Notes under the pieces: model-generated
What the model saw: the letters and a program-made list of their open reading frames with translations, nothing else
What the model was told of the DNA's origin: nothing
Database searches by the model: none
Assembly: GCF_014216315.1 (NCBI RefSeq)
Contig: NZ_CP045702.1
Span: forward strand, 7,614-31,613
Reading direction: 5' to 3'
From: Streptomyces finlayi
Lineage (GTDB): Bacteria; Actinomycetota; Actinomycetes; Streptomycetales; Streptomycetaceae
Length of the DNA stretch: 24,000 nt
Translations under genes and position numbers: made by a program
Shown: positions 1 to 24,000 of the stretch, piece by piece
Numbering within the stretch: the stretch's first letter is position 1
Layout of the letters: the number at the start of each line of letters is the position of its first letter

Positions 1-11
1 CAACCCAGGGA

Positions 12-752
12 ATGACCATGGGAAAGCTCGACGGCAAGGTCGCGGTCATCACCGGCGGCACCACCGGCATGGCGCTGGCCGGCGCGAAGCTGTTCGTCGA
101 CGAGGGAGCGCACGTCTTCATCACCGGCCGCCGCCAGGACGCCCTGGACGAGGCCGTGAAGCAGATCGGCCGCAACGTCACCGGCGTCCAGGGCGACGCC
201 GCCGACCTGGACGACCTGGACCGCCTGTACGACACCGTCAAGCGGGAGAAGGGCAGCCTCGACGTGCTGTGGGCCAGCGCCGGCGGGGGCGAGCCCGCCC
301 CGCTCGGCGAGATCACCGAGGCCCAGTTCGACACCTGGTTCGGGCTCAACGCCCGCGGCACCCTGTTCACCGTCCAAAAGGCCCTCCCGCTCTTCAACGA
401 CGGCGGCTCCATCCTCATGACCGGCTCCAACGCCTCCCTCGGCGCCTTCCCCGGGTGGAGCGTCTACGCCGGCAGCAAGGCCGTCCAGCAGGCCTGGGCC
501 CGCATTTGGCTCAACGAGCTCAAGGACCGCCGCATCCGCGTCAACGTCCTGACCCCCGGTCAGGTCGCCACCGCCAAGCAGGAAGAACTCTTCGACGAGG
601 CCACCAAGCGCCAGTTCGAGTCCCTCATCCCCCGCGGCCAGATGGGCCGCCCCGACGAAATCGCCACCGCCGCCCTCTTCCTCGCCTCCGACGACTCCAG
701 CTACGTCAACGGCATGGAACTCGTCGCCGACGGCGGCACCACCGCCATCTGA
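12..752 (+). CDS. SDR family NAD(P)-dependent oxidoreductase
   Basis: 246-aa ORF; Rossmann motif VITGGTTGMALAGA near N-terminus, catalytic YAGSKAV (YxxxK), G/C-rich third codon positions; ATG at 12 or 18 both possible. Confidence 0.9.
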   Translation: MTMGKLDGKVAVITGGTTGMALAGAKLFVDEGAHVFITGRRQDALDEAVKQIGRNVTGVQGDAADLDDLDRLYDTVKREKGSLDVLWASAGGGEPAPLGEITEAQFDTWFGLNARGTLFTVQKALPLFNDGGSILMTGSNASLGAFPGWSVYAGSKAVQQAWARIWLNELKDRRIRVNVLTPGQVATAKQEELFDEATKRQFESLIPRGQMGRPDEIATAALFLASDDSSYVNGMELVADGGTTAI

Positions 753-785
753 ACCGGACAACACACAACCAGGGCAGGACATCTC

Positions 786-1409
786 ATGAGCAGCATCAGC
801 ATCATCGGCACCGGGAACATGGCCCGCACCATCGGCGCGCGGGCCACAGCGGGCGGCAACACCGTCGAGGTCATGGGCCGCGATCAGTCCAAGGCCGCCG
901 GCCTGGCCAAGGCGCTCGGCGACGGCGCCACGACCGGAGAATGGGGCACCGCCCCGGCCGGGGACATCGTCATCGTGGCCCTGTTGCACAGCGGGGTCAT
1001 GCCGGCCGTCACCCAGTACGGAGACGCTCTCGCGAACAAGGTCATCGTCGACATCAGCAATCCCTTCAACTCCACGTTCGACGGGCTGGCCCACCGGGAG
1101 GAGACCTCGATCGCGCAGGAAGTCGCCAAAGCGGCCCCGGCCGGCGCCAGCGTGGTGAAGGCGTTCAACACCGTCTTCCGCCATGTCCTGGAGAAGGGGC
1201 GGCCCGACGTCTTCATCGCCGGCGACAATGCGCAGGCCAAGGCAAGTGTGGAGGCGTTCGTCGAGAGCCTCGGGCTGCGCCCGCTGGACGTCGGCGGCCT
1301 GAAAATGGCGCACTGGCTGGAAGGAGCGGGGGTGGTCACGGTAGGCCTCGCCAACCACGGGGTGGGAAACCTGGACTTCGCCCTCAGCATCACCGAACTT
1401 CCCCTCTGA
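786..1409 (+). CDS. NADPH-dependent F420 reductase-like NAD(P)-binding oxidoreductase
   Basis: 207-aa ORF 33 nt after the SDR stop; N-terminal dinucleotide fold ISIIGTGNMARTIG; overall resemblance to NpdG / P5C-reductase-like family; purine-rich AGGGCAGGA upstream of ATG. Confidence 0.8.
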   Translation: MSSISIIGTGNMARTIGARATAGGNTVEVMGRDQSKAAGLAKALGDGATTGEWGTAPAGDIVIVALLHSGVMPAVTQYGDALANKVIVDISNPFNSTFDGLAHREETSIAQEVAKAAPAGASVVKAFNTVFRHVLEKGRPDVFIAGDNAQAKASVEAFVESLGLRPLDVGGLKMAHWLEGAGVVTVGLANHGVGNLDFALSITELPL

Positions 1410-1438
1410 GTAAACGGTTGACGGATCACCGAAGGCGC

Positions 1439-1861
1439 TCAGCGGGGGCGACCCGACCGTGATCGTGAGGCTGGGTCATCAGGAGTAGGCAGCGCGCCAT
1501 AGGCGGCGGACAGCCGATGCCGACCGCGTTCCCGGCGCGGGAGACGATCAGCAGTCCGAGGAGGGCATGAGGTCGGATACAGCGGATGTGTGGTGTGTCC
1601 GATGCGGGATTGCGTGGGCAGCGTGCGGACCACGCCAGTGCGGTCGGCGAGCTGCCGGCGCAGCAGACGGTTCTCCGTCATCGACTGGTGCAGGGCGCCG
1701 ACCAGCACCTCGACGCCGGTCTTCAGCTGGGCGATCTCCTCGGCGTCGGCGGCCCGCACCTCTTTGGGCTTGCGGACCTGCCGGCGCAGTCGCTTCTCGC
1801 CTTGGCCGGAGCCGCGGTGGAGCCAGAGCGGATCGACGCCGATCCGCGCTTCCGTCGACAC
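1439..1861 (-). pseudogene. hypothetical; possible remnant of a recombinase/integrase C-terminal coiled-coil tail
   Basis: GTG-start 140-aa ORF. Only the 5' ~80 codons (about 1620-1861) keep G/C-rich third positions; the rest looks non-coding. AEEIAQLKTGVEVLVGALHQSMTENRLLRRQLADRTG resembles tails I recall on Streptomyces site-specific integrases (memory only). Confidence 0.25.
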
Positions 1862-2027
1862 CCTCCCCGTGCATGGCAGTGTCAGCGGTTACAGAACCGC
1901 CACGCCCGAACATGCACCCCGCATCCGCACATCCGGGTGGATCTTCACGAAACTGGTGGCGCACGGACGCCGCGCATGATCCATAAAAGGGTGTCATGGC
2001 CGGGTGCTTGAGGGCTGAGGGCTCGGG

Positions 2028-2615
2028 TCAGGGGGTGTCCGGGCCGGCTCCGCGCAGAAAGAGGTCGACGACGTCCTGGGCCAGGCGGTCGGTGGTGGCC
2101 GGGGTGCAGTCGTCCTGTGGGGGGTGGACGGTGGCGGCGAGCTCCATGAAGGCGGTGGCGAGGAAGCCCGGGTCGGCTTCGCGCAGTTCGCCCGTGGCCA
2201 CCGCCTGGACCATGAGGTCGGTGACGGGCTGGATGAGGCCGCGCACGTAGGCGTGGGAGACCTCGGCGCGCTGGTCCTCTTCGAGGTGGCGGGTCGCGTA
2301 GTAGATCTGGTTGCTGAGCGCGGAGTTGTAGGTGCCCCGGGCGTAGGAGGCGGCGAGGGCGAGGAGCTTGTCGCGCAGGGTGCCGGGGGTGGCGAGTGCG
2401 CTCTGGAGGAGGGCCGAGGCTTCCTTGGTGTAGTGGTCGGCCACCTCCATGAACAGGGCGGGTTTTCCGCCGGGGAAGTGGTGGTAGAGGCTGGCCTTCT
2501 TCACGTCGACGGCTTTGGCGATGTCGTCGAGGGAGACGCCGAGGTAGCCGTAGTCGGCGAGTCGGCGGGCGAACTCGTCGCGGGCACGGGCGCGGGTGTC
2601 GCTCTGGCGGGGCAT
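2028..2615 (-). CDS. TetR/AcrR family transcriptional regulator
   Basis: 195-aa ORF; N-terminal HTH YLGVSLDDIAKAVDVKKASLYHHFPGGKPALF typical of TetR_N; starts 5 nt after the stop of the upstream permease remnant (operonic). Confidence 0.92.
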   Translation of the reverse strand: MPRQSDTRARARDEFARRLADYGYLGVSLDDIAKAVDVKKASLYHHFPGGKPALFMEVADHYTKEASALLQSALATPGTLRDKLLALAASYARGTYNSALSNQIYYATRHLEEDQRAEVSHAYVRGLIQPVTDLMVQAVATGELREADPGFLATAFMELAATVHPPQDDCTPATTDRLAQDVVDLFLRGAGPDTP

Positions 2616-2620
2616 GGTGG

Positions 2621-3062
2621 TCAGACTCCTGTACGGGTACGGCGGGTCAGGGTGAGGTGGGCCGCGGCGGCGCCCGCCACCAGGATGGCGAGAGCGACGA
2701 GGGCGCCCGGCAGCAGGTTCTGCTCGTTCCAGGGTGCGGTGAGCAGGCTGCGCATGGCTTCCAGCGGCGGGGTGAGCGGGTTGATGTCGGCGGCGTGGGC
2801 CATCCAGCCGCCGAGCTGGTCACGCGGGACGAAGGTGGCGGTGAAGAAGGAGAGTGGGAAGAAGACGAGGGTCACGGAGCCGACCGCCGAGCTGTTGCCG
2901 GTGTGGAGGCCGACCGCGGCGGCCAGGCCGGCGGAGGCCGGCGGAGGCCGGCGGAGGCCAGGGTGAGCGTCTCGCCGTCGGCGCCGGGGCGGGCGAGCCG
3001 GATGCTCCGAAGTCCCGGCCGAGCCCGACGGCACGGATGGATGAGGTGGCGACATTGCCCAT
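2621..3062 (-). pseudogene. collapsed ABC transporter operon: ATPase start fused to C-terminal third of an ABC-2 type permease
   Basis: The frame starting at 3062 reads MGNVATSSIRAVGLGRDFG (ABC ATPase-like N-terminus) and then degenerates. A different frame from about 2925 to the stop at 2621 reads VTLVFFPLSFFTATFVPRDQLGGWMAHAADINPLTPPLEAMRSL (ABC-2 permease C-terminus). A 10-bp x3 repeat sits at the junction. Confidence 0.6.
2931..2959. repeat. 10-bp tandem repeat gcggaggccg x3 at the deletion junction
   Basis: Read directly: gcggaggccg gcggaggccg gcggaggcc; the unit length is not a multiple of 3, so copy-number change shifts frame. Confidence 0.85.
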
Positions 3063-3067
3063 ACCTA

Positions 3068-3093
3068 AAACCTACCTATCGATAGGTAGGTTT
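3068..3093. promoter_or_regulatory. 26-bp perfect palindrome, candidate TetR operator
   Basis: aaacctacctatcgataggtaggttt is its own reverse complement; AT-rich island in GC-rich DNA; ends 5 nt upstream of the ATG (3062) of the ABC remnant-TetR transcription unit. Confidence 0.55.
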
Positions 3094-3257
3094 GGCAAGC
3101 GGCCCCGCCGGTCCTGAAGCCCGCCGGGCACAAAGCGCGGGCAGACCAGGGTTCGAGCTGATGCCTGCACGGGATGCGGATCCGGACGATCTGCCACCGG
3201 TCTGACGGCAGCCCTGGCTCTGGTCAACGACCTCCCGGCCCGTGGCCGTGCTCCAAG

Positions 3258-3683
3258 TCAGGCGTCCGGTTCGGTGGTGTAGCGGAAGCCAGTGGTGCGA
3301 CGGTCGGGGTCCGGGGTGTCCGCCCAGCCCCAGGTGATCGGGGTGCCGGAGGCCAGTTCGGCAAGGCGGTCGGGATCCGTGTACTGGAAGCGGAGCCGGT
3401 ATTCGCCTTCAGCCCCGGCTCCGGGTTCGGTCGCCGGGGAGCACTCGACGACGCGGACGTCTCCGATGAACAGGGCGGGGCCGAGGGCGCGGGCAGGGAC
3501 CGGGCCACTCAAGGTGACCAGGAACTCGACCGCTTCGGTGCGGTCAGCCAGGGCGGACCGGAAGTTGCGCGGCGGGCGCCTCTCGTAGAGCCGGCGTCCG
3601 AGAAACCGGATGTCCAGCACGTCGGGGAGGTTCCAGTCCGGCCGGGAACGACCCGGCAGTTCGGAACCGGCATCGACTGACAT
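3258..3683 (-). CDS. hypothetical protein (141 aa), co-transcribed with the large hydrolase
   Basis: High G/C third-position bias throughout; strong SD GGAGAGGAGG about 6 nt upstream of ATG; starts 36 nt after the hydrolase stop; no family recognised. Confidence 0.75.
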   Translation of the reverse strand: MSVDAGSELPGRSRPDWNLPDVLDIRFLGRRLYERRPPRNFRSALADRTEAVEFLVTLSGPVPARALGPALFIGDVRVVECSPATEPGAGAEGEYRLRFQYTDPDRLAELASGTPITWGWADTPDPDRRTTGFRYTTEPDA

Positions 3684-3719
3684 GTTCCGCCTCCTCTCCG
3701 TCCCGGGGCGCGGGCTCGG

Positions 3720-6275
3720 CTACTTGACGATCTGGAGATCGTCGAAGGCGAGGTCTCGCTCGTCCTCGCGGTTGCAGCGGATGAGGACGGCCACGATCTC
3801 GTCCAGCCGCAGCCGCTCCTCCCTGCCGAAGCATCCTGCATGGAAGCGCAGCGTCGTCGGCATCGACTTGATCAGACCCGGGTTGCGCGGATACGGACGC
3901 GGAAGTCCGCCCACCACGTCGGAGTCCAACCAGGCCCGGTTGCCGTTCGTGTCCTCGACGCCCAATTCGAACCCGGTGGCACCCGGGGGAACTTGCGATC
4001 CGTCCGTCACCTCGGCGGCACGGATCCACAGCTCGGTGCCCACCAGATCGGTGGGCTCGGTGAGTTCGGACCGGAAGGTCCGGCCACCGGCGCCCGCCAG
4101 AGCCACCATGCCGGTTGTCTCACCGTAGAAGGAGTCGTTGAAGGCCCCGGGGACCTGCTGGAAGGGGAACTCGTCCGCGCTCAGACCGGACAACTGCGCG
4201 GTCGGCCGTCCCAGGGAGTTCTTCTCGATGGTGTTCCCGTCCTGATGGTTGTCGACCGTCAGCACGTCCTGTCGCGCGAAGGCCAGGTGGACGTAGTGGG
4301 TGAGTACTCCTGCGGGCAGCACCGAACCGTCGAGATACGCGGTGGCACTGCCGTGCCCCAGCAGGGTGGACCGGTACAGGGCACAGCCGTACGCCGCCAG
4401 GATGCGCTCGTGGTCCGCCCGGTCGATCACCGCGGGCTGAGGCGGCGTCCACAGACTGTCGTCATCGAGCCACTGCCGGTTGAAGAAGTTGTGGTTGGTG
4501 AAGTCGACGTACTGCTGGGACTTGAACGGCCCGGGCGCGGCCAGGTCGTAGAACTGCGCGCCGTTGTTGGACGATACGTCGCCGTCGCCCGCCGGCAGCA
4601 GAGTCATGAACGCGTGGCTGGGAGCGGGCTGGACGCTCGGCAGACCGTCGTAGTTCGCCCAGTTGGTGGGGGCCAGCGAGAGGGCCGACCTGATGGTGAC
4701 GCCGGGGAGGGAGACGAGGCTGGGGACGATCACCACCGCCTCCCCGGCCCGGGAGTGGCCCATCAATCCCACCCGGCCGAAGTCGATGCTGTGGTGGAAC
4801 ATTGAACCCGGATCGGCGTCGACCGCCTGAAAGTGCTTGATGTTCTCGATGATCAGGTCCGCCCGGTCCTCGATATTGGCGAACCCGCTGGCACCGTTGT
4901 TCAGGGCGTTGCAGTCGATGGACACGGCGATGACGCCCATCTTCGCGAGGTCGTGCTGGAAGTAGTCGTAACCGAGGTAGCTCGGGTCAGAGGCCGAGTG
5001 CATGCCGTGCGCCATGAAGACAATCGGCACCCGCCCCAGCGCCGACAGCCGCTGGTTGAACGGCTGGTTCACGCCGTCGTCCTGAGCCGGATAGTAGACG
5101 CTGCCCTTGTTGCCGCCGACGCCGTATTCGAGCCGGCCCACCGGGAACAGGTCGAGCCAGGACGGGTTTCCCGCGCTCGGCGGGTCCACGCAGGCCACGC
5201 GGATCTCCACGGCGTACAGGCCGTAACAGCCGCCGAGGTCTTGGACCACGTGCAGGGTGTCACCATGGGCCACGGTCTTGGTCAGCGTCACCATCGGTCC
5301 GCCGCCGACGCCCACGAGCGTTCCGTCGAGCCACGCGCGGACGACCGCACCGGGGACGAACGCGGAGAGCGTGATGTGCGCGTCCCCGGCCTGCACCGGG
5401 CCGACCTGAGGCGGCGGCAGACTGGAACATGGCAGCACCGTCCCGATACCCGGCAGGCTGGGCGGGTCCTCCGGGCACATCGCCTGCGTCGCGCTTGGCG
5501 GTTCCGCAGTCGTGAACGGGCCCAGTCCGCCGACGGCCAGCGTCCCGCCCCAACAGCCCCAGGTACCCAGTGGCGTGCCCCCACGGTAGACGGTGACTTT
5601 CGCACCGTTCACGACGCCGTGCACGACCACCTGCTGGGGGTCGCTCCCGTAGACCGAGTCGACGGTCGGCGCGGGCAGCGGTTGCGGCGGGAACAGCGCG
5701 TTGTGCCCGACGGACGGCGGACTCGGGTCCCCGCACAACTCGAACCAGGCGCGTGCCTGCTGCGCGAGGGCGTACGCCGGGCTCACGTCCACACCCTGTA
5801 CCGGCCCGCAGCCATCCTGCCGGCCGACCTCGGTGCCGTTAGCGGTGATCCAGACGTTCCCGCCGGTCAGCAGATTGGTGACACCCGTGCGGACGCCGCA
5901 GGCATGGACCGGAGCGGGATTGATCTGCGGCCGCGGGGGACCCGCGGGGAAGTCCACGGTGTGGTCACGGACCGTCACCGGGGCGGACCAGTCGCTCTGC
6001 GCCGTCGCAGTCGTCTGCCGCGCCCGCACCTCCTGGGTCGCCGCCAGAGCGCCAGGCAGGGGCACGGTGACGCCGAGGGGCCAGGGACAGCCACCGTTGA
6101 CCACCGGTGCGCCGACGCCGTCGACCTCGACCTCGACGTCGGCACCGGGGACGTAGTCGAAGACGACCACGGAGGTGGCGCACTGATAGACCGGCTGGTC
6201 CACGCGGGGCGGGGAGAGGAGACGGGGATCCTCCGCCAGTTGGAGGCCCTTGCGTTCGACGATCTTGGCATCCAT
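3720..6275 (-). CDS. multidomain alpha/beta-hydrolase (4 N-terminal Ig-like repeats + lipase/PAF-acetylhydrolase-like core + C-terminal beta domain)
   Basis: The ORF is open to 6380, but the MDAKIVERKG start at 6275 has GAGG upstream. Four ~80-aa tandem Cys-containing repeats, then VPIVFMAHGMH and the nucleophile elbow GLMGHSRAGEA (GxSxG). No evident signal peptide. Confidence 0.85.
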   Translation of the reverse strand: MDAKIVERKGLQLAEDPRLLSPPRVDQPVYQCATSVVVFDYVPGADVEVEVDGVGAPVVNGGCPWPLGVTVPLPGALAATQEVRARQTTATAQSDWSAPVTVRDHTVDFPAGPPRPQINPAPVHACGVRTGVTNLLTGGNVWITANGTEVGRQDGCGPVQGVDVSPAYALAQQARAWFELCGDPSPPSVGHNALFPPQPLPAPTVDSVYGSDPQQVVVHGVVNGAKVTVYRGGTPLGTWGCWGGTLAVGGLGPFTTAEPPSATQAMCPEDPPSLPGIGTVLPCSSLPPPQVGPVQAGDAHITLSAFVPGAVVRAWLDGTLVGVGGGPMVTLTKTVAHGDTLHVVQDLGGCYGLYAVEIRVACVDPPSAGNPSWLDLFPVGRLEYGVGGNKGSVYYPAQDDGVNQPFNQRLSALGRVPIVFMAHGMHSASDPSYLGYDYFQHDLAKMGVIAVSIDCNALNNGASGFANIEDRADLIIENIKHFQAVDADPGSMFHHSIDFGRVGLMGHSRAGEAVVIVPSLVSLPGVTIRSALSLAPTNWANYDGLPSVQPAPSHAFMTLLPAGDGDVSSNNGAQFYDLAAPGPFKSQQYVDFTNHNFFNRQWLDDDSLWTPPQPAVIDRADHERILAAYGCALYRSTLLGHGSATAYLDGSVLPAGVLTHYVHLAFARQDVLTVDNHQDGNTIEKNSLGRPTAQLSGLSADEFPFQQVPGAFNDSFYGETTGMVALAGAGGRTFRSELTEPTDLVGTELWIRAAEVTDGSQVPPGATGFELGVEDTNGNRAWLDSDVVGGLPRPYPRNPGLIKSMPTTLRFHAGCFGREERLRLDEIVAVLIRCNREDERDLAFDDLQIVK

Positions 6276-6596
6276 GGGCAGTACCTCGACGTACCTCGAC
6301 CAAGCAGTCAACCCCCATCTCACGTTCCCATGAGGAGGTACGACCGGCAACCGGACCGGAACATGCCTGACGCGGACCACGGATACGGGGCCCTGTCAGC
6401 TGAAGACGACCGAGTGGCGCTTCAGGCGTTCCGTGCCGTAGCGGGCGAGGGGTCGGAGGGTGAAGTAAGCCTGAGACAACGTCACCCGTCATGCGATACC
6501 ACCCAGAACAGTGCACCTATCCCGATCTCTCACCCCGCGACAGTGAACCCGCACCGCAGAAAGCAGCAGACGGGGTCAGGGCCCGCTGCTTCTCCA

Positions 6597-6637
6597 AGCC
6601 TCCGGCAGGATTCGAACCCGCGACACCGCGTCAGGAG
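6597..6637 (-). other. 3' half of a tRNA-Arg(CCU)-like gene (att-type scar), not an intact tRNA
   Basis: The minus strand reads ctcctga(anticodon loop, CCU)-cgcgg-tgtc-gcggg-ttcgaat-cctgc-cggaggc-t. T-arm and acceptor 3' strand are intact, but no matching 5' acceptor, D-arm or anticodon-stem strand lies upstream. An imperfect hairpin plus TTTC follows at about 6559-6592. Confidence 0.55.
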
Positions 6638-6689
6638 TCCTCCCTGGCGGAACAGCGACGCGTGGAAAGGCGGTCGCGTGGCGTGGGGG

Positions 6690-6706
6690 CCGGGGAACCA
6701 CCCCGG
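6690..6706 (-). terminator. short GC hairpin just downstream of heliorhodopsin stop
   Basis: ccgggg-aacca-ccccgg, 6-bp stem with 5-nt loop, 11 nt from the stop codon; no U tail. Confidence 0.3.
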
Positions 6707-6717
6707 ACGAAGGAGGT

Positions 6718-7569
6718 TCAGCCGGCCAGCGAGCCGGTGAAGATCTGCCAGGCCAGAAGTGACTTCGCCACGAGGCTGAGAACCAGGTAGGCCTTCTCCC
6801 CGTATGCGTAGTCGGACCACCGGCCGACTCCGCGGTACTGGAGCCACTGGTTGAGACCGAAGCTGAAGAAGAGGGCGGCCTGGACGAGAACGATCCCGTA
6901 CACGAAGCCGGGGATGGCCCCGGTCGCGACGATGTTGTACGTGATCGAGAGCCACGGCGTCACACCGACCAGCGTCCCGAACCAGAACGGGAGCATCGTG
7001 GTCACCACCCGTCCCGGCGGGTTCATCTCCTCCTCGATCCAGCCGAAGAGAATCATCCCGACGTTGGCGCCGATCACGGCGATGACGGCGTTGAGGCTGG
7101 TGATGCCCGAGTAGAAGCCGATGAGGAGCACCATCAGGGTCGCGCTCAGCGCGTACTCCAGCCACCTGAATCGGTTGATGCCGCGTCTGAGGTCGCGTTC
7201 GTAGGTGCCGCGGCACACCGTCGCCGTCAGCAGGTGGTCCAGTGCCGCGAGGGTGAGGAAGACGGCGACGGCCCAGCCGATCGGCACGTCGAACAGTGCT
7301 TCGGGGGCAGGCGCCTTCGTCCCTGGGGGCCCCTCGGGCAGAGAGGAGGTGACGGTGATCGAGAAGCTGCCGGCGAGGAAGAGGATCGCCAGGGCCTGGA
7401 CCAGGTGCAGCAGCGTGAGCCCCACGTTCCACGCACGGAGCCCGGCGAGGCGTTCGGCGGTGACACCGGTGGCCACCGGTGTGCCGTCCTCTCTTCTCAA
7501 AATTCCTCCCGAGGGTCGGCGCCGCAGTACGTCTGCATGGTCGTCCCGTCCGGGTGGGGATGACGGCAA
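6718..7569 (-). CDS. heliorhodopsin (retinal-binding 7-TM protein)
   Basis: End-to-end resemblance to heliorhodopsin 48C12 as I recall it: LLHLVQ, LAALDHLL, RFRWLEYALSATLMVLLI, ILFGWIEE, LPFWFG, IPGFVYGI, QWLQYRGVGRWSDY, EKAYLVLSLVAKSLLAWQIF (Schiff-base Lys). The ORF maximum starts at TTG 7569, but third-position bias suggests a real start at TTG 7500 or GTG 7476. Confidence 0.9.
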   Translation of the reverse strand: MPSSPPGRDDHADVLRRRPSGGILRREDGTPVATGVTAERLAGLRAWNVGLTLLHLVQALAILFLAGSFSITVTSSLPEGPPGTKAPAPEALFDVPIGWAVAVFLTLAALDHLLTATVCRGTYERDLRRGINRFRWLEYALSATLMVLLIGFYSGITSLNAVIAVIGANVGMILFGWIEEEMNPPGRVVTTMLPFWFGTLVGVTPWLSITYNIVATGAIPGFVYGIVLVQAALFFSFGLNQWLQYRGVGRWSDYAYGEKAYLVLSLVAKSLLAWQIFTGSLAG

Positions 7570-7916
7570 TCACGTCGCTGCCCCGCCAAAAGCCACACGA
7601 GTGGCACAACGAACCGCCGCACCCGCCGCCGCACCCGCCGCTCTCCGGGACGGTCCGCGCGCCGAGAGCGAGTTCGCCCCCCATCCCCTGCGGTGCTGAT
7701 GTGGCCCGTTAACTCTTTCGCGGTCCTGCAACGCGACCGCTGGCCTCTGGGCCCGGCATGACTGTTGCCCTCTGCCGAAGGCCCCCCGAAGATGATCATC
7801 GCCACTGTCCACAACCTCCCGGGACAGGACAGCTAGCGCACGGTCCGGTGCCTCGGCACAGTCCCGGAAGGAGGTGCGCTCGCGTCCGGCAAGCGCCAGC
7901 CCGAGCGGCACCACCG

Positions 7917-7930
7917 CCGGTGATCACCGG
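7917..7930. promoter_or_regulatory. 14-bp perfect palindrome CCGGTGATCACCGG between the B12-binding gene and heliorhodopsin
   Basis: Read directly; 50 nt downstream of the B12-binding gene stop and about 350-440 nt upstream of the heliorhodopsin start; the 2-nt centre is too tight for a hairpin loop, so a protein-binding site is more likely. Confidence 0.3.
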
Positions 7931-7979
7931 ATGAGCCGATCGCCCGGTACGCGTGCGTGTCCCGAATCTGCCGCAGGGA

Positions 7980-9035
7980 TCAGGCGTCCGCCCAGGTGTG
8001 TCCGGCCCGCTCCAGTCGTCCTCGGCCCGCGGCCAGATGGGTCAGGGCGCGGGGAAGATCACTCAACGGCTCGCAGAGGGCCTGGACCGCCAGGTCCAGG
8101 CCGGCCGGCGGTATACCGCGGTGGGCCAGCACACCGGCGAGGAACAGCAGGAAGTCGGTGAACACGCGCGGGTCGTCGACGAAGACACCCGCGGCGAGGA
8201 AATCCACCAGGAACCCCAGGTCCTCGACAGCGGCCTCGTACCGGTCGTCGGCGCACCGGCCCATCGGCGGGAAGTGCCGGCGCAGGTGGTCGGCCAGGTG
8301 CCGCAGAAGCTCACCGCGACGGCTGACGAGTTGGGTGTACTCCCCGTCAGCCAGGTGGTCCAGTGCGGGCTCCCCGGACAGCGGCGGCGGCCACTGTCCC
8401 ACCAGCAGGTCCGCGGCGTCCACCGCGGTGCGCGCGTAGAGGTCGGCACCCAGCGCACGGGCCCAGATGCCGTCCGGTCCGAAGCCGGCGCCACCGACCA
8501 TGACCGGGACACGCGCCAGTCGGCACGCCTCGATCGTGTGGTACACCCGGGGCAGGCGCACCGCCAGCATGCACGACAGGACGATCAGATCAGAGCCGTT
8601 CTGATGGAGATACGAGATCAGGTGTGCCGTGGGTACCCCGGCACCGAGGAACCGCACCGTGAAGCCGCGCAGTCGCAGCACCTCCGCAACAATGTGGGCG
8701 GGCAGGGTGTGCCATTCGCCGTCCGGACAGGCCACCACGACGCTCCCGAGAGGATGGTCGGGGACCGCTGTCGCGGCGGCGAGTGCGGAGACTGCCCGGT
8801 TGCTGACATGGGTGGCCGCGTGTTCCTGGGCCACACTCCACTCGTTGGTCACCCAGTGCTCGCCAACCGCTGCCTGGGCGGGTGCGATCAGGCCGAGCAG
8901 CACGTCCTCGGCGCTGACGCCGCTGGCGAGAAGTTCCAGGACGAGTGCCACGGCGGCGGTCTCGTCCGCTCGGGCCAGGTGGTCGTCGAAGGCCGTGCGG
9001 ACACTCTCGATGGCGTCGGAGCGCTCGGCGGTCAC
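7980..9035 (-). CDS. cobalamin (B12)-binding domain protein, CarH-type photoreceptor-like module without DNA-binding domain
   Basis: 351-aa GTG-start ORF. Helical bundle with exact Wx9EH (HWVTNEWSVAQEH), then Rossmann B12-binding domain VVVACPDGEWHTLPAHIVAEVLRLRGFTVRFLG...DLIVLSC...PVMVGG, then a ~130-aa extra helical C-terminal domain. GTGA overlap with the upstream PP2C stop. Confidence 0.88.
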   Translation of the reverse strand: MTAERSDAIESVRTAFDDHLARADETAAVALVLELLASGVSAEDVLLGLIAPAQAAVGEHWVTNEWSVAQEHAATHVSNRAVSALAAATAVPDHPLGSVVVACPDGEWHTLPAHIVAEVLRLRGFTVRFLGAGVPTAHLISYLHQNGSDLIVLSCMLAVRLPRVYHTIEACRLARVPVMVGGAGFGPDGIWARALGADLYARTAVDAADLLVGQWPPPLSGEPALDHLADGEYTQLVSRRGELLRHLADHLRRHFPPMGRCADDRYEAAVEDLGFLVDFLAAGVFVDDPRVFTDFLLFLAGVLAHRGIPPAGLDLAVQALCEPLSDLPRALTHLAAGRGRLERAGHTWADA

Positions 9036-9448
9036 TGCGACTGCCCCCCGTCCGTCGGCGCCGCAGGGGCCGCAGCCTGCACGGCCAGAACGGCGAGGTC
9101 GTCATGGTCGCCTCCGGCCAGCCACTGCCCGCTGCGCAGGTCGATACGCTCGGCGACCGCGCCGGCCGGCATGCCGAGGCAGGCGGCCAGGTCGCGCATC
9201 AACCGTCGTTCGCCGTACATCTCCTGCTCCGTCGGCCCGCCGCTCGCCTCGGTCACACCGTCGCTGTACAACAGCAGTAGTTCGCCGGCCGCCAGCCGGA
9301 TCTCCGTCTGGTGGAAGTCCGGGTCGGGCAGGGCGCCGACCAGTGTCCCGCCTATGTGCACTTCCTCCACCGCGCCGTCCTTGCGCAGCACCAGTGGTGG
9401 GAGGTGGCCGCGGCCTCGTCCCGCTCGGCGGCCGCCAGCCACCGCCAC
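9032..9448 (-). pseudogene. PP2C/SpoIIE-family serine phosphatase, C-terminal ~115 aa only (5'-truncated)
   Basis: GHLPPLVLRKDG...AAGELLLLYSDGVTEA...YGERRLMRDL...DHDDLAVLAV matches the last third of the SpoIIE/PP2C domain; the upstream two thirds and any sensor domain are absent, replaced by a transposase HTH stub. Confidence 0.7.
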
Positions 9449-9666
9449 ACCGCACGCTCCCGCACCCCCAGCACGCCCGCCGCCGACCTCACCTGCCCAG
9501 TGGTGAGCTTCCCCTCCCGCCGCAGGGCCAGCAGACGGCGCACCACAGGCCCCCGCAACGCCCGAACCGACACAGCCGGCAAAGCCCCACTCGAATCACC
9601 ACCCGCCCCTTCCGGAGTCGGACCCTGCCATGTCTGATCCACACCCCCGAGCACACCAACACCCAT
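9420..9666 (-). mobile_element. N-terminal helix-turn-helix stub of a transposase/integrase
   Basis: VVRRLLALRREGKLTTGQVRSAAGVLGVRERAVWRWLAAAERD is a typical transposase N-terminal HTH; the reading frame runs straight into the PP2C remnant with no catalytic domain. Confidence 0.5.
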
Positions 9667-9810
9667 CGACCAGCGGATCAGAACTCACGAAACTGAGACA
9701 GCATCACCCCTCACGCGATAACACTCCACGACAGCGATGTCCCATGGATCTCTCACGCCCAGGACAGTGACCCCACACCCCGAAACAACCCATGAGCAGC
9801 AACAACACAC

Positions 9811-9859
9811 CCAGACCCCGCTGTCTCCCACCCCACCGTCCCAAAACCGAGAGATCGCA
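9811..9859. repeat. element-terminus-like repeat, copy A (ends in AAACCGAGAGATCGCA)
   Basis: Shares AxCCCCGCT ... (21-32 nt) ... AAACCGAGAGATCGCA with 12061-12120 in direct orientation; similarity stops exactly after GATCGCA, where the MOSC fragment context begins. Confidence 0.6.
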
Positions 9860-9879
9860 GCCGACCTTCGCCCATCATC

Positions 9880-10140
9880 TCGGGGAGCCGGGGTGGTCCG
9901 GCGGTTCACCCAGCAGGGCGCCACCGGCGCGTATCTGCGGGTGATCGAACCGGGCGCTGTGCGCTCCGGGGACCCTGTCGAGATCGTTCACCGGCCCGAC
10001 ACGAGGTCACCGCCGCCCTGCAGTTCGGGGCCTGACGGCCCAACGCACCCTGTTCCGCGCTGCTGGCTGCCGGGGAGGCGCAGGCGCTGCACCCCGAGGC
10101 GCTGCGCAAGGCGCAGGATTACGCCACGCGGCAGGGCTGA
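9880..10140 (+). pseudogene. MOSC domain protein, C-terminal fragment with frameshifts
   Basis: VVRRFTQQGATGAYLRVIEPGAVRSGDPVEIVHRPD then, in other frames, HEVTAALQFGA and ALLAAGEAQALHPEALRKAQDYATRQG-stop; N-terminal part missing. Confidence 0.55.
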
Positions 10141-10319
10141 GAGCGGGCGGCCGTTCCGTGCAGGGGAAGCGGCGGGTCCGGTCCCGTGACGTGGCGTCAT
10201 CCGTTGCGAGGTCCCGGGGCACTGCGGCGGGAACTGGATCGGTGCGCGGCGCGTCCACCACCAGTGACCGATGCCCGAGGAGAAGTCTTCGAGCCGAGTG
10301 ACGTCTCAGGGGGAAGACC

Positions 10320-11897
10320 ATGCCCGACCCGCAGCAGCCCTGGTACGCCCAGGGCCCGCCGCACCAGCCCGTTCCCGGCAACCCATATGCCTCGGAGGGC
10401 GGGCCCCAGGGGTTCGGGCCGCCGACCGTACCCACACCTCCGCCGCGTCACCGGTTCGGCCGGGGGCCGGTCGTCGCCGCGGTCGTCGCGCTGGTGCTGG
10501 TGGTCGTGGCGGGAGGGGCGTACGCGCTCTCCGACCATTGGCGGGACGAGCCCGCGAAGCCCGTGGCGAAGGAGTCGCCCGGCCCCTCCGGATCGGCGTC
10601 CCCGTCCGGCTCCCCCGCGGCAGGCGGCCCGGAGCTGAGCCACATTCCGACGACGAAGGAGGTCGCCGCCGCCCGGAAACCGGGCGAGTCGGCGGCGTGG
10701 ATCGTCGACGACAAGACCGACCTGCCCAAGCAGATCAACAAGGTCCACGACCTGTGGATCGTCGGTGACACCGCCGTCCAGGCCCTGCACCGGAAGGTCA
10801 CGGCCTACCGGCTCTCGGACGGCGCCGAGGTCTGGAACGTGACGCTGCCCTCCTCCGTGTGCGAGACACCGGCCAACCCGACGCCCGACGGCAGGGTCGT
10901 GGTCTTCCACCACGAGAGGCCGGACAACAATCGGGGCAACCAGTGCAACCAGATGCGGATGATCGATCTGAAGACCGGGGAGCAGGGATGGCGCAAAGAG
11001 CTCGACGAGCCCGGTGACCGGGACAACACGTTCATCGTCAACAGCGCCATCAGCGGCGACACCCTGGCCGTCGCCCGGAACATGGTGGCCATCACCTACC
11101 GGATGGACGACGGGAGCAAGCTCTACGAGATCCCCCGGGAGAACAAGAACAAGTGCGTCCCCGATGACGTGGCGGGCGGCGTTGCCCGGCTGCTGGTCAG
11201 CTCCGACTGCATGATCGCCATCGACCGGAGCAAGAACTACGGCCAGGTGCGCGAGCTCGACCCGCGTTCCGGAAAGGTCCTGTGGCGCTACCGGATGAAG
11301 ACCGGCTGGAGCTTCGGCAGTCTGATCTCCATGGACCCGGTCGTCTTCACCACCTACAACAACGAGGACAGCGCGAGCGACTGGCGGATAACGGTCCTGG
11401 ACCCCGGAGGCAAGCACCGCACCACCTTCGACGCCCGGGACAAGGGCTTCGAGCAGTGCGCCGGAGACGCAGGCGGAAACATCCAGCCCTGCCGGGGCTC
11501 CGGCGTCGGAAAGGGCCTCATCATGCTGGGTGCCACCGACCAGGTCGGCGCGTACGACCTGAAGACCGGGAAGTTCCTGTGGGGCGTCAAGTCCGATGAG
11601 CTGCGCAGGCTGTATCCGCTCCGCGCGGAGGACGGCAAGTCGATGCTCATCTACGAGGGTGCCACTTCGAGCCGCCCCGGCCGGACCTTCGTCATGGGCC
11701 CGCGCGGTGCCGGCACGGAGAAGGACGTCGTGAAGCACCCGGTGGCGACCGCCCCGTACGAGTACGAGATGTCCATGGGGCACACGGCATACGTCGACGG
11801 AAGGCTCGTCCTGACGTCGACGATCGTGAGCGGGGACGAGAAGCGGAAGCCCTGGCGGGAGGCCCGCATACTGTCCTTCGCCCCTGCCGCACCCTGA
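10320..11897 (+). CDS. membrane-anchored PQQ-like (BamB-like) beta-propeller repeat protein
   Basis: 525 aa; Pro-rich N-terminus, single TM VVAAVVALVLVVVAGGAYAL, Ser/Pro linker, repeated D-x-x-T/S-G-x-x-x-W motifs (LSDGAEVWN, LKTGEQGWR, PRSGKVLWR, LKTGKFLWG); GGGGGAAG SD. Confidence 0.85.
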   Translation: MPDPQQPWYAQGPPHQPVPGNPYASEGGPQGFGPPTVPTPPPRHRFGRGPVVAAVVALVLVVVAGGAYALSDHWRDEPAKPVAKESPGPSGSASPSGSPAAGGPELSHIPTTKEVAAARKPGESAAWIVDDKTDLPKQINKVHDLWIVGDTAVQALHRKVTAYRLSDGAEVWNVTLPSSVCETPANPTPDGRVVVFHHERPDNNRGNQCNQMRMIDLKTGEQGWRKELDEPGDRDNTFIVNSAISGDTLAVARNMVAITYRMDDGSKLYEIPRENKNKCVPDDVAGGVARLLVSSDCMIAIDRSKNYGQVRELDPRSGKVLWRYRMKTGWSFGSLISMDPVVFTTYNNEDSASDWRITVLDPGGKHRTTFDARDKGFEQCAGDAGGNIQPCRGSGVGKGLIMLGATDQVGAYDLKTGKFLWGVKSDELRRLYPLRAEDGKSMLIYEGATSSRPGRTFVMGPRGAGTEKDVVKHPVATAPYEYEMSMGHTAYVDGRLVLTSTIVSGDEKRKPWREARILSFAPAAP

Positions 11898-12060
11898 CCG
11901 CCCCGCGGCACCCTGACGGGAAGTAAGGGGCCGCCCCGGCCCGGCCATAGGGACCCGGTCGGGGGTCGCTCAAGGGTCTGCTGCATAGCCGGCAGGCGGT
12001 CGGCCGGAATGGGGTCTGTACAGCGACACCCTCGCCCACACACGACCACTGACCAGCCCC

Positions 12061-12120
12061 AAGAACCCCGCTCAGAACGATCAGCACCGACTCTTACCAA
12101 CACCAAACCGAGAGATCGCA
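12061..12120. repeat. element-terminus-like repeat, copy B (solo)
   Basis: aagaaccccgct...ccaaaccgagagatcgca; identical 16-mer AAACCGAGAGATCGCA at 12105-12120 versus 9844-9859. Confidence 0.6.
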
Positions 12121-12282
12121 CCTCCGTGTGTCGGGCGTCCCCAGTCCCGGACGGGGGATGGAGATCGAGGTGTACGCCGCCGCCGGACGCCCACAGCTTC
12201 ATCCCACCGGCTCGCAGCACGTGTCGCCGCGGACAAACGAGCAGCAGATGCGTGATGCGGCGACTGCCGCGAAGCTGGGGGT

Positions 12283-12462
12283 ATGACTGATCCACTCGTG
12301 CCTCCCGAGGAGACACCGCCTGCCGAAGGCTCCACTGCTGAGGCGCACGAAGAACGTGCCGACGGCGGCCTGTGGGAACATCCGGGCATCTGGGTGTGGC
12401 TGATCATCATCGGCGCCGTCATCGTCGCCGCGTTCTTCATCGCCCGCATGATCTCGTTGTGA
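12283..12462 (+). CDS. small tail-anchored membrane protein (59 aa), absent from the ORF track (below its apparent size cutoff)
   Basis: ATG preceded by GGGGG; MTDPLVPPEETPPAEGSTAEAHEERADGGLWEHPGIWVWLIIIGAVIVAAFFIARMISL; acidic N-terminus plus one clear TM helix; G/C-rich third positions in the TM part. Confidence 0.45.
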   Translation: MTDPLVPPEETPPAEGSTAEAHEERADGGLWEHPGIWVWLIIIGAVIVAAFFIARMISL

Positions 12463-12550
12463 CCTGGGCAGCACCGAGCTGCGCCGGCCCCGCTGGAACC
12501 ACCGGATGCCTCATCGCGGCGAGTTGCCCGGGACACCCCGGGGCTGGCCG

Positions 12551-12769
12551 TCAGCCGGGTACGTCGTCCGAACGCGTCGAGCCGATCCGCGCGTCGTGGC
12601 CCATGCGGGCGCGGGTGCCGATGACGATGCCGTCGGAGGTCGCGGCCGTATGTCGTGCCTTCGCCCGGATCTGCGGTCGCCATTGATTCACCTCGCGCTC
12701 CAGGCGCGGGCGCGCGGCGAGATCCGGTCGTGCTCCCGATCCCAGCGTGACGGCCCGCCGCTCGGGCAC
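12551..12769 (-). pseudogene. possible hexapeptide-repeat (LbH) acyltransferase fragment
   Basis: C-terminal DGIVIGTRARMGHDARIGSTR resembles left-handed beta-helix hexapeptide repeats with high GC3; too short for a functional enzyme. Confidence 0.2.
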
Positions 12770-12784
12770 CGGCGACGCATCCCC

Positions 12785-13486
12785 TCAGTTGGCCTCGCAA
12801 CCGATGCCGTCACCATCGCGGTCGAGGTTGTGCGGGTCGGACGGGCCGACCCAAACGGGACCGGAAAGGTCCTCGCAGTCGACGTCGGGCTCACCCGCGG
12901 GCGGACCGGGCGGGTAGGTGCTCTCGGATTCGTCCGGCGGCGCCGGAGCCTCGACGAGGCGTATGGCGGCGTCAACGATGATCCCGCCCCTGACTGTGTA
13001 AGTACCCTCGTACGACTGCTGGGTCCCATCCGGCCGCAGTACATCGATCGTGACAGTCACGCTCCCTCCCGTGACATCAAGAATGTGAACGGTGTCGCGT
13101 TCAACATCGGCGAACCCCGCTGCGAAGGACGAGTAGGAAGGGTCGCCGAGGTTCTTGCCCCCGAGGTCCCACGCCCGTCGGTAGTCGCGCGCGTTGATGG
13201 CATCGAAGTACGCCTCGACGGTGGAGGCTGCGCCGGTGGGGGCGGGCGGCTCCGGCGTGGTCGGGGCTGGGGGCGGAGGCGGGGTGGGAGTGGCCTTGGG
13301 CGGTGCCGGGGAGGGCGTTGGCTCAGGGGTGAGGGCCTGGGTCTCGGTCCGGGTCTGCGTCCGAGTGACCGTCGGAGTGGCCCCCTGCGGCGTCTCGTCG
13401 CCCTCGGAGCCACAGCCACTGAGCCCTGCCACGGCAACGGCCGCCGCCAGCAGGAAGGCCGAGCCCGAGCAGAGGACGCGGCTCAT
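12785..13486 (-). CDS. lipoprotein with C-terminal Excalibur calcium-binding domain
   Basis: Signal peptide plus lipobox MSRVLCSGSAFLLAAAVAVAGLSGC, Thr/Pro-rich linker, C-terminal DCEDLSGPVWVGPSDPHNLDRDGDGIGCE; GAGG 8 nt upstream of ATG 13486 (ORF open to 13516). Confidence 0.85.
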   Translation of the reverse strand: MSRVLCSGSAFLLAAAVAVAGLSGCGSEGDETPQGATPTVTRTQTRTETQALTPEPTPSPAPPKATPTPPPPPAPTTPEPPAPTGAASTVEAYFDAINARDYRRAWDLGGKNLGDPSYSSFAAGFADVERDTVHILDVTGGSVTVTIDVLRPDGTQQSYEGTYTVRGGIIVDAAIRLVEAPAPPDESESTYPPGPPAGEPDVDCEDLSGPVWVGPSDPHNLDRDGDGIGCEAN

Positions 13487-13526
13487 AGGCATCACCTCAC
13501 GGAGAGGGTCCCGCATTCACTCCAGT

Positions 13527-14224
13527 GTGCGCCGACGGTTTGGGCCGCGCCTGTGGAACCACGCGTCCCGAGGCGGTCGGTGTTTCACCTCGTACCGCGG
13601 CAGAGCCGCATCCGGCCGCTGGAAACGTGAGCGCCGCCTGGCAGCGATGTTCGCCGGCCTGGGACCGCAGGCGGTCGCAGCGGACCGGGCGGATGCGGCT
13701 GATGTCACCGTTGTACTTGATCAGGCCGGCGGCCATGGCGGCGACGCCCTCCGGCTCGCCGCCGAAGGCTGGGACGTCACGGCTGTCGACGTTTCACAAA
13801 CCGCCCTCGGCCGCGTGAGCGCGGGCGCCGCGGCCACCGGCGTCACCAACCGGGTCCACACCTGGCGACACGACCTGGCCGCGACCTTCCCCGACGGCGC
13901 CTACGACCTGGTCACCGCCACCTACTTCCACACCCTGATCGCCATCTCCCGCGCACACGTACTGCGCCGGGCCGCCCAGGCCGTAGCTCCCGGCGGGCTG
14001 CTGATCGTGATCGAACACGCCTCCCTGGGCCCCTGGTCCTGGCGGACCGGCCAGGACATCCAGTTCCCCACCCTCGACGAGGTCATCGCCTCGCTGCAGC
14101 TGAAAGACGCTGGCACGTCGAACGAGGCCACGCTCCCCAGCGCACCGCCACCGGCCCTCAGGGGCAGACGGCGACCGTCCCCGGACCCCGCGCCACCGGA
14201 CGTGCAAGGTTTAGCCGACCGTGA
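13527..14224 (+). pseudogene. class I SAM-dependent methyltransferase, frameshifted and motif-degraded
   Basis: LRLAAEGWDVTAVDVSQTAL...HDLAATFPDGAYDLVTATYFH...VAPGGLLIVIEHAS. The frame breaks at about 14109-14111: LQLKDA, then in the +2 frame WHVERGHAPQRTATGPQGQTATV to the stop at 14224. The glycine-rich SAM loop reads VLDQAGGHGGDA instead of the usual LDxGCGxG. Confidence 0.6.
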
Positions 14225-14291
14225 GGGAGCGCGAACCCCATCGTTTCGGGCGTCCTGGGCCGCAGCAGGGCCCGAAGCGGGGCTTCTTGGG

Positions 14292-15191
14292 TCAGGAGTG
14301 ACGGGATTCGGCGCCCTTGCGGGGCAGGGCTGCCTCGCTCGGCCCGCCGACGTGGGCGAGGAGAGCCAGGGCCGTCGCGGACGGGGACCCCTGGGCGGCC
14401 GTGGCGATCACCACGGCCGGTCCGCTTCCTCGCGGACTCTGGAGTGTCTGCTGGGTGACGGTCAGGTTCCCGACCGCGGGGTGGTGTATCTCGTAGTCGG
14501 CGGCATCGCAGGCCAGGATCCGGTGATCGGCCCACATGGTGGCAAACTCCGGGCTGCGGATGATCAGCTCGCCGACGAGCCCGGCCAGCAGAGGATCCTC
14601 CGGGTACCGGCCGGCGGTGAGGCGCAGGTTGCCGACCACGGCCTTGGCCTTGGCGGGCCAATCGGTATAGAGGTCGCGGGTGTGAGCGTCGAGGAACACC
14701 AGTTTGGCCATGTTCGGCCGACAGCCCGGTTCAGCGGGGCTGCCCCGGTCGAGATGGCCGGCAAACAACGCGTGACCCTGCGTGTTCCAGGCCAGAACGT
14801 CACTGCGGCGGCCCATGACGATGGCGGGGGTGCCTTCGAGTGCGGCGAGCAGCGCGCCGTGAGCCGGGGTGACGCGCTCGGGACGGGGCCGGGGTGCGGC
14901 TTTGCCCCGCTTCGGTGCACGGGCGAGTTCGTACAGATGGGCCCGCTCGGACTCATCCAGGCATAGGGCGGTCGCGATGGCATCGAGTACCTCGCGCGAG
15001 GCGTTGCGTGACTGGCCCTGCTCGAGCCGGGTGTAGTACGGCGCGCTGATGCCCGCGAGCATCGCCAGCTCCTCCCTCCGCAGCCCCGGCACCCGGCGCC
15101 GCTCGCCGTAGGTCTGCAGCCCCACATCCTCGGGACGCAGAAGGCCCCGGCGTGCCTTGAGGAATGCGGCGAGCTGCCCGTGCTTGTCCAT
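14292..15191 (-). CDS. XRE-family HTH regulator with MmyB-like C-terminal domain
   Basis: MDKHGQLAAFLKARRGLLRPEDVGLQTYGERRRVPGLRREELAMLAGISAPYYTRLEQGQSRN is the canonical MmyB-like N-terminus; the 547-aa track ORF extension upstream is antisense to the SRPBCC gene and not credible. Confidence 0.88.
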   Translation of the reverse strand: MDKHGQLAAFLKARRGLLRPEDVGLQTYGERRRVPGLRREELAMLAGISAPYYTRLEQGQSRNASREVLDAIATALCLDESERAHLYELARAPKRGKAAPRPRPERVTPAHGALLAALEGTPAIVMGRRSDVLAWNTQGHALFAGHLDRGSPAEPGCRPNMAKLVFLDAHTRDLYTDWPAKAKAVVGNLRLTAGRYPEDPLLAGLVGELIIRSPEFATMWADHRILACDAADYEIHHPAVGNLTVTQQTLQSPRGSGPAVVIATAAQGSPSATALALLAHVGGPSEAALPRKGAESRHS

Positions 15192-15332
15192 GAACCGAGT
15201 ATGCGCGGCAGATCCTGAGCCGCGCCTCACCCTGCTGGGGTACGGATCCGCAGGGTCTGGCTGCTCCCCGCACCGGCCCTCATGATGAGGCCCACACCCC
15301 CCTTCTGTCGTCTTCATCTGTTGGGATGCCCT

Positions 15333-15863
15333 GTGAGCACTACGACGTTCGAGAGCACCGCCCCCAACCGGCGAGATCCGCTGGCCGGCCTCGATCTGAC
15401 ACCCTTCACCTTCACCAGGCGGTGCTGGGTCGACTCGACGCCGGACTCCGTGTATCAGCTGATCAGCGACGTGTCCCTGATCGAGACGTGGAGCCCTAGC
15501 GCCAGCGCCGTGAGCTATGAGCCGGGAGACGGCCCATGGGTCGGCGCACGGTTCAGCGGACGCAACCGCCGTGACGGGCGCGAATGGGTCACCCACTCCG
15601 AGGTGGTCCAGGCTGATCCAGGTTCCGCGTTCGCCTTCGTCGTCGGCGGAGCCGAGCAAGGCATCGTTCGCTGGAACTGGCACCTCTACGAGCAGGGCGT
15701 TGGCAGCATCGTCCAGCAGTCCTGGCGCCTGTTGCGCACCGACCCGCTCCTGGGCAACGCACCCGCGGACCTCCATGCTTTGCGGGACCACATGGCAAGC
15801 AGTGCGGAGGCCACCCTGCTGTCCCTGGCGGAGTGGATCGCGCGACACCGCACTCAGCGGTAG
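15333..15863 (+). CDS. SRPBCC (START/polyketide cyclase-like) family protein
   Basis: Divergent from the MmyB-like regulator; [24 protein letters not shown]...[20 protein letters not shown] pattern typical of SRPBCC; GTG 15333 (VSTTTFEST) has GGGA upstream, ORF maximum begins at 15282. Confidence 0.8.
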
Positions 15864-16119
15864 CCGCCCCGGTCCAGGTGGCGCGAGACTGTGAGGACGA
15901 TACGGGTTCACCGCGCGACCCAGCGGCCGCCGCACTCACCGGCGAAGGCTCCCTCCCTGCCCGCAGGGTCCAGATCCATTGCCGGTGAACTGGGACCCAG
16001 TCATCTGCCGCTCGGCCCGTCCAGACGACCACCCGCAAGACCTGATTCGGGGCCGGCGCTGATGAATGGACGACACCGTAGTCATCCCCGTGCACGCCCG
16101 GCTGGGAATACGGATCCCT

Positions 16120-16648
16120 GTCCACGCCGTCAGTGCCTCGTCGAAGCAGGCGTACGCCTCCTCGTCGAAGAACACACGAACCGGACCTCGGCGACCGGAG
16201 GGAACGCGGCCTCGCGGACCGTACGCACAGCGATCCGCGCCCCGCCTCGAGCGGCCAGCCGTAGATGCCCGTCGAGATCGCCGGAAAGGCAACCGTCCGG
16301 GCTCCCAGCTCCGAGGCCACCCGCAGGGATTCCCGGTAGCAGGAGGCCAGCAACACGGAACAATCCCCCGTACGCGACCAGACCGGGCCCACCGTGTGGA
16401 CGACGTGCTCCGCGTGCAGCCGGCCGGCCGTCGTCGCCACCGCCTGCCCGGTCGGCAGTCCCTTGCCGTAGTGCGAGGCCCGCAGGTCGCGGCAGGCGGC
16501 AAGGATCTCGGGTCCACCGCGCCGGTGGATCGCGCCGTCCACCCCACCACCACCGAGAAGGAAAGGAGTTGGCGGCGTTGACCAGGACGTCGGCGTGCTG
16601 CTCGGTGATGTCCCCGCGTACAAGGGTGAACGCCGGCCGTGCCGTCAT
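16120..16648 (-). pseudogene. MacroD-type macrodomain (ADP-ribose/O-acetyl-ADP-ribose hydrolase), three frameshifts
   Basis: Frame 1: [28 protein letters not shown]. +1 shift: [26 protein letters not shown]...VVHTVGPVW...[17 protein letters not shown]. -1 shift in a G run: [22 protein letters not shown]. -1 shift: [14 protein letters not shown]. Confidence 0.8.

Positions 16649-24000: not shown

Follow-up and report, generated by a model that had tools for sequence, protein, structure and literature searches.

The window, i.e., the whole 24-kb stretch of DNA analyzed, carries on its minus strand a TTG-initiated open reading frame (ORF) of 283 aa at 6718..7569, which was confirmed to be a genuine, intact, full-length heliorhodopsin (HeR). 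The gene is accompanied on the same strand by a leader, a photocobilin gene, the remnant of a phosphatase gene, and a short tRNA-like segment beyond its stop codon. Table 1 summarizes these features. The product of the adjoining photocobilin gene is 100% identical to an S. finlayi protein, and the HeR corresponds to the RefSeq entry WP_185296824.1, "heliorhodopsin HeR [Streptomyces finlayi]", with the exact sequence over 252 aa, which agrees with the Streptomyces-like genome named in the original prediction. HeRs are confined to monoderms (PMC8612252), and the source, Streptomyces finlayi, is a monoderm.

Table 1. Features of the heliorhodopsin locus, with positions in the 24-kb window
Feature	Position	Strand	Description
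Degenerate tRNA-Arg(CCU)-type 3' part, putative att core	6598..6637	-	Anticodon loop to acceptor end
HeR coding sequence	6718..7500	-	260 aa + stop with the preferred start TTG 7500; Pfam, NCBIfam, and 48C12 matches
Alternative in-frame start GTG	7474..7476	-	RefSeq choice, giving the 252-aa WP_185296824.1
5' extension of the longest ORF, non-coding	7501..7569	-	GC3, homologue length, position within the leader alignment
Shine-Dalgarno GGGAGG	7505..7510	-	4 nt upstream of TTG 7500; conserved in aligned relatives
HeR leader, ~130 nt	7501..7635	-	Common to ~23 Streptomyces and Kitasatospora HeR loci
Standalone photocobilin (B12 + biliverdin photoreceptor)	7980..9035	-	Pfam B12 domains; SasPcob match
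5'-truncated SpoIIE/PP2C phosphatase remnant	9032..9448	-	Pfam SpoIIE model 81-190 only

The ORF matched the Pfam heliorhodopsin profile PF18761 along the entire model (1-242 of 242) with an E value of 4.4e-94 and 314.8 bits, the cutoff being 26.7 bits. The NCBIfam HeR equivalog NF038020, for which the cutoff is 100 bits, was also covered in full (1-244 of 244) with 258.3 bits. Among the PDB structures, those of 48C12 (6su3, 6uh3, and 9ljj) were matched at E ~2e-63 and that of TaHeR (6is6) at 2e-45. The profile search and the alignment to 48C12 and TaHeR were therefore significant and placed both a TM7 Lys and a TM3 Glu in the protein, as expected of the heliorhodopsin across seven helices that had originally been predicted.

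The residues equivalent to those of 48C12 were read from the HMMER alignment and are given here in the numbering of the 283-aa and 260-aa forms, respectively. H23 and H80 of 48C12 correspond to H55/H32 and H112/H89, the helix 3 counterion E107 to E138/E115 within RWLEYALS, S237 to S265/S242, and the Schiff-base lysine of helix 7, K241, to K269/K246 within LSLVAKSLLAWQIF; Q213 and E149 are likewise conserved. All the signature residues that had been proposed, namely the TM1 and TM2 His, TM3 Glu, and TM7 Lys, were found at the aligned 48C12 positions. In the 260-aa form, the four motifs LLHLVQ, LDHLL, RWLEYALSATLM, and LSLVAKSLLAWQIF are located at residues 30, 87, 112, and 241, respectively. 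The N-terminal tail has four K/R and three D/E, and its charge was uninformative on topology. From the collinear alignment of all helices to solved HeR structures, we infer a seven-helix membrane protein with a cytoplasmic N-terminus. The dN/dS of the gene was 0.19-0.39 when compared with ten relatives.

The annotated start at 7569 had been doubted in favor of TTG 7500 or GTG 7476, and this doubt was justified by GC3 and by the alignment of relatives. GC3 rose from 0.57 in the extension (7569 to 7501) to 0.91 in the gene body, and nearly all homologues are 260 aa long. TTG 7500 was aligned with ATG or GTG in 23/23 relatives, and a GGGAGGA-type Shine-Dalgarno (SD) sequence precedes the start in 24/24 aligned sequences, four of which deviate slightly from it. 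Upstream of GTG 7476, AGAGGA resembles an SD only in the clade of this gene and is not kept by the relatives. TTG 7500 is thus the most likely translation start on these alignments, which would correct the product to 260 aa from the 252 aa of RefSeq and the 283 aa of the longest ORF. A 13-codon upstream ORF, running from ATG 7537 to a TGA that overlaps TTG 7500, was rejected, as its frame was found by inspection to be lost in relatives of the L008 type.

The promoter or operator belonging to the gene itself and its 5' UTR presumably lie in the leader. A clade-specific 12-nt tandem duplication is present in the leader region at 7614-7637. A structured RNA or riboswitch was rejected, as RNAalifold gave 20 pairs with zero compensatory changes and a covariation term of -0.38, and the Rfam scan of the leader returned no match. 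The conservation of the leader (67-79%), which was lower than that of third codon positions (81-89%), also counts against a structured RNA. The consensus of the light-inducible sigma-LitS is GCATCCR-N15-CVGAAD (PMC11519972), and a promoter of this type was likewise rejected, as no match occurred in 7500-7760; outside this interval, 14 loose matches were observed vs 8.6 expected by chance. Neither a sigma-70 consensus promoter nor an intrinsic terminator was found around HeR, and the hairpins at 7800-7885 (z -1.8) and 6545-6605 (z -0.4) were no better than shuffles. Because the terminator hairpins were not significant, independent transcription of the HeR gene is put forward only as an inference.

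The B12 photoreceptor-like gene that had been noted ~410 bp away proved to encode a standalone photocobilin. It lies 410 nt from 7569 and 479 nt from TTG 7500 and does not belong to the HeR unit. The domains B12-binding_2 (PF02607, a four-helix bundle) and B12-binding (PF02310, a Rossmann domain), which make up a CarH-type B12 module, were identified with Pfam. The alignment to SasPcob (PDB 8J2W/8J2X) had an E value of 9e-84 and covered residues 19-341, the globin-like domain at the C-terminus among them. Accordingly, a C-terminal globin-like (photoglobin) biliverdin-binding domain is predicted from this alignment. W61-x9-E71-H72 and the lower-ligand His motif GEWH107TLP were found in the translation and are identical in the SasPcob alignment. 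A transcription factor of the CarH/LitR type was rejected, as the NCBIfam CarH model was matched only at 81-262 with 66 bits vs a cutoff of 400, and Pfam found no HTH. The photocobilin family has been described and linked to SpoIIE/PP2C phosphatases (PMC10979010). At orthologous photocobilin loci, a 514-522 aa GAF-SpoIIE gene lies ahead and overlaps the photocobilin gene by 4 nt; in S. finlayi, the PP2C fragment abuts a probable HTH fragment. Other signs of decay near HeR are a fragment of a MOSC gene and a transposase of the DDE type. An 886-aa downstream ORF matched nothing in Pfam, NCBIfam, or the PDB sequences.

On the other side of the HeR gene, a tRNA scar had been proposed 80 bp away, and it was recovered as a 40-nt segment copying the attP core, itself derived from tRNA-Arg, of the Streptomyces phages VWB and RP3. 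The segment begins 80 nt past the HeR stop, and only the 3' 40 nt of a tRNA are represented. It was 87.8% identical over 41 nt (E 3e-4) to the annotated attP core of both phages, the matched features being labeled "attP attachment site" or "core of attP", and 82.5% identical to phage tRNA-Arg genes. GGTTCGAATCC occurs once, vs 0.02 occurrences expected by chance. A complete tRNA gene at 6590-6672 was ruled out, as ARAGORN reported 0 genes, Rfam gave no tRNA match even at E <= 10, and the MFE fold was not a cloverleaf (z = +0.3). On these similarities, 6598..6637 is an integrase attachment-site remnant of the VWB/RP3 type, corresponding to tRNA-Arg.

HeR copies with 85-98% identity were found in dozens of Streptomyces species. 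Within S. finlayi, WP_185296824.1 is listed under two GenBank accessions, QNE73251.1 and QNE78973.1, and a third copy is identical at 251/252 positions; the three heR copies are F0344_34265, its identical twin, and F0344_06720. As the gene is annotated publicly and has many close relatives, it is not new and counts as a routine representative of an established family. When four HeR genes that are 95-96% identical in nucleotides were compared, only ~1.05-1.2 kb was common, and the flanks and breakpoints differed. The HeR gene thus appears, by this comparison, to lie in a ~1.05-1.2 kb block consisting of the leader and HeR, with the tRNA-Arg att remnant added in its own clade. The context of this block varies between closely related genomes, and S. 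finlayi has three copies of it; therefore, its neighborhood in the window, the photocobilin gene included, is regarded as an accident of rearrangement and not as an operon. Repeats flanking the 1.1-kb block were only short and imperfect, at chance level. Phages and plasmids were rejected as the vehicle of HeR, as the search gave no match in phages and only two distant matches (37-39% identity) in plasmids.

The genomic context had been considered valuable for understanding HeR function, but this expectation failed. The local context is shared neither with other HeR loci nor with the closest photocobilin loci, and none of the window neighbors recurred beside HeR when 80 genome loci were searched by tblastn. 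This search and the clustering of 815 neighbor ORFs also eliminated a universal HeR partner gene. The neighbor classes that recurred were TerC (13), GGDEF/EAL or MHYT (11), and P-type ATPase (8). Some of these classes have been published before, among them TerC, which was upstream of HeR in 13/81 places. Since the adjacency of HeR and photocobilin is conserved from neither side, it says little about function. Moreover, as the neighbors change even between 95-98% identical copies, the locus is useless for guilt-by-association on HeR function.

Taken as a whole, the locus is, with high confidence, best explained as a canonical and probably functional HeR that starts at TTG 7500 and lies in a ~1.05-1.2 kb block whose present neighborhood arose by rearrangement. 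Its retinal binding, topology, and photocycle would follow from the 45% identity to 48C12. By analogy with characterized HeRs, its most likely function would be to sense light through a slow photocycle and to modulate partner proteins. As in 48C12 and TaHeR, all-trans retinal would be bound as a protonated Schiff base on K246 with E115 as the counterion (260-aa numbering). Green light of ~550 nm would then isomerize the retinal and drive a slow photocycle with zero net ion transport, and the resulting long-lived conformational change would be read out by a partner protein, as proposed for the families of 48C12 and TaHeR. In the published partner-regulation model, glutamine synthetase, photolyase, and ABC transporters are the partners (PMC9529153, PMC9769723, and PMC11109279). 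In S. finlayi, no such partner is encoded beside HeR in a conserved arrangement. Caveats on this explanation are the non-ATG start, the decayed genes around HeR, the window's lack of a retinal or carotenoid-cleavage gene, and the leader, in which no promoter was identified.

The alternative that survives best, although it is judged improbable, is that the gene is intact but orphaned, either without a chromophore supply or as a recent duplicate in decay, and has no light-dependent function. The scanned ORFs of the 24-kb window contained none of the carotenoid/retinal-synthesis families (crt, blh, or carotenoid oxygenase), as had been predicted for the window. However, HeR and retinal genes are seldom linked, and crt clusters are common in Streptomyces. 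A 2025 preprint further argues that HeRs are able to use exogenous carotenoids. The neighborhood is decayed, the start is TTG whereas the closest relatives have ATG, and two further copies are nearly identical to the gene, so that selection on any single copy would be relaxed. On the other hand, the dN/dS values given above, the intact catalytic and signature residues, and the conserved SD and leader all count against decay, and the functional reading is preferred.

Considerably less probable is that HeR (retinal) and photocobilin (B12 and biliverdin) act jointly, e.g., by feeding a PP2C-type partner switch. The two genes are on the same strand at the short distance noted above, and wherever a B12-photoreceptor-type gene was detected within 10 kb of HeR in the 83 places examined, it was immediately adjacent. 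In addition, two Acidimicrobiales MAGs (L054 and L056) carry a regulator with HTH_17 and B12-binding domains and W-x9-EH ~55 nt after HeR. However, this neighbor belongs to another protein type, the MerR/HTH regulators, and its class is already published (PMC11109279). The adjacency is missing in the other 80 HeR loci, even where HeR is 95-98% identical, and in the four closest photocobilin loci (89-92% identity), which keep PP2C and photocobilin without HeR. Furthermore, the PP2C partner is truncated in S. finlayi, and HeR's own leader moves along with HeR. Joint action is thus refuted for the most part by the absence of conservation. Equally doubtful is a two-photoreceptor locus that would have formed when the mobile HeR block landed by a photocobilin lacking its PP2C output, such that HeR or its partner would join the photocobilin signaling output. 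Neither 48C12 nor TaHeR is known to transport ions. The least probable reading of all is a light-driven transporter of ions, such as protons; proton transport is reported for viral HeRs (V2HeR3). The present HeR groups with the 48C12-type bacterial HeRs, with which it has the counterion and the His pair in common. In the cited papers, a regulatory or sensory role is given to bacterial and archaeal HeRs, and the closest characterized actinobacterial HeRs act via binding of partner proteins.

S. finlayi could offer a convenient experimental system, being an organism of a cultivable and genetically tractable type that has a photocobilin and three nearly identical copies of heR. The att remnant is identical to the attP core of VWB and RP3 at 36/41 positions, with five differences including a 1-nt deletion, and its orientation relative to the upstream gene equals that of int and attP in VWB. 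Unlike in VWB and RP3, the place beside the core is taken by HeR, and the vicinity has no integrase gene. When compared with SasPcob, the photocobilin locus differs in that the PP2C partner gene is truncated and an HeR gene lies downstream.

In the case of HeR itself, WP_185296824.1 represents either this very gene or an identical second copy, and it starts at GTG 7476, 8 codons shorter than the TTG 7500 form. In other Streptomycetaceae, such as Kitasatospora cinereorecta (L001), the HeR loci encode proteins of 260 aa with 85-98% protein identity and have the same leader and SD; the entry "MULTISPECIES: heliorhodopsin HeR [Streptomycetaceae]" is among these relatives. Their flanking genes differ in every case. 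The prototype 48C12 (PDB 6SU3, 6UH3, and 9LJJ), obtained from an actinobacterial fosmid, is 45% identical over 242 aligned residues that span all seven helices, but the loop before TM6 is shorter in S. finlayi HeR owing to a 5-residue deletion, and the pocket shows the small differences S76A, S112A, C166T, and L202Q. The HeR of Streptomyces sp. CC77, expressed in E. coli, binds retinal and has an absorption maximum of 553 nm (PMC7807009); it belongs to the same genus and the same family as S. finlayi HeR.

The heliorhodopsin (HeR) identity put forward in the original prediction was confirmed for the window (G+C approximately 69%). The ORF covered the entire Pfam model PF18761 (E = 4.4e-94, 314.8 bits) and scored 258 bits against the NCBIfam equivalog NF038020, "heliorhodopsin HeR", the cutoff of which is 100. 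Among the solved structures, it matched three 48C12 entries (E approximately 2e-63), TaHeR (2e-45), and a eukaryotic HeR (8e-37). The identity with 48C12 was 45% across 242 aligned residues, and H23, H80, E107, S237, and K241 of 48C12 were aligned by HMMER with H55, H112, E138, S265, and K269 of the 283-aa ORF, namely, H32, H89, E115, S242, and K246 in the numbering of the 260-aa form. Q213 and E149 of 48C12 were likewise kept, none of the signature residues was lost, and the chromophore-binding and counterion residues are demonstrably in place. The four motif strings quoted in the prediction were each found in the ORF, and the profile search and 48C12 alignment chosen as its refuting test returned the family profile with the Lys and Glu at their positions, leaving the prediction unrefuted. 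Moreover, dN/dS against ten equal-length relatives was 0.19–0.39, demonstrating purifying selection on the gene.

Coordinates of features in the window and in two HeR loci of other genomes
Feature	Position	Strand	Remarks
HeR, longest ORF	TTG 7569 to stop 6718	minus	283 aa
Shine-Dalgarno GGGAGG	7510–7505	minus	window HeR, TTG 7500 start
HeR leader	7501–7635	minus	approximately 130 nt; common to approximately 23 Streptomycetaceae HeR loci
att core remnant	6598–6637		begins 80 nt past HeR stop; "attP attachment site" / "core of attP" in phages VWB and RP3
Photocobilin ORF	7980–9035	minus	B12-binding_2 and B12-binding (Pfam)
SpoIIE/PP2C remnant	9032–9448	minus	last 138 codons kept; 514–522 aa at orthologous loci
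HTH-like ORF	9352–9666		abuts PP2C remnant
MOSC-domain fragment	9737–10189		opposite strand from PP2C remnant
886-aa ORF	3720–6380	minus	GC3 0.87
Class-I methyltransferase ORF	13194–14966	plus	beside MmyB-like regulator
MmyB-like regulator	14292–15935	minus	HTH_31 and MLTR_LBD
Polyketide_cyc2/SRPBCC ORF	15282–15863	plus	beside MmyB-like regulator
SseB-like ORF	17004–17867	minus	upstream of Scabin-like/DDE_Tnp_4 pair
Scabin-like ADP-ribosyltransferase toxin domain ORF	17874–19109	minus	
DDE_Tnp_4 transposase ORF	18961–19563	plus	adjoins/overlaps Scabin-like ORF
HTH_17, B12-binding_2, and B12-binding regulator (L054)	10790–11566		W-x9-EH; approximately 55 nt after HeR
HTH_17, B12-binding_2, and B12-binding regulator (L056)	10841–11773		W-x9-EH; approximately 55 nt after HeR

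The start codon was compared in an alignment of the sequences preceding HeR at 23 loci of Streptomyces and Kitasatospora, and TTG 7500 is probably the start. The codon aligned with it was ATG or GTG in 23/23 relatives, and the ribosome-binding site was conserved, as a Shine-Dalgarno sequence of the GGGAGGA type preceded the equivalent start in every relative, with slight variants in four. In addition, nearly all of the best 120 homologues were 260 aa long, the length corresponding to this start. GTG 7476, the RefSeq start, is a distinctly less likely candidate, entertained because the eight codons 7500–7476 had a low GC3 of 0.62; its Shine-Dalgarno-like AGAGGA was not kept among the relatives. 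TTG 7569 is very unlikely to be the start, since GC3 was 0.57 in the extension 7569–7501 and 0.91 in the gene body; the doubt originally cast on this annotated start was thus justified, with the 23 relatives also pointing to 7500. The choice leaves the rhodopsin core unaffected, as the Pfam domain covers the 260-aa protein only from residue 21 onward.

Within the leader, CGACCATGC was nearly invariant, and many loci also had an inverted repeat, GGTACG-N10-CGTACC. A 12-nt tandem duplication (7614–7637) was specific to the clade of the window HeR. No sigma-70 consensus was found in it, and the published consensus of sigma-LitS light-inducible promoters (PMC11519972) gave no match. The leader was read as the promoter and 5' UTR of HeR itself, moving along with the gene. 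A special regulatory RNA was rejected, as the leader alignment contained no compensatory base-pair changes, Rfam gave no match, and conservation was below that of third codon positions.

The tRNA-like stretch downstream of HeR, predicted to be a tRNA scar, is real and is a degenerate tRNA-Arg att core. ARAGORN and Rfam detected no tRNA gene there, and a cloverleaf fold was absent. GGTTCGAATCC occurred once in the window against 0.02 expected by chance. The stretch was 87.8% identical over 41 nt to attP of the Streptomyces phages VWB and RP3 (E = 3e-4), and mycobacteriophage tRNA-Arg genes also matched. From the anticodon loop, which reads CTCCTAA in the phages and has the anticodon CCT, the alignment continued up to the acceptor end, precisely the tRNA segment that such integrases duplicate. 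No HeR was found on phages, and on plasmids only distant homologues were found (two plasmids).

Genomic context was analyzed using 80 genome loci encoding HeR relatives and two further loci from assemblies. No window neighbour recurred beside HeR in the 80 genome loci, and nucleotide similarity to Streptomyces HeR loci ended at the stop codon and reached only 100–160 nt upstream. Four HeR genes with 95–96% nucleotide identity, those of the window, Kitasatospora cinereorecta (L001), and the loci L081 and L082, had only 1.05–1.2 kb in common; their upstream genes differed (photocobilin, ROK regulator, and helicase), as did their downstream breakpoints (window 6655, 6613, and 6582). The att remnant was complete in K. 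cinereorecta, extended to within the T-loop in L082, and was limited to its upstream edge in L081. The homology breaks were located inside the remnant or just beyond it, which fits a recombination-prone junction. Across these four loci, the leader, HeR, and att remnant (window 6582–7708) behaved as a block of approximately 1.05–1.2 kb, and a 55-nt piece (window 7702–7756) lay upstream of the block here and downstream of it in K. cinereorecta. Clustering of 815 neighbouring ORFs yielded no universal HeR partner; the commonest neighbours were TerC-type membrane proteins (13/81 places), GGDEF/EAL or MHYT proteins (11), and P-type ATPases (8). Ten neighbour groups, including TerC, SDR, and MerR-family proteins, have been published (PMC11109279), and HeR context has been described as generally promiscuous (PMC8612252). 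The context of the window HeR carries little functional information.

The neighbour predicted to resemble a B12 photoreceptor was identified as a standalone photocobilin, matching SasPcob (8J2W/8J2X) over its full length (E = 9e-84). It contained the W-x9-EH motif and the His in GEWHTLP, and Pfam detected no HTH in the ORF. Its product was 100% identical to "cobalamin-binding protein [Streptomyces finlayi]", and RefSeq names it merely "cobalamin-binding protein". Photocobilins bind adenosylcobalamin and biliverdin and have reported links to STAS, SpoIIE, and PP2C proteins (PMC10979010). Consistent with this linkage, the closest orthologues, located in three Streptomyces genomes (92% identity) and on one assembly contig (89%), were each preceded by a GAF-SpoIIE gene of 514–522 aa that overlapped the photocobilin gene by 4 nt; no HeR was found near them. 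In the window, the PP2C remnant abuts a probable HTH fragment and, with its surroundings (9352–10200), is a decayed region. The abutting ORF appeared by eye transposase/integrase HTH-like but matched neither Pfam nor NCBIfam. Elsewhere, the B12-type genes next to HeR were limited to those of two related MAGs of the Acidimicrobiales, which encoded HTH_17 and B12-binding regulators. These are CarH/LitR-like photoreceptor transcription factors with an excisionase-type HTH, a different protein type from the window photocobilin, and are covered by the published "MerR family" neighbour class. In the literature searched, no link of heliorhodopsin with photocobilin or CarH was found. The adjacency of HeR and photocobilin is thus confined to the window lineage and, most likely, accidental.

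Elsewhere in the window, the 886-aa ORF had good coding statistics and no match in Pfam, NCBIfam, or PDB sequences; its GHSRAG motif, resembling a nucleophile elbow, suggests an alpha/beta-hydrolase part. The ORF calls within 13194–15935 overlap, and the gene boundaries there are provisional. Candidate ORFs of 260–340 aa between 15891 and 17789 had no family match.

As predicted, the window was devoid of retinal-synthesis genes, with no carotenoid/retinal-synthesis family detected by the Pfam scan among approximately 40 ORFs. Such genes are commonly unlinked to HeR. Judging from the family literature on 48C12, TaHeR, AbHeR, TfHeR, and OcHeR, the protein would adopt an inverted 7-TM topology, carry all-trans retinal on K246 with E115 as the counterion, and absorb near 550 nm. 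A slow photocycle with no ion pumping would follow, and the output may be direct modulation of a partner protein. A 2025 preprint further proposed exogenous carotenoids as antennae bound by HeRs.

The original observation and its interpretation were correct in every testable detail. The exact protein from GTG 7476 is WP_185296824.1, "heliorhodopsin HeR [Streptomyces finlayi]", 252 aa. As this entry carries two GenBank accessions (QNE73251.1 and QNE78973.1), the genome contains two identical heR copies, which, from the accession order, may lie near opposite chromosome ends, possibly in terminal inverted repeats. The third heR copy of this genome (WP_185297898.1 / QNE74340.1 / F0344_06720) differs by a single V-to-A change. 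NCBI-annotated HeRs at 85–90% identity occur in many Streptomyces species, and a "MULTISPECIES ... [Streptomycetaceae]" HeR entry exists too. Expression and purification have already been reported for one Streptomyces HeR, that of strain CC77 (Streptomyces sp.), which absorbs maximally at 553 nm (PMC7807009). Thus, the gene and its family membership were already known, and the window HeR is an unexceptional representative, annotated beforehand, of a family with many members.

Follow-up and report, generated by a model that had tools for sequence, protein, structure and literature searches.

A heliorhodopsin gene and an orphaned photocobilin gene probably brought together by rearrangement in Streptomyces finlayi

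In Streptomyces finlayi, a heliorhodopsin (HeR) gene and a gene for a cobalamin-binding photoreceptor lie side by side on the minus strand of a 24,000-nucleotide stretch of contig NZ_CP045702.1, which we refer to here as the window. Our analysis indicates that the two genes are very probably independent units that were joined by rearrangement in a transposon-scarred, variable Streptomyces region, and that they do not form a light-response cassette. The initial annotation of this locus described four minus-strand or spacer elements, namely HeR, a B12 protein, a SpoIIE remnant, and a 14-bp palindrome. All four are present (Table 1), and profile and structure matches agree with the identities proposed for the genes: a heliorhodopsin, a cobalamin sensor-like protein, and the remnant of a phosphatase. 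Of the two origins that it offered for the adjacency, a coincidence of island mosaicism is supported by the breakpoints, the transposon scars, and the lack of conservation of the adjacency in related loci.

Table 1. Features of the HeR-photocobilin locus, in window positions.
Feature	Position	Strand	Basis or remark
Transposon-end-like sequence, repeat copy A	6440..6600	minus	Direct, 76% column identity to copy B; just beyond HeR
tRNA 3′-half-like fragment, T-arm GCGGGTTCGAATCCTGC and acceptor strand	6597..6644	minus	Downstream of HeR; read from sequence
HeR gene, 260 aa, TTG start	6718..7500	minus	Profiles, structure match, homolog lengths, ribosome-binding site
20-bp perfect palindrome ACACCGGTGGCCACCGGTGT	7463..7482		Inside HeR codons 7-13
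HeR upstream block, ~115 bp, conserved; presumed promoter or operator	7501..7616	minus	Alignment
Copy of a dispersed Streptomyces repeat, ~78 bp	7705..7782		In spacer
14-bp palindrome CCGGTGATCACCGG	7917..7930		50 nt past photocobilin stop codon
Standalone photocobilin gene, intact, 351 aa	7980..9035	minus	B12-binding_2, B12-binding, and C-terminal photoglobin
GAF-SpoIIE (PP2C) gene, 3′ remnant, last 128/514 codons	9032..9416	minus	Homology break at 9416
Mu/TnsB-type transposase gene, 5′ fragment, ~83 codons, HTH	9417..9666	minus	tblastn
Transposon-end-like sequence, repeat copy B	9660..9830	minus	Precedes transposase fragment

The HeR open reading frame (6718-7569, minus strand) matches Pfam PF18761 (E = 4.4e-94) and the NCBIfam model 'heliorhodopsin HeR', NF038020 (E = 9e-77); both matches are full-length and exceed the curated thresholds (314.8 versus 26.7 bits for the former, 257.8 versus 100 bits for the latter). 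Homology to the 48C12 HeR structure 6SU3 also extends over the full length (E = 1.6e-63). The Schiff-base lysine (..LVAKSLLAWQIF) and the counterion glutamate (FRWLEY) align with 6SU3 and 9LJJ and fall on K241 (TM7) and E107 (TM3) of 48C12. We place the start of the gene at the TTG at 7500 because the homologs are 260 aa long and a GGGAGG ribosome-binding site lies 5′ of this codon; the relatives use ATG or GTG. Consistent with membership in the 48C12/actinobacterial clade, the protein is 75 to 98% identical to the HeRs of many Actinomycetota, but it differs from them in being flanked by junction DNA and transposon scars. Homology to the 82 related HeR loci is limited to the gene and 100 to 250 bp upstream, ending at or below position 7756, and the flanks are different in all 82. 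The upstream block listed in Table 1 can be aligned in 25 Streptomycetaceae loci and the window, with unrelated sequence further upstream, and copies of HeR that are 95 to 96% identical are found in the window, in L006/L087, and in L086, three settings unrelated to one another. With its open reading frame and this upstream block, HeR forms an autonomous unit of one gene, and its context differs in each relative examined.

Several candidate elements in the HeR leader were considered and rejected. A structured RNA or riboswitch is not indicated by RNAalifold (covariation term -0.18, one compensatory pair), and a search of the leader against Rfam returned nothing at the gathering threshold and only chance-level eukaryotic matches at E < 1. 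The consensus for the Sigma-LitS light promoter is GCATCCR-N15-CVGAAD (PMC11519972), and its sole match upstream of HeR carries three mismatches, which is the background level. A GGGTAC-like box reminiscent of a SigB-type promoter appears in some HeR leaders, but the -35 element is absent at the spacing of PMC8346170. A 52-bp segment found upstream of HeR in the window and downstream of it in L006 had suggested circular permutation or a mobile circle; we dropped this idea because the segment is part of the ~78-bp dispersed repeat. The repeat itself, which also lies downstream of HeR in L006, occurs at 105 places on 73 Streptomyces and Kitasatospora plasmid records with 85 to 88% identity and is neither a tRNA nor a member of an Rfam family.

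The neighboring 351-aa B12 protein is a standalone photocobilin, an assignment that sharpens its annotation as a 'cobalamin-binding protein'. Its open reading frame (7980-9035, minus strand) contains PF02607 and PF02310, with Pfam coverage limited to residues 15-207, whereas residues 19-341 align with residues 13-333 of the SasPcob chain (PDB 8J2W/8J2X; E = 9e-84). Similar to SasPcob from Saccharothrix syringae (Zhang et al. 2024, PMC10979010), the protein has the three-domain architecture along its whole length and keeps the Trp61/Glu71-His72 adenosyl pocket, the lower axial histidine, and the equivalents of His137 and Asp270. All four signatures of light-responsive AdoCbl proteins, GxxW, EH, GxxH, and GxxxP (PMC11796333), can be read in it (G58-W61, E71-H72, G106-H109, and G131-P135). 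Residues W61, E71, H72, H109, H138, and D272 are conserved, the first, second, and fourth of these being invariant among 20 homologs. In the biliverdin pocket, D272 and H138 are kept, but Trp296 of SasPcob corresponds to Phe298, a position that is W, F, or Y family-wide. By homology to SasPcob, the protein would be expected to bind adenosylcobalamin and biliverdin and to form a dimer in the dark; light may then shift its oligomeric state and so modulate a partner enzyme. The CarH/LitR family of AdoB12-dependent light-sensing repressors has in common with this protein a B12-binding module and the Wx9EH light signature, and CarH is the best NCBIfam match of the module. That match, however, scores 66 bits where the cut-off is 400 and covers profile positions 81-262 only, and no MerR or HTH domain was detected with Pfam and NCBIfam profiles; the protein is therefore not a member of the CarH/LitR family.

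The partner enzyme of the photocobilin family appears to be a GAF-SpoIIE (PP2C) phosphatase, the product of the gene directly 5′ of photocobilin; a gene for a STAS anti-sigma antagonist is often nearby, and an association of photocobilins with SpoIIE has been noted earlier (PMC10979010, PMC8717448). A SpoIIE gene lies directly upstream on the same strand in 70 of 80 metagenomic photocobilin loci, and the sequence of the other 10 extends less than 230 nt upstream; the operon is thus intact in 70/70 informative metagenomic loci and also in L001-L005. The two reading frames overlap or abut in every other locus, and in the window the stop codon of the SpoIIE remnant overlaps the photocobilin start (GTGA). 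The full-length partner, a 514-aa protein, contains a GAF and a SpoIIE domain; the window keeps 128 of its codons, short of a complete phosphatase gene upstream of photocobilin. The open reading frame at 9032-9448 (minus strand) covers only positions 81-190 of the 192 in the SpoIIE profile. The YSDGVTEA and DHDDLAVLAV motifs are kept, but GGDFY and GDVCGKG, which the L001 protein has, are missing, leaving an incomplete catalytic domain without the full set of metal-binding motifs.

The break lies inside the SpoIIE gene: window positions 7951-9416 are 93% identical at the DNA level to L001-L003, with nothing in common beyond. Here the gene is cut internally, at approximately 9404-9416, and fused to a truncated piece of a Mu-type transposase gene, which is out of frame with the remnant. 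By tblastn, this piece is 94% identical to a plasmid-borne Streptomyces 'Mu transposase C-terminal domain-containing protein'. Positions 9403-9792 are homologous to transposon ends and the 5′ regions of Mu-type transposase genes on Streptomyces plasmids. At the other side of the locus, positions 6471-6563 match a region ~70 bp from an N-terminal transposase fragment on plasmid NZ_CP109179, and the HeR-photocobilin block is bracketed by the two transposon-end-like direct repeats. The tRNA-like fragment downstream of HeR is common to L006 and in part to L086; it is a 3′ fragment only, and ARAGORN finds no complete tRNA there. Truncated genes also occur elsewhere in the window, as does part of a DDE transposase. 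We propose that a transposon-linked rearrangement severed photocobilin from its SpoIIE partner and placed it beside HeR. The SpoIIE gene is cut to 128 codons at the transposase join, and photocobilin is therefore left without its native promoter and its presumed output enzyme.

Partner switching of the RsbU/RsbV/RsbW type can take a photoreceptor input, as with YtvA in Bacillus subtilis. By its gene content, the SpoIIE (PP2C)-photocobilin-STAS set resembles such systems and suggests that light acts on a PP2C whose substrate is the phosphorylated STAS antagonist, so that the set could feed light into partner-switching control of a sigma factor. The window differs in having no STAS gene and a PP2C remnant from which the N-terminal sensor region is missing, along with the first two of the catalytic motifs. 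The link to SpoIIE and STAS genes is a trait of the SasPcob/photoglobin family (Schneider et al. 2021, PMC8717448), from which the window locus departs in its 128-codon partner and in having no STAS gene following.

To place the adjacency in a wider context, we surveyed 162 related loci, a sample of genomes comprising 82 actinobacterial HeR loci (~1.43 Mb of flanks) and 80 metagenomic photocobilin loci, the latter retrieved with an alignment as query, as a single-protein query gave nothing. Neither a photocobilin gene nor a SpoIIE-photocobilin pair was found near HeR in the 82 HeR loci, and HeR was found near none of the 80 photocobilin genes, which leaves the adjacency unique to the window among 82 HeR and 85 photocobilin loci. 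Within 10 kb of HeR, a SpoIIE gene is present in five to six of the 82 loci, or ~4 per Mb. Streptomyces genomes carry roughly 45 PP2C genes per 8-9 Mb, and on this comparison the density of SpoIIE genes near HeR is about that of the genome as a whole. The comparative test proposed with the initial annotation, enrichment of B12-domain or SpoIIE genes beside HeR, thus came out negative for photocobilin and at background for SpoIIE.

The genes are same-strand neighbors as first described, but the gap is 479 bp with the HeR start at 7500, not the ~410 bp given initially. A perfect 14-bp palindrome is indeed present there, yet as such it does not exceed chance: the window contains five, and first-order Markov simulations predict 3.5 ± 2.0. 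Neither conserved unit reaches it, as homology to HeR loci stops at or below 7756 and homology to photocobilin loci at 7951; no related locus has a counterpart in the corresponding position, and the palindrome lacks a T-tract. We rejected it as an operator or terminator. The 20-bp perfect palindrome is kept in most Streptomyces HeR genes, and its core, CCGGTG-N2-CACCGG, has arms identical to those of the spacer palindrome. Exactly two such sites, at 7466 and 7917, flank the HeR upstream region, with 0.37 expected when one mismatch is allowed; chance accounts weakly for this pair. No intrinsic terminator is predicted in the 479-bp spacer, and with both genes on one strand, read-through from photocobilin into HeR is possible.

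These paired sites, the terminator-free 479-bp spacer on a common strand, the membership of both proteins in photoreceptor families, and the HTH+B12 genes adjoining HeR in other lineages all speak for a functional light-response cassette, in which HeR and photocobilin would be co-transcribed or co-regulated and the B12 arm would control the rhodopsin, perhaps through the spacer palindrome. We nevertheless consider this reading very unlikely. The adjacency recurs at none of the surveyed loci, HeR carries its own conserved upstream block, and the palindrome sits in junction DNA of neither unit. Photocobilin lacks a DNA-binding domain, and the PP2C arm through which it would signal is broken at the transposase junction. 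Nothing indicates that photocobilin controls HeR or shares control with it. A later recruitment, in which the orphan is expressed, for example, by read-through from a promoter of the transposase fragment, and is tied to HeR by a common transcript or by contact, seems even harder to credit. If it were true, the strain would possess a unique retinal, B12, and biliverdin light-sensing unit built by transposon-mediated gene shuffling. Least probable of all is that the junctions are chimeric assembly joins at repeats. Transposon-end-like copies and the 78-bp element do lie at or near the joins, but the SpoIIE/transposase join falls within unique coding sequence rather than at a repeat, and an identical photocobilin protein has been deposited from S. 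finlayi.

A more serious possibility, although we hold it only tentatively, is that the orphan acts in trans and without involvement of HeR, its target being a PP2C/STAS module or some other enzyme whose gene lies elsewhere in the genome. The photocobilin open reading frame is intact, with all cofactor-binding residues, and an SD-like GGGGGG precedes its GTG start. The protein is 92% identical to its orthologs in L001-L003, and its dN/dS of 0.30, compared with 0.37 to 0.39 within the family, gives no sign of relaxed selection. In addition, standalone photocobilins can regulate a separate enzyme by protein-protein contact in vitro (PMC10979010). Two observations speak against action in trans: every other photocobilin locus encodes the partner in cis, and the native promoter, 5′ of SpoIIE, has been lost. 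An intact reading frame with this dN/dS is compatible with a recent event as well as with a protein still working in trans, and photocobilin may still be functional. Whichever applies, rearrangement of two independent units is the reading that we favor for the adjacency.

The initial annotation knew of no link between HeR and B12 photoreceptors, which holds for photocobilin but not for HTH+B12 regulators. CarH-like genes of this kind lie directly beside HeR in L040 (a MerR+B12 gene), L059, L061, and L168, with relatives beside type-1 rhodopsin genes, and in Acidimicrobiia they adjoin HeR or type-1 rhodopsin genes in 6/6 sampled homologs. We found no TTAGC-type direct repeats near HeR in L059, L061, and L168. 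Four 10-bp repeats of this type are candidate binding sites for the HTH_17+B12 protein of Acidimicrobiia. True HTH+B12 proteins beside HeR or type-1 rhodopsin occur only in other lineages (L040, L059, L061, and L168-L176), and they represent a B12 module unlike photocobilin. Because B12-binding genes of other architectures adjoin HeR elsewhere, a connection between retinal and B12 is not absurd in principle, and the Acidimicrobiia arrangement suggests B12-dependent light control of rhodopsin expression.

Overall, HeR and photocobilin are members of known gene families, and chance within a rearranged region is the best account of why they are neighbors. The pairing of SpoIIE with photocobilin in 70/70 informative loci suggests that standalone photocobilins act physiologically through PP2C, a question left open by the 2024 structural paper. 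The window locus offers a natural 'partner-less' photocobilin, in which the ability of the sensor to act in trans could be examined.

In the direction of transcription, the minus strand of this high-GC actinobacterial DNA carries a SpoIIE (PP2C) phosphatase remnant, a B12-binding gene, a spacer, and a heliorhodopsin (HeR) gene. The B12-binding protein is identical to one deposited from Streptomyces finlayi, and the GTG start of its gene overlaps the stop codon of the remnant. The initial annotation had recognized the three genes as same-strand neighbors, and profile matches bear this out (PF18761, PF02607/PF02310, and a partial SpoIIE). It had placed the HeR and B12 genes ≈410 bp apart; because HeR homologs are 260 aa long and the TTG codon at 7500, where relatives have ATG or GTG, has a GGGAGG ribosome-binding site ahead of it, we start HeR at this codon and measure a spacer of 479 bp. 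Downstream of HeR lies an 886-aa ORF (3720-6380) whose coding signal is strong (GC3 0.87) and which contains a GHSRAG serine-hydrolase-like motif; it has no Pfam or NCBIfam match and is absent beside HeR in every related locus.

Feature coordinates in the window and, where a locus is named, in related loci
Feature	Position	Strand	Details
HeR	7500..6718	minus	PF18761 4.4e-94; NCBIfam HeR 9e-77
B12-binding protein, 351 aa	9035..7980	minus	PF02607 + PF02310
SpoIIE C-terminal remnant ORF	9448..9032	minus	Pfam SpoIIE positions 81-190 of 192 only
Mu/TnsB-type transposase fragment	9666..9417	minus	first ≈83 residues (HTH); 94% identity to Streptomyces plasmid copy
14-bp palindrome CCGGTGATCACCGG	7917-7930		spacer; part of neither conserved unit
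20-bp perfect palindrome ACACCGGTGGCCACCGGTGT	7463-7482		HeR codons 7-13 (TPVATGV)
≈78-bp dispersed repeat copy	7705-7782		spacer; 105 places on 73 Streptomyces/Kitasatospora plasmid records, 85-88% identity
Transposon-end-like direct copies	6440-6600 and 9660-9830		≈150 bp, 76% identical
tRNA 3'-half-like fragment	6597-6644		T-arm + acceptor strand; ≈75 bp downstream of HeR stop
DDE_Tnp_4 transposase fragment, 203 aa	18952-19563		
Short-chain dehydrogenase ORF	23571-24000		runs off window end; C-terminal part of profile only
HTH_17+B12 gene, L169-L176	4001-4795 in most; L173:1387-2181		
TTAGC-type repeats	L170:3930-3975, L171:3930-3975, L174:3920-3965, L175:3930-3975		

The description of the B12 protein as a B12-type sensor was correct and can be refined: it is, judged by its sequence, a standalone photocobilin. 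Crystal structures of SasPcob, a photocobilin of the standalone type (PDB 8J2W/8J2X), align with the protein along its whole length (E 9e-84), including the C-terminal ≈140 aa left blank by Pfam. Schneider et al. 2021 (PMC8717448) described this region as the 'photoglobin' domain, and Zhang et al. 2024 (PMC10979010) showed that it binds biliverdin. The functional residues named in the latter study, Trp61, Glu71-His72, His108 (the lower axial ligand), His137, and Asp270 of SasPcob, correspond to W61, E71-H72, H109, H138, and D272 here, and Trp296 to F298, at a position that is aromatic (W/F/Y) across the family. All four light-responsive signatures defined in PMC11796333 (GxxW, EH, GxxH, and GxxxP) are found. 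The ORF is intact, with a dN/dS of 0.30 relative to the closely related locus L001 (0.37–0.39 within the family). We rejected an identity as CarH or LitR, the DNA-binding B12 light-sensing repressors; the protein has no HTH domain, and its NCBIfam CarH score of 66 bits is below the cut-off of 400. Both genes, HeR and photocobilin, belong to known kinds.

The initial annotation raised the possibility that the two genes form a light-response cassette and proposed looking for enrichment of B12 or SpoIIE genes near HeR. We searched six-frame ORFs of 82 HeR loci (80 genome loci and 2 Logan contigs, ≈1.43 Mb) by phmmer and with an HMM from the B12 module, and no photocobilin was found near HeR in any of them. 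SpoIIE genes lie within 10 kb of HeR in only 5–6 of these loci, or ≈4 per Mb, a density comparable to the genome-wide one, as a Streptomyces genome carries ≈45 PP2C genes. HeR was likewise absent near photocobilin from all 80 metagenomic photocobilin loci sampled and from L001-L005, the loci of photocobilin relatives. Among the loci examined, the adjacency is unique to the window, and the cassette is left unsupported.

The SpoIIE-photocobilin pair is essentially invariant, since in 70/80 of the metagenomic loci SpoIIE is the gene directly upstream, in the same orientation, and the other 10 have <230 nt of upstream sequence. In the closest relatives (L001-L003, 92% identity), the gene for a 514-aa GAF-SpoIIE phosphatase shares 4 bp with the photocobilin start. 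At the loci of a 64%-identical homolog (L004:8296-20433, L005:2-12202), a carotenoid (crt) cluster comes directly after the SpoIIE, photocobilin, and STAS genes; it contains two phytoene desaturase-like genes, phytoene synthase, a Rieske protein, a methyltransferase, and lycopene cyclase. This arrangement hints that the SpoIIE-photocobilin-STAS module may provide carotenogenesis with a light input. In the window, only 7951-9416 is homologous at the DNA level to L001-L003 (93%), and this homology ends within the phosphatase gene. The remnant retains the YSDGVTEA and DHDDLAVLAV motifs; the full protein also has a GAF region and GGDFY and GDVCGKG motifs, all of them missing here. Directly adjoining the break, in a different reading frame, is the Mu/TnsB-type transposase fragment, and DNA homology to the 5' regions of such transposons spans 9403-9792.

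BLASTN similarity of HeR loci to the window is limited to the HeR ORF and 100–250 bp upstream. Within this, an ≈115-bp block (window 7501-7616) is common to 25 Streptomycetaceae loci (e.g., L007, L012, L018), with 70–100% per-column conservation across Streptomyces, Kitasatospora, and Wenjunlia, and contains the almost invariant CCGGTACGACCATGC; further flanks all differ. The block yielded no RNA covariation or structure and no Rfam match, and neither a sigma-LitS nor a well-spaced SigB-type promoter was found in it. HeR units of ≈1.1 kb that are 95–96% identical (window 6585-7708, L006:9805-10915, L086:9836-10888, L087:7755-8793) occupy three unrelated contexts (window, L006/L087, and L086), including one in Kitasatospora, which suggests that a single-gene unit has recently moved horizontally. 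Given the limited homology, the shared upstream block, and the three contexts, HeR appears as a lone, often relocated gene with its own regulatory DNA.

Junction DNA makes up the spacer that separates the two conserved units. On the plasmid records, copies of its ≈78-bp dispersed repeat always lie in unannotated DNA; the repeat is not a tRNA, is not in Rfam, and is predicted to fold no better than its shuffled versions (z = −1.0). The transposon-end-like direct copies represent a sequence found ahead of Mu/TnsB-type transposase genes on linear plasmids of Streptomyces, and they flank the whole segment from the transposase fragment through the SpoIIE remnant and photocobilin to HeR. The tRNA-like fragment, common to L006 and partly to L086, has no intact tRNA gene at its site and may be an old attachment-site remnant. 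The DDE_Tnp_4 fragment and the partial dehydrogenase are further signs of rearrangement, and the repeats, bracketing copies, tRNA fragment, and truncated genes together mark a mosaic, rearrangement-prone region. Elsewhere in the window, an ORF with a Scabin-like (ADP-ribosyltransferase toxin) domain contains a perfect tandem repeat of 9 bp (GCAACCGGT x 7.6, 18115-18182).

The other reading offered initially, coincidence through island mosaicism, is thus favored by the lack of recurring adjacency, the truncated partner, the junction DNA, and the transposon-end-like repeats. Read-through transcription across the spacer is possible, as a scan tuned to T-tailed hairpins gave no terminator-like site there. 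The perfect 14-bp palindrome reported in the spacer is present and is unremarkable by itself, since the window holds five such palindromes versus 3.5 ± 2.0 expected. The window has exactly two copies of its motif, CCGGTG-N2-CACCGG, the second one spanning HeR codons 8-12 at the core of a 20-bp palindrome that most Streptomyces HeR orthologs retain, including its less common GGT glycine codon. Two copies are an over-representation (0.37 expected even with one mismatch allowed); because no other HeR locus has a second copy upstream, save for a partial exception in L032, the pair is probably a coincidence.

The initial statement that no functional link between HeR and B12 photoreceptor modules has been described calls for a qualification: HTH+B12 genes, a different B12 module, adjoin HeR in four loci (L040, L059, L061, and L168). 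B12-binding genes occur in 3/82 HeR loci, each time as the immediate same-strand neighbor. In two Acidimicrobiales MAGs (L059:10790-11566, L061:10841-11773), an HTH_17+B12 gene follows HeR by ≈50 bp; independently, in an uncultured Actinomycetota MAG (L040:8717-9754), a classic MerR + B12-binding gene of the LitR/CarH type lies ≈250 bp upstream of HeR. The HTH_17+B12 family is large (941 matches at E<1e-10), and its ≈260-aa regulators carry the Wx9EH, GxxH, and GxxxP signatures. All six sampled homologs (52–75% identity) adjoin a rhodopsin gene, as do those of L059 and L061: one lies beside HeR (L168, gene 4001-4774), and five lie 115–135 bp from a divergently transcribed type-1 rhodopsin. In one subclade, the neighbor is HeR on the same strand; in the others, it is a type-1 rhodopsin transcribed divergently, with blh-like dioxygenase and lycopene cyclase genes ≤3 kb away in L171-L173. 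The divergent intergenic regions contain four tandem ≈10-bp direct repeats (TTAGCnnnnn), none of which were seen near HeR in L059, L061, or L168. CarH operators are direct repeats, and the TTAGC-type repeats appear operator-like in recalling them. Our literature search found no paper connecting CarH/LitR-type regulators to rhodopsin genes; PMC11109279 goes no further than naming 'MerR family transcriptional regulator' as one of the frequent neighbors of HeR. Overall, these loci support B12-dependent light control of rhodopsin genes as a general notion, although the link runs through DNA-binding B12 photoreceptors in other lineages rather than through the photocobilin/PP2C module or in Streptomyces. 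The B12-rhodopsin association in Acidimicrobiia, a by-product of this analysis, merits a separate look.

Follow-up and report, generated by a model that had tools for sequence, protein, structure and literature searches.

What does a stand-alone B12-binding protein sense, what would it act on, and what has become of it where the gene that it overlaps is joined to transposon sequence? These questions are raised by an ORF on the reverse strand of the window, the 24,000-nucleotide stretch of Streptomyces finlayi contig NZ_CP045702.1 analyzed here, which is high-GC actinomycete DNA (GC 0.66-0.72). The original prediction, made from the DNA letters, described the ORF as a CarH-type cobalamin module with a W-x9-EH motif and no MerR domain. 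Our analysis makes it highly likely that the gene encodes a stand-alone photocobilin which is normally coupled to a GAF-PP2C phosphatase and was orphaned here by recombination at a microhomology. Coordinates of the relevant features are collected in Table 1.

Table 1. Features of the photocobilin locus, in window coordinates.
Feature	Position	Strand	Details and basis
Heliorhodopsin gene	6718-7500	(-)	260 aa; TTG start as in homologues
Intact stand-alone photocobilin gene	7980..9035	(-)	351 aa; GTG start
C-terminal photoglobin domain (predicted biliverdin-binding, globin-like), about aa 222-343	8007..8372	(-)	~130 aa, helical
F298	8142-8144	(-)	SasPcob has W296 at the same position
D272	8220-8222	(-)	Equivalent of SasPcob D270, the main biliverdin ligand
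Rossmann-type B12-binding domain (PF02310), aa 98-207	8415..8744	(-)	Pfam E=2e-17
E107-W-H109-T-L-P (aa 107-112); lower axial cobalt ligand predicted to be H109	8700..8717	(-)	Aligned to SasPcob E106/H108
Four-helix-bundle cap domain, B12-binding_2 (PF02607), aa 15-85	8781..8993	(-)	Pfam E=6e-14
W61-x9-E71-H72 motif (WVTNEWSVAQEH), predicted adenosyl-pocket residues	8820..8855	(-)	Aligned to SasPcob W61/E71/H72
GTGA start/stop overlap of phosphatase remnant and photocobilin gene	9032..9035	(-)	Read from sequence
3' remnant (128 codons) of GAF-PP2C (SpoIIE-type) phosphatase gene, pseudogene	9032..9416	(-)	Pfam; nucleotide homology
11-nt microhomology AGGCCGCGGCC at the junction	9406..9416	(-)	Overlap of the transposon (L006) and phosphatase (L003) alignments
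5'-end fragment of Mu-type transposon, 223 bp	9406..9628	(-)	95% nucleotide identity to NZ_CP109189.1

Identity of the B12-binding ORF

Photocobilins were described in 2024, and the members tested sense light with both B12 and biliverdin (Zhang et al. 2024, PMC10979010). In each, a CarH-like adenosylcobalamin (AdoCbl) module is followed by the biliverdin-binding photoglobin domain, a C-terminal globin-like fold of five helices (PMC10979010). Structures are available for SasPcob, the stand-alone photocobilin of Saccharothrix syringae, in the dark (8J2W) and in the light (8J2X), and for the photocobilin domain of a diguanylate cyclase fusion (8J2Y) (PMC10979010). Photocobilin homologues show optical coupling and pass from a dark-state dimer to monomers in the light, and the stand-alone proteins modulate an enzyme in trans (PMC10979010).

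The translated ORF is a 100% match to an S. finlayi protein named 'cobalamin-binding protein' (P0001); exact-sequence look-ups for the window photocobilin, the window heliorhodopsin and P0001 returned no record. A Pfam scan of the 351 residues identified the cap and Rossmann domains and detected no HTH or other DNA-binding domain, in agreement with the absence of a MerR domain that had been predicted. The top NCBIfam match is CarH, but its 66 bits fall short of the model's cut-off of 400, and this alignment is confined to profile positions 81-262, which correspond to the cobalamin module without the MerR part. When the protein was compared with the PDB using phmmer, SasPcob (8J2X/8J2W) was the best match (E=9e-84, aa 19-341, about 51% identity over 319 aligned residues) and 8J2Y was second (E=1e-45). 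CarH, LitR, AerR and corrinoid proteins were weaker by ~70 orders of magnitude and covered the first ~200 residues only.

To examine the fold, we built an AlphaFold2 model from 40 homologues. The model has a mean pLDDT of 93.9 and is all-helical across residues 226-343. Foldseek superposed the whole chain on SasPcob (TM 0.87-0.93) and on AbPcob (TM 0.83-0.89), and aligned CarH over only ~205 residues. The original prediction had noted an additional helical C-terminal domain of ~130 residues; this domain is indeed present and helical, and it corresponds to the known photoglobin (biliverdin) domain, which had gone unrecognized. Thus, as judged from homology and from the model, the ORF encodes a photocobilin, with a CarH-like B12 module followed by a photoglobin domain. 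Since the family has already been solved and characterized, the window protein is a further member and not a novel type of B12 module.

The likeness to SasPcob extends to the three-domain architecture, to the length (351 versus ~340 residues) and to the stand-alone state. The two differ in that the window protein has Phe in place of W296 and the window copy has no phosphatase partner. The same photocobilin core is found in AbDPcob (8J2Y), which provides an experimental precedent for the control of an enzyme by light through a photocobilin. AbDPcob, however, carries a fused GGDEF domain and its biliverdin Asp is replaced by His, while the window protein stands alone and keeps the Asp. CarH and LitR share the four-helix bundle with W-x9-EH, the Rossmann domain and the axial His; Thermus thermophilus CarH (5C8D) is about 30% identical to the window protein, with a TM score of ~0.8 across the aligned region. 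Photolysis of AdoCbl switches the oligomeric state of those proteins, as is predicted for the window protein. Unlike them, the window protein lacks a MerR domain and has a photoglobin domain, and its predicted output is protein-protein contact instead of DNA binding; additionally, SasPcob forms no bis-His light state. AerR from Rhodobacter capsulatus (7TE2) is likewise a B12 light sensor without a DNA-binding domain that works via a partner protein, but it has no photoglobin domain, matches at just E=1e-6, and its partner is the repressor CrtJ and not a phosphatase.

Because the B12-binding fold is shared with other proteins, we also considered that the ORF might encode a corrinoid carrier for a methyltransferase, like MtbC or MtaC, and not a photoreceptor. 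The NCBIfam models pyl_corrinoid, MtbC and MtgC do match (E=1e-11 to 1e-8), all far below their cut-offs, and JGI names some homologues 'methanogenic corrinoid protein MtbC1'. Against this reading, CarH is the better NCBIfam match and MttC falls as far behind the photocobilin structures in the PDB search as the other corrinoid proteins; the protein carries the W-x9-EH motif and four light-responsive signatures; the neighborhood contains no methyltransferase gene; and the adjacent gene that is conserved encodes a signaling phosphatase. The carrier reading is thus highly implausible, and we rejected the MtbC assignment on scores and motifs. Some members of the photocobilin family are thus hidden in databases under names like 'cobalamin-binding protein' or 'MtbC1'.

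Conservation of the ligand-pocket residues

For a residue-level comparison, the window protein was aligned to SasPcob and AbPcob, using the sequences recovered by the PDB search. In SasPcob, W61, E71 and H72 line the adenosyl pocket, E106 and H108 form the E/DxH motif with the lower axial ligand, H137 makes a salt bridge to biliverdin across the dimer, and W296 hydrogen-bonds the corrin and tilts ring D of biliverdin (PMC10979010). A CarH-like role had been proposed for the W-x9-EH residues, and they do align with the residues that, in crystals of SasPcob, keep the adenosyl group in place (PMC10979010). The EWHTLP stretch that had been read in the Rossmann domain was likewise found, and H138 aligns with SasPcob H137. 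The axial His and the biliverdin Asp are also conserved. Among the SasPcob ligand-contact residues checked, the sole deviation is F298, which replaces W296. AbPcob carries His in the D270 column, matching the published residue (PMC10979010), and this validates the register of the alignment.

Conservation across the 40 homologues differs between the two pockets. W61, E71, E107 and H109 never vary, and H72 is found in all but one (39 of 40), indicating that W-x9-EH is a feature of the family and not a chance occurrence. Cobalamin photoreceptors carry four signatures of light responsiveness, namely GxxW, EH, GxxH and GxxxP (PMC11796333), and all four can be read from the window translation, as GEHW, EH, GEWH and GAGVP. 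The biliverdin Asp at the D272 column occurs in just 20 of 40 homologues; bilin binding is therefore not a family-wide property. The F298 column is mostly Phe (F 27, W 10, Y 2, A 1), so a Trp equivalent to W296 is not required family-wide.

These columns bear on whether the window protein uses biliverdin at all. It could instead sense light through B12 only, the photoglobin domain of the Streptomyces clade serving a structural or partner-docking role without the pigment. The change from W296 to the majority Phe is consistent with this idea, as is the lack of a heme oxygenase gene among the window ORFs scanned. There is also a precedent: AbPcob has a biliverdin occupancy of only ~20%, and its authors proposed a structural or partner-docking part for its photoglobin domain (PMC10979010). 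However, the weak binding of AbPcob is explained by the loss of Asp270 (PMC10979010), whereas the window protein retains D272. Furthermore, its globin domain superposes on that of SasPcob, and the Trp to Phe change still leaves an aromatic side chain. We consider B12-only sensing unlikely, and favor a protein that would use both chromophores.

Pairing with a GAF-PP2C phosphatase gene

The original prediction held that the GTG start of the ORF overlaps the stop codon of a PP2C gene (GTGA), implying translational coupling. The overlap is present, and we looked for intact versions of the gene pair elsewhere. Scanning one genome per species yielded five related loci (L001-L005), with photocobilins that are 89-92% identical to the window protein in four cases (Kitasatospora and Streptomyces spp.) and 52% identical in one. 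In each of the five, the upstream ORF is 587-735 residues long and contains a complete SpoIIE/PP2C domain, with weak GAF matches in four. Three distant loci, from Micromonospora fluostatini, Catenulispora subtropica and Streptomyces malaysiensis, have an orthologous upstream gene of 577-623 residues; a SpoIIE domain is recorded for the first two.

Across the eight comparison loci (L001-L005, L011, L013 and L014), the phosphatases (577-735 residues) are homologous over nearly their full length, with 44-90% identity to the L003 protein. All eight retain a 4-bp GTGA or ATGA overlap with the photocobilin start, which bears out both the predicted coupling and the expectation that intact pairs would be found in other genomes. 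Because 8/8 loci keep the pair together with the overlap, we regard the pairing as conserved. That the overlap is strictly kept in the Streptomycetaceae (Streptomyces, Kitasatospora), in Micromonospora and in Catenulispora marks the phosphatase as the candidate target of the sensor.

The association itself is already in print. Actinobacterial photoglobin/B12 operons were reported to contain SpoIIE phosphatases fused to PAS or GAF domains, plus STAS proteins (PMC8717448), and for SasPcob an association with STAS, SpoIIE and PP2C-like phosphatases was predicted, although the role of stand-alone photocobilins was called 'less clear' (PMC10979010). The arrangement resembles RsbU/RsbP/SpoIIE-type modules, since the conserved upstream gene joins a sensor domain to PP2C and Micromonospora loci add STAS genes; at L011 there are three of these, along with a response regulator. 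It differs from such modules in that the input would come from a B12/bilin photoreceptor that is a protein of its own, with a gene overlapping that of the phosphatase, and in that the window phosphatase is dead.

The four close relatives have in common just a ~3.6-4.1-kb segment containing both genes (91-95% nucleotide identity). The flanks of this segment are unrelated among them and include transposases in one case. In L002 and L004 we searched both ends of the 3.6-kb island for terminal repeats, inverted or direct, that would mark it as a defined mobile element; the only matches were short and of a kind that chance produces in GC-rich DNA.

Truncation of the phosphatase gene at a transposon junction

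In S. finlayi the phosphatase gene is incomplete. The ORF at 9032-9448 matches the SpoIIE profile at positions 81-190 of 192 only, the window shares just 7951-9416 with its close relatives (91-93% nucleotide identity), and homology to intact phosphatase genes ends at 9416 on the upstream side. The sequence that follows derives from a Mu-type transposon and comprises 85 bp upstream of a transposase start plus the first ~46 codons. The encoded transposase stub is up to 94% identical at the protein level to a transposon on the Streptomyces plasmid NZ_CP109189.1, whose copy of the gene bears the annotation 'Mu transposase C-terminal domain-containing protein'. Truncation by a transposase stub had been predicted, and both the truncation and the stub were recovered. 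The GTG at 9448, from which the phosphatase ORF had been read, is not a genuine start, since it lies inside the transposon-derived sequence. The two frames differ, so no transposase-phosphatase fusion protein is predicted.

The transposon and phosphatase alignments overlap in an 11-nt microhomology, and on the strength of these alignments the junction is an illegitimate recombination or deletion at that sequence. The parts lost are the remainder of the transposon and the 5' three-quarters of the phosphatase gene, including GAF and the N-terminal half of the catalytic domain. The native promoter of the operon was probably removed as well, because homology to the intact loci is absent upstream of 9416. 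With half of its catalytic domain missing, the phosphatase remnant alone would be unable to act as a catalyst. Thus, the sensor ORF is intact yet without a partner phosphatase in cis; only 128 phosphatase codons survive beside it, which agrees with the orphaning that had been suggested.

Proposed function of the intact system

In the mechanism that we favor, the B12 module would hold AdoCbl with H109 as the lower ligand and W61, E71 and H72 over the adenosyl group, and the photoglobin domain would hold biliverdin through D272. The dark state is predicted to be a head-to-tail dimer; the Co-C bond would break under green light, through B12 itself, or under red light, by way of biliverdin, and monomers would be released. 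Each of these steps is modeled on SasPcob. In the intact system the photocobilin would be the second cistron, translationally coupled behind the GAF-PP2C serine phosphatase, and light would most likely control the phosphatase by protein-protein contact. The phosphatase may in turn act on phosphorylated STAS anti-sigma-factor antagonists in a partner-switching pathway; STAS, anti-sigma kinase and sigma factor genes were not detected among the window ORFs scanned with Pfam. If correct, visible-spectrum light would feed into partner-switching stress signaling in actinomycetes, a link that has already been proposed in print. For S. finlayi, we propose that recombination joined the last 128 phosphatase codons to the 5' end of the Mu-type transposon, and that the orphaned sensor may still act in trans or be decaying.

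State of the orphaned gene

A sensor gene cut off in this way might be a relic that has lost its promoter, coupling partner and target, is neither expressed nor under selection, and has not yet gathered disabling mutations. The truncated upstream gene and its junction with transposon sequence are consistent with such decay. Additionally, a Shine-Dalgarno-like GGAG found 9-12 nt before the start in four close relatives is GGGG in the window. No coding-frame signal was detected in the adjoining stretch, 9300-10300, where a MOSC-domain fragment lies on the opposite strand, and the region as a whole is a mosaic of short islands. Consensus scans of 6400-10400 do not bear on the question: they found 0 promoter-like sites and 1 terminator-like site (about 1 expected).

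The coding sequence argues the other way. All 351 codons of the ORF are open and every key residue is kept. Codon changes assigned to the window lineage number 17 synonymous and 12 non-synonymous in the photocobilin gene, and 9 of each in the phosphatase remnant; the ratios are similar to those of lineages with intact operons, at counts too low to discriminate constraint from decay. The transposon end could also supply a promoter. A non-functional relic is therefore possible, but we lean against it.

Conversely, the orphan might still be expressed, for example from the transposon end, and have been rewired to act in trans on another PP2C paralogue encoded elsewhere in the S. finlayi genome, or together with heliorhodopsin. 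The ~3.6-kb GAF-PP2C-photocobilin cassette may also be one that is exchanged horizontally among Streptomyces and Kitasatospora. We regard this scenario as improbable, and retain the orphaned photocobilin described above as our reading. Because the copy is damaged, its own value is limited to two uses: as a natural instance of a sensor without its partner, in which to ask whether it is retained once the phosphatase is gone, and as a clean example of truncation by microhomology-mediated recombination with a transposon end.

Heliorhodopsin neighbor and surroundings

A second photoreceptor gene, which the original prediction had overlooked, lies 480 bp downstream of the photocobilin gene on the same strand. 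It encodes a heliorhodopsin (Pfam E=4e-94; NCBIfam HeR E=9e-77). The spacing and shared orientation raise the possibility that S. finlayi has secondarily brought the two genes together as a functional light-response unit, and indeed we saw no convincing terminator in the intervening DNA: the 146 nt after the photocobilin stop fold no better than shuffled sequences (z=-0.78). However, the heliorhodopsin gene belongs to a separate ~1.1-kb island (6613-7708) that includes a conserved upstream region and shares 96% identity with its closest relatives. Those relatives have no photocobilin, and their upstream genes differ (UvrD-like helicase, ROK protein, TerC). At the other photocobilin loci examined, heliorhodopsin was neither annotated nor detected alongside, and our literature search did not find a paper linking the two. 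A conserved heliorhodopsin-photocobilin adjacency was accordingly rejected, and a unit specific to S. finlayi is very unlikely; we continue to view the photocobilin as a partner of the phosphatase.

An Rfam scan found neither a cobalamin riboswitch nor another RNA family. A tRNA T-arm-like stretch occurs at 6596-6640; ARAGORN found no tRNA, and the identity of the stretch as a tRNA fragment was not confirmed. The window also carries a DDE transposase and other accessory genes, which fits a variable region of the chromosome.

Possible Horizontal Exchange of the GAF-PP2C and Photocobilin Gene Pair

The GAF-PP2C phosphatase and photocobilin genes are carried together on a segment of ~3.6-4.1 kb that shares 91-95% nucleotide identity across two Kitasatospora and two Streptomyces genomes (loci L001-L004). 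Because the flanks of this segment are unrelated among the four loci, and are transposases in L001, comparison of the sequences suggests that the segment has been exchanged horizontally among Kitasatospora and Streptomyces genomes. Terminal repeats of the segment were looked for and none were found. In the window, homology to the related loci stops at position 7951, and just outside this point, about 50 bp past the photocobilin stop codon, lies a perfect 14-nt palindrome, CCGGTGATCACCGG. A ~1-kb stretch of the window (9300-10300) without coding-frame signal contains a short MOSC-domain fragment, matching the domain's C-terminal end. This fragment, located beside the transposon end, is probably another gene remnant.

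Positions of features in the window and in the related loci
Feature	Sequence	Position	Strand	Remarks
GAF-PP2C and photocobilin segment	L001	1580-5220
GAF-PP2C and photocobilin segment	L002-L004	about 5490-9130
886-aa ORF	window	3720-6380	-	good coding signal
tRNA-like stretch	window	6596-6640
Heliorhodopsin gene	window	6718-7500	-	260 aa, TTG start; Pfam E=4e-94
Palindrome	window	7917-7930
MOSC fragment	window	9881-9982	+	Pfam E=3e-5
ORF with Scabin-like domain	window	within 17874-19563	-	ADP-ribosyltransferase toxin
DDE_Tnp_4 transposase ORF	window	18961-19563	+

Photocobilin Start Codon

For the identical S. finlayi protein in public databases, P0001 (343 aa), the annotated start lies 8 codons downstream of the GTG (window 9009-9035, minus strand), where the window has the codon ATC. 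From the gene sequences, this database start looks misplaced, because the GTG overlapping the phosphatase stop is kept in all close photocobilin orthologues. The four close relatives carry a Shine-Dalgarno-like GGAG 9-12 nt before the start, and the window carries GGGG (9040-9052, minus strand). The final ~14 codons of the phosphatase remnant likewise show clustered differences between the window and these relatives.

Neighboring Features

Two unrelated photoreceptor genes adjoin in the window: the photocobilin gene is followed, 480 bp downstream and in the same orientation, by a heliorhodopsin gene. This adjacency was not found in the closest heliorhodopsin loci, nor in the photocobilin loci examined. 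Directly downstream of the heliorhodopsin gene, GGATTCGAACCCGC resembles the T-arm and acceptor 3' end of a tRNA in reverse complement; neither ARAGORN nor Rfam made a call here, and the stretch may be an integration-site remnant.

The 886-aa ORF had no match in Pfam or NCBIfam; a GHSRAG stretch within it recalls the nucleophile elbow of serine hydrolases. The Scabin-like ORF and the DDE_Tnp_4 transposase are further signs that the region is accessory and rearranged.
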